From Octopus vulgaris (taxonomy: Eukaryota), in the NCBI GenBank assembly GCA_951406725.2, contig OX597817.1, forward strand, positions 46,066,001 through 46,130,000: a stretch of 64,000 nucleotides of DNA. The letters are read 5' to 3'. The notes under the pieces are model-generated. The model was not told the DNA's origin and ran no database searches. It worked only from the letters and a program-made list of their open reading frames with translations. A program made the translations under genes and the position numbers. Positions 1 to 64,000 of this stretch are shown in pieces (positions within the stretch are counted from its first letter, which is position 1; each line of letters begins with the position of its first letter).

Positions 1-87
1 CATATATACATGTATACATCCATACATGTGTACATACATACATATATGTATATATACATATATTTATATATATATATATATATACAC

Positions 88-123
<36 letters not shown>
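1..123. repeat. (TA)n/(CATA)n microsatellite
   Basis: Direct reading. Confidence 0.95.
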
Positions 124-129
<6 letters not shown>

Positions 130-271
130 AATATAAGAGAGTGGTCACTATATGGCTCACTCTAGCACCAGTTAATCCAAAAGGTTTCAACCACAAAAAT
201 ACATGTTTCCCATGAAAGTCAATACGATTGTTAGCTCACACGGACAGGGCAAATAAAAAATAACAAAAATA
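124..271 (-). repeat. Inverted partial copy of the 535-bp unit at the 5' end of the array
   Basis: Reverse complement of about 697-844 of the array. It abuts (TA)n on the left and switches orientation at about 272-274. Confidence 0.92.
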
Positions 272-600
272 TATGAGCCATATAGTGACCACTCTCTTAT
301 ATTTATTTTGTAAAAATATTATAATATATTATAAAATATTATAATAATCCAGGTTTCTCGGAGCACTAGGCCACTTGGTGTTGAATAGATATACTATTAA
401 ATTAGTATCTAATTCTCTCACCCTTATTAATTAATTATAATTATGCTGCATTTATTTCTAAATGCAGTATTTGTTTTCCGTGAAAGTTTGGCGCGCTGTT
501 AGTTGGGGCATTTGAATTATAACGTCGGATGTAATCAATTGAACCACACGCGTATTTATCGTTATGGTAAAATCTGGCGTGTGATTGAGTGGATTTCATC

Positions 601-696
601 CAGATAGTTTTGGCTGACGAGCTACAAGTGGATTTTTTTGTAAGTAAAATTACATTTAATTCATTAATAGCGAAACAATTGTCCCAAAATAATCTG
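601..696 (+). ncRNA. Type I hammerhead ribozyme (copy 1)
   Basis: Stem I CAGATAGTTTTGG (601-613) / CCAAAATAATCTG (684-696). Core CTGACGA (614-620). Stem II GCTA (621-624)...TAGC (668-671). GAAA (672-675). Palindromic stem III CAATTG. GTC cleavage triplet, predicted cut after 683. Confidence 0.9.
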
Positions 697-1135
697 TATT
701 TTTGTTATTTTTTATTTGCCCTGTCCGTGTGAGCTAACAATCGTACTGACTTTCATGGGAAACATGTATTTTTGTGGTTGAAACCTTTTGGATTAACTGG
801 TGCTAGAGTGAGCCATATAGTGACCACTCTCTTATATTTATTTTGTAAAAATATTATAATATATTATAAAATATTATAATAATCCAGGTTTCTCGGAGCA
901 CTAGGCCACTTGGTGTTGAATAGATATACTATTAAATTAGTATCTAATTCTCTCACCCTTATTAATTAATTATAATTATGCTGCATTTATTTCTAAATGC
1001 AGTATTTGTTTTCCGTGAAAGTTTGGCGCGCTGTTAGTTGGGGCATTTGAATTATAACGTCGGATGTAATCAATTGAACCACACGCGTATTTATCGTTAT
1101 GGTAAAATCTTGCGTGTGATTGAGTGGATTTCATC

Positions 1136-1231
1136 CAGATAGTTTTGGCTGACGAGCTACAAGTGGATTTTTTTGTAAGTAAAATTACATTTAATTCATT
1201 AATAGCGAAACAATTGTCCCAAAATAATCTG
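1136..1231 (+). ncRNA. Type I hammerhead ribozyme (copy 2)
   Basis: Identical to 601-696, offset by 535; predicted cut after 1218. Confidence 0.9.
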
Positions 1232-1670
1232 TATTTTTGTTATTTTTTATTTGCCCTGTCCGTGTGAGCTAACAATCGTACTGACTTTCATGGGAAACAT
1301 GTATTTTTGTGGTTGAAACCTTTTGGATTAACTGGTGCTAGAGTGAGCCATATAGTGACCACTCTCTTATATTTATTTTGTAAAAATATTATAATATATT
1401 ATAAAATATTATAATAATCCAGGTTTCTCGGAGCACTAGGCCACTTGGTGTTGAATAGATATACTATTAAATTAGTATCTAATTCTCTCACCCTTATTAA
1501 TTAATTATAATTATGCTGCATTTATTTCTAAATGCAGTATTTGTTTTCCGTGAAAGTTTGGCGCGCTGTTAGTTGGGGCATTTGAATTATAACGTCGGAT
1601 GTAATCAATTGAACCACACGCGTATTTATCGTTATGGTAAAATCTTGCGTGTGATTGAGTGGATTTCATC

Positions 1671-1766
1671 CAGATAGTTTTGGCTGACGAGCTACAAGTG
1701 GATTTTTTTGTAAGTAAAATTACATTTAATTCATTAATAGCGAAACAATTGTCCCAAAATAATCTG
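1671..1766 (+). ncRNA. Type I hammerhead ribozyme (copy 3)
   Basis: Identical to 601-696, offset by 1070; predicted cut after 1753. Confidence 0.9.
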
Positions 1767-2034
1767 TATTTTTGTTATTTTTTATTTGCCCTGTCCGTGT
1801 GAGCTAACAATCGTACTGACTTTCATGGGAAACATGTATTTTTGTGGTTGAAACCTTTTGGATTAACTGGTGCTAGAGTGAGCCATATAGTGACCACTCT
1901 CTTATATTTATTTTGTAAAAATATTATAATATATTATAAAATATTATAATAATCCAGGTTTCTCGGAGCACTAGGCCACTTGGTGTTGAATAGATATACT
2001 ATTAAATTAGTATCTAATTCTCTCACCCTTATTA

Positions 2035-2040
<6 letters not shown>

Positions 2041-2095
<55 letters not shown>

Positions 2096-2098
2096 TAT

Positions 2099-2141
<43 letters not shown>

Positions 2142-2310
2142 CATAAATAGATAGATAGATACATAGATAGATAGGTAGATTGATATACATATAGATATAT
2201 ACATCATACACACACACACGCACACACGCACACAAATAAATATATATAGAGAGAGAGACAGACAGAGACAGACAGACAGACAGAAAGACTGGGGTAAGAG
2301 AGAGAGAGAG
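2041..2310. repeat. Compound microsatellite (TA)n-(GATA)n-(CA)n-(GA)n-(GACA)n
   Basis: Direct reading; it explains ORFs 2007..2345 and 2035..2235. Confidence 0.95.
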
Positions 2311-3084
2311 TCAAACACGTATTTGTTTATATATGTTCTAAGCATTTAGACAGAAACCAAAACTTAGAAATCAAAGACACACACAAAAAAAATGTACTTA
2401 AATGTTTACGAAGAGAAATATGCATTGTGTGAGATAGAACGATATAGATGAAAGCTCACATCGATAAGAGAAGAAAGATAAATAAACGAAATGAAAAAGA
2501 CAAGCAAAACAGCTTGATAGGAGAGATTTACGTGAAGATGCATACAGTGAAGTTATAAAGAAGGTGAGTAAGGCAACGTGTGCGATAGGCGGGTGTATTG
2601 TAGATAAAATGTATGAAACGGAAGTGCATGTTTATTTAACATTAACACATTAACGTTGATGAATCTAAATAGAGAGATTATAGAGCTAAAACAAAAGCGG
2701 TGGTAAAAAAAACCAGGTCGATCGCAAAACGAGGACATTGAAAGGATAATGTATGCTGTACGTAATATTGTTATGATTGGTAGAATTAACAGGAAGCTTG
2801 GTAGCAGAATATGGAACAGAAGAGAAAATACCGGAAATGACACACACCATTAAGGTAGAAAAGTTTTCTGTCAATTAATATCAAAAGAATTTTTGGCTCA
2901 ACGCTAATACGAAGCACTCGTTGTGGTTTTCTAGGAAACACAAGCACTTCGAATTGGAACTACGCCAATAAAATACATATAACTATTTCGTCTATCCGTC
3001 CCTCCCTTTCTTTCTCTTCCTCGATACATACATACATGCCTATATAAATGCACATAGATGAATCTATCGATATATATGTATCCA

Positions 3085-3116
3085 TCTATCTATCAATCTA
3101 ACTATCTATCTCTCTC

Positions 3117-3205
<89 letters not shown>

Positions 3206-3211
3206 GTCTCT

Positions 3212-3300
<89 letters not shown>
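3085..3300. repeat. Compound microsatellite (TCTA)n-(TA)n-(TC)n-(TA)n
   Basis: Direct reading. Confidence 0.95.
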
Positions 3301-3301
<1 letters not shown>

Positions 3302-3310
3302 TAATAGTTA

Positions 3311-3509
3311 GCCTCCAGCTAGCTATGTGACACACAAACCTGTGTTCATTTTAACCTTCGAACAGGGGAGGTCAGCTACTTCCCCTTGCTGAGGCAAACA
3401 CCTCCAAACTAGTCTGTAGATGCCAGACCAGCATGGAGAAGCGGCTGACCTCTCCTGTTTGAATGTTATAATGGACAGAGGTTTCTGTGTCACATAGCTA
3501 GCTAGAGGC
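3311..3509. repeat. Imperfect ~80-bp inverted repeat (long hairpin)
   Basis: Arm 3311-3391 (GCCTCCAGCTAGCTATGTGACACA...TTGCTG) pairs colinearly, without gaps, with 3429-3509 (CAGCA...TGTGTCACATAGCTAGCTAGAGGC); 37-nt spacer. Confidence 0.9.
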
Positions 3510-4130
3510 GATGGCCTCTTGGAGCTAATCAACGGCAGCATTCATCCTATTTTTTCTGGACTGCCATGATACTTTGGCGATAAATATTAATATCTAGTAC
3601 TGCTGCCGTAGTCTCCTTGAAAGAGAATTAGAAATAATATTTCTATATATATACACTTATAAGTTAAGTTAATAATCATAAAAATGATCATATCAGTGTC
3701 CTAGTGTAGATAAGTGACCGTAACGGTAAAATTAATTTTTAAGTATAGAATTATTAAAACATAATCATAATTAAGGGTTCTGGAATGTCAGAGCCTACGC
3801 TAGAATTAGATGTCAAATGCCAACAATTCACTCTAATTTTATTCCCTATATATAAACCACAGGTACAATACGAGGAAATGAGTAACATGATTTAAATAAC
3901 TTCGGATAAATCTATTGCTCTTGGAGAAAAATTGATTTGCAATCACTAGTAGAAATACGCCTATAAATATATAAACAAGAAATACAAACATATATATAAA
4001 TCTCTTCGTAAATAGCAACATATACATGCATTACCTGCATATACATTCCTTCTATAAGCTCATCTCGATCATGTGATTAATATCAGAAGTAATATGGAGT
4101 GAATACAAAACCGAAGAATAATATTGCCTA

Positions 4131-4630
4131 TTGAAGGCAATTTTCTCTTGTGTTTAAATGTACACTATTTTATATTGAGAATATGTTGTCTATTGACTTT
4201 TTATACATGCTAGGCCAATGTGTAGTGAAATTTCTAATAGAACTCACTACCTTCTATTTTACGTATACTTAGCAATTTTTTAAAACATTAGTTCGGCATT
4301 TATTCATTTCCTGCTGACTGAAACTGCGCTTGTGCGGTGAATTTTGAAAAAAATTATAATGTATAACGATGAGGTACGTGTTATTCGTATCTTAATCATA
4401 TGTTAGTGTTATGGCGCGGTCTGAAGAGAAATTCGCCTAGCAAATTGTTTTTTTGCTAAAAAAAAAATTGGAAACCTAGGTGCGACCGGATTAAAATAAC
4501 AAGGTAAAATGTAAAAGTTTTTATTTTTCATTCCATTTGAAGATTGCTCTTAAATGTGGTTTTGGTCGTTTTGAATACTGCTTGTTGAAGGCAGTTTTCT
4601 CTTGGCTTTAAATGTACACTATTATGTATA
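4131..4630 (+). repeat. Diverged ~45-bp direct repeat pair
   Basis: TTGAAGGCAnTTTTCTCTTG...TTTAAATGTACACTATT at about 4131 and about 4585. Confidence 0.7.
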
Positions 4631-4926
4631 TATATGTTCTTTATTCTTTATTCTTTTACTTGCTTCAATAGAAAGGAGCCGTAATTTGGCGTAGCCTCGA
4701 AGAATTTCAATCAAATGAAACGTCCCCATTTCTTATCTAATTTCCCAACCTGGATCTTATATTCTTGGCCTCTTGACGACCCTGGAAATTACAATAATGT
4801 AAAGACATCAACATTTATTCACACATACACTCACACACACATATCTACATACATACACAACTCCATCCATACATACATACATATGTATATATATATGTGT
4901 GCATGTGTGTGTGTGTGTGCGTGTGT

Positions 4927-4972
<46 letters not shown>

Positions 4973-5694
4973 CAGAGTTAGCACATAAATACGAAGTAAG
5001 GTGGGAAAAATTGTACTCGAATACCGGAGGCAGAGTAATATATTAAAAAAATCAGTGTTTAGTCAAAAGCGAACTTTAGATCAGTTAAAATATGTCCAGT
5101 GCAGCCTACTGTAGGATTCCCAGACACGTTTCTAGCTCTTTAACCGTTATACTTGGGAAATACCAAAGACAAGCATCTCTGGACAGATTTCGTTTTAAAA
5201 CCGCATATGATTTTTTAAGAAAAATCAGAAGCTTTGAATTTACGAATACAATTTAATCCTTAATTGTTATATATTACTAAAATTTTATTAGCATCTAATT
5301 ACAAAGATCATATAAAATCTTAAGCGCACCGGGTGTATTTTACCTGTTAATATACGAACAACATATCTGTTTACCTTGTTAATGTTATTTATCCGAAGAC
5401 ATAAGTATATTTACTCATATATTTCTGACCTTTCATATATTAGTGTGCATATGCACGTTCGGTTGTTCTTATCATATTTTCATTTCTATATGTCATAATC
5501 AGAGAGAATGCCACCGATATTCTGTGTTGTAACCTTACGTTAAAAGTTTAAATGCCGGCGATGTCACCTTTGCCGTCCAAACATCCGGTTGTCAATAAAC
5601 TATATTATCACTCCACTACTCTATTCCAAGTGGTTCACTTTCCCTGTCACATATTTGAACTCTTAGCTATATTATTATCATTATTATTATTATT

Positions 5695-6022
5695 GAGTGA
5701 GAGAGCAGTTCATGCCATCAAAGTGACACTGGGGTAAAATATACGAAGCCCAGTATACCCATCATGACTACCCGTCTGATAAGGGTACACCAGGCACATG
5801 CATCACAACCATATGTACGCGACATGGTGATCTCATATGAAGGTAAACAGCGCATGACCTTGCAGGTGGGGCCCAGTTAGAAATTTCTTCAGGTCGAGTA
5901 GCCCATCCCGCTCAAAAGGTCCCTGAATAAGGGTTGTTTAAGGATATTGAAAGAACCACCCATGTTTCCAGAGGTGAATTATTCAAACCCCAAAGAATCC
6001 TCTCAACACATGGCTATGATGC
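5695..6022. mobile_element. Interspersed repeat embedded in (TAA)n; probably UTR of a TAA-targeting LINE
   Basis: A diverged reverse-complement copy lies at about 38170-38490. Both copies abut (TAA/TTA)n tracts and R4/Dong-like fragments. Confidence 0.6.
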
Positions 6023-6491
<469 letters not shown>

Positions 6492-6516
6492 TACTATTAT
6501 TATTATTATTATTATT

Positions 6517-6765
6517 GTGGTGGCGCGTGGTTGAGTGGTTAGGGTGTCAGCATCATGATCGTGAGATTGTGGTTTCGATTCCTTGACCGGGCGACGCGTT
6601 GTGTTCTTGAGCAATCACTTCATTTCACGTTGCTCCAGTCCACTCAGCTGGTAAAATTGAGTAACTATGTGATGACTGGCGTCCCATCCAGCTGGGGAAC
6701 ACATACCCCATTGAAACCGGGAAACCGGGCCCATGAGCCGGGCTAGGCTTTAAAAGGGCGCATTT
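6517..6765 (+). mobile_element. tRNA-derived SINE, family C
   Basis: A-box-like TGGTTGAGTGGT and B-box-like GGTTTCGATTCC, followed by TTGTGTTCTTGAGCAA..CACTT; related copies at about 45.5, 59.7 and 61.9 kb. Confidence 0.8.
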
Positions 6766-6822
6766 ATTTATTTATTTATTTATTATTATTATTATTATTA
6801 TAATTATTATTATTATTATTAT

Positions 6823-6915
<93 letters not shown>
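6766..6915. repeat. (TTA)n-(TAG)n microsatellite
   Basis: Direct reading. Confidence 0.95.
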
Positions 6916-7321
6916 CGGTATTCGTAGTAGTAACAGTCGTACCAGTAACAATAATAAATTTAATAATACCGGGTGGTATAATATGTTCTCTTCATCACTA
7001 GGGAAGCTTTAACCGTATAGTGTTTTGGTCTGTATAGATTATTGGGACAGGGGTATGTCTCCAACGCCGTACTGGAATGTTGTGTTTCTTCAAACCGCTG
7101 ACGCAAACGAGCGTTTTCAAGTAAAATCTCACGTGTGTGTTTGTGTGTGTGTATATGCATAAATACACACAAACACATGCATCTACACAGAAACAGCCCT
7201 TCACGCGCGCACAGCCGAAATTGCGAGGATGATCCGGTTCTTGACTGAAGATTAGAGGCTTCGAATGACCCGTCCATATTTTGTGTCGTCTCTTTAAGTG
7301 TTTTGCGTTCTTGTCCCATTT

Positions 7322-7395
<74 letters not shown>

Positions 7396-7415
7396 CATAT
7401 ATATATATATATACT

Positions 7416-7830
7416 TTTTATTCTTTTACTTGTGTCAGTCATTTCACTGCGCCCATGCTGCAGCACTGCCTTTAGTTGAGCAAAATCGACCACAGGACTT
7501 ATTTCTGTGAGCCTAGTATATATTCTCTCGGCCACTATTGCCGAACCACTAAGTTACGGGGGCGTAAACACACTAGCATCGGTTGTGAAGCGATGTTTTG
7601 GGGGGGAGGGGGACAAACACAGACACGTGAATATATGCACGCACACGCAGAAACACACACACATATATATATATAAATACAACGGGCTTCTTTCATTTTC
7701 CGTTTACCAAATAGATTCACAAGGCTTTTCTCTGTCCGCGGCTATAGTAGAAGTCACTTACCCATGTGTTCTTTTACTCTTTTATTTGTTTCACTCATTG
7801 ACTGTGGCCATGCTGGAGCACCGCCTTTAG
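7416..7830 (-). mobile_element. tRNA-derived SINE family A (CORE-like), truncated with a duplicated tail
   Basis: Matches 42248-42648 in reverse (GCCATGCTGGAGCACCGCCTTTAG; CCGAACCACTAAGTTACGGG). Confidence 0.8.
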
Positions 7831-8949
7831 TCGGGGATATGCATATTTATTGAGGCTAACAATTATTTCTGATAACCTTTGGAAGGAGTTAGTTCCATAG
7901 GTCAATTTCATTGATCCATTGATTTATGGTCAATTGATTGAAAAATTGAAGAACAAATCACCCTCTGTTATCCTCTTCAGAGCCTCAGTGAATTGATTTT
8001 CACGGGAAAATAAATTTGATTAGGATGGTATCATTTGAAATCTAAGCCTTCCCCTTTGAGAACTTCAACATCAATCTCGACATTTATTTGCTAGCCTGAT
8101 CCATTATTATCTGCAGAGCACTCATGAGTTATTTCGCCTGGATTACAAACCCCTTATTAATCCCTCTTTGATGTTTGTGTGTGTATGCGTATGAATATGT
8201 ATGTATGTGTGTACATGTGAGTGTGCCTACGTGTGTGTACGTATATACATGGCAAGGGCTTCCACAAAGCCCTTGATATTTATATTCGATCTCACGTATG
8301 AGAGTATACTCTTAAAATAATCTTTATACATGTTGCACTCTAGTGAAAATCTCCAACGTCATTATTTCAATTAGCACAATTATAGAATATTTTTCAGAAA
8401 AAAGGTAAATATTTTTCTTTGTGGCTCGGATACTTTTGAAAAAACTTAGAGAAACTTTAGGGAAATTTGAGGAGGAATTCCAACAAGACCGAAAAACACC
8501 GCTTTTGTAAAATAACTAATAAATTAGTAATATGTTATTGACCTTAGCTGAAACTTTTAGGTCTACTCTGTTTGCAACACCTAAATTCCATTTAGGCTCA
8601 TTAATTAGTCTACAGTTGCACGCCTTGACTTTTTAAGGATAATTTCCATTGCCGTTAATTTTGATATAACTGGGGCTATTAGTTTCAACTAATTAACGTT
8701 TAATTGCCGCTCGTCACCTCATTTCTTATAGTCTTCACTTTATATGTTCCATCTTCGAATTTCCTTTAAAATACTTTAAACGTCATTGATTTAAGCTTCC
8801 TATTTTGTGTTATACACTATAGTTTCAACTAATTAACGTTGAAACTCACACATACTCACACAATTACACAAAATCTTATGAACATCCCAAGAACCTCAGT
8901 AAAATATGCTTCATTCAGTTAAGTACGCTTCGCTAAATATGTTCACCAA

Positions 8950-9450
8950 TATATAAACCAGTCAATCGAAATCGAATGAGCTGCCACAATCCCTTCCACA
9001 ACAACTGCACATTCTCATTTCACTATATATGTCGGTTTACTGAAATTTCAAGAGTTACATAATTTACGTATGTCTGAATATATTTTATGAATTCGAATGA
9101 TGTTCTTACTTTCATGAGAGTTATGAATTTTAGAGTTACAGTTATTTAAGAATTATTTTCTGTTCGCCATTTCCAGTATGGTAGCCTGCATGTAAATTTA
9201 TCGGTTATTTCTTACCAACAAAGCATTCTTTAGAAGTTTTTTACCGACTTTATTTTAATTTGCCAAGTCACTGAAGAACATTCCAGCACAAATCTATAGC
9301 TATTAATAATTGTGAAGTTGTTTCGTTGATATTCTAGGTGTTTTGACTTTTATCCCTTAAGAGAACCTGCTTCATCACGCCATTAACTTTAATAACATTT
9401 TCAAAGTCATTTACAATTTCAATGAATACAAAATGTGTTTCACCTGCTCA
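8950..9450 (-). pseudogene. Highly decayed CR1/L2-like LINE ORF2, C-terminal part
   Basis: The minus strand near 9240-9300 reads RFVLECSSVTW (cf. RP.LEY.S.VW); many stops. Confidence 0.45.
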
Positions 9451-10407
9451 ATTTTGGAGTAGCCTGCACTTAGATTTAGTTCTTCTTAGACAAAGCGCCT
9501 TTGGGAAATTTTCCAATATCATTATTTTAATTTTCTTAATCACATAGGCTTCTCCACTCAAAGATATCATTCTGTTAGTTCTTGGCAACCACTGAGTCGA
9601 ATGCGGTTCATTGAGCATGTCCAGCAATACCAAAACATATCCGGTGTTGTCACGAAAGCTGCCAAAAATTAGACATACTTTCCTCTCCTACACATATGTC
9701 CATTAAACATAGGACTGATTGGAACATCGGAGGTGCTTCTGTCCCGTCTATTCAGAGATTAATTTTCCTTCGCGCTAATTTTCATTAATTTTTATCGTGA
9801 AAGTTTCAACAAATGAAAATATTTTCGCCTCAGAATGCGAGTACAATTGGTTGCAAAGCTCTATGTTGTTTGTCAAGAATTTTTCTTGTGAGATGCTGCT
9901 AAGTTTTATAATCATTTCTCTAGTAAGTTATAGTATTTGTTGCTAAAGAAATTTCTATTAGTCGTTCTATAATCTTCGCAGTAATTGAGAGGATTCTGCG
10001 GTGAATTGTTACAGAAATATTTTTGTTACATTCATCAGTGTCGGCAAACATCAGATTCATCTCTAGAATATAAATCTGCGTTTACTTTACACTTTATTGA
10101 ACTTCTTAAAATATTTAAACTCTGCATTCGGATATTTTCAATTATACAAAAGAAGCGCACCCCCTGCCCCCACCAAAACCACAAGTATATTAACCTGAAA
10201 TTAACTAAATATTCTTCAAATAGAAGCAACCGAAGAAAAAATTTCAGTGTTATTCAATTTAACAATTCATTTTCACACAAAATGTCTTTGTCTTATTCAT
10301 TGCGAGGGAATCGATGTTATTCAGGTTTCTCCGAAGGTGACCAACACGATTCAGGTTTCTCACTTCCAATCAGAAATTACAACTCCAACAATATATCACC
10401 ATTCAAG

Positions 10408-10760
10408 GGCAGTGAGCTGGCAGAAACGTTAGCACGCCGGTATTTCGTCTGTATTTACGTTCTGAGTTCAAATTCCGCCAAGGTCAACTTTGCCTTTCAT
10501 CTTTCGGGGCCGATAAATTAAGTACCAGTTACGCACTGGGGTCGATGTTTTTCCTTGCTTGTCCTTTCTATGTTTAGCCCCTTGTGAGTAATAAAGAAAT
10601 TAGAAACGTTAGCACGTTGGGCGAGATACTTAGCGGTATTTCGTCTGTCTTTTCATTCTCAGTTCAAATTCCTGTCGGGGTCGATCAATTAAATGCTGGT
10701 TGTGTACTGGCAGCCTCCCCTAAAATTTCAGGTCTTGTACCTAGAGTAGAAAAGGATATA
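10408..10760 (+). mobile_element. tRNA-derived SINE family B
   Basis: GAGCTGGCAGAAACGTTAGCACGCCGG...GAGTTCAAATTCCGCC (B box)...GCCTTTCATC..TCGGGG.CGATAAATTAAGTACCAG. Confidence 0.85.
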
Positions 10761-10779
10761 TCACCATTCAAGTGATGGC

Positions 10780-11900
10780 TTATTGTATTTCGGGTGTCCA
10801 ATCCCTAATCGGTTCAGAAAATAGTTTTGGTTAATACCTATATGATTTTATCTCATTCGAGTTATCATGATTTAATCTAATTAAACTATATTTTCAGCTT
10901 ACCACCTCTGTTTCGATATCCACTTGCCAATATTTAAATTTTTTCAAGAGGCACACTTGCAAAGCCATTGCATAAAATTGTTCCCACTCAGGATTGAATT
11001 TCCAGGCACACCAACAGAAATTACTATTCTCATTAGTCTCTCTTGAGTACCTGCAGGCTTCCAATCACTATGCCTCGCTATGGGGATTTCCTGTAACGCG
11101 AAAACATACCCGCAATTGCCATAATGGTTACCAAAGATTATATTCGCCTCTCATCCTGGATATTTCCAATCAGTAGCATTCTATTAAAATCCCAGCGGTC
11201 CTAAGTATTGATCCATCTCAAAATATATTTCATTAAGTTGAATATTTTGCTCATATATTCATTTCACCAGTTATGGAACGCTGTATTCGGTTCAGTGAAC
11301 AATATATTCTTTATATATCAGTTTCCTTGGAGACATTCTTAATATCATAATTTCCATAGCATCATGGTAAACATTCTTTGTCGGTGTTTAATTTACACAC
11401 AGCAAATCAAATTAATGACAAACTCTTTCAAGAGTTTCCATATATTCAATGCCATTATGTGTACTAAAACTTGCTGATGATGTCCAATATAACTGAACAG
11501 AACTGGTGTTGTCACAACGTGTTTCAAAATCAGATTCAGTTTCCCTGCTTAGATCATCACAAATTCTGTAATATTCTCTTTTTTTTGTTCCTGCAATTCA
11601 TTTTCAGTAACGCTAATAATTATCTTTCCGCAATAAAGTTATGATTGTAATATATTCGATATTATTTCTATTTACCATCTCATGAAAGGGGAGGCCTGTA
11701 CTTAACTATACGTTTTGCACCACATGTAGAAGCTCTTGAGAAGAGCTTCCAAAGTCAATATTTGAATGTAGCTAATTAGTGAACATTTTGTCCTCCCATA
11801 CAACAAACGGTATTTAAATTGTTGTCGTTTTCAGAACTTGGTAATCTTTCAGTGGCTTTTGAAAGAATAAACTAAAACCTCAGCATAAATGGATTTGTAA
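10780..11900 (-). pseudogene. Highly decayed CR1/L2-like LINE reverse transcriptase
   Basis: The minus strand gives, in the expected order and with frameshifts: YYR...GKL (~11570-11540), LNRIQRSITGE (~11297-11265; cf. L.NR.QRV.ING), GSIL/GPLGF (~11215-11187; cf. QGSILGPLLF) and RDLD (~10805; cf. KDLG). Confidence 0.6.
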
Positions 11901-12167
11901 GAATCAGTGACAAATTAGGAATTCTTTGCTACAACTCCATTTAATTTTCGCTTATCGAAATTTAAGTTTTCGTCCTTCAAAGAATAAGTTTCATCCCCAA
12001 TAACAGCATTGGACTCTTAAGTGCTATAATTTTAATTAATTAAAATTTATTTTCGATTCTCAAAGTCACTTGTGTTCATATGTTCATCTGCTCTTGGGTA
12101 TCTGGTTTTTCCCCTTGTGCAATTCATTTTTCATTGTTCTTTCTCTAACCTGATTAATCAGCGAATG

Positions 12168-12606
12168 CTTAATCCGTTTGTCTGCCCTTGTTTGTCCCCT
12201 CTGTGTTTAGCCCCTTGTGGGTAGTAAATAAATAGGTATTTCGTCTGCAGCTACGTTCTGAGTTCAAATTCTGCCGAGGTCGACTTTGCCTTTCATCCTT
12301 TCGGGGTCGATAAATTAAATACCAGTTACGCACTGGGGTTGATGTAATCGACTTAATCCGTTTGTTTGTCTGTCCTTGTTTGTCCTCTCTGTGTTTAGAC
12401 CCTTGCGGGTAGTAAAACAATAGGTATTTCGTCTATCTTTACGCTCTGAGTTCAAATTCCACCGAGATCCACTTTGCCTTTCATCCTTTCGGGGTTGATT
12501 AAATAAGTACCAGTTACGCACTGGGGTCGATATAATCGACTTAATCCGTTTGTCTGTCCTTGTTTGGCCCGTATGTGTGTGGCCTCTTGTGGGCAGTAAA
12601 GAAATA
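12168..12606 (+). mobile_element. SINE family B, headless multimer of the ~185-bp body
   Basis: TTAATCCGTTTGTCTG...AGCCCCTTGTGGGTAGTAAA repeated at about 12169, 12353 and 12541. Confidence 0.85.
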
Positions 12607-13107
12607 ACAAATACAGATAATTGCGAAATGTACCCAGAGTCACAAGCATCACTAAAAGTATATCGGACCACCTGGCTCCTATCTCCATTTTAATTTTGGC
12701 TGATTTAATATTTTGGAGTTCATTTCCATCTACTGAGACAAATAATAATTATAACAGTACTGTTCCACACTGCTATGAGTTTATAATTTGATATATTTTG
12801 AACTTACCACCTTATTAATGATAGTCTTAAACAGAAGATATTTGTATAGGTGCGCGCGCACGTATGAATGTGCGTGTGTCAATATGTGTGAGATTCTACC
12901 GAGTGAAATTGGTGACTGGATTGACGGTACCTGCAATTAAAAGGAATATTTATGTCGCACATTGTGTAGCGCTGATTCCTTCTAAGGATGAAATTATGAG
13001 TACACATCTCTGTGCAATACTCAGGCACTTACATTGTAATTTAGTTGATCAAATTCATCAAGAACTGAAAACTTAGCGACGCAGGTTAATTACGTAAGAA
13101 TTTCTCT

Positions 13108-13395
13108 TCTTTTACTTGTTGTTTCAGTCGTTCGATTGTGGTTATGCCGCAGCACAGCCAAGATGGGTTTTAGATGAAAACATCAATTCCATTGCTTTTT
13201 ATGTTTGCAACTCGTACTGAGTCTAGTGCTTTTCTATGCTGAACCGCTAAGTTACGGACTGGCAAACACACCCGCAACAGCTGTGAAGCAGTTTGGAAGG
13301 CACATATTGACACTAAGACAGACATAATCACACACACAGATACAAGCATACATACACACATGATCGCACACACGCAGACACCGACACACATACGC

Positions 13396-13428
<33 letters not shown>

Positions 13429-13760
13429 CATACATAGATTATCTGAAGACTCCACTAGAGTGGACGCAAGCGCTATTATGCGATTTATAAAAATATGTGA
13501 CATATTAATAAATATCTGTAAATATAAAACCATCCAGATTTCTGAGTACCTTATTTCTTCTAATATATACATAGATATACACGTATATACATGGGAGGCT
13601 TCCACCAAGTTTCCCTGTAACAAATTCGCTGACAAGGCATTGGTCGACCCGGAGGTATAGTAGGGGACACTTGCCTAATACGTCTGTGTTACTCAGTTGG
13701 ACTGAACTACAAATCACGTGTTTGCAAAGCAACCGTCGAACGTCACACAGTCATACCTAC
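13108..13760 (-). mobile_element. Diverged SINE family A, interrupted by an insert and (TA)n
   Basis: GAACCGCTAAGTTACGG at about 13240; CAAGGCATTGGTCGACCCGGAGGTATAGTAG...CACTTGCC at about 13633-13676. Confidence 0.65.
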
Positions 13761-14499
13761 ATATTAGTTATATTCAGTTAAGTGATACTGAATTTCCATT
13801 AACACTAGTGTTTCAATGAAACAGTCACAATGCAATGTAATCACATTAATAGTGCATATTCCTGAACTACACACGGCTGCTCTAACTTCGAATTCAGTAA
13901 TGGAGACTGAGTGATGTTTCCGGACACAATGTCTTGTGGTATTTAGTTATTCAATTATTCCTCATACACAACAGGTTCACACAGCCACCGATTTACATGA
14001 CAGAAACAATAATATCGTATACAATGTATGAAGTATACATCTAAGTCCTGTTCTGGTAAGAAATCAATACTAAATATTCTCGAAATTAAACGTCGTGCTG
14101 AAAGCTAGACATCTTTGATATTGTGTTTTTTTTATTCTGTATACAGCAGCAGCTTTGAAAATAAACAGACAGTAAAACTTATTTGAAGTAATCATTCCTA
14201 TACCTTTGGTCATTGTATATAATTTAACCAAAAGACTTACTATAAAAGCTATAGCATTAACATTATATATCAAATTGCTTTTTACCGCTGTTTTATGTTT
14301 TAATACTGTATAACACTAGCACAGATACATAAAGCAGGCATACTGACTATTATGTATACGCCTTGCAATACAATAATACTATCAGAAAGTTTAAGATCTT
14401 CGTAATGAGTAAGGAAAACCGCTTAATATTATTTTACTCTACATATTCTTCCTTGGTCTTCTGTTTCAAATTTAATCATCTCATTCCATCATAATTTAT

Positions 14500-14752
14500 A
14501 AAGAAATATTTCGTTTTTTGGATTTGGTTTGCAAGATTCTTTATATGAGTTCGTGTGTTGAAGCATATTCTGTGTGTCTGGGGAGAGTAATTTTCCTTTT
14601 GTGCCTTATAATATAACACACTCACCGGTAAAATTTCCACTTTTTTCTACGAAAATTTTTGGACGATAAAAATAAGAAAAAAGTGGAAATTTTACCGGTG
14701 TGTGTGTTATATTATAAGGCACAAAAAGAAAATGACTCTCCCCAGACACAAC
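14500..14752. mobile_element. Short foldback element with ~73-bp inverted arms
   Basis: TGTGTCTGGGGAGAGT...CCGGTAAAATTTCCACTTTTT (~14573-14645) vs AAAAAGTGGAAATTTTACCGG...ACTCTCCCCAGACACA (~14678-14750). Confidence 0.8.
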
Positions 14753-15324
14753 ATATTATAAAGAAATGATTACCACCCTTACAATAACAAACCACCAGGG
14801 AATATCATGAAATAATTTTATGACACAAAATTACTGTGCACGTTCTGAGCTTTTCAACTCAGAAGATACAGGGACACCACTAACACTAACAGAATATTTT
14901 TATCCAGGACTCTACCATATTTATCCTTCTGAAACTGTAAATAACAATGCGGATAACTGAACACTGTATGTACGTCTCCAAAACTACTTCTATAGTCAGG
15001 TAGGTAAAGTAGTAACAGTTAAACAAAGTTGTGCCTGAAGGAACACTAGCAATTAATAATGAAATTCATTGCGACTCTCTCACGGTTCTCTAAATGTTCC
15101 CACTTTCACTTTGTACAGCAAGCTTGATATGCACTTCTCAGACAACACACAGAACTAGTCTTAAATTATTACAGCATTCCACCTGTTATATGTAATCAGC
15201 TTTCCATTTAAATGGTACATGCTCACAGCTATTTATGAGGAAGCTGCCGAGACGATGCTGACTCTATGGAGATCGGAGCGTAATGCACGGGTTGAACTAT
15301 AGAACATTACACAATAAAAAGCTC

Positions 15325-15641
<317 letters not shown>

Positions 15642-16052
15642 CATACACATATATACAAACATATATGTTTATAATATGTAAGTATATATGTACTTATATA
15701 AATGTATATGAGTGTGTATACATATATCAGCAGAAGTGGTAGGTGTGTGTGAATGAATGTAATATTTTGAATTTGTGCATGGAATATTATTACATAAGGA
15801 AGTGAGAGAATGATACACATGAGAAGCAAGTCTAGGGCAAAATGCAATGCACAAAGTTTAGATGTAATGTGTCTTATGGATTTCAATCAATAACCTTTGA
15901 TATATAATTATCTGTTCGTAACAAGTGTTCTGAAAACATGTATATATTCACATAATCACCGTCACGATTGTATCTATCTATTACCATGTCTATCTACTTC
16001 ACATTCTCCCTCTCCCTACCTCTCTCTCCCCATCTAAATATATATATATATG

Positions 16053-16103
<51 letters not shown>

Positions 16104-16107
<4 letters not shown>

Positions 16108-16304
16108 ATTCGTTAGCTACTGCACGCATTTTTTTTCTCTCCTTCTTTCTGTGTTTTCTCTCTCTGTGTATCTTTCTGTTGAAGAGCGTAGGCTCGAAAC
16201 GTTAAAGACTTGTTTTATTTATATTTCCTGAGCGCCATACTAATACAATTGTTCGTTTGTTTTCCACCTGCCTTCGTCTTTTGTTTATTTTCATAAAGCT
16301 TCCC

Positions 16305-16305
<1 letters not shown>
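16104..16305 (+). mobile_element. ~200-bp (TA)n-embedded repeat (family H2) with a minimal hammerhead-like motif at 16171-16208
   Basis: TCTTT-CTGTTGA-A-GAGC(GTAG)GCTC-GAAA-CG-TT-AAAGA. Related copies at 18155-18326 (+) and 25581-25772 (-). Confidence 0.7.
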
Positions 16306-16356
<51 letters not shown>

Positions 16357-16524
16357 ACATCAGATAAATGATAGATAGGTACATAGATAGATAGTGATAG
16401 AGAGACAGACAAATAGATAGATAGATGAATAGAGAGAGAGAGGGAGAGAGAGATAGAGAGAGAAGAGATACAGACAGATTGACGGGTGAAGGGGACTGAC
16501 AGACAGTCAGACAGGCAAGCAGGC

Positions 16525-16745
16525 GGTCAGGCTGAAAAACTTTTAAAAATAAAGTGTTTCTGAAAATTTGCTAGCTTTGGGTAAAAGAAAATACAGAAGG
16601 ATCAGTTAATTATGATTTCATTCAACATATACCCCTCTCACATTATTCTTACACTTATTGCAGTGGTTCTTCAGTTTTTCTAAGCTCTGTAAAAGAACGG
16701 GAAATATTGGGCCTGAAACATGGTCTCTCGCAATACACTTAAAGC
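16525..16745. mobile_element. Possible Tc1/mariner-derived non-autonomous fragment
   Basis: GGTCAGGCTGAAAA...TTCAACATATACCCCTCTCA...CACTTATTGCAGTGG resembles mariner-MITE end sequence; recalled similarity only. Confidence 0.3.
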
Positions 16746-16845
16746 CGGTAGCTTCTCAAAGATCTTGTATAGTTAAACAAATATATTTCTATAAATCTAT
16801 TTCCAACCCATTTTCAACACATATGTATTTGTCGGTAGCTATCAC

Positions 16846-16942
<97 letters not shown>

Positions 16943-17012
16943 ATATATATATATATATATATATATCTGTCTGTCTATCTGTCTATCTATCTATATATAT
17001 ATATAAATATAT
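16846..17012. repeat. (TCTA)n-(TA)n microsatellite
   Basis: Direct reading. Confidence 0.95.
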
Positions 17013-17171
17013 ATACGTTTCTATTATTTTTTTGCAATTTACTTAATCATTGAATATTTATTGTTAATTTAAATTTTATTGTTATTTTAATTTTGATATT
17101 TCTAATATATGTAATTTTCTGGATGGTGTAATTTAATTGTTCATTTTGAATAGGTAAAAGTTGTTTTCTCC

Positions 17172-17229
<58 letters not shown>

Positions 17230-17566
17230 TGTGTGAAATTTGATTTAGTATTTCTAAATTGAATTTTTTTCCCAATAAGTTTGGATTTATATTCCCTCAA
17301 ATAATAATTATATATATATATATATTTTAGAGGAATGCATATATACAATATATATATGCATGTATGTATGTATGCATGTATACACAGAGGTACTGATGAG
17401 CACCTACATCGCAAAAAATAGAAGTCAAAAATATTTCCCTACCACAGAATACTGACAAATCTACTATACAATATACATGGTACTTAAAAAGTCCTGTGAA
17501 TTTTAAAAGCGTCTTACCTTTGCTAGGCCAGTACAAACAGTACTGGTCAATTATGTGTGTACATGT

Positions 17567-17605
<39 letters not shown>

Positions 17606-18154
17606 AGCATGCTTCTATGTATGTGTGGGAGTATATATGTATGTAATTATGCACGTAATTACGTATTACAAGTTCTTCGTTTCAAATAGAATACAAAAAT
17701 GACAATTTAAATTAGTGCATTCGATATTTTACAGTAGAGTGGAGACAGATAAATATTTATTTACAGAGAAGTCTATAAGTTTCTCTTCAACCTAATTTCA
17801 TATATGTGTATATTTTTGCATACGTCTGTATGTGGGTATAAATGTAGGTGTGATTATATGCATGTACGTATTAGAATACACTCGTTTTTAAATTGAATGC
17901 AAAAACGGTAATTTGAAGTAAAGTACTCAATAATTAATGGTAAAATGGACAGGTTTCTTCATACTGTTGATGGTGGTAGCAATTATAAGAAATTGGATAG
18001 AAGCATAAGCAGGCTGGTAAATAGTATTGTCTGATGAAACGCACAGATACACGTATATCTGTATGTGTGTGTGTGTGTATATATATTTATATTTATGTAT
18101 GTACACATGTATTATACATATACAACGTTATATATATATATATATATATATATA

Positions 18155-18604
<450 letters not shown>

Positions 18605-19439
18605 GTAAGTCTAGAAAAGGCACGACCGTGAAGCGCACACGCTTAAATAGCAAAATGTTAGCAAACACACGGAACGCATTATGTACAACAAAGAATAGAA
18701 GAACCATGATCGATCAAACAACGGAATATGGATGAGAGGAAGGAGAAAGATAGACTTAAAGAATAAGGCAGTAGTTGCAAGAAGGGAAATCGGGAAAACC
18801 AAATGAATATTATAATATGATATATTCTTAAGATACAAAGAATTCTACAGGAAGTGCGTATTATTTGGAAAAACATCAGACAGGAGAGACGCACGAATTT
18901 AGTGCAGGACTTTAAAATGTACACCGGTATAGAGACATAGATGGGTGAAGAGAACGAGAAAAGGAAAGATATATTTAATCATGAATGAAGAAATGAAAGA
19001 AGAAATGAAAAGGTTGAGGGAAAATGGAAACAAAAGGAATGAAGAGAAGGAAATAAAAATGCAAATATGAAGGCAACATGGATGCATACGAAACGGAGGA
19101 ATAGAGTAAGGCGTAAGAATTGTCCAGGAACCAAGATGGTGGCTATTTCGCATTCACTTAAAAAATTCATTCAATCTTAAAAGCAAGAGATTGAACATAA
19201 TATGTGGTTCTTAATGGGAGAGAATACAGGCGAAATGAAAACAACGAAGACAAAAAGGATTGTTCAAATGACATTTGAAGTGAATGGCGTATTTAATTTG
19301 ATACAATAGAATGCAATCCGCCAGCTATGAAAGTGGATTCTCTCTTTCTCTCTCTCGCTCTCACTCACATACGAACGCACACACATACGCACACGCACAC
19401 ATACTCAGACACATGTTTATCTAAAAAAAGCACGTAAGC

Positions 19440-19733
<294 letters not shown>

Positions 19734-20305
19734 CGCATTGCTGATGGCTGTTTACTCTCCTGAGTTCTATTGCTCTTTGAATTGTCTGCCTTTTTATCCC
19801 GTAACTTCGCAGAAAGCTTCCTACTCACCAAGCAGGCATTGTGGTTTTGTGCCGACTTAGTCACAGAGGGCCCGACCATGCAACCATTTGTTATGGGTCA
19901 CGATACAAATTACTAATCGCACTGAAGGGCGAATTCACGTGACTTCGCATTTCGTGCTCACGTACAACTTTAGCCGACCAGATCCGTTTGGACTCCAAGT
20001 TGTGGTGAAGGCAACTATTCCGGGAGATGGCCAGTCCCAATAGAAATTCCTCAGGTACGTTGATCATTGAATTTGTGAAAAAAAAAAAAAGAAATGTGGG
20101 AAAGATATGTTAGTTATATGAGGGCGTACAAGAGCATTGAGCTCTTACAAAAATGAAACGCATTCATATAAAATCATTTGGAGTGTAGTCAAGGCAATGC
20201 AGAAAATTTTAAATAAACATGTAAAAATATATCTCAGGCTAATGATGTCTCCTTTCCTCATACCTACTTTCCGTTAATGTTTCTAAATTACTCTGTCTCC
20301 TCTCT

Positions 20306-20365
<60 letters not shown>

Positions 20366-20500
20366 AAGTACATAGATTTTTAAAAAAGCTCCTGTAGTTG
20401 TATATATCAGCACGTGTCTGTGAGGGCGAATACTGAGTATATCTATGAAATATAGGATATACATACACAAATACGTACATACATGTATATATATATATGC

Positions 20501-20569
<69 letters not shown>

Positions 20570-20697
20570 CATAGATATATATATACATCAATGGGTATGA
20601 TGCACCGACATAAATATTCATTATGTCCATCCCATCTATAATTGCGTTAACATAAATATGTGTACTTAATCACACAAACACACGCGTCTATGTTGCT

Positions 20698-20764
<67 letters not shown>

Positions 20765-20791
20765 AAAGTTTGTTTATATATATATATATAC

Positions 20792-20824
<33 letters not shown>

Positions 20825-21017
20825 TGTATGTAGTGAAAATGATGTCGATGTTGTTGTGTGTGTAGGTATGTGTGAGTCTCTGTGTTGGTATGTCAGATTG
20901 TGTCTTTAATAAAGCTGTATACATCTATTAATATTGCCATATTGATCTATCTGTATATGTATTTATTATATTGTTTACGTGTACTTATATCCATAGATAC
21001 ATGCATATGATTATACA

Positions 21018-21062
<45 letters not shown>

Positions 21063-21113
21063 TTATTTATATATATGAATATATATGTATAATTATGTAT
21101 ATATGTATACATA

Positions 21114-21151
<38 letters not shown>

Positions 21152-21677
21152 TATATATATATATATATATATACGTGACTCTATACATGTCAATAAGAAT
21201 CAGTGCCTGCCTATACTTGTTCAAGTGTTGTTTTCGTACAAGCTTGATGTTCTTTTAGACACAAAACAATGCGAATTCTTTGAATAAATTCAACATGAGT
21301 ATTTATGGAGCCGTTTTTCCAGAGAAAGGAAAAGATGTTAAAGATTTGTAAATGAACAAAAGCAAGCTATTTAAATATTTTTCAATCGATAAAATCCAAG
21401 ATCAATACGAGCGCAAACCTACATGACTGCAGCGGCAACTATTTAGAGAATAATTTCACGGGAAGTGTCCAAGATATTATAAGCCTGGCATCCACCTCTA
21501 TGAATAGTTCAATAGTCTGGTCGGTGATGAATGTGTCGCTAGAACTAATAAAATGCGTGGTAGTGTTTCATCAATATGGTATCAGACATCATCTTGAAAT
21601 ATCAAAGGTAGATAGGAAAAGGCTAAATATATAAATATATAATTTCATAAATGTACACATGCGTATGTTTGTCTATG

Positions 21678-21744
<67 letters not shown>

Positions 21745-21757
21745 GTATGTATATCTA

Positions 21758-21803
<46 letters not shown>

Positions 21804-22239
21804 CATACATACATACATACAGAGAGAGAGAGAGAGAGATACATGATAGATAAATACGCAGATAGATAGATACACAAACAGATAGACAGATAAATACACA
21901 GATAGATAGATAGATAGCTAGATAGATATTGGATCTCCGAACGGTTTTGGTGATGAATATCTAGAAACCAGTTGCCTGGATATCTTCCAAGTTATTGCAC
22001 TACATTTTTGGTTTATAACAGTGAAATGTCGCTGAGAATTTTACAGGAATTCATAGATATAGAGAAACACAAATACTCACACACACTCACAAACACTCAA
22101 ATATATATATAAGCACGAACTCACTCACGTACACCAAGTCACACATAAAAACATACATGCACACCTGCAGAAACATGCGCACAAAGAAACACACTTACTC
22201 TCTTTCTCTCACACACACGGAAATATACACACATATTCT

Positions 22240-22661
22240 TTTCTACTCTAAGTACAAGCCACGAAATAACTGTGGGGAGGGGGATAATCGATTAGATCGC
22301 CCCCAGTACTCAACTGGCTCTTAATTTACCAAATTCGAAAGGACAGAAGACAAAGTCGATCTCGGCGGGATTTGAACTCAGAACGTAAAGACAGAGAAAA
22401 TAGCGCTAAAGATTTCGGCTGACGTTTCTTATTTCTGTATTGCCCACAAGGGGCTAAACACAGAGCGGACAAACAAGGACAGACAAACGAATAAAGTCGA
22501 TTATATCGACCCCAGTGCATAACTGGTGCTTATTTAATCGACCCCAAAAGAATGAAAGGCAAAGTCGACCTCGGCGGAATTCGAACTCAGAACGTAGCGG
22601 CAGACGAAATACTGCTAAGTATTTTGCCCGGCGTGCTAACGTTTCTGTCAACTCGCCGCCT
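22240..22661 (-). mobile_element. SINE family B (head, two bodies, tail)
   Basis: Ends CCCGGCGTGCTAACGTTTCTGTCAACTCGCCGCC (reverse complement of the head); body repeated at about 22300 and 22500. Confidence 0.85.
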
Positions 22662-23096
22662 TGCGCAGAGACATATTTTAAAGGCGCTGTTGTGGTCGTT
22701 TTTATTTAAAAAAAAAAAACATGAATTTTTCATATTTGCTTATTAAACTTTTAAAGTTTATTTTGAGAAATATTCTCTCCAAATCGAATGCGTTTTGTCT
22801 ATTACTTATTTTAGTTTGTTATTTGTTCAATACTGTTGCAGTGTATTGAACAAGTTAATCGGACAAACCAAACCCAGTCATTATTATTTTAATGTGGTAT
22901 TTATTCAACAGGTCTCTTTTGCCGAACTGGAAATTTACCGTATGTAAATGAACCACTACCGATTGTCAAGCGATGGGAGTGACACACATAAACACACATG
23001 CATACACACCTGCACTCACACACACACATGTACATATATACATATATATGCATATATACTATATATAATATATATTATATATACTATATATAATAT

Positions 23097-23457
23097 ATTG
23101 TTCCGGGTTCAGTCCCACTGTGTGGCATCTTGGGCAAGTGTCTTCTGCTATAGCCCCGGGCCGACCAATGCCTTGTGAGTGGATTTGGTAGACGGAAACT
23201 GAAAGAAGCCTGTCGTATATATGTGTATATATATATACATGTATGTGTGTGTTTGTGTGTCTGTGTTTGTCCCCCTAGCATTGCTTGACAACCGATGCTG
23301 GTGTGTTTGCCTCCCCGTCACTTAGCGGTTTGGCAAAAGAGACCGATAGAATAAGTACTGGGCTTACAAAGAATAAGTCCTGGGGTCGATTTGCTCGACT
23401 AAAGGCGGTGCTCCAGCATGGCCGCAGTCAAATGACTGAAACAAGTAAAAGAGTAAA

Positions 23458-23460
<3 letters not shown>
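23097..23460 (+). mobile_element. SINE family A, 5'-truncated
   Basis: TTCCGGGTTCAGTCCCACTG..TGGCATCTTGGGCAAGTGTCTTCT...GCCGCAGTCAAATGACTGAAACAAGTAAAAGAGTAAAAGA. Confidence 0.88.
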
Positions 23461-23514
<54 letters not shown>

Positions 23515-25105
23515 CATTGTTTGGTACAATGGTTACTTGCACGAAGAATACAAAAAGGATTACAATAATATGAAAATTATGAGAAACATGCATAATTGAG
23601 TTTGTGATTGACCTTGTGACAGAGTTACGTTCATATTGCAGTATATATGAAGTCCTCGATCAAGATGCTCTCAGCATATCCGATGCTAGGGTCCACAGAT
23701 TTAATGAACATTTATGACATCGTAGCTTCATAGTTTGCGATAATCAATTAAATGCTGTATTACGAATATAGCATAGATTCCAAGCCATATATTCATGATT
23801 ATTTTTTGTCGATTGATTCAACGTACCTCTAGAAATATATCAAACGAATCGTCAAATTGATTTTAAAATCTAAATATGTAACAGGAATACAAGTTTATAT
23901 GTCTAGGAAAAGAGGCCCAGCAGATCGAACATGTCATCTTCATATCGATGCTAAAAGGACAACTTAAGCTCACATGTATAAAGAATAGTTGTAACAAAAA
24001 GCTGAAAAGCGCCATATTTCTTTATGCGGAAAACGATTTTGATCATCTCTCATCTGTTGAATCTCATGTACTGAAAGTCCAGAGACGAAACTGAGAAACG
24101 TGTGTGGCAGATAAAATCAAATTACTTGACACTCCTGCAGTAGAAATAAAACAAGATGTCGTTAGAAGTATTTTATCATACCAATAATTATTTCCAAACC
24201 ACTTAGAGTTACCATGCATCAAAAGAATATTGGCATTTATGTGGCGCTTAATACAAAAGGCATTCTCATTACACTGATACACTGGTCTACAGAAAACGTG
24301 ATGTATAAATGAGATAAACTGCGTGTGTTGAAAATAATTTAAACGTTATCTTGCATCTATATCGACTGTTGCGTGCGCCATACGATTCCTTCAGCAAGAT
24401 AATATACGGAAGATGAAACATAAAAGCAAAACTGATCGATTATAATTAAAGAAACAATATGAATTGATTAAAAATTGTTTAGAATCTATGGAACTTTAGA
24501 CATTAGAAATATAATATTACAGTTTAATAATATAGCTAGGATAATGGATACGTAGCATTACTACAAGTTTCAATACAACGACCGCCACAAAGACGTTACT
24601 TATAACAATGGCTGAAACATTTCATTATTCACTTCACAAAGACATTTTATTAAATAATAACGATATCTTACATTGACGAGAAATCTGAAGTTTATCGGAC
24701 GGGGAACAGCAAATTATTGAGGATCATTCGATTTCCAGAGAGAATTGTAACATATGTGAAGCTGTTCTACGTACAGAAAGAGAAAGTATAGGAAACGGAA
24801 CACTAATCTCTTCTCCATAGAATCTATCACTAATTTCATTGTAATAATAAGTCTTGTATTGTTCTGATAATCCATTAATCTACTTCTTTTCATCTTTCAC
24901 ATACTGACTTTCTCTTTCACATTATCTGTCATGTATATATATATATATATATACAAATATACAGACACACACACACACACACGAACGCGCACACACATAC
25001 AAGCACACACACACAAGCACACACAGACGCATTAGCAAAATATTGTTAGGACATATATGTATATACAGACATATATATTCTATTTATAATACAATATATA
25101 CATAC

Positions 25106-25184
<79 letters not shown>

Positions 25185-25204
25185 AGTATATATATATATA
25201 TATC

Positions 25205-25500
25205 TGTAAAAGTAGTATGTAACAATTATTCGGTAGCCATGATAAAACTCTGATTTTCAGATGTCGGGGTGGAAATCCACGCCGTCATCTCTTCAATTAT
25301 CCGGTCATCGGAAAAAATTATATCATAGCATTTTTTCCCATGGCCGGATAACCGAAGAGATGACGGCATCGATTTCCACCTCAACATCCGAAACTAGGTG
25401 TTTTCTCATGGCCACTGAATAATTGTCACGTATTACATTTACAAATAAATTTCTCTATTTACATAATATCGAGGTCTCTCTCTTTCTTTTGCCTTACCAT
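25205..25500. mobile_element. Foldback element (family H3) with two opposed hammerhead-like motifs (25241-25301 minus; 25347-25407 plus)
   Basis: Inverted arms ACAATTATTCGGTAGCCATGA.../...TCATGGCCACTGAATAATTGT. Motif GATAA-(T/C)(T/C)GAAGA-GATG...CATC-N-GAAA-...-TT-TT(A/C)TC. Confidence 0.65.
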
Positions 25501-25525
25501 TTCTTTCTATCAATCTATCTATCTA

Positions 25526-25580
<55 letters not shown>

Positions 25581-25584
<4 letters not shown>

Positions 25585-25772
25585 GGAAAATTCACAAAAC
25601 AAAACAAATGACGATGGCAGATGGTGTAGACAGCAAACAGATACATTACTATAACGCTCGGGAAGTGAAAAAAGTATTTAACGTATTGAGTCTATGCTCT
25701 TCCACACAAAGGAACACGGAAAGAAACAAGGAGAGAAAAATGAAGAAAGTGTAGTGGCTAGCGGTCTATCAG
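25581..25772 (-). mobile_element. Diverged family H2 copy (hammerhead-like motif decayed)
   Basis: Reverse complement CCTTTGTGTGGAAGAGCATAGACTCAATACGTTAAA at about 25712-25677; abuts (TA)n. Confidence 0.6.
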
Positions 25773-26039
25773 ATTCATACACAAATGCACAAACGCGTGC
25801 GCACAAACACACACAGACACACTCACACAAACGCACAAACAGTTGTGAAAAGACAGAAAAATAATTCGATTTGTTTTATTTATAATGTACGTGTTCTATT
25901 AACAGATGATGATAGTGGTGGGAGTACTGATAATGATGATGATGATGATGATGTTGAGGATGACTGCAGTCCAAATAGTGTATGTAATTCAACGGCAAAA
26001 TAGCAAAGATCCCAATATCCCTCCAATTAAACTTAGTAG

Positions 26040-26900
26040 GTAAACAGGAAATCAAACAAGAGAACACATTTCTAACTGACGAAGTTAAAGTTTCACAGGC
26101 ATTCAGTCGTTGAGCGTTTCGAGAGATCCGTAAAGAGAGTAAAATGTATGAAGAGCGTGGTAGGATTGTAGAGGTTTGTAGGACCCATGTGTGGGTAGTA
26201 TGTGAGATGGAAAAGATATAAAAGAGCTGCTAGGAAATAATGAGCCAAATGGGGATATCACAATATATGAAACAGGATATTTAGACACAATTGCGCGTGC
26301 AATGTAGGGGTGGAGGCTTACTTGGCGAAATACCATCGTTACACACTGACCAACGTCTGAAGACTTGTCAGTCCTATTATAATTACTCACTGAACCTACA
26401 CGCTAGCATCTGAATGATCGAGATTCTCTTATGAGAGTAAAAGCAAATCCATCACATTCCACTTATTAAACAGACAGTTTCTGCTGGCCAGGTTGATATC
26501 TAAACCTTCCTTGGTGCAAAGAACACAAAGAGTGTCTCCCGTGTTGGTAGAGCAGGGCGTTCTCCAACACCGACCATTTCAAATTATAGCTACAATGTCC
26601 AAATATTTGAGCATGCTCATATTGTGATAGAGAGTTGGTCAACTTAAGCCTATAAGTGAGAAAGAATACTTGTGTACAACCGTGTTCCAATATCTGGGTT
26701 GACCAGTTACATATCGTGTCTCTTTATTCTGCCTATTTTGATGAAATTTTATTAGTTTACCAAAGCAGCACATTCGAGTTATAGTTTTCGACTTACCCAT
26801 GGTATTTAATCATAAATAACTTGTCTTAATTTATGATTCATGACCATCCAAATTTGCACTCAACACCATTGTCAAAACTGGTGGGTATTCCTCAGGACAA
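26040..26900 (-). pseudogene. Decayed CR1/L2-like LINE reverse transcriptase fragment
   Basis: ORF 26466..26690 contains YRLKLTNSLSQYEH and LENALLYQHG (cf. YRPISLTS..K..EH, LE.N.LL...QHGF); downstream Q*VIIIG..S (cf. QRV.ING..S). Confidence 0.55.
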
Positions 26901-26961
26901 TAAGACTCTCTTGTTAGTATATTTATTGTTTATTTACATACTATATTAATACAATTTTACA

Positions 26962-27351
26962 TGTTTCAGTCATGTGACTGCGGCCATGCTGGAACACCGC
27001 CTTTTAGTTGAGGAAACCAACCGCAGGACTTGTTCTTTCTAAGCCTAGTACTTATTCTATCGGTCTGTTTTATCGAACCGCTAAGTGACGGCGACATAAC
27101 CACACCGGTATCGCTTGTCAAGCGATGTTGGGGAGACAAACTCAGACACACAAACACGCACACACACATACATACATATACATATATACGACGGGTTTCT
27201 TTCAGTTTCCGTCTAACAAATCCAGTCACAAGGCCTTATCAGCCCAAGGCTATAGCAGAAGACACTTGCCCAGGGTACCACACAGTGCGACTGAACCTGG
27301 AACCGTGTGGTTGGTAAGCAAACTACTTACAACACAGCCACTCTTGCGCCT
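26962..27351 (-). mobile_element. SINE family A, near full length
   Basis: Reverse complement of 42248-42648. Confidence 0.88.
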
Positions 27352-27639
27352 ATATATATAAAATACGAAATATAAATATATTTGTTATTTTACTGAAAAC
27401 CTTATTTTTATATGCGGAAAGCATCCGTTAAAGACTCATTCCGTTAGTTAAACCGGCTGAATTAAAAAGTCAGCCCATAAAGTATCAAAGCTTTAAGATA
27501 TTACTATTTATTCAAAATTTATGGCGTGTTCAATACCTTACACCACACGCATACATGGTCCAATACACAAACACACACACACGCTGATTTGGTAAAGCCG
27601 TAAACACATACACGGCATATATCATTACACACTCACACG

Positions 27640-27645
27640 CATATA

Positions 27646-27727
<82 letters not shown>

Positions 27728-27902
27728 TGTATGTATATATATATATACCTGATGAGTATCAATCTGTATCGTCTGCACAAACGTGTATGTGAAGAAGCGG
27801 TGCATATCTTGATATAAATCACACTAATGGTTTTATATTTATAAACAAAGCCGATGTACGTAAAATTTCTACAGAATTATCTTTCTCAACAGGAAAGTAA
27901 AA

Positions 27903-27989
<87 letters not shown>

Positions 27990-28055
27990 TGTATGTATGT
28001 ATGTATGTATGTATGTATGTATGTACGTATGTACGTATGTATGTATGTATGTATA
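27640..28055. repeat. (CATA)n/(TA)n/(TATG)n microsatellite blocks
   Basis: Direct reading (blocks at about 27640-27748 and 27904-28055). Confidence 0.9.
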
Positions 28056-28447
28056 TAAATATCAGCGACCAGGCAGTTGTGCTATAACATTAGACTAGTA
28101 CGCCATTACTCGTTTGCATTGAAACGAAACATCCGGAGTTACGGGTGCTTGCGCGCGTGTGTATGCGTGTGTTTCTAAATTCGTCATTTCAAACCTGATA
28201 TTCTAATCAATAATCCCAAGTATTAGTGTAAATCAAAAGATTAAAAGAGTCTTTTTGTGTGTGTTATGTGGCTTAGAATGTGCCTAAAATATGTTGCACA
28301 TCGCTATGGTTTTGCAACATCGTAGACTTGGGTTTAGTTCAACTGCGCAGCACCTTTAGTGACTGTCTGTTACGATAGCCCCTTGGTAACCATTCAGCAT
28401 TTTTGTTGACAGAAACCGTGTATGTGTGTGTATGTATTATTTTATTA

Positions 28448-28950
28448 TTTTACTTTCTCCGGTCATTTTACTGCGGCCATGCTGGGACACCGCCTTTAGT
28501 CGAACAAATCGTCCCCAGTGCTTATTCTTTGTAAGATTAGAACTTATTCTATCGGTGTGTTTCACCACACCGCTAAATTACGGGAACGGAAACACACCAT
28601 CATCGGTTACCAAAAGATGGTGGGGGATAAACACAGACACACAAATTTATACATACAGACTTCTTTCAATTTCCGTCTACCAAATCTACTCACAAGTCTT
28701 TGGTCGGCCCCAAGCTGTAGTAGAAGACAGTAGCTGTGGCTTTGTGGTAAGAAGCCTGCTTCTCAAACACAAGGTTCCGGATCCTGTTGCAATGCGCAGC
28801 ACATTGTGCAGATGTTTTCTACTCTTGCTACGGGCCGACCTGAGCCTGGTGAGTTGATTTCGTAGACGGAAACTGAGAGAAGCCCGTCGAATATATATAT
28901 CTGTGTGTATGTGTCTTTGTGTCTGCCTCCCCACCATCACTTGACAAGTT
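28448..28950. mobile_element. Two diverged SINE family A fragments in opposite orientation (about 28448-28730 minus; about 28731-28950 plus)
   Basis: GCGGCCATGCTGGGACACCGCCTTTAGTCG on one side; GTAGACGGAAACTGAGAGAAGCCCGTCG on the other. Confidence 0.75.
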
Positions 28951-30610
28951 GATATTTATAAGGAAAATGAGTCGATGTAGAAAATGCTGAAATAATTTTA
29001 TCATAAAAACATTTTAGTACCGGTTTCTGTGACTGAGACTTTTTCAACACTTCGAAAATTAAATTTTGGAAAGTTGACTTTATAGGACTTATAATATCGA
29101 ATGTCAAGGTGTACTACAGTTCTAAAAGTTCACTATGACATTCGAAGTTCTTTAGCAATGAACCTCATTGATCTACTAAGTTTTTCAAAGATCCATGTGG
29201 TATTGAACGCGTTATATAAATTCCGATGTCCTTTTAGTGTCTGAGATTGTGAATGTTTTTCTTCTGTTTGATACAAGTGAAACATTATCATCACATGCCT
29301 CCAATTCCAACCGAACTTTGTGTACAAATGATCATGCAACATTTAGAAAGTTGCTAATTTCTAAATCTCCGTGATTTACATGTATAGCAAATATGACTGC
29401 ATGTCTTTTCATTTCTTGAGTTAGCATGATATCTTGAAAGAGTTATCTGAAAAAAAAAAACAAAAGAAAGATAGACTAAGTAATTTGAAGGTGTAATGAA
29501 TTATAAACGAAATGTTCTAAAATAATCCTTGCTCTCTATATTCATTGCATTTTATTAAGTGTAGGAAATATTTCACTTTTGCCTCTCTAATTCGAAGGCC
29601 ATTAAAACTAGGCATGATTCCTCCAAGTGCATATTACCTTAGTCGATTGACCGAGAAACCAGTATCTTTACTCTTCTCTGATATTATATAGAACCATATA
29701 CATAAGGAAAAATTTCTTCATCTATGTAATCTCATTCTGTTTTTTTTTCATTTCTTCTTTTCTGCTAACACTCAACAGAGAAGGTTGATGCTCGGAGGCG
29801 TCCCTCGGACTGATGCGACGAAAGGATAAATGAAGACTTGAACCAGAAATTTTGTATCGCCTCCGGCACAACGAAAAGTACACTTGATATCTTTGCCATA
29901 ATTATGGAAAGACAAGTTTTCCTCTTCGTGTCTTTTTGAACTGTTGTATAATCTGGTTTTATATTAAATACCAATGCGTGTAGAATATAATTTCCATATG
30001 GTATTTGTCTATTTGAGACATATTCTTGTCATGTTCCTTTTTTTAACCATATGAGCCTGCTTCGAATGTCAGAAATAATTATTTCTTTTGTTTGCTATTT
30101 CTTTTCATTTTGAATACAGCAAGGCATCACCTACAGTTTGTCAATTACATCCAACTGCTTCTATCTTTCAGCGCACATCACAAATTGTTATACATCTAAA
30201 TTGGAATGTAAAAATCAAAGTTTATATTTCAGATTGAAACATGAGAAAATAACTGTACAAATTCTAGAATGTTTTCGATACTTCATTAATCATTTACAAT
30301 TTCCTAATGCACATGTAGTTCATTCTCGCATGCGTATGAAAAAAGCTCATATATACTCAAGTGAACACATAGGCACTCATTGACGAGCGGTCACATACAA
30401 ACGCATACAACAGAACGAAAGAAAAGTGTATCTGTGTATGTGTAGGAGGGGTGTTCAGTTGTGCGTGTGTGTTGCACGGGTATGTATATATGAATATATA
30501 AGTGTGGGGGCGTATATACGCCCACACTAGTGCATACGTTTACTTGTCTAGTTAAGGATCTCTATTAAATATACATGCACGTGTGTGCCTACGGATATAG
30601 ATAATATGTT

Positions 30611-30652
<42 letters not shown>

Positions 30653-30929
30653 CGCATATATACATATGGCGTTGTTTGTGAGTCAGTGTGTAATTATCGT
30701 TCTCTTGTCAAGGTTTCTTATAAGCTAATATATATATTTATACACATACATATATATATATATATGTATATATATGTGTGTGTGTGTGTGTGTTTGTGTG
30801 TGTATATTCATATATACACATATGTACGACACACCCGAATTTTTTCTGATGTTAGTACGATACAATATGCGAATGAAATGCATATATTCTTTTACACTGA
30901 ACGTATGTATTCACATATTTTTTCACACA

Positions 30930-30963
30930 AACACTCACACAGACACAGACAGACACACACACG

Positions 30964-31025
<62 letters not shown>
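30930..31025. repeat. (CA)n microsatellite
   Basis: Direct reading. Confidence 0.95.
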
Positions 31026-31028
<3 letters not shown>

Positions 31029-32567
31029 CCATGTAGAGTGACTTGGATGTAGTTTGTTAGTAACAGTGCAATCAGTCGACAACTCCGCATACCGGACGTA
31101 ATTAGGTTTCGGAGGTCATCAAGAGCGAACACACATTATTTGAAGGTCTTCTACCCAACGGCTTTACAATCTGCCCCTTTTCTCTCAGATATGAGGCTCT
31201 CATCTGCTGTTTGAATTACTAGTATTCAATATCATGTCCATTTCTGAATTATCACCTCTCCTACCGGGTTTCATTACTCATTTCCAACCATATACATTGG
31301 CTGGCCCTTTTAAATGTCACCTGAATCTCCTTCAAGAAGGGATTTGCTTGCCAATTGATAGCGATCACCAATTGGACACCAATTGATAGCGATCACCGTC
31401 TCAGTCTGGCCCTAAATACACCCCAACGTCGAACTTCCAACTTCTACACGAAAGCGTACGGTACTCCAACCAGCATCCATATATACTTCCAGTCGCTTCT
31501 CATAGCCCTTGTGTTTCCAAATTTTTGATGCATCTAAACTGTCTTCGTGTGGAACAGGTTATTCAACGATCCGTATTACTGTACGTTCCTCACACCATAT
31601 TGTCATATCCGGTTTCTTTCTTGGTATGGAAAAGAGACGTTCACACCGTACAAGATCTGTTACTACTTCCCATAATCTGTCCCAGTTCTTGTAATTCAAT
31701 TTACATCTTTCTTGAGTACCCATCTTGGCCGTGACTTTACATGGAACACAATTACCTGTGAGAAGAAAGCATAACAAAATTCATGGGGATATATATACTT
31801 CATATGTTGGACCAGAAAAAAGATATTTCCTCTAAAAAGATATATTTACATAAAACGATATATAGAGCATTTGTTAACAAATTCGAAACCTATGTTTCCA
31901 TTAAAAGTAAAAGGAAACATAATATGCAAAAATAATGTTCTCAACTCCCTCTGGTTCGAAAACAATAATTCATGGATCTTTATCTGTAATTGTCCTGCAA
32001 ATACAGTGACGTAGCCGAATGGGTGTGTGTTTCTGGTTATATGATATTAAGAATGGTGTAGTTGACTGTGAGAATAATATATGTGCTCCATGAATTACAA
32101 GATATAATTTTTAATTTCATATATCATATACATAATACTAAACTTATGGAATATTCTTTCCTGTGGTCCTGGATTGTAATCAGATTAACTTATTGCTTTC
32201 CATTTCAGAGGAAAGACTGTGGAAATGTGGTTGAATGACAAGTACTGAAGGGCCTTTGATGCGCAAGACCGACAGGTTCTAATAGAAGATGAAGTGAAAA
32301 CGAGAGAAATTCAGTGTAAAACAGGGTAGAAAAATAACCTTCAACAGTGAAAGAAGAGAAACAGAAAATAAGAAAGATGCAGAAGAAAGAAAGGGACGTC
32401 ACTCAATGGCCTCAGTAGACAGCTACCAGGATGGCTCAGTAAAATTATAAGATATGCGTGAACTGTACAGATTTGCGTATACACACATACTCTCAAACTT
32501 ACATTGACACATACACGCACGCACAAAGCACACACATGAACATTATATATATATATATATATATATA

Positions 32568-32978
32568 CTCTTTTACTCTTTTACTTGTTTCAGTCATTTG
32601 ACTACGGCCATGCTGGAGTACCGCCTTTAGTCCAGCAAATCGACACCAGAACTTATACTTTGGCAGCCCAGTACTTATTCTATCTGTCTCTTTTGCCGAA
32701 CCGCTAAGTTACACACCACCATCTGTTGTCAAGCGATGTTGGGGGACAAACACAGATACACAAAGATACAAACACAAACACGCACTTACACACTCATATA
32801 TTTATATACATATATACGACGGGCTTCATTCAGTTTCCGTCTACCAAATCTACTCACAAGTCTTTGGTCGGCCCGAGGCTATAGTAGAAGTTACATGCCC
32901 ACGGTGCCACGTGGTGGAAATGAACCCGGAATCATGTGGTTGGTAAGAAAGCTATTTACTACACAGCCACGCCTGCCG

Positions 32979-32980
<2 letters not shown>
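32568..32980 (-). mobile_element. SINE family A, full length, inserted in (TA)n
   Basis: Starts with (CTCTTTTA)n tail and ends with the reverse complement of the tRNA head (ACACAGCCAC.CCTG). Confidence 0.88.
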
Positions 32981-33018
<38 letters not shown>

Positions 33019-33491
33019 GCACATGTATATATACACATATATTTCTGTATAAACCTATAATCAAATATTCAGTCTAGCTGTTTAGAAAAGTGTTATATGT
33101 GAAAATTAGTCTTTCCGTGGACTCACGAAGACATGCAGTTGTTGATGATTTTATCAAGTATGGAAATACACGAACAATCTTTGCTTCTTTCTCTGTACAC
33201 ATATTTTGTAGCCGGAATATTTACAATGTTTGTATTACAGAATTGGCAGCAAAACCTATAAATATTTTCTTCATAACATGGCAATGAAACGAAACACTGT
33301 TGGATCACATGTACATTATGTTTGAAACTCTCAAGTTAATTTCAAAAATATTAACTGATCTTATTTCCAATCTTTCAAGTGGAACCTCTATAAAATCAGA
33401 TAACATGATGAAAATACCAACCGAATAGCCACCAAAGTACACCTTATGATCTCAAAAATACGTAACATTCGATCGTAAATTTAAATATATA

Positions 33492-33882
33492 CTAGCAGTG
33501 TCACCCGGCGTTGCCCGGGCTTGTTTTGACCCTTTGGAATTGGAATTTTTGAAAAGTAAAACTTTTACTTTATGTAGCTTGTTATTCTCTTTAAGTGAAC
33601 ATTTTTCTGGTTGAAATACACCGATAAATGGTGACACAGCAGTCAAAAAAATCGTAAAAAAATAGGGATTTTCATAGCGAGAAAGCACCTTTTTGATGTA
33701 AATAATTTTTGTTAACATGGTCCCATTTGAATTTTATCTCCTAAGGAATGTAGAGGAAGCCTTCTTCTATCATACTTTCAATTTTGGTCAACTTGCGCTG
33801 CAGGGTCTCGGAGGGGATAATGTTAGTTGAAGGCTACCAAACCTGCCATACACAGACAACTTCAGCTTTATATATAGAGAGA
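33492..33882 (-). mobile_element. Non-autonomous Helitron
   Basis: On the minus strand: host A | 5'-TCTCTCTATATATAAAG ... CCCGGGCAACGCCGGG hairpin ... CTAG-3' | host T. These are the canonical TC/CTAG ends, subterminal hairpin and A^T target. Confidence 0.85.
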
Positions 33883-34699
33883 TATGATAGTTCTCGAAAA
33901 AACAACAAAAATAATATTTACTCAGTGTCATAGAAAAAAAAGTTCTCTATGGAAAGAGTGAAATATTCCTACGGCGTTGACCAAAACTTTGTTTCTAGAA
34001 GGCTAGAAATTTTGGTGCCGCAATTTCTTTTTATCTGCTGCGTTAACAATGACATGTGTTCTTCTTCCTGTATCTAAAAAATATTTTTCTTTCCCGTATA
34101 TTTTTTTTATTAGCTTTCAATGCAGCCATTTTTAGAGCAGCAACAATGCCAGATGGATCAATATTATTAAATTCACATATGTTTACCTCGACTGCATTGC
34201 AATATATAACATCACATATATTCCGATTTAGTGTGATACAACCAACACATATTATTACATTATATTTTTCTGCAAGCCACAATGATTTGCTGAGACAAGC
34301 TCTATGAATATATGATTTAATTTTCATGTTCTGTATTCAATAATTAATATTGCAGAATTGCAGTCGTAATCTTAGCTCACTGCTTTCCCGTTAGCATAGC
34401 AGACGTAAGGTGATACAATATTCGCATATTGCAATATCAAACAAACTCTCGATTAGTAAACCAGCCAAGATTCAGTTTTGCTTTATTTGGCTGATACGTT
34501 ATACATCACACACATTCATAATCGTGTATTCACATATACAAACACCAACCCATAACCATACACACAGACAGGCATTTATATACATAGACGGTGGAAAGAT
34601 TTGGGTGTTGGTTTCACGAGCGTAAAGTTGCGCGTTCGATTTTCTCGTCTTCCTCGGTGTGAACTTAAGCATTTTATTGCATGTTGCTCCCATATGTTC

Positions 34700-34934
34700 G
34701 GCTATTTCTTTACTACCCACAAGGGGCTAAACACAGAGGGAACAAACAAGGACAGACAAACGGATTAAGTTGATTATATCAACCTTAGTGAGTAACTGGT
34801 ACTTAATTTATCGACTGCGAAAAGGTGAAAGGCCATGTAGATCTCGGCGGGATTTGAAGTTAGAACGTAACGGCAAACGAAATACGGCTAAGCATTTCGC
34901 CCGGCGTGCTAACGTTTCTGCCAGCTCGCCGCCT
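34700..34934 (-). mobile_element. SINE family B
   Basis: Ends GCCCGGCGTGCTAACGTTTCTGCCAGCTCGCCGCC. Confidence 0.88.
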
Positions 34935-35254
34935 GTCGACTAAGAAGGGATACCAGAAGCCTCTGGGGGTTATATTTGTATCAGAATGGTTGCGAACGAA
35001 GAGTCTTACTTTAGGAAATATTTCTCGTGGATTGATGGAAGGTATTGCAGTAACTGATCACGAGAACTAGATGTATTTCGTGAGATGGGGTACTTGCAGG
35101 TTGTGCGTTGAATGCAGGAATGACTTACCATCCAGATGGTACCTTTCAGGATTTGCAAGCGTGAAAGGAATTCAGACTGCTGATATAGAGAGGCGAGTAT
35201 ATTTAGACATACACCCCACCAACACCGCCACAATTTGTTGAAGATTATAAGACA

Positions 35255-35845
35255 GCGAGCTGGCAGAAACGTTAGCACGCCGGGCGAAATACTCAGCAGT
35301 ATTTCGTCTGTCGATACGTTCTGAGTTCAAATTCCGCCGAGGGCGACTTTGCCTTTCATCCTTTCGGGGTCGATAAATTAAGTACCAGTTACGCACTGGG
35401 TCGATGTAAACGATTTAATCCGTTTGTCTCTCCTTGTTTGTCCCCTCTGTGTTTAGCCCCTTGTGGGTAGTAATGAAATAAATATTTCGCGCCTTTATCT
35501 TCAGAGTTCAAATTCCGCCGAGATTGACTTTGCATTTCATCCTTTCGGGATCGATAAATTAAGTGCCAGTTACGCACTGGGGTCGATGTAATCGACTTAA
35601 TCCCTTTGTCTATCCTTGTTTGTCCCCTCTATGTTTAACCCCTGTGGTAATAAAGAAATAAGAAACGTTAGCACGCCGGGCGAAATGCTTAGCGGCATTT
35701 CGTGTCTTTACGTTCTGAATTCAAATTCCGCCGAGGTTGACTTTGCCTTTCATCCCTTCGGGGTCGATAAATTAAATACCACTTGCGTACTGGGGTCGAT
35801 CTAATTGACTGACCCCCCTCCCCTTGCGCCGAGAATAGAAAAGAT
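35255..35845 (+). mobile_element. SINE family B trimer
   Basis: Head at 35255; the GA(G/A)TTCAAATTCCGCCGAG core occurs at about 35323, 35504 and 35717. Confidence 0.88.
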
Positions 35846-37139
35846 TTGTTGAAGAGTATTTACTTAGAATGTCGTGCTGCAACGTAACTTCATGGGAAAC
35901 AATTGATCAACTCGGGGTCGATGATTTAGCTTATCAGTTACATGCTTGGTGGCGAAATTCTCGCTAGGAATTCAAATCACTAAACCATTTGTGCTTCCAT
36001 GCAGTTATGGAAGCAATGTCTAATAGATTATCCAACAATGGACTAAAATATAAATTAGAGAACCAAGTTAAATTCTATTCAGTAGTCTTGTCGCTTATTT
36101 TACATTCTGCGTTCAATTCTCGACTAGTCAAATATCTGATTTTTTATTTTGACTAGTCAAATATCAATTTTCCTTTTATCACTCCGTGTCTGATAAATGC
36201 ATTACCCGTAACTAGGTCGACTTAGCCGAATAAACCAATATGCTGAAATGGTGGTATTGTATTTCTATTTAAGTTTAACTCACGCAAATATAATAGTACA
36301 AGTGATCACAAGAAGAAATAGATTCGTAAAAGAATTTACTAGGCTCTTTCATCTTTTCAACAAAAACATTCCATTTGACTTGCTCGACTTAATGCTATTG
36401 GGAATGGCATATTTATTATAATGTCTTATTTCGTATGTTTTTCCTTTGCTATATGCAGGCGCCTTTGTGACTAGTTAATCGAATCTCGTATTCATGCACA
36501 ACATAAACGTACTCACGAAATTTTCCTAATCGGAGAGGAAGGTTAAATATATGTTCAACCGTGCAATGAATGATTGATTGATTGAGCTGTCAATAAAAAT
36601 ATTCAATTTTAATGGTGAACAAGAAATAATAAACCGTCTGAGTCTCCTTTTTGTTCGATAGAAAAATTATTGGATCGATTTAAAAGCAAGATTGATATTA
36701 TTGAGTTATTGGAAAGGAAACTATGGTACACAAAATTGATTGTCACGAATCTCATACAAAAATTATCACTGGCTTTTCGAGAGATTTCGTTGAGAGCTTT
36801 CAGAGATGATTTATCATAATTAAGACTGGATTTTTTAAATATTTATATTTAACGTATTTTATATAATAATATTCATATTTAAAATTTATTTTTTATTTTG
36901 TGGCTGTTTTTTGTTTTAAATTTAAAATGTTCATTTAGAATTTTTAGATTATATTGAATATATTTTAAAGAGTAAATATGAAATATAATGATGAGACTGA
37001 TGATGATGTTACCGCTACGGAAACAAATGATGTTTCTGATAATGATAATGGTGGTAGAAATAATGGTATTGGTGGTGGTTATATTTGTAGGGGCATTCAG
37101 GATCAATAATAATAATAATATTAATAATAATAAAATAAC

Positions 37140-37897
37140 TGCCATCCTAGTAGTTGTAGCGGCGGTCGGAGCGCTAACAATCGAGCTTGAGAAATAAATC
37201 GGTAAAACTGGAATTGACATGAAGGTAGAAGTTGCTCAAAAAATGGGCTCTGTTGGGGACAGAGAGTATTTTGAGATCGTTATAGGTATTAAGTGTCTTC
37301 CACGATACTTAACATCTAAGTATCAAGTCTTATAATTCGTGGAAAGGGATCCTGAGAGACTCTGTGTGATCTTTGACAACAGGATGTTTTCTGCTCTCAC
37401 GGAACTAACCGAGCAAGTAACATCGAGAGCTCTGAGACCTAAAATTGAATAATGATAATACGAAGAAGAGGGGATTGAGGAATTTGCTGAGACAGCAATG
37501 TAAGACAAGAAAAGAATAAAACCAGAACGAGGAAGAAGCATCTGGGTGAAAAGACTTACACTGTCAGCATATCATACAAACTCAGGACGACGCAGCAGAG
37601 GAATTTTGTTCATGGCTGAAGATTATAGATCTTAAGAAAGAAACAGAAGGACTCGTAATGGCTGTTCAAAGCCAATAATTGCGGATAAGTATCATTAAGG
37701 CTGAAATAGACAAAAACCGGGGGAAATTACAAAGAGTAGAGTATGTAATGAGAAAGAGGAATCCATTATGCACACAAGTTCCTGTAGTCCTTTGGCGCAG
37801 AAAGAGAATAAACGCAGACACCACTGTATTTCTAAGTCACTATATTGGGACATAATACGGCAATGAGGATTTGAAGTAAGAAGAAAATGGAACGAAC

Positions 37898-37900
<3 letters not shown>
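37140..37900 (+). pseudogene. Decayed R4/Dong-clade LINE fragments (C-terminal tail and zinc-knuckle region)
   Basis: KETEGLVMAVQSQ (37637-37675) and KSRVCNEKEESIMHTSSCSPLAQKENKRRHHCISKSLYWDI (37732-37854) match ETEG..AIQDQ and CR.C...ET..HI.S.C..LA...Y..RH of R4/Dong. VVVAAVGAL and QK../LLGT..ILR occur at about 37150-37280. Confidence 0.75.
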
Positions 37901-37928
<28 letters not shown>

Positions 37929-37929
37929 G

Positions 37930-38490
37930 GTGCGCATGAATGTTTTATATTCAGATGCAATACATGGCACTGGCTCTCATGGATACTGATCTTAACTGAT
38001 TGGAAGTGTTATCCGTAGATGTTTCGTCTTGGTGTAAAATATGGAGTATAGCAAATATTCTGCTCAATACCACAGATTAAGCTGTCAGTTGCTTGATCTT
38101 AATCTATTAAGCAAGTCCATTAGTGGCTGACTATATGTATATCTCTCATCAGGAGCAAGAATAATGGAAGAGCATTATAGTCATGAGTTGAGAGGGATCC
38201 TTTGGGGCTTGAATAATTCACCTCTGAAAATATAGATAGTTAGTTCATCCTCCTGCAACAATCCTTATTCAGGGATGGGCTACTAGACCTGAAAAAAATT
38301 CTAAATGGGACCCATCTGCAAGGTCATGCACTGTTGATGTTGATATGAGATCACCATGTCACGCACATATATTTGCGATGCATATGCCTGGTGTACTCTT
38401 ATCAGACGGGTAATCACGATGGGTATATTGGGCTTCGAATTTCTGTACCCCAGTGTCATTTTTCAAGGTATGTGCTGCTTTCTCATTGAA
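37930..38490. mobile_element. TAA-associated interspersed repeat (same family as 5695-6022, opposite orientation)
   Basis: Shares GAGATCACCATGTC, GCCTGGTGTAC.CTTATCAGACGGGTA and ACCCCAGTGTCA with the reverse complement of 5695-6022; bounded by (TTA)n and (TAA)n. Confidence 0.7.
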
Positions 38491-38529
38491 TAATAATAAT
38501 GATAATAATAATAGTAATAATAATAACAA

Positions 38530-39282
38530 TAACAAGAGCACTCAGAGAGCGCACACCTCCACCGAGACAACACCAAGGTCCTCTCAAAAATTATCCAGAA
38601 ATAAGGCGGTGAGCTAGCGGAAACGCTAGCACGCCGGGTGAAATGCTGAGCAGTATTTCGTCTGCCGCTACATTCTGAGTTCAAATTCCGCCGAGGTCAA
38701 ATTTGCCTTTCATCCTTTCAGGGTCGATTAAATAAGTACCACAGGGGTCGATATAATCGACTTAATCCGTTTGTCTGTCCTTGTTTGTCCTTTCTTAGCC
38801 CCTTGTGGGTAGTAAAGAAATAGGTATTTCATCTATCTTTACGTTCTGAGTTAAAATTCCGCCGAGGTCAAATTTGCACTTCATCATTTCGGGGTCCATA
38901 AATTGAGTTCCAGTTGCGTACTGGGGTCGACCTAATCGACTGCCCGCCACACCACCCTCAAAATTTCGGGCCTCGTTCCTAGAGTAGAAACAAATAATTA
39001 TCTCGAGATAAATATTAAAATGAGAACATCTGAAATAAACTCGACTTCTCTCACAAACGAGAATACTAAAAATGAACCCCTCCGTCCTCATAAATTATGT
39101 GAAGAAAACAGCGTAAAAATATTCCAGAATCCTTTCCGGTACCTGATCGATCCCAATGGTAGTTACGGAATGTGAAAGTGGGGGTAGAACATTTAGAACA
39201 ATAATAAATAGTTTATCTGTATTCAGTTCAAGCCACAGTAAAAATTCACTATTCGAAAGAGTTTCAAAGGCGGAGGTAATAA
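38530..39282 (+). mobile_element. Possible Helentron-associated non-autonomous element, interrupted by a SINE
   Basis: Starts AACAAGAGCACTCAGAGAGCGCACACCTCCACC and ends AAGGCGGAGGTAAT (subterminal CCTCC.CC/GGCGGAGG inverted match). A related fragment lies at about 39680-39805. Confidence 0.4.
38605..38988 (+). mobile_element. SINE family B dimer
   Basis: GGCGGTGAGCTAGCGGAAACGCTAGCACGCCGGG head; core repeated at about 38675 and 38845. Confidence 0.88.
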
Positions 39283-39423
39283 TAATAAGTTCTACTCAGG
39301 AATTTTTATATGAATAGTATGAGGTCTTTAGGCGTTCTCTTCCCCTAAATTCTGGCCTTCCTATTAAATTGATGTATAGATGTATGTATATATGTAAGTA
39401 TACTGTAAAGCGCTAATATGTAT

Positions 39424-39455
<32 letters not shown>

Positions 39456-39834
39456 GGTATGTTAGCCTTATTCAATTTCTGAACGGTTTTGCTACTGTTT
39501 GTTTATGTAGTTTGATTTCTTTATCCATCAGTTTCTACTATGAGAGAGACGGGAGTAAAATTAATAATAGAGAAACGAAAATAAAACATTTGAAACAACC
39601 TAAAGTGAGAATATTGAGAAAGATTTGAACATCAATGTGAGATCATAATCATGTAAATTAAAGAACATATAACAAATAATACAGAATCCTTCTCTGGTAA
39701 TTGATCGATTCCAGTACCGAATCCATCCAGCGGTTCTTGAGATATCTTGCCCACGAACAAACAAAAAAACACGACTGAAACAATACCTCCACCTTAGCGA
39801 AGGCCCTACTTAGCCGAAAGAGATATTCTTTTAT

Positions 39835-40214
39835 TTTGAACTCCAGGCACAAGGCCCGAAAGTTTTGGAGAAGGGGCCGGTTGATTAGATCTACGCAACT
39901 GGTACTTAAGTTATCAACCTCGAAAGGATAAAATGCAAAGTCGACCTCGGCGTATTTGAAATCAGAACGTAACGGCAGACGAAATACTTATTTCTTTATT
40001 GCCCACAAGGGGCTAAACATAGAGGGAACAAGCAAGGACAAAGAGATTAAGTCGATTACATCGACCCCAGTGCGTAACTGGTATTTAATTTATCGACCCC
40101 GAAAGGATGCAAGGCAAAGTCAACCTCGGCGGAATTTGAACTCAGAACGTAGCGGCAGAGGAAATACTGCTAAGCATTTCGCTAGGCGCGCTAACGATCC
40201 TGCCAGCTCGCCGC
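39835..40214 (-). mobile_element. SINE family B dimer
   Basis: Ends TGCCAGCTCGCCGC; core repeated at about 39940 and 40120. Confidence 0.88.
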
Positions 40215-40769
40215 TCTACTTTACTAATAATGGACACAATAAGGGTATCCATAATAGTGATAATAAAGGTTATAGATGTGATAATGGTGATGGGTATATA
40301 ATTGTAATGGTGTTGGTGTTGGATAAGAGCGAAAAACAGTGTTACTTTCAGAGTGAGATGTAATTTAAGTTTTGCCTGCAGTATAACAATATTGGGTCCT
40401 AGATCTTGCTGTATTTCATAAATATACCTTGCATTAATAATGCATTAATATTACAGGAAATATAATATTAGCAATAGCAACAATATCAACACTAATATTA
40501 ATAACCGGAGCGTGAACATACCATACATGGTACACTAGAAACTTCTAATATATAAATTAGATGTATTTACACAGTACCCTGTTAAATCTTACTGCACACC
40601 AATTACACAATTTTTGTACTATACCACCAATCCTATGTCGCCTCTAAAAACGTTCATGGTGAAGCAATGGTGGTCGCCAGTATGGGGAATAATGTCTTCA
40701 TGAACAAAACTGTTATATTGCCTTCCAATATCCCTATTTTGACTGTCAAAACCATAGTTTCTGTCTCTT

Positions 40770-41156
40770 TTTTACTCTTTTACTTATTTCAGTCATTTGA
40801 CTATGGCCATGCTGGAGCACCGCCTTTAGTCGAGCAAATCGACCCCAAGGACCTATTCTTTGGAAGCCTACTACTTATTCTGTCGGTCTCTTTTGCCGAA
40901 CCACTAGGTTACGGGGACGTAAACACACCGCCATCGGTTGTCAAGCGATGTTGGGGGGACAAACAAACACATAAGCACACCCACGCATACATATATACGA
41001 CGAGCTTCTTTCAGTTTCCGTCTACCAAATCCACTCACAAGACTTTGGTCGGCCTGAGGCTATAGTAGAAGACACTAGCCCAAGGTGCCACGCAGTGGGA
41101 ATGAACCCGGAACCGTGTGGTTGGTAAGCAAGCTACTTACCACACAGCCACTCCTA
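40770..41156 (-). mobile_element. SINE family A, full length
   Basis: Reverse complement of 42248-42648. Confidence 0.9.
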
Positions 41157-42247
41157 ATAAACAGGGTAGAATGGAATACCATAGATTTATCATAGATTCC
41201 CCCGAGATTGGTGCGAGGGAAGGACGTAGTTATGTTCAACCTGGAGACGTGGCCTGAATGTCTACAAACTGAGTCGGTTCTGCTCTACTTTAAAACATAC
41301 GACGCAAGAAATGGATGTATTAAAACAAACAAATAGGTTAAATCTACTATATCGTAGACTTTGATGGGAAAGACAGGAAGCAAAAATCTGGAACAAATAC
41401 CGCAAGATATGCGGTCTAGAGTTCTTAGAGTTCACCCACCTATTACATTAAATACCTGCAATTTCACTCCCCAACGTCACAAAAATAGAGGTAGATTAAA
41501 TAGAGTAAAAAAATATGGTGTGACTTTCTATTTGACGCTCTGACGATTCAAACGATATCAACATCATCATAAAACGTAGCTAATGTCACCATTTTTTTTC
41601 ACTGGTTTCCGTTTTGAAACCGTCGATATCAAACCGAGAGCAGTGTTTCATTTTCATTATAAAGTTTCTCTCTGCTTTTTTCATCATTCCGATTTATTCA
41701 AATATAACTGGATTTTATATAATCGAGACTTTCAGGTTGATGCTGTAAGCTGACACCTACGAAGATGTGAGTCATTTCTGTAAAGAAATATAACGACTGT
41801 CCAATTCCTTTTATTATTTTCTGCGTGTGTTGAACTCTTAATCAAATGTGTAGTCTTCATGTTCATCTACATACTGATGGTGCCATGACAAAATTGATTC
41901 CGTAAACAATAAAGTGTTGCGTTATCTCTGCCGAGATTGAATTTTAATCGAATATGTATTGCACAGGAAAAAGCTGAAAAGCAATTTGAGGAGTAAGAGT
42001 CTGATATACTGGAGATATATTGGCAAGTAAAGAAATCTTATCCCAAAGAAGCGAGTGATAAAAATGTCTTTAAAACGTGGAATTATTTGAGCGAAAGGAA
42101 AGTTAATAACAGCAACCCTGACAAAGAATATCAGTAACATCATTATATGTGATTATTGTTATTTGCGCGACCATTAACAATTTTTGTAGCGTTGGTGGCA
42201 CCAAGAGGTAATGTATGTGTTTGAGGCATAATCATAGTATGAACAAT

Positions 42248-42648
42248 AGGCGTAGGAGTGGCTGTGTGGTAAGTAGCTTGCTTACCAACCACACGGTTCC
42301 GGATTCAGACCCACTGCGTGGCATGTTGGACAAGCGTCTTCTACTATAGCCTCGGGCCGACCAAAGCCTTGTGAGTGGATTTGGTAGACGGAAACTGAAA
42401 GAAGCCCGTCGTATATATGTATATGAGTGTATATGTTTGTGTCTCTGTGTTTGTCCCACCAACATCGCTTGACAACCGATGCTGGTGTGTTTATGTCCAC
42501 GTCACTTAGCGGTTCGGCAAAAAGGACCGATAGAATAATTACTAGACTTACAAAGAATAAGTCCCGGGGTCGATTTGCTCGACTAAAGGCGGTGCTCCAG
42601 CATGGCCGCAGTCAAGTGACTGAAACACGTAAAAGAGTAAAAGAGTAA
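42248..42648 (+). mobile_element. tRNA-derived CORE-like SINE family A, full-length reference copy
   Basis: Head AGGCGTAGGAGTGGCTGTGTGGTAAG...GGTTCCGGATTCAGACCCAC; CORE-like GGCA..TTGG.CAAG.GTCTT; (GTAAAAGA)n tail. Confidence 0.9.
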
Positions 42649-42751
42649 TAGAAGAAATAAGAGGAGCCTCGTAATATCTATATGGTAATTATATATAAAA
42701 TTGTAGCAACGATTGTTTTATAAAGAGCAATACACATTGAAAACTCACGAG

Positions 42752-43179
42752 GGATGTTTTCGGTTTAAACGGCAGTTTTTAAAAATAATTTCCACGTAAC
42801 TAAACACTTTTAAACTTCGTATACTGGTAGAATATGTTTATAAAACATCTTTTTCTCTTGGCTTTATTGAGAAAATTCTATATTTTGCAAGATATTTGTT
42901 GTTGTTTTTTCTTCAATTTCAACCAATCAATGACGTCTATTGAAGTGAAAACATTCTGTGCCGTATGAAAATGTCTCTCGTTTAAGAAACAGATTGGGTT
43001 TACTTACATATGTGAAGAAAAAAAGATACCCTTCTTCCACCCTAACCCTAACTAATCCTAACTGTAACCCTAACCCTAAAACAGATTGAAATGCAATAGA
43101 TCGATACTAGGGTCATAATTCTGGGTGACAATTTCATATGACACCGCTAGAAAAACTGGCGTTCAAACCGAAAAGATCC
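42752..43179 (+). mobile_element. MITE with ~28-bp TIRs and internal (CCCTAA)n-like tract; possible hAT-type 8-bp TSD
   Basis: GGATGTTTTCGGTTTAAACGGCAGTTTTT ... AAAAACTGGCGTTCAAACCGAAAAGATCC. Flanks CTCACGAG / ATCACAAG (6 of 8 match). A second copy lies at 53692-54111 in reverse. Confidence 0.85.
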
Positions 43180-43855
43180 ATCACAAGAATTATAGAGAAG
43201 AGATTCCGTAGAATTAAACAGAATCTGTAAACAATGACTACCATAAGAATAATGAAACACTATTGAAAATATTGCTGTAAAGGGAGGCCTTCTGAGAGAG
43301 TTAATGCGATCAATGAAGGGATATCTTATAAAATAGTATACACCTGCTCTTCTGATTCAATAATGTCACGCACTGAATAGCGATCTGCTCTTCTTGGTTA
43401 TTAAAACGCCAAACCAAAAGAATAAAGATACGGGCCAACGGATATTATTTCGATTTACAACTTGAGAGATTTATAACCTGGACGATTTACAACCTGGATT
43501 TTCTGCAGCTAGATAATACCCAGCATTGGAAAATTACAGTCATATAAAAGGCCTGTGTGAAACGCCGAAGAAAGCAATTAGCTTTGCATATTTTTATCGT
43601 TCGCTGTTTGATTTGTAAGACTAAACATTGTTCGTAATTATTTTTCGTTAAGATATTTATAGAAGAAAATGAAGAATGTATTTCCTTCAGAAGCAGATAT
43701 AAAAATGTCCTTTTAATAAATGCAACATGTAGAAATGACGAAACGAGGTGAAAATGAAACACAATGAAATGCAAAGAAGCCAAAGAGTAAATGTTCTTAA
43801 GCTAAAATATCAATATTGAATCGAAGAAAATCAACATAGGTTTCGACAATACAAA

Positions 43856-44202
43856 TCTCTCTATATATAAACGGCAAAATGTCTGCGTGCATGTCCTTAA
43901 AATCAAATCCACAATTTTTCAGTTAGAGGGCTCGCATTTTCTATGGTCATTCAAAACCTTCTACGGGTGGTCCTGCACATCTTTATATTTCCCCAGTCAC
44001 CCCGTAAAGTCATTAAAAAATCAATAGAAGTTACTTTTTGTGAATTTTCTATCCCAAACCCAATCAAAATGTCCGAAAGTTGATACGCCAATTGAATGCC
44101 AGCTAGCTGTATGTGATTGGTCGGAGATTTGGACAGTACTCGCGTGTATGTGCGCACGCATGCAGCTGTATATGCATGCACTAGCACTATGACCCGGCGT
44201 TG
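43856..44202 (+). mobile_element. Non-autonomous Helitron, 3' end incomplete
   Basis: A|TCTCTCTATATATAAACGGC start, like 33882; it ends in CTAGCACTATGACCCGGCGTTG, related to the terminal hairpin of 33492-33520. Confidence 0.65.
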
Positions 44203-44524
44203 TTTATAAAATAACTCGGCATAAACGAAGGTAAGTATTACTAAAGACATGGTAACAGACACAGAGAATATTAAATGTGATTGAGGGAGATTTTCTTTAA
44301 AAAATATTGGTTAAGATACGGAAATTGCGTCGTAAACGTAATATAAGCAATGAATATTTAGAGACATTTGACAATAAACTTTCTAGGTAAAACCTTTTGT
44401 TTGAAGCGAAGCATGATTGTTGAGACAATAAAACACTCTAGTAACACATTCATTGTTATAAATATTTGAAGTATAAGTAAAGAAGGAATAGGAATTGCAT
44501 ACATAATTATTACAGAAACACATA

Positions 44525-45176
44525 TTTCTTTATTGCGCACAGAAGGTTAAACATAGAGAGGACAAACAAGGACAGACAAAGAAATTTAGTCGATTACATC
44601 GACCCCAGCGAGTAACTGGTACTTATTTAATCGACCCCGATAGGATGAAAGGCAAAGCCGAACCCGGCGGAATTTCAACTCAGAACGTATTGGTGGACGA
44701 AATAATTATTTCTTTACTACCCACAAGGGGTTAAACACAGAGAGGACAAAGAAGGACAGACAAACGGGTTAAGTCGATTACATCGACCCCAACGTGTAAC
44801 TGGTACTTATTTATCGACCCCGAAAAGATGAAAGACAAAGTCAGCCTCGGCGGGATTTGAACTCATAACGTATCGGTAGACGAAATACTGCTGAGCATTT
44901 CGCCAGGCGCGGTAACGATTCTGCCAGCTCGCCGCCCTGCTTTGCCGAAAGAGATATTCTTTTCTTTTCTACTCTAGGCACAAGGCCCGAAAGTTTTTGG
45001 GAAAGGGCCAGTCGATTAGATCGACCCAAGTACGCAACTGGTACTTAAGTTATCGACCCCAAAAGGATGAAATGCAATGTCGACCTCGGCGGAATTTGAA
45101 CTCAGAACGTAACGGCAGACGAAATACTGCTATGCATTTCGCCCAGCGTGCTAACGATTTTGCCAGCTCGGCGCCC
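44525..45176 (-). mobile_element. Two adjacent SINE family B elements (dimer 44525-44937, monomer 44957-45176)
   Basis: Heads end at GCCAGCTCGCCGCC (44937) and GCCAGCTCGGCGCC (45176). TGCCGAAAGAGATATT occurs at 44943 and 45182, a likely TSD of the monomer. Confidence 0.88.
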
Positions 45177-45459
45177 TACAATGCCGAAAGAGATATTAAA
45201 GTAGGACAGGAAAAAAAGCCCAACCCATACGAAATAAAAAATATACGGATACGCAATATATGAAATAAATTTTATCATGTGACACAAACCAATAAAAGGG
45301 GAATTTTGAAATACTCAAAACATTTCAGCTAGATATCTGATCGATATATCTGTAATCCATTTAAGAGAAGTATATAATCTACAAATGCCTCAGCAAAAGA
45401 GACTCGATTAGAACAAATACTTAGAGATAATAATACTGATAGCAAACTTCTAGAGAATA

Positions 45460-45790
45460 TTTTAACTGGTACTCCGTCGGTTACGACGATGTGGGGTCCA
45501 ATTGATCCAATCAACAGAAGAGCCTGCTCGGGATATGAACGTGCAAGTGGCTAAGCACTCCACAGGTACGAGTACCTTTCACGTAGTTCTCAGGGAGAAT
45601 CAGCATGACACAGAGTGTGAAAATGCTCGTTCTCTGAAATACATGTGCTACACATTTTTGCCAGCTGAGGGCACTACAGCAACGGGAAGTAAGGTGTCTT
45701 GCTCAAGAACACAACGGGCCGTCGGCAATCGAACCTACAATCTTAAGGCGAATGTGAGCCGATACCCTAACTACTAACCCTCACAACTAG
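45460..45790 (-). mobile_element. tRNA-derived SINE related to family C, with a different tail
   Basis: GTGTCTTGCTCAAGAACACAACG...GGCAATCGAACC...ACCCTAACTACT is the reverse complement of the family C head/core. Confidence 0.7.
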
Positions 45791-46094
45791 AGAACATTCT
45801 GGAGAGAGAGAGAGTGAAAGACAGAAAGCTGTGAAGCTTAACGAACTATAGCGAGAGACTACAGAATAAGAATGATATATCCATAAAAAAAAAACTAAAG
45901 ACAATATACTGCCATAAAAATAAAAATAATGTTGATCACTCTTTATTGAATTTCAGGGGTAGAAGTCGGGATTCATAAGGAAACTAATTAAATGAAATTT
46001 TCTATCAATTTAGATTTAGTCTAGATTTAGATTCTACAGCAAAACAGATATTACATATGTATATATATAAAAAAACAAAAATGATTTACACTTC

Positions 46095-46405
46095 ACATCC
46101 ATATTTAAGAGTTGAGGAATTATGTACATTATTTACATTTGACGGATATTTGTCCTACGCATATGGTGTAGTGGTTAAGAGCGCGGGCTACTAACACCAC
46201 GATTTCGAGTTCGATTCCAAGCAGTGACATGAAACAGTAATACTGATAATAATAACATTGAAAAATACCTTAGGAATGTGAACCCAGGTTCGAAATTTCC
46301 CTAAGACATCTGATGAAGGCTGGAGAGTATATCAGCGGAAACGTTCGGTTAACAACAAACAAGATGAGGACAAATATAAGTTTGTGTAAATAATGTAAAT
46401 AAATA
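46095..46405 (+). mobile_element. Composite short element: inverted end + tRNA-like Pol III head + minimal hammerhead (46305-46350)
   Basis: Inverted repeat TATGTACATTATTTACATTTGACGGATATTTGTCCT (46121-46156) vs AGGACAAATATAAGTTTGTGTAAATAATGTAAATA (46367-46401). A box TGGTGTAGTGGT (46164); B box GAGTTCGATTCC (46207). CTGATGA-A-GGCTG(10)CAGCG-GAAA-CG-TT. Confidence 0.7.
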
Positions 46406-46721
46406 TTTACACTTTTCTCTAAAAAGGATTCAATTTGAAGGACCCGACACCTGAAAGCTGGTTGTCATTTGTCAATACATTTCTTACTGCGCTACATAAA
46501 GTTTACTTTCATATCTTGTAGATTATTTCGATGCAGCAGAATAAATTATTTGTCGCGTAGACAAATAATTTATGTAAAATGAAGCGGACAAGCGAATTAT
46601 AAGTATTTTGAGACCAGAATTAGGAAAATTTCTATATATTAGATACTCCTTATGATATAAGATCTGGTCTGTTGCCTGAGATGTGTGTTTGTTGAGATAC
46701 GTTCAAGAAATTCAAATATGT

Positions 46722-47098
46722 TATTTTCTACTCTAGGCACAAGGCCCAAAATTTTAGGGAGGGGAGGCCAGTCGATTAGATCGACCCTAGTACGTAACTG
46801 GTACTTAAATTATCAACCCCGAAATTAAGAAATGCAAAGTCGACCTTGGCGGAATTTGAATTCAGAAGGTAAAATACGAAATACCTATTTCTTTACTACC
46901 CACAAGGAGCTAAACACAGAGAGGACAAACAAGGACAGACACACGGATTAAGTCGATTATATCGACTCTAGTGCGTAACTGGTACTTATTTAATCGACCC
47001 CGAATGGATGAAAGGCAAAGTTGACCTCGACGGAATTTGAACTCAGAACGTAGCTGCAGACGAAATACGCTAAGCATTTCGTCCGGCGTGCTAACGTA
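46722..47098 (-). mobile_element. SINE family B dimer
   Basis: Core repeated at about 46835 and 47015; ends CCGGCGTGCTAACG. Confidence 0.88.
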
Positions 47099-47539
47099 TT
47101 TTCCTTTAAGTTCAAATACATTGAATCAATTTACAGTATTTTGCAAAAGAAAAATGCGAAGAGACTGAAAATATCAAAGTAATGAGCTACTTTGAAGTAC
47201 GCCCTTGACAGTATAGGTTTCGTCGATGTGACAATGGACAGGGTGATGTGGATTGTTTGCATTCTGTCCAGAATATTTGTCGTGATGATATCTGTAACCA
47301 GTGTCACCAGAGGTAGGGGATCGACGACTGCTTCGTTCGAGTATGTTGTTGTCAAATGCTCATTATTCTATTAACTACTATTGATTAATATTATATCTAA
47401 AATTTACTTACCTTAACCGGTAATTTAAAGAAGTATTTCTTGACTTCTAAGACGAATAAAAACGGTTACACGGTCTTCAAAGAGTAACCGAGATCTCAAC
47501 GTTCTCTTTAACACGATTTCGATCCGTTCCAGTATTCAT

Positions 47540-47730
47540 GGCCAATAATTTGGAGGTTACATGTCTACGGCATCTACTCCAGTACTTGACTAGTACTTTA
47601 TTTCATCTATCCAAAAAGGATGAACGGCAAAGTTGATCGCGACGGAGTTTGAACCCCAAATGGAATGAGTTGGAAGAAAGGCCCGCAAATCATATTTTCC
47701 AGAATACCAAAGGTTCTGCTAGCTCGCCAC
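47540..47730 (-). mobile_element. Old diverged SINE family B-like copy
   Basis: AAAGGATGAACGGCAAAGTTGATCGCGACGGAGTTTGAAC...TTCTGCTAGCTCGCC. Confidence 0.6.
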
Positions 47731-47759
47731 ATTAATCCCTATACTATAGTAACTCAAAT

Positions 47760-48450
47760 GCGTGGTTGGGTAAGTGGATCATAGAATCTTGTGAAAGGAA
47801 ATACATAGAGCCTATTGCTGATCACGGAGCAAGAAAGAGGCGTTAAACTTGAAGCAGGAGGAGATGAGGATATTTGGTGAGGTCTGCTCAGCGATGGATG
47901 GTTGGATAGCGTCCGCTGATGACATCGGTTTTCCCTGAGAAAAGCTCTACCTTTTTAAGTGGAAAAAGAAGCACTTTCTTCTAGTTGTTACTAATAACAA
48001 AGGACACAATAGTTTTGTCAAATGTATCGAACTTCAGATAGTTAAACTTGGAAATGAAATTGTGTTCAGGGCGTAGCAAAAGCAATAACGGATGATCATA
48101 GCTACATAAATCGAGTAAAGAAAAATAGCCCTTCTTCAACATGGCAAATGTATGATGTGTAGAAACAGAGACATGGCCATTATCTATTGCCGAAAGAATA
48201 TGCTAAAGACGCCCTGTGAGATTAGAAGAGACAATTGATTGGATGCAGAATGAAATACATTGAAAAATTTAAGATGTATGACGTGAAAGCAAATGAGAAA
48301 TGGGTTGAACATCAACTGAAAGAATGTAAAATTACTAAAGTAAAACCTTGTGGGAATTTTCAATTTAAACAGACTAATCTATCGAAGTGGACAGAGCTGA
48401 TTTAATACTGATTGATCGGAAAAAGAATATATGCAAGTTAATTGATTTTA
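47760..48450 (+). pseudogene. Decayed RTE-clade LINE RT fragment
   Basis: SADDI (47912-47926; YADD motif), then ETWPL (48168-48182; RTE 'YG.ETW'), then ERIC/NMLK (cf. ER.MLR); many stops. Confidence 0.55.
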
Positions 48451-49774
48451 CCTAAACGAAAAGGCAAATACCCATATGTACTTGTATTTAGCTGGGGAGT
48501 TACAAACATTATGGAACATCAAAGTGTCTCAATTATCTTTTGTCGTAGAGGCGCTGGGAATTAATACCAAAACTGATGGAGAAAGACTTGAAAATAAATA
48601 TCAGTTGAAGTATTATAGTGTATGTAGTCAAAGTATCCTCGATAGACTTGTTGAAATTTAAGGAGTCCTCTAAAACAAAGCTTCCTTAGAATGACGAAAA
48701 TGATGATGACGAAGACGACGATTTTGATGTTCATGGTGGTGGTGGTGAGGATGGTAGTTGTGATGGTGATGTTAAAGCTGGTGGTGTTGATTATGGTGAT
48801 ATTACGTAGCCAAGATGCACTACGTACACCTAGTCAGCTAATTTCTGCTTCAAGGAAATAGCGTCTTGTAGTACTACAAAGATTTACACTGCTTACAAAA
48901 CGAAAATATGAAAACGTTGACAGACTACGAGATAGCATATCAGAGAACTCACATAAAGATTATGATATTGCACTTATTAATTATCAGCAGATACATGCCT
49001 AATGATTATAAGGATGCGCAGATGCTGCAATAAGATAACAAACTACGATTTTTTCTTATTTTTTGCGTGACTTCAAAGCACTCTGGCAATCATGGAAGTT
49101 GTCTTCTTGCCTCGCTCTAACTGGTAAAGCTGGAACGATAAGTACACAATGTGTTATTATATCGATAGAATAAATAACAAAATAGACATAAATATGTTCT
49201 AAATCATGGTAAACGATGGTATATGAACGTTGTCAGTAAAAGGGGAGGATCCTTCTTAGTGCTCTCCGTGGAGACGAAGCAGTGCTGTTCTCCTACTCTT
49301 TCTTCCCTTTTTTTCTTTTTAAATTTATGAATTTTTTTGCCCAGAAATTCTCTGTTTGTGTTGTTGGTGTTGACTCAGCTGGGCGTTACGTTACTTAAAG
49401 TTTCAGCTACATTTGCACAGATACACACATAACCTTCGTCTACACTAACTACCAGCTTCCCCATAAGTACATACGCCTACGCGCGTACATCACATCCAAT
49501 AGAGAAGCATATCTTTCACTTTTATACGCATGCAGGCATACGCATATACACACATCCATTTACCTAACACATCGACAAAAAAAAAACAACCCGGCACCCT
49601 GACACGCATATAAACATAGTCGTAACACACACACATTTCCCTGTTCTTTTTGGTCCTATATATTGTGCGAATCAGAAGGTATAACACCAAAATAGACATG
49701 GAAACGTTCTCAATCGTTTTTATTGGCACAATTTACTCACCACTTTTTTTCCTATCCCACATTTCACGTAAATT

Positions 49775-50129
49775 AGGAGGGTGAAAATTGTAGTGAAGAA
49801 GTGGCTCAAAGAACAGTCAACAGAATTTTACGGGGCAGGAGTACATGCTCTCATTCGAAGTTGGAACATTACTACTGAGAGAAAATGTGCCTATGTTGAG
49901 AAGTGACTATGTTGAGAATAAGAGGGAACGAGAAAGATGTGAGAGAGAGGTTTTTTTAATCGTTTATCTTTTGTTTCAACCATTCGACTACTCTCGTCTG
50001 GCCATGTTGAGAAGTAGGGATGTGATCCATAGAGGACCAGCTTCATTTTGATGTATGATACATGTTGCTTTGTCGGTAATTATACCTGTCCTAAACAAAA
50101 TGGCATTACATTTTGACTCACCCCTCGTA
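49775..50129 (+). mobile_element. Mariner transposon 3' end (transposase C-terminus + TIR)
   Basis: VKIVVKKWLKEQSTEFYGAGVHALIRSWNITTERKCAYVEK* matches mariner C-termini (V..WL..Q...FY..GI..L..RW......G.YVEK); it ends TTTTGACTCACCCCTCGTA. Confidence 0.8.
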
Positions 50130-50399
50130 GTTGTAGTCCAGATACTTCCGTTCCTGATACTGAATAGACAGCGTCCTGACATCCGCTAGCACAACCACAC
50201 TTATATATTTTAGGCATTTGCTTCCTTTTGCTGTACGCTCTTCTCTAAAACGTTTCTCTTGCTTCGTCGGCCATTTTCCATTGGTTCTTTAACATAAAAG
50301 CACAGTTTTCAGACGTTCTCGGGACCTTTGATTTATTCCTCAAATTTAATTAGCTTTTGGAATATTCGGAATTTAAGCAGCTCGAACTTTCTCGGGGCC

Positions 50400-50695
50400 A
50401 GACTTCTTTAATTAGTATTTCGGATTTGGTGGACGGAAACCGAAAAAAGCCCGTCATATGTATGTGCGCGCGCGCGCGTGTGTATGTGTGTCTTCGTGTC
50501 TGTACCTCTCCCCAACACCGCTTGGCAACCGGTGCTATCTTTAATCTGTAACTTAGCGGTTCGTCAATGAAGACCGCTAAATAAGTACCAGGCTTAAACT
50601 ATAAGTACTGGAAGCGATTCACTCGACAATCATTCTTCAATGAAGTGCCCCAGCATGGCTACAGTCGAATGGTTGAAACAAAAGATAAAAGATAT
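50400..50695 (+). mobile_element. Diverged SINE family A, 3' part
   Basis: GGATTTGGTGGACGGAAACCGAAAAAAGCCCGTC...GTAACTTAGCGGTTCG...CCAGCATGGCTACAGTC. Confidence 0.75.
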
Positions 50696-51552
50696 AAAAA
50701 AACCTCTCTCTCACATTTTTCTCGTTCCCTCTTATTCTCTTTCTTAATTTCTTCCCTTTCGTTTGCATCAAAATATCTACTCTCGTCTCACTTATGACTA
50801 TTCGTTCTGTATTCTCATCATTTCCTTCCACACAATCCCGATTACCTTCAAAGATTACATTAATATAGCACCGTATTCTTACTTAATATCCATCACGACC
50901 ACCTCCAGACAATACACTGAACGCACTACATCATAATCCTATCAAACAATTTCGAAATGATAAAATACAGGGCTTAGAGCAATATCTCAAATGACGCTGT
51001 TTCATATTCCGATAGCTACCAATAGACAACTACATGGGCATCAATCGTAACTACAACAACAACAACGCTAATATGTTTACGAGCAAGCTTCTATGGAGAC
51101 ACAAGACTAGCTAGATCTGTCATGTAAACCAACTCAAACCGCACGCTATCTTCTTAAATAAGGACACTTCAAATTAAGTAACGTAATTCTACATGACACT
51201 AAAATGACGAGGTGATTGTGGTATGTTTAACATGGATCTTAGATGTAATCTCTCATGGATAACCTGAGCTAAATAACAAACTCTATCGACAATAATAGTA
51301 ATGATATATAATTCAAAAGAAGACCAACAGCACCAAAGCAATCATATCGTAAACTTCACCAGCGAGAACGACAGCGATGGCAATAATAAAATTGACTAAT
51401 CGAAACTGAAAACAAACATAACAAAACTATAGATGTAATATGATACTTGCTGCCGTTAATTTTTTCACGTGCCATCACAGTTGAAAACGTCTTTATGTTC
51501 CTCTTCTTACGGTTGTGACTGCTGGAGCGTAATCAATTTCAGCTGAATAGAT

Positions 51553-51743
51553 AAGATAATGAAATATAGTCCCCTTCTCAAAAGTAAAAGGCGACAGCCT
51601 ATTCAAGAGAAATAGACACTGCAATTCGAAGAGATAGCAACCAATTCCATAACAAGATAATGAAATATAGTCCCATTCTCAAGAATAAAGCGCGTTGGTC
51701 TATTCAAGAGAAAAAGACACTGCATTCAGAAGAGAAAGCCAAC
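51553..51743 (+). repeat. Diverged ~101-bp tandem duplication
   Basis: AAGATAATGAAATATAGTCCC.TTCTCAA at 51553 and 51654; CTATTCAAGAGAAA.AGACACTGCA in both copies. Confidence 0.85.
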
Positions 51744-52289
51744 AGTCTAAATATCAGGCTATATATGCCTTCCAGACTTGAAGCGTATTATATAAGTACA
51801 TTTGTAATCATTGTTTCCAACGTGGACAGAGTGCCAAACATTTTTGTGGACCTAGTGGATTAAATTAGCTATGCATGTAAGTCTGCCTATCAAATACAAT
51901 ACATGTCATAGTGCCAGACCTTCGGTATCTATAAAATATAGAATATATGTATAAAATAAAAACACTACCCATTTTACATACAGGTGAGGGGAAAAATTGA
52001 GCCTACAGTTGCTTAATAAAACAGAAATTAAGAAACAAAAATAACATTCCACCAATAGCAAGCAATGTATACCTAATTTTCCAGAAGGTTGTATATTCTA
52101 ATTTGTCGTGCCCGAAAGAATAAGAATCTAAGTTGACACCTTAGCTACATCTGTACACGGAATTTAAGGAGCCAGGAAATATATCCCGAAGAATTTTGTT
52201 CTGTGCTAAGGACTTTCCGAACAATAACTATATCGGTTTTTGCATAAAAGTCCAAAAATTTTGTGTGTTAGAGGTCTGCCGAAGCTAGT

Positions 52290-52675
52290 TAAATACTGGT
52301 ACTATAATTCATTGAAACCGAAAGGATGAACGACAGAGCTGACCTTGGGTGAATTTGAAATCAGATCCTAAAATCCGTAACCAATTCCATATGTTTTTGT
52401 TTTGGTTTAGTTTTGGCAGTCTAACTATTCTTTCGTTCCATAACCTATATCTTTACTACCCACAAGGTGCTAAACACAGAGAAGACAAACAAGGACAGAC
52501 AAACGGATTAAGTCGATTATATCGACCCCAGTGCGTAACTGGTATTTATTTAATCGACCCCAAAAGGATGAAAGGCAAAGTCGACCTCGGCGGAATTTGA
52601 ACTCAGAACGTAACGGCGGACGAAATATCACAAAGCATCTCGCCCGGCGTGCTAACGTTACAGCCAGCTCACCGT
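52290..52675 (-). mobile_element. SINE family B (young copy 52445-52675 plus an older fragment)
   Basis: Core and head as in the other copies; TCTTTCGTTCCATAACC at about 52428 and 52678 is a likely TSD. Confidence 0.82.
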
Positions 52676-53558
52676 CTTCTTTCGTTCCATAACCCTCATA
52701 GTAATTGCTTGCCATTTAGCTGTGGAATAAATAACACAAAGCATTGTATCAGACGTGGTAACGATGCAGCCAGATTACCGCCCCCGGCATATTCTTAATA
52801 ACTGTTTCAAATGTAGGAACAAAGCCAACCGCTTTTTTAGGAGAGGGGCTTAGACGAAACTGACTGAAACTATATTTTATGGATCCCAATATAGTGATTT
52901 GAATCTAGGATATAACGAACTGCACGTATCCCGAAGACGCCAGGTGTTGAGGTCTAACCCGAGACTTCACAACTGCGAAATGTGTGTCTTAAACACTCAG
53001 CCATACTGTATCGACAAATTCATTATTGGAAATGCTGGCATAAATACATATGTTGTGGTGTCGTCCGTTTAATCAAGGCCCCTATTTTATAGGTAATTAT
53101 TCTTATCACACTTAAAGTATGAGAGGTGCAATTGATTCCAACGGGATTTGAACTCGAAGACTAATGAGATAAAATATGAGTATTACAAGTCACATTGTCC
53201 ATTGAAATAAAATCGTGGATTCTCGCCAGAACCAATTTATTTCTCCTCTACAGCACATGCCATAGTGAATCTCATAACGTAGATTTATTATTTTTGGCAC
53301 AGATATTAGTTCGAAATGGTTGACATATTTCACTTGCAAAGCCGTCTTCAAATACTAATATTAAATAGAAGATATGTTTTGATTGCATGTGATGGAACTG
53401 TAGTTGGGTCTCGCTGAGCATAGAAATTGAAAAGTCAGTTATGGTCGTTGTCATAACTTTAGTATTATAAAGTAAATACTATTCCAAGTCCAGAGACTTG
53501 TCGAACAAATAATAAAGAGACAAGTGTAGTTCCTAACCTACACAGTATGTAAAGAACG

Positions 53559-54244
53559 AAAATAAATAATAACAATTAGGCGTACAAATCAGCAGCCATC
53601 TTGCCATCTTCAAACATAAGAAATATCTTATAAGAGAAATATACAGAAAGGTGTAATAGCTAAATTAAAACGAAGGTAGGATAAACGAAAAGGATCTTTT
53701 CGGTTTGAACGGCAGTTTTTTCTAGCGGTGTCATATGAAATTGTCACCCAGAACTATGACCCTAGTGTCGATCTATTGCATTTCAATCTGTTTTAGGGTT
53801 AGGGTTAAGGGTGGGAGGAAGGATATCTTTTTTTCTTCACAAATGTAAATAAACCCAATCTGTATCTTAAACGAGGGACATATTCATACGGCACAGAATG
53901 TTTTTTTTTACTTCAATAGACGTCATTGATTAGTTGAAATTGCAGAATTTGAAGAAAAAAACAACAAATATCTTACAAACTATAGAAGTTTCTCAACAAA
54001 GCCAAGAGAAAAAGATGTTTTATAAACACATTCTACCAGTATACGAAGTTTAAAAGTGTTTAGTTAAGTGAAAATTATTTTTAAAAACTATCGTTCAAAC
54101 CGAAAAGATCCAAAATAAATAATAATAATTAGGCATACAAATCAGCAGCCATCTTTCTATTTTCAAACGTAAGTAATATCTTATAAGAGGAATATACAGA
54201 AAGGTGTAATATCTAAATTAAAACGAATGTAGTATAAATGAAAA
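53559..54244 (+). repeat. 133-bp direct repeats (53559-53691 and 54112-54244) flanking the MITE
   Basis: AAAATAAATAATAA.AATTAGGC.TACAAATCAGCAGCCATC...CAGAAAGGTGTAATA.CTAAATTAAAACGAA...GAAAA on both sides, directly abutting the TIRs. Confidence 0.88.
53692..54111 (-). mobile_element. MITE, same family as 42752-43179
   Basis: GGATCTTTTCGGTTTGAACG ... CGTTCAAACCGAAAAGATCC TIRs; internal TTAGGGTTAGGGTTAAGGG. Confidence 0.9.
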
Positions 54245-54845
54245 TCTTAGTCAGGATTGATTCTGTTAGCGAATGTAATTATTCACATGTATTAGATATT
54301 GCTCAGATACGTTCATATTTAAGACAGGCGGCTTTTGAAATCCCATGGAATTGATTTCGCTATACTCCTATAAGGCTATCCCTTTAACTCCCTATAAATT
54401 CATATTCAGAGTCCTATTTGTTTATTTATATAAGCATAGCAGCTATTATCATATAAATTTTTATTGATTTTAATTTGCAATATACAAAATCGTTCAATTA
54501 GATTAAAATTCTATGGTTCATAAAATTTCCCATTATTAATTTTCTAGATCATTACATATTTATTAAAACACTTTTTTCTTCTTTTAAATATGACTTCAAT
54601 CAAAATTTTCTGCTTCCTTTTAAAGGAGAAGCGAGGATTTGGGAAAAACTGTAATAGAGTAAAGCAAATAAAATGACAAATATACTTAAGTATGTATGTG
54701 TATTTATGTCTATATGGAGCTGTATGTATGTGTGTGTGAGTGTGTGTGTGCGTATGTCAATCTACAAGCAATTACTCTTGTTGATAGCAAAAGTGTTTTG
54801 CGCATCGTTATCTCTATCATTCGCCGTATCTCTTAATATACTTTA

Positions 54846-54847
54846 TC

Positions 54848-54885
<38 letters not shown>

Positions 54886-55167
54886 CTATGTGTGTATGTA
54901 TGTGTGCATGTGTGATTAATGCAGCTTTTGTGTGCGCATCCGTGAACGTAAATATATATATATATATGTATATATTTGTATATGTATATATATATATGTA
55001 TATATGTATATATATATATATTTATATATGTATATATGTATATGTATATATATATATGTGTGTGTGTGTGTATATGTATATATATATATGTATATATGTA
55101 TTTGTATATATATGTATATGTATGTATAAATATATATGTATATGTATATAAATATATGTATATATAT

Positions 55168-55198
<31 letters not shown>

Positions 55199-55216
55199 TG
55201 TATATATATATATATA

Positions 55217-55284
<68 letters not shown>

Positions 55285-55340
55285 GTATATGTGTATATTC
55301 ATATATATATGTATGTATACGTATATATATATGTTTATAT
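54846..55340. repeat. Long compound (TA)n/(TG)n/(TATG)n microsatellite
   Basis: Direct reading; it explains about 10 overlapping YI-rich ORFs. Confidence 0.95.
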
Positions 55341-55901
55341 AAGCGTGTGTGTATGTAGGCACTCATGTGTGAGCGAAGCGGCCTTTTGTGCGCGCATCCG
55401 TAAACATAAAAATTTGCACACAAAAATGCACGTGATATGTAATTGTCTGTTGTGTATGCGTTTTTCATTGAAAAAGGCTTCAATAGCTCAATGCATGAAT
55501 GCGAATAACTCCAATAGGTGAAAAAAAATAATAATTTCCTCTTTATTGAGAAAGCACAAAATGAAATGATAATTGATTAACTATTTATATTTATCACCAT
55601 TTATGATAGATATATTTACACTGAAAGCAGCCACAGCGAGGTTTATGAACGTACATTTCCTTCAATAATATCGATACACATCATCACTCAATCAACGGAG
55701 GACGACGTTTTCACCATGTGCAAATACTTAAGCGTGTACGCACGTGTTTAATGTTATAGTGCGCATATATCTAGACAGAGATACAGGGGCAAACATAGAC
55801 ACACAAACACATACACACACGTACACAGCTGTATTAGACTGATTATATACACTCATATATATGAATATATATATATATAGGTTTGAGTGGTTGCCTGAGT
55901 T

Positions 55902-55941
<40 letters not shown>

Positions 55942-55945
<4 letters not shown>

Positions 55946-56227
55946 TCAAAACGGTAAGATAACAAAAGAAAGAAAGAGACCTCAATATTATGTAAATAGA
56001 GGATATTTATCTATAAAATAATATGTTACAATTACTCAATAGTCAAGATAAAAGTCTGAGTTTCAGATGCCGAAGTGGAAATCCACAACACCATCTCCGA
56101 AGAGATGGTGTTGTGGATTTCCACTTCGGCATCTGAAACTCAGAGGAGATGGTGTTGTGGATTTCCACTTCGGCATCTGAAACTCAGAGTTTTATCTTGA
56201 CTATTGAGTAATTGTAACATATTATTT

Positions 56228-56230
<3 letters not shown>
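55942..56230. mobile_element. Family H3 foldback copy in (TA)n with internal 44-bp tandem duplication
   Basis: Arms about 56013-56097 and 56146-56230 are near-perfect inverted repeats. GAGATGGTGTTGTGGATTTCCACTTCGGCATCTGAAACTCAGAG is repeated at 56102 and 56146. Confidence 0.8.
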
Positions 56231-56264
<34 letters not shown>

Positions 56265-56333
56265 TAGACCGATCGATCGATAGATACATAGACGCATTGA
56301 TTGAATTACAGATGTGTAGATACACAGATATAA

Positions 56334-56378
<45 letters not shown>

Positions 56379-56429
56379 CGTATATCTGTGTATCTACATA
56401 TATATATATTATATGTTGTCGTTGGTTAT

Positions 56430-56900
56430 GACCGGTCAGAAAGTTACAATTCGTTTCACGTCTATGATTGCTATTTGCAATATAGACAACTCACAAGACT
56501 CGCTGGCAAGAGACATTTACCATTTTAGTAATGCAGGTTAGAACAGTCTTGCTCGTGAAGGTTGTAAAAAAAAAAGTGAAGACCCTGAACTGAAATTCTT
56601 CGAAGCGAGACCCTCTTCTGGATGATGTGGAATTATCTCCCTTTGTTTAAAAAAAAGGCTCAGTTTACGTACGATCAATGTCCTCAAGCAGGCAGTTCCA
56701 CGTGCGCTGAATAAATTTTCTCCCATAAAGCCAGCGACTGAGCATTTCAGTTTTGGAACCTAAGAAAGGGCCCAGATCAAGTGAATTTTTGGGGGGTTAT
56801 TTCCTTCTCAGCCAAGCAAAACTTTTGTTGTCTGTTCCCATTGAGGTATGGTCCACGCAGTGTTATGAGCTTCCGTTTAATATTGCATAGTAGTCAGCCT
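56430..56900 (-). pseudogene. Decayed mariner transposase C-terminal region
   Basis: The minus strand reads HNTAW...LAEK...NSLDLGP...PKLK with frameshifts (cf. HDNA.PH...FLAK...PYSPDLAP.DF.LFPKLK). Confidence 0.5.
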
Positions 56901-57297
56901 TCTTTTCAACGTCATATGTAGTTGCCCAATGACGTAACGTTGCACCTATCGGGAATTCCAGTAGAGACCCTGTGATTATTTAGTGGCAGCTTAAATGGGC
57001 CTCCAAAACTCCAACAGCGTGGTCTACAAGGCAGAAGTGATGTCCTTCAGTAACAGCAGCAACGGTAATGATTGCAGCACCACTAACAACGGCAGCACCA
57101 AGTTGTTTTGCGAAAATTTGGTTTAAATGTTTGAAAACTCAGCACTGTTCATTGGACGGGGGGCTTTTTGCTCGTATATTATATATGTAAAGCATAATAT
57201 TTATACATGTATGTATATTGTTATAATTGTCTTTTTTAAAAAAATCGACATAATATAATGTCTAAAAATTGATGTATACCAACTCTTGATCCCCTCC

Positions 57298-57762
57298 ATT
57301 TTCTTATTGCTATATATATATATATACATCACTGGAGGTGATTTTTGTACGTCTTTCTAAAGTGGATGGTTGAATAAGTAGTAGTTTTAAACAACAATCA
57401 ATACAGGGGTTGATTTGTTCGATGGACGAAATCGTTCAACACCGTACCAAGCATGGCTGTTGTCTAATGTCTGTAATACAAACGTTAAAGTTTGTGTAAT
57501 TAGTTAATAATAATTCATAAATTAATAGATTTGCAATATAGACAACTCACAAGACTCGCTGGCAAGAGACATTTACCATTTTAGTAATGCAGGTTAGAAC
57601 AGTCTTGCTCGTGAAGGTTGTAAAAAAAAGTGAAGACCCTGATTTGTTCGATGGTTGAATAAGTAGTAGTTTTAAACAACAATCAATACAGGGGTTGATT
57701 TGTTCGATGGACGAAATCGTTCAACACCGTACCAAGCATCCGTACCCTCAATTTTCTTATTG

Positions 57763-57803
<41 letters not shown>

Positions 57804-58003
57804 TGGAGGTGATTTTTGTACGTCTTTCTAAAGTGGATGGTTGAATAAGTAGTAGTTTTAAACAACAATCAATACAGGGGTTGATTTGTTCGATGGACGA
57901 AATCGTTCAACACCGTACCAAGCATGGCTGTTGTCTAATGTCTGTAATACAAACGTTAAAGTTTGTGTAATTAGTTAATAATAATTCATAAATTAATAGA
58001 TTT
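57298..58003 (+). repeat. Complex near-identical local duplication
   Basis: 57298-57532 is repeated at 57751-58003; 56474-56587 is repeated at 57530-57642; 57366-57454 is repeated at about 57650-57739. Confidence 0.9.
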
Positions 58004-58764
58004 TACATGCCTTCTTGTCATTTAACGTCATTTAACATCATCTCTTCCTCCTGCCATCTGTCTGTATTTGTTTCTATATGGCTGTTGTATATATTCATGT
58101 GTGTGTATATGCATGCATGCATGTTATTTAAACTTGAGAGATTCATGTATTGTTTTGATACAAATAAATAGAAGCTGGAAGTTTCTGATAAGAGATCATC
58201 TGTGTGACTGATTTGTCGATTTAAATAACTAATGTTTTTGGATTAATAAACTAGCTCGCACTAATAATAGATAAATTGCTTTACTTTCAAGAGAATAGAA
58301 CAATAATAGATATGAATCTTATGAATACATTCTCTTAAATTATACTCACACGGTTTGTCATTTAAATTCTATTCACAAGTGATATTTCGTATCAATATCT
58401 TCATTTAATAAACTTCTGATATCCATTCTTCTCAATAAATAGCTAAAACTAAATGAAGACATACGTTGTAAAAGTTAATATCAAGGGTCAAACAGGTAAT
58501 ATGCTAATATTTGATGTTGAGTTACAACTTAGAATGTTATGCTTTTACATCTTCTCTATACTTATCATTAATATAGCAGCACCTTTTAAGTCTAATGTAA
58601 ATATTTTGCTTTTACGATTGCGATTTTAAACAGTCAATATATTCAATAGTTATGAAATTTCAGCTAGGTTGATTTCACTTTGATATTTGTACATAAGTTT
58701 CAGTAAGAAATTTTCTTAAGAATTACCACACAGAAAACACTGCTCTACATAATGATTTCAAATT

Positions 58765-59360
58765 TTGTCACAATACCAGCAGTTTCGGGGGTGGGGATAA
58801 ATCTATTTCATCGACCCCAGTAATTTGTAGGTAGTTATTATATCGACCCCAAAAGGATGATAGTAATGTAGAGCTCGGCAAGATGTGAAATCGGAACCTA
58901 AGCTCGATCGAAATGCCGCTATGGATTTCGCCCGACATGCTAACGATTCTTATTTCTTTACTGTCCACAAGGGGCTACACAAATGGGGGGACAAACAAGG
59001 ACAGACAAGCGGATTGAGTCGATTACATCAACCCCAGTGCGTAACTGGTACTTACTTAATCGACCCCGAAAGGATGAGAGGCAAAGTGGACCTCGGTGGA
59101 ATTTGAACTCAGAACGTAGTGGCAGACCAAATACCTATTTCTTTACTACCCACAAGGGGCTAAACACAGAGGGGACAAACAAGGACAGACAACCGGATTA
59201 AGTCGATTTTGTCGACCCCAGTGTGTAACTGGTACTTATTTAATTGGCCCCGAAAGGATAAAAGGCAAAGTCGACCTCGGCGGAATTTGAACTCAGAACG
59301 CAGCGGCAGACGAAATACCGCTAAGCATTTCGCCCTGCATACTAACGAGTCTGCCAGTTT
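58765..59360 (-). mobile_element. SINE family B multimer
   Basis: CCACAAGGGGCTA...GACAAACAAGGACAGACAA at about 58965 and 59149; head at about 59325-59358. Confidence 0.88.
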
Positions 59361-59651
59361 ACTGTTTTATATACAATAAATAATAGCTTTAGTTGAATTG
59401 GATTTAAAAGCCTAAGATGGAAAAAATGCCAAATACAGCTGAGATGTGTGGAGTAATGAGAAATGACACAACGCACCACCCGATCTGGGAATCGAAACTA
59501 CGAACTTGTGGGCAACGCCTTATACAACTAGGTCACGCTGATATATATAGCAGAAATCTTTCTGCATCTCTGTTGCCCAAAATTTTATGTGTATTTCAAT
59601 AAGAATTTCCTGCGCTGTTCAGTTACTATTCGATTATTGATAACGTATAAC

Positions 59652-59962
59652 GTCGCCCTTTTCAAGCCTAGCCAGGCTCATGAACCCGTTTTCCCGGTTT
59701 CTGTGGCGTATGCGCCCCCCCCCCCTGCTGGACGGGACTCTAGTCCATTGCAGCATTACTCAAGAAATAGGAAGAGAGAGTGAGAGAAAGTTGTGGCAAA
59801 AGAGTACAACAGGGGTCGCCACCACCCGCTGCCGGAGCCTCGTGGAGCTTTTAAGTGTTTTCGCTCAATAAACACACACAACGCCCCGGTCTGGGAATCG
59901 AAAACGCGATCCTCCGACCGCGAGTCCACTGCCCTAACCACTGGGTCATTGCGCCTCCACAT
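59652..59962 (-). mobile_element. tRNA-derived SINE, family C-related
   Basis: GGGAATCGAAAACGCGATCCTCCGACCGCGAGTCCACTGCCCTAACCACTGGGTCATTGCGCCTCCAC is the reverse complement of the tRNA head; the tail matches the end of 6517-6765. Confidence 0.8.
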
Positions 59963-61248
59963 TCGATTGTTGAGCTATGATCTAAATATTCTTTCCTATA
60001 TTTTTACATAATGTCCTAAAATCAGCTCTTCTTACTTATTCTGATATTGTGTATTTCTAAAATCTATTTATACAATTTTGCACACATAAACTAAAAATTC
60101 GAACGTATATAGTTTGGGTTCACTTTTGATTTGTGAATTGTTATTTTTTTCCATGCTGCTAATTTGATGAACATATGCAATATATATTGACCATAGTCCG
60201 CATGATTTCGGATATTTTTACCTGATAATGTCTATCTGATAATGTCTAACCACGGTTATTTCATTCCTCCTTGCCATCAGAGTTCCCCTAGAACTAGTTC
60301 TGATTTTGAAATGTAACAGTACTCTGCAAAAGCATATGTAGTAGGTTAAACATTTTCAACAATTTAATATAATAAATATAAACATCTGCTTGTCAACTGA
60401 AGCATTAGCCGTTTTCTCGTTTTGAAGTTCACCACAAAAAGACTAACTCGGCTTAAGTTCACAAGCAAACAATGCCTCTGTAGGCGCCAAAATGGTCGTC
60501 TTTCTTTTTAACTAATTTCTACGTGTTATCCGATAGTGCTACAAAAGATATAAATTTTTTGTAGCTTTATAACAATTGCCGCATAGGAATTATTGCTGAA
60601 ACCCGTACATTTCTCTCTATTCATTGAAAATATAATCATTCTATTAGATTTAACGGCGGTGTTTACAAACGACGGTATGTTTTTCTTGTCTCGCCTACCT
60701 AATTCATTTAGCTTCCAGTTGAGAGTATTATAGCTTTAACGTATTACTGAAACGCTAGCGGATTAAAGCTTACTACCTTATGATTAGCATTTTAACTGCT
60801 TTTTTTATTCACCTAATACGTTTATAATATCCCTTACTCAACAGGTGTTTCAATTGTAAGTTCTTTCTTTAATTCCTAAGACATTTTAAGTCTGTGTTTA
60901 GTATGATTCTTTTATCTTTGCTTCTTTAGTTAATAAGTTAGTATTTTTATACGTATATATAATTTCCGATGCTGTGTGTTGTTAATTGAGTATGTTCATA
61001 ATTTTATGTCAGTTCCGCTCTAAAACTAGAAAATATACGCTATAGTTTATTGAGTATTACTCTTCTGTTTTCGCCTTTTCTGTCATCTGCAGCATGAAAA
61101 CTCGAAATGACATAGGAGTGCCATACGTAATGAGGATTTTGAACCACACACACATATGTACATACATACATACATACATAATACATACATACATACATAA
61201 TACATACATACATACATAATACATGCATATATATATATATATATATTT

Positions 61249-61462
61249 GTAAATATAATATGTGACAATTATTCGGTAGCCATAATAAAACTCCGAGTTT
61301 CGGATGTCGGAGTGGAAATCCACCCCGCCATTTCTTCAGTTATCCGGGCATCGGAAAAAAACTCCGAAACTCGCATTTCTTTCATGGCTACCGAATAATT
61401 GTCGCATATTATATTTACAGATAAATTCCTCTATTTACATAATATCGAAGTTTCTTTCATTC
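61249..61462. mobile_element. Family H3 foldback copy with a hammerhead-like motif (61284-61344, minus)
   Basis: Arms GTAAATATAATATGTGACAATTATTCGGTAGCCAT / ATGGCTACCGAATAATTGTCGCATATTATATTTAC. Minus strand GATAA-CTGAAGA-AATG...CATC-C-GAAA-CTCGGAG-TT-TTATT. Confidence 0.7.
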
Positions 61463-61627
61463 TTATGTTGTATTGAGGTTATTTCAGTTTCTGCCTACAA
61501 AATGCACTCACAATGCTTAAGTCGATCAAAGGTTGCAGCAAAAGACAGTGTTGCCTAAACTGGCATGTAGTAGGACTGAAACATCTGGTTGTAAAGTAAA
61601 CCTCTTAATACACCGCAATTCCTAGGC

Positions 61628-61681
<54 letters not shown>

Positions 61682-61839
61682 CTATAAGGGGCACGCGGAA
61701 GATCTAGTTAGAAAGCCAACTTTCCTAGTTTTCTTACAGGGCTTAGAACTGAAGGACTGCTACAATGAGTGTGTTAATCTCCGAAGAGAAGATCTTTTAT
61801 AAAGACATAATTAAATTATAAAAAATATAAATGTTCCTT

Positions 61840-62081
61840 CTCGAACCAAGCCTGGCTGATAGGGGCCGGTTTCCCGGTTTCAATGGCGTAGAAATTCCCC
61901 ACCTGGACGGGACGCCGGTCCGTCGCAGGTTTACTCATTTTTGCCAGGTGAATGGACTGGATCAACGTGAAAATTAAGTGTTTTGCTTAAGAACACAATG
62001 CACCGCCCGGTCCAGGAATCGAAACCACAACTTTACGATCATGAGTCCAACACCCTAACCACTGAGTCACGCGTCTCCACT
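61840..62081 (-). mobile_element. tRNA-derived SINE family C
   Basis: CCAGGAATCGAAACCACAACTTTACGATCATGAGTCCAACACCCTAACCACTGAGTCACGCGTCTCCAC; TAATTAAATTATA flanks at about 61808 and 62081 are a possible TSD. Confidence 0.85.
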
Positions 62082-62143
62082 AATTAAATTATACTACTGT
62101 GTATTCTTTTACCCAAAACTAGGTGCTTATCAACACTCCCGCG

Positions 62144-62196
<53 letters not shown>

Positions 62197-62465
62197 TTAA
62201 TAAGGGTGAGGGAATTAGATACTAATTTAATAGTATATCTATTCAACACCAAGTGGCCTAGTGCTCCGAGAAACCTGGATTATTATAATATTTTATAATA
62301 TATTATAATATTTTTACAAAATAAATATAAGAGAGTGGTCACTATATGGCTCACTCTAGCACCAGTTAATCCAAAAGGTTTCAACCACAAAAATACATGT
62401 TTCCCATGAAAGTCAGTACGATTGTTAGCTCACACGGACAGGACAAATAAAAAATAACAAAAATA

Positions 62466-62561
62466 CAGATTATTTTGGGACAGTTGTTTCGCTATTAATG
62501 AATTAAATGTAATTTTACTTACAAAAAAATCCACTTGTAGCTCGTCAGCCAAAACTATCTG
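62466..62561 (-). ncRNA. Type I hammerhead ribozyme, stem III variant (CAACTG)
   Basis: Reverse complement of the HHR; plus-strand G at 62483 where the other copies have A. Confidence 0.82.
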
Positions 62562-62999
62562 GATGAAATCCACTCAATCACACGCCAGATTTTACCATAA
62601 CGATAAATACGCGTGTGGTTCAATTGATTACATCCGACGTTATAATTCAAATGCCCCAACTAACAGCGCGCCAAACTTTCACGGAAAACAAATACAGCAT
62701 TTAGAAATAAATGCAGCATAATTATAATTAATTAATAAGGGTGAGAGAATTAGATACTAATTTAATAGTATATCTATTCAACACCAAGTGGCCTAGTGCT
62801 CCGAGAAACCTGGATTATTATAATATTTTATAATATATTATAATATTTTTACAAAATAAATATAAGAGAGTGGTCACTATATGGCTCACTCTAGCACCAG
62901 TTAATCCAAAAGGTTTCAACCACAAAAATACATGTTTCCCATGAAAGTCAGTACGATTGTTAGCTCACACGGACAGGCAAATAAAAAATAACAAAAATA

Positions 63000-63095
63000 C
63001 AGATTATTTTGGGACAATTGTTTCGCTATTAATGAATTAAATGTAATTTTACTTACAAAAAAATCCACTTGTAGCTCGTCAGCCAAAACTATCTG
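63000..63095 (-). ncRNA. Type I hammerhead ribozyme
   Basis: Exact reverse complement of 601-696. Confidence 0.9.
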
Positions 63096-63115
63096 GATGA
63101 AATCCACTCAATCAC

Positions 63116-64000
63116 AAAAATATTATAATATATTATAAAATATTATAATAATCCAGGTTTCTCGGAGCACTAGACCACTTGGTGTTGAATAGATATACTA
63201 TTAAATTAGTATCTAATTCTCTCACCCTTATTAATTAATTATAATTATGCTGCATTTATTTGTAAATGCTGTATTTGTTTTCCGTGAAAGTTTGGCGCGC
63301 TGTTAGTTGGGGCATTTGAATTATAACGTCGGATGTAATCAATTGAACCACACGCGTATTTATCGTTATGGTAAAATCTGGCGTGTGATTGAGTGGATTT
63401 CATCCAGATAGTTTTGGCTGACGAGCTACAAGTGGATTTTTTTGTAAGTAAAATTACATTTAATTCATTAATAGCGAAACAATTGTCCCAAAATAATCTG
63501 TATTTTTGTTATTTTTTATTTGCCCTGTCCGTGTGAGCTAACAATCGTACTGACTTTCATGGGAAACATGTATTTTTGTGGTTGAAACCTTTTGGATTAA
63601 CTGGTGCTAGAGTGAGCCATATAGTGACCACTCTCTTATATTTATTTTGTAAAAATATTATAATATATTATAAAATATTATAATAATCCAGGTTTCTCGG
63701 AGCACTAGGCCACTTGGTGTTGAATAGATATACTATTAAATTAGTATCTAATTCTCTCACCCTTATTAATTAATTATAATTATGCTGCATTTATTTCTAA
63801 ATGCTGTATTTGTTTTCCGTGAAAGTTTGGCGCGCTGTTAGTTGGGGCATTTGAATTATAACGTCGGATGTAATCAATTGAACCACACGCGTATTTATCG
63901 TTATGGTAAAATCTGGCGTGTGATTGAGTGGATTTCATCCAGATAGTTTTGGCTGACGAGCTACAAGTGGATTTTTTTGTAAGTAAAATTACATTTAATT
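63116..64000 (+). repeat. Second array, plus-strand arm (runs off the window)
   Basis: Orientation flips at ...CAATCAC|AAAAATATTATAAT; then the unit sequence with period 535 (63405 vs 63940). Confidence 0.93.
63405..63500 (+). ncRNA. Type I hammerhead ribozyme
   Basis: Same as 601-696. A further copy starts at 63940 and is cut by the window edge. Confidence 0.9.

Follow-up and report, generated by a model that had tools for sequence, protein, structure and literature searches.

A long-armed type I hammerhead (51-nt stem II) in a non-coding tandem repeat of the octopus genome, likely a non-autonomous PLE

Introduction

Metazoan non-LTR retrozymes are described in PMC7229834 and by Li et al. 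(bioRxiv 10.64898/2026.07.22.740005) as non-coding tandem repeats of low GC content with one type I hammerhead per unit, a highly self-paired monomer and a proposed dependence on PLEs. Their units measure 170-400 nt in one account (Cervera & de la Pena 2020, PMC7229834) and 51-972 bp in the other (Li et al., 10.64898/2026.07.22.740005), and in both stem II has ~4 bp and a short loop. PLEs are recognised by insertion into (TA)n as partial tandems, together with a truncated copy in inverted orientation and a tail on one side (PMC8557442); two start sites of reverse transcription have been linked to this tail (PMC11167929). The Hydra-clade PLEs carry, in the description of Craig et al. 2021 (PMC8557442), a one-sided tail of 30-40 bp and a 3' hammerhead with a short or palindromic stem III. 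Short palindromic stems III are also found in newt satellite 2 and in the minimal PLE hammerheads (PMC4209133, PMC6155905, PMC6765202), which are reported to cleave as double hammerheads in tandem transcripts and have a helix II of 4-8 bp. Only one of nine Xenopus retrozyme dimers cleaved in vitro, and PAc is reported to transpose independently of its hammerhead, mutants of which still insert in vitro (PMC11167929).

The hammerhead presented here belongs to this already known class (retrozyme, PLE hammerhead, dimer cleavage), and its long-arm form is a variant. Its repeat resembles the metazoan retrozymes in all the features listed above, with a unit of 535 bp and a stem II of 51 nt; unlike theirs, most of the insertions have two arms and two fixed ends. 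With the Hydra-clade PLEs the repeat shares the (TA)n target, the inverted 5'-truncated arm, the one-sided tail and the type of 3' hammerhead, but its tail is ~130 bp long and it has no ORF. With newt satellite 2 and the minimal PLE hammerheads it shares the short palindromic stem III and, as a prediction, double-hammerhead cleavage, whereas its helix II comprises 17 bp in three helices.

A long hammerhead arm has a precedent in Selaginella PLE-X, which is PLE-linked, has ~50 nt between the core halves and is flagged in File S2 of Craig et al. 2021 (PMC8557442) for its departure from the canonical structure. This is an endonuclease-less plant element, drawn in that file as a 9-bp stem with a 34-nt loop and not analysed there as a conserved rod. 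The Hydra rows of File S2 (PMC8557442) have ~12-26 nt between the core halves, compared with 53-60 nt in the octopus Hydra-type elements described below. Our search of the literature found no 50-60-nt stems II in animal PLE hammerheads, and Lunse et al. 2017 or the supplement of PMC7229834 may show such variants. The main text of the octopus repeat paper PMC13282606 mentions neither hammerhead nor ribozyme nor retrozyme.

Results and Discussion

Structure of the hammerhead

The type I hammerhead at 601-696 of the window (the whole 64,000-nt stretch of Octopus vulgaris DNA analysed here) combines an intact core with a long stem II (Table 1). It has the CUGANGA core, the GAAA and a UH cut site, and its three helices surround the core, are open at stem I and covary. 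Folding of 595-705 with RNAfold returned stem I and three stacked stem II helices of 4, 8 and 5 bp (17 bp) at z = -4.8, and none of 200 shuffles was equally stable. The unusually long stem II of three stacked helices (~50 nt) that a sequence-only reading of this DNA had proposed is thereby confirmed, at 51 nt. The same reading took the internal loops of stem II to be symmetric, which is right for the proximal 2x2 loop but not for the distal one, where the opposition is 4x3 and not 3x3; the U-run in the distal loop counts 7 U and differs in length between copies. Its stem I of ~13 bp with a 2x2 loop or a wobble is indeed extended and does contain a wobble, and the exact count is 12 pairs (one G·U) and an A·A mismatch. 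The self-complementary stem III that it had pointed out is a perfect palindrome at 675-682.

Table 1. Features of the hammerhead and of its two insertions in the window
Feature	Position	Strand	Basis
Type I hammerhead, copy 1	601..696	+	core, fold, local Rfam scan
Stem I 5' strand, with 7 pairs inside and 5 pairs outside an A·A mismatch	601..613	+	fold, alignment
Catalytic core CUGACGA	614..620	+	sequence
Stem II, 51 nt: 4 bp, 2x2 loop (625-626/666-667), 8 bp, 4x3 loop, 5 bp, 6-nt loop	621..671	+	fold, alignment
Stem II tip hairpin; similar 5-bp helix in sister families and Hydra-clade PLE hammerheads	639..654	+	comparison
GAAA (672-675), palindromic stem III ACAAUUGU (675-682), predicted cut after C683	672..683	+	sequence, fold
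Stem I 3' strand; U690 corresponds in position to the docking U of loop 1	684..696	+	fold, contact comparison
Hammerhead copy 2, predicted to form a dimer with copy 1	1136..1231	+	sequence, double-hammerhead fold
Hammerhead copy 3	1671..1766	+	sequence
Long arm: 3.3 tandem 535-bp non-coding units, up to fixed end B in (TA)n	274..2043	+	repeat and end comparison
Short inverted arm, up to fixed end A in (TA)n	124..271	-	repeat and end comparison
Second insertion, arm up to end B; hammerheads 63095-63000 and 62561-62466	62188..63116	-	repeat comparison
Second insertion, opposite arm, past the window edge to end A; hammerhead 63405-63500, partial copy from 63940	63116..64000	+	repeat comparison

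The expectation that searches with short loop II limits would miss such a motif was borne out, since the hammerhead was absent from the 144 matches at E<=1 of a whole-window Rfam scan, and a local scan (201-base search) placed RF00163 at 30 bits (E 7e-6), below its 34-bit gathering score. The whole-window matches were rejected as microsatellite artefacts. The shortfall of RF00163 accompanies 39 nt that the model treats as an insertion in loop II. Most likely the long stem II would act as a normal 4-bp stem II whose loop holds a 39-nt hairpin insertion, and this insertion may be common to the Hydra-clade PLE group.

The tandem unit and its insertions

The hammerhead sits in a 535-bp non-coding tandem unit without a long ORF and occurs three times in tandem, in identical form (614, 1149, 1684), a repetition that the earlier reading did not mention. 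Three further complete copies and a partial one lie at 62.5-64.0 kb of the window, and in one of them (62466-62561, minus strand) a point change breaks the stem III palindrome.

An exact pattern search of the 2.8 Gb genome gave 1,084 matches, compared with 2 for the reversed control, and 99 of the first 100 matches listed belong to the 535-bp family. Among 35 insertions examined, which were chosen from the genome match lists of the 535-bp unit, 26 consist of two arms in inverted orientation, of which one stops at end A and the other at end B; the remainder comprise 7 one-armed insertions, 1 atypical insertion and 1 that was not fully captured. The arms end near unit position 406 and at 535, and both ends continue into (TA)n. 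The family is young, nearly identical and protein-free. Its layout is that of a retrozyme in having tandem units with one type I hammerhead each and no protein, and that of a PLE in having partial tandems, an inverted 5'-truncated arm, two fixed 3' ends (the tail) and a microsatellite target. Since the two-armed layout, the fixed ends and the (TA)n match the PLE signature of partial tandems, inverted arm and tail, the repeat is regarded as a likely PLE-type insert. We consider it probable that the 535-bp repeat is a non-autonomous PLE (a non-LTR retrozyme) which is copied by the enzymes of Hydra-clade PLEs and for which double-hammerhead cutting is predicted. In such a process the PLE protein would nick (TA)n, and reverse transcription would start at two sites ~130 nt apart, one per arm.

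The units of an array mostly have private variants in common, on both arms, which suggests one RNA template per insertion. Arrays reach 13 units, so reverse transcription must have crossed intact cut sites, and this fits circles and uncut RNA equally. The longest arrays occur in a large subfamily (L280-L292) that has C at window position 609 (unit position 171), which creates a C·A mismatch in stem I and weighs against the reading preferred here. In one long array (L013, G000:C3:179749694-179752814) the variants recur with a period of two units, as might result from a dimeric template or from duplication at a later stage.

Conservation and sister families

Two sister non-coding families, B and E, align with the 535-bp unit at 68-77%. 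Covariation, which the sequence-only reading had proposed to check across genomic copies, was found in an alignment of families A, B and E: of 29 pairs, 11 differ in both partners, a count that none of 500 shuffles reached and that compares with 0-4 in slid controls. The set covers three related families, and 11 of its 15 rows were selected with a pattern in which the 3' part of the motif is fixed. In alignment A2 the coordinates of one row were wrong, and that row contributed little. Conservation on a wider scale was assessed in 16 representatives from 19 long-stem clusters, three clusters being left out. The first four stem I pairs served as a filter for these representatives and are not counted as conservation; of the unfiltered pairs, stem II pairs 2-4 are present in 16, 16 and 15 of the 16, and all 16 have a perfectly palindromic stem III hexamer. 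The proximal 2x2 loop of stem II is confined to families A, B and E and not retained in the wider long-stem families.

Conservation of the core, the stems and the palindrome with compensatory changes across 16 diverged representatives indicates selection on the ribozyme fold. This argues against the improbable alternative that the hammerhead is largely an inactive passenger, in which case the repeat would spread from uncut multimers and stem II would be kept as a rod or a protein-binding site. That alternative gains from family B, which was amplified to 2,088 candidates despite many abundant copies with CCGA core mutations, as well as from the PAc hammerhead mutants that still insert in vitro, and two further points in its favour come from the cleavage analysis below.

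In families B and E (L107-L136, L203-L232) a U·U pair closes stem II and the predicted cut falls at GUA. A 594-bp tandem of family B (L101:1-1880) has an internal inversion that splits the hammerhead and has been amplified at least three times in place.

Cleavage in tandem transcripts

In constrained folds of two adjacent units the double hammerhead reached -187.1 kcal/mol and two monomers -178.4 kcal/mol, a difference of 8.7 kcal/mol. The model gives stem I a probability of 0.85 of pairing across the two units. The short palindromic stem III and tandem neighbours that are computed to be able to form a double hammerhead correspond to the dimer type. The dimer-type cleavage foreseen from the sequence is thus upheld by computation and comparison, with the palindrome present in 16 of 16 representatives and the double hammerhead predicted to be favoured in tandem. 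In tandem transcripts stem I would form across units and the two palindromes would build an 8-bp stem III; cutting after C683 would then release 535-nt monomers, which may circularise. The excised monomer, folded as a circle, is highly paired (z -7.9, 30 shuffles).

The unconstrained fold of the tandem lies 4.8 kcal/mol below the double hammerhead, with the core mis-paired and a cross stem III probability of 0.002. The predicted cutting is therefore likely to be slow or protein-assisted, as reported for PLE hammerheads. Within a single unit, too, the MFE fold pairs the core wrongly, with 678-683, and the active monomer fold lies 5.6 kcal/mol higher. This mis-pairing is what an inactive passenger would lead one to expect, and so is the distribution of 5' truncations, which were not enriched at the predicted cut site (2 true cases compared with 3 at a control position). 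The 5 matches at the cut site consist of these 2 true truncations, 1 internal deletion and 2 single-base deletions, while the control site gave 8, of which 3 were true. Dimer-type cutting nevertheless remains our preferred reading.

Docking of stem II on stem I

The Schistosoma-type contact requires that loop 2 has a 3' A and loop 1 a 5' U, along with an extrahelical pyrimidine (PMC2632901). The present hammerhead resembles that of Schistosoma in having an internal loop 1 with a 5' U and a C·A opposition in loop 2: the C625·A667 opposition, with its 3' A, and U690 after six stem I pairs match the contact positions. A667 may dock on U690. The 3' A and the 5' U are kept in families A, B and E, partly through the selection of rows. 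CChMVd minus (Dufour et al. 2009, PMC2632901), in which an internal loop in domain II docks on domain I, is a precedent for docking of this kind. Here both partner loops would be small, 2x2 each, and unlike in CChMVd minus and Schistosoma (PMC2632901) the extrahelical pyrimidine at the end of loop 1 is missing, position 607 being G; the equivalent position is G or A in family E and a pyrimidine in family B. The earlier suggestion that an internal loop of stem II docks on stem I is consequently retained in part: A667 and U690 match, but the extrahelical pyrimidine is absent and the 2x2 loop occurs only in families A, B and E. From this comparison of positions, it appears plausible that the proximal loop of stem II docks on stem I.

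If such docking offset the 2-bp stem III, the motif might be a fast monomeric ribozyme like the invertebrate retrozymes that cleave as single copies. The matching contact positions would suit this, as would the Rfam alignment, which places CA and AAUA on the canonical CAAAUA loop, and PMC7229834 describes stems III of 2 bp with a tetraloop as the more stable type. Against these points stand a loop 1 without the extrahelical pyrimidine, a loop of 2x2 where Schistosoma has 4x4, the 5.6 kcal/mol that separate the active monomer from the MFE fold, and a palindrome that is perfect in every one of the 16 representatives. A fast monomer is accordingly very improbable in our judgement.

Hydra-clade PLEs as candidate partners

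A second genome pattern for long-stem hammerheads gave 3,381 matches and none in the control. Most of them belong to one family, in which a 53-nt-stem hammerhead lies downstream of a Hydra-like endonuclease in 27 of 30 loci. In a second lineage, 18 of 30 Hydra endonuclease loci have a hammerhead with a 56-60-nt stem II within the fetched flank and 12 have none there. One locus of this lineage (L245, G000:C1:99948000-99953000, minus strand) has an open 947-aa frame with RWK, DKT, CxCx5C, CxxC and CxH, and a 60-nt-stem hammerhead ~1.5 kb downstream of the frame. By its motifs it is of the Hydra clade, with RWK, DKT, the CxCx5C linker and, at the C terminus, GIY-YIG flanked by CxxC and CxH. The frame has a long Asn-rich linker between RT and endonuclease. 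The long stem II is a lineage trait in the octopus genome, found in several PLE-linked families. The sequence-only reading had called the architecture atypical, and beside the published forms the long stem II is unusual, but with thousands of copies in these families it is not a one-off.

Relatedness of the 535-bp family to the Hydra lineage was approached by several comparisons. A model built from Hydra-lineage hammerheads only gives the motif at 601-696 34 bits, against 11.5-19.5 bits for other long-stem families; the sister families B and E score 12-22 bits, with E at 12-16. The tip helix of the Hydra lineage covaries (U-A 4, C-G 4, U-G 1) and resembles the tip hairpin of 601-696. Compared globally, stem II of 601-696 shows no significant similarity to that of the Hydra hammerheads (z -0.9 to 1.2). 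Because the Hydra model favours the motif over its sisters B and E while the global similarity is non-significant, descent of the 535-bp family from the Hydra lineage is only suggestive. An autonomous parent with ends homologous to the unit was not found among 30 GIY-YIG, 16 extended, 36 D-type and 30 Hydra loci, the searches having scored the best 150 of thousands of candidates; beside the 34-bit model score there was only a match of 44 nt to L257 (E 0.001-0.002).

The weak homology of stem II to the Hydra hammerheads leaves some room for mobilisation by the abundant Neptune-type PLE instead, with an independent origin of the long stem II, and many open 781-aa Neptune-type frames do end in (TA)n. 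In these elements, however, the hammerhead is short and has a U3·A8 core, and the ends differ; nested insertions aside, long stems II were seen only beside Hydra-type frames, so we hold a Neptune partner to be unlikely. The candidates that had seemed to link Neptune to the long-stem form, L069 and L093 (long-stem hammerhead) and L101 (sister tandem), were rejected as nested insertions in terminal (TA)n. The Neptune-type PLE with the 781-aa frame terminates in a short hammerhead (L091:5575-5610 and related loci L068-L101), in which the U3·A8 core variant is combined with a palindromic stem III.

With Hydra-clade enzymes as the preferred partners, one may speculate that stem II in Hydra-clade PLEs and their parasites is a two-part module, in which the proximal loop docks and the tip hairpin is bound by RT. 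This proposal is tentative and we would sooner doubt it than rely on it. If true, a two-part stem II would couple RNA cutting to RNP assembly, and an RT-bound tip hairpin would explain why the protein-free 535-nt RNA has retained the long arm.

Censuses of hammerheads with short stem II limits would miss thousands of octopus motifs (3,381 and 1,084 exact matches with the two patterns). The presence of a young protein-free family and of open Hydra-type frames in one genome offers a ready test of the role of PLE hammerheads, and the same pairing of the 535-bp family with Hydra-type frames offers a test of how a non-autonomous RNA recruits PLE enzymes.

Additional observations in the window

At window positions 400-1100, three sequencing runs that are only guessed to be RNA (X2, X6 and X7) yielded contigs with many A>G and T>C differences, including one at A675 (core A15.1) in X2. 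These changes account for 40/44, 17/20, 16/30 and 2/5 of the places in contigs from guessed-RNA runs, and for 3/8 in two deep DNA-like runs. The excess would fit ADAR editing of the inverted arms; it is not used as evidence here, since genomic subfamilies differ by the same types of change. Elsewhere in the window, at 12176-12558 and 58951-59319, there are two-copy 184-188-bp tandems of a dispersed repeat, probably a SINE.
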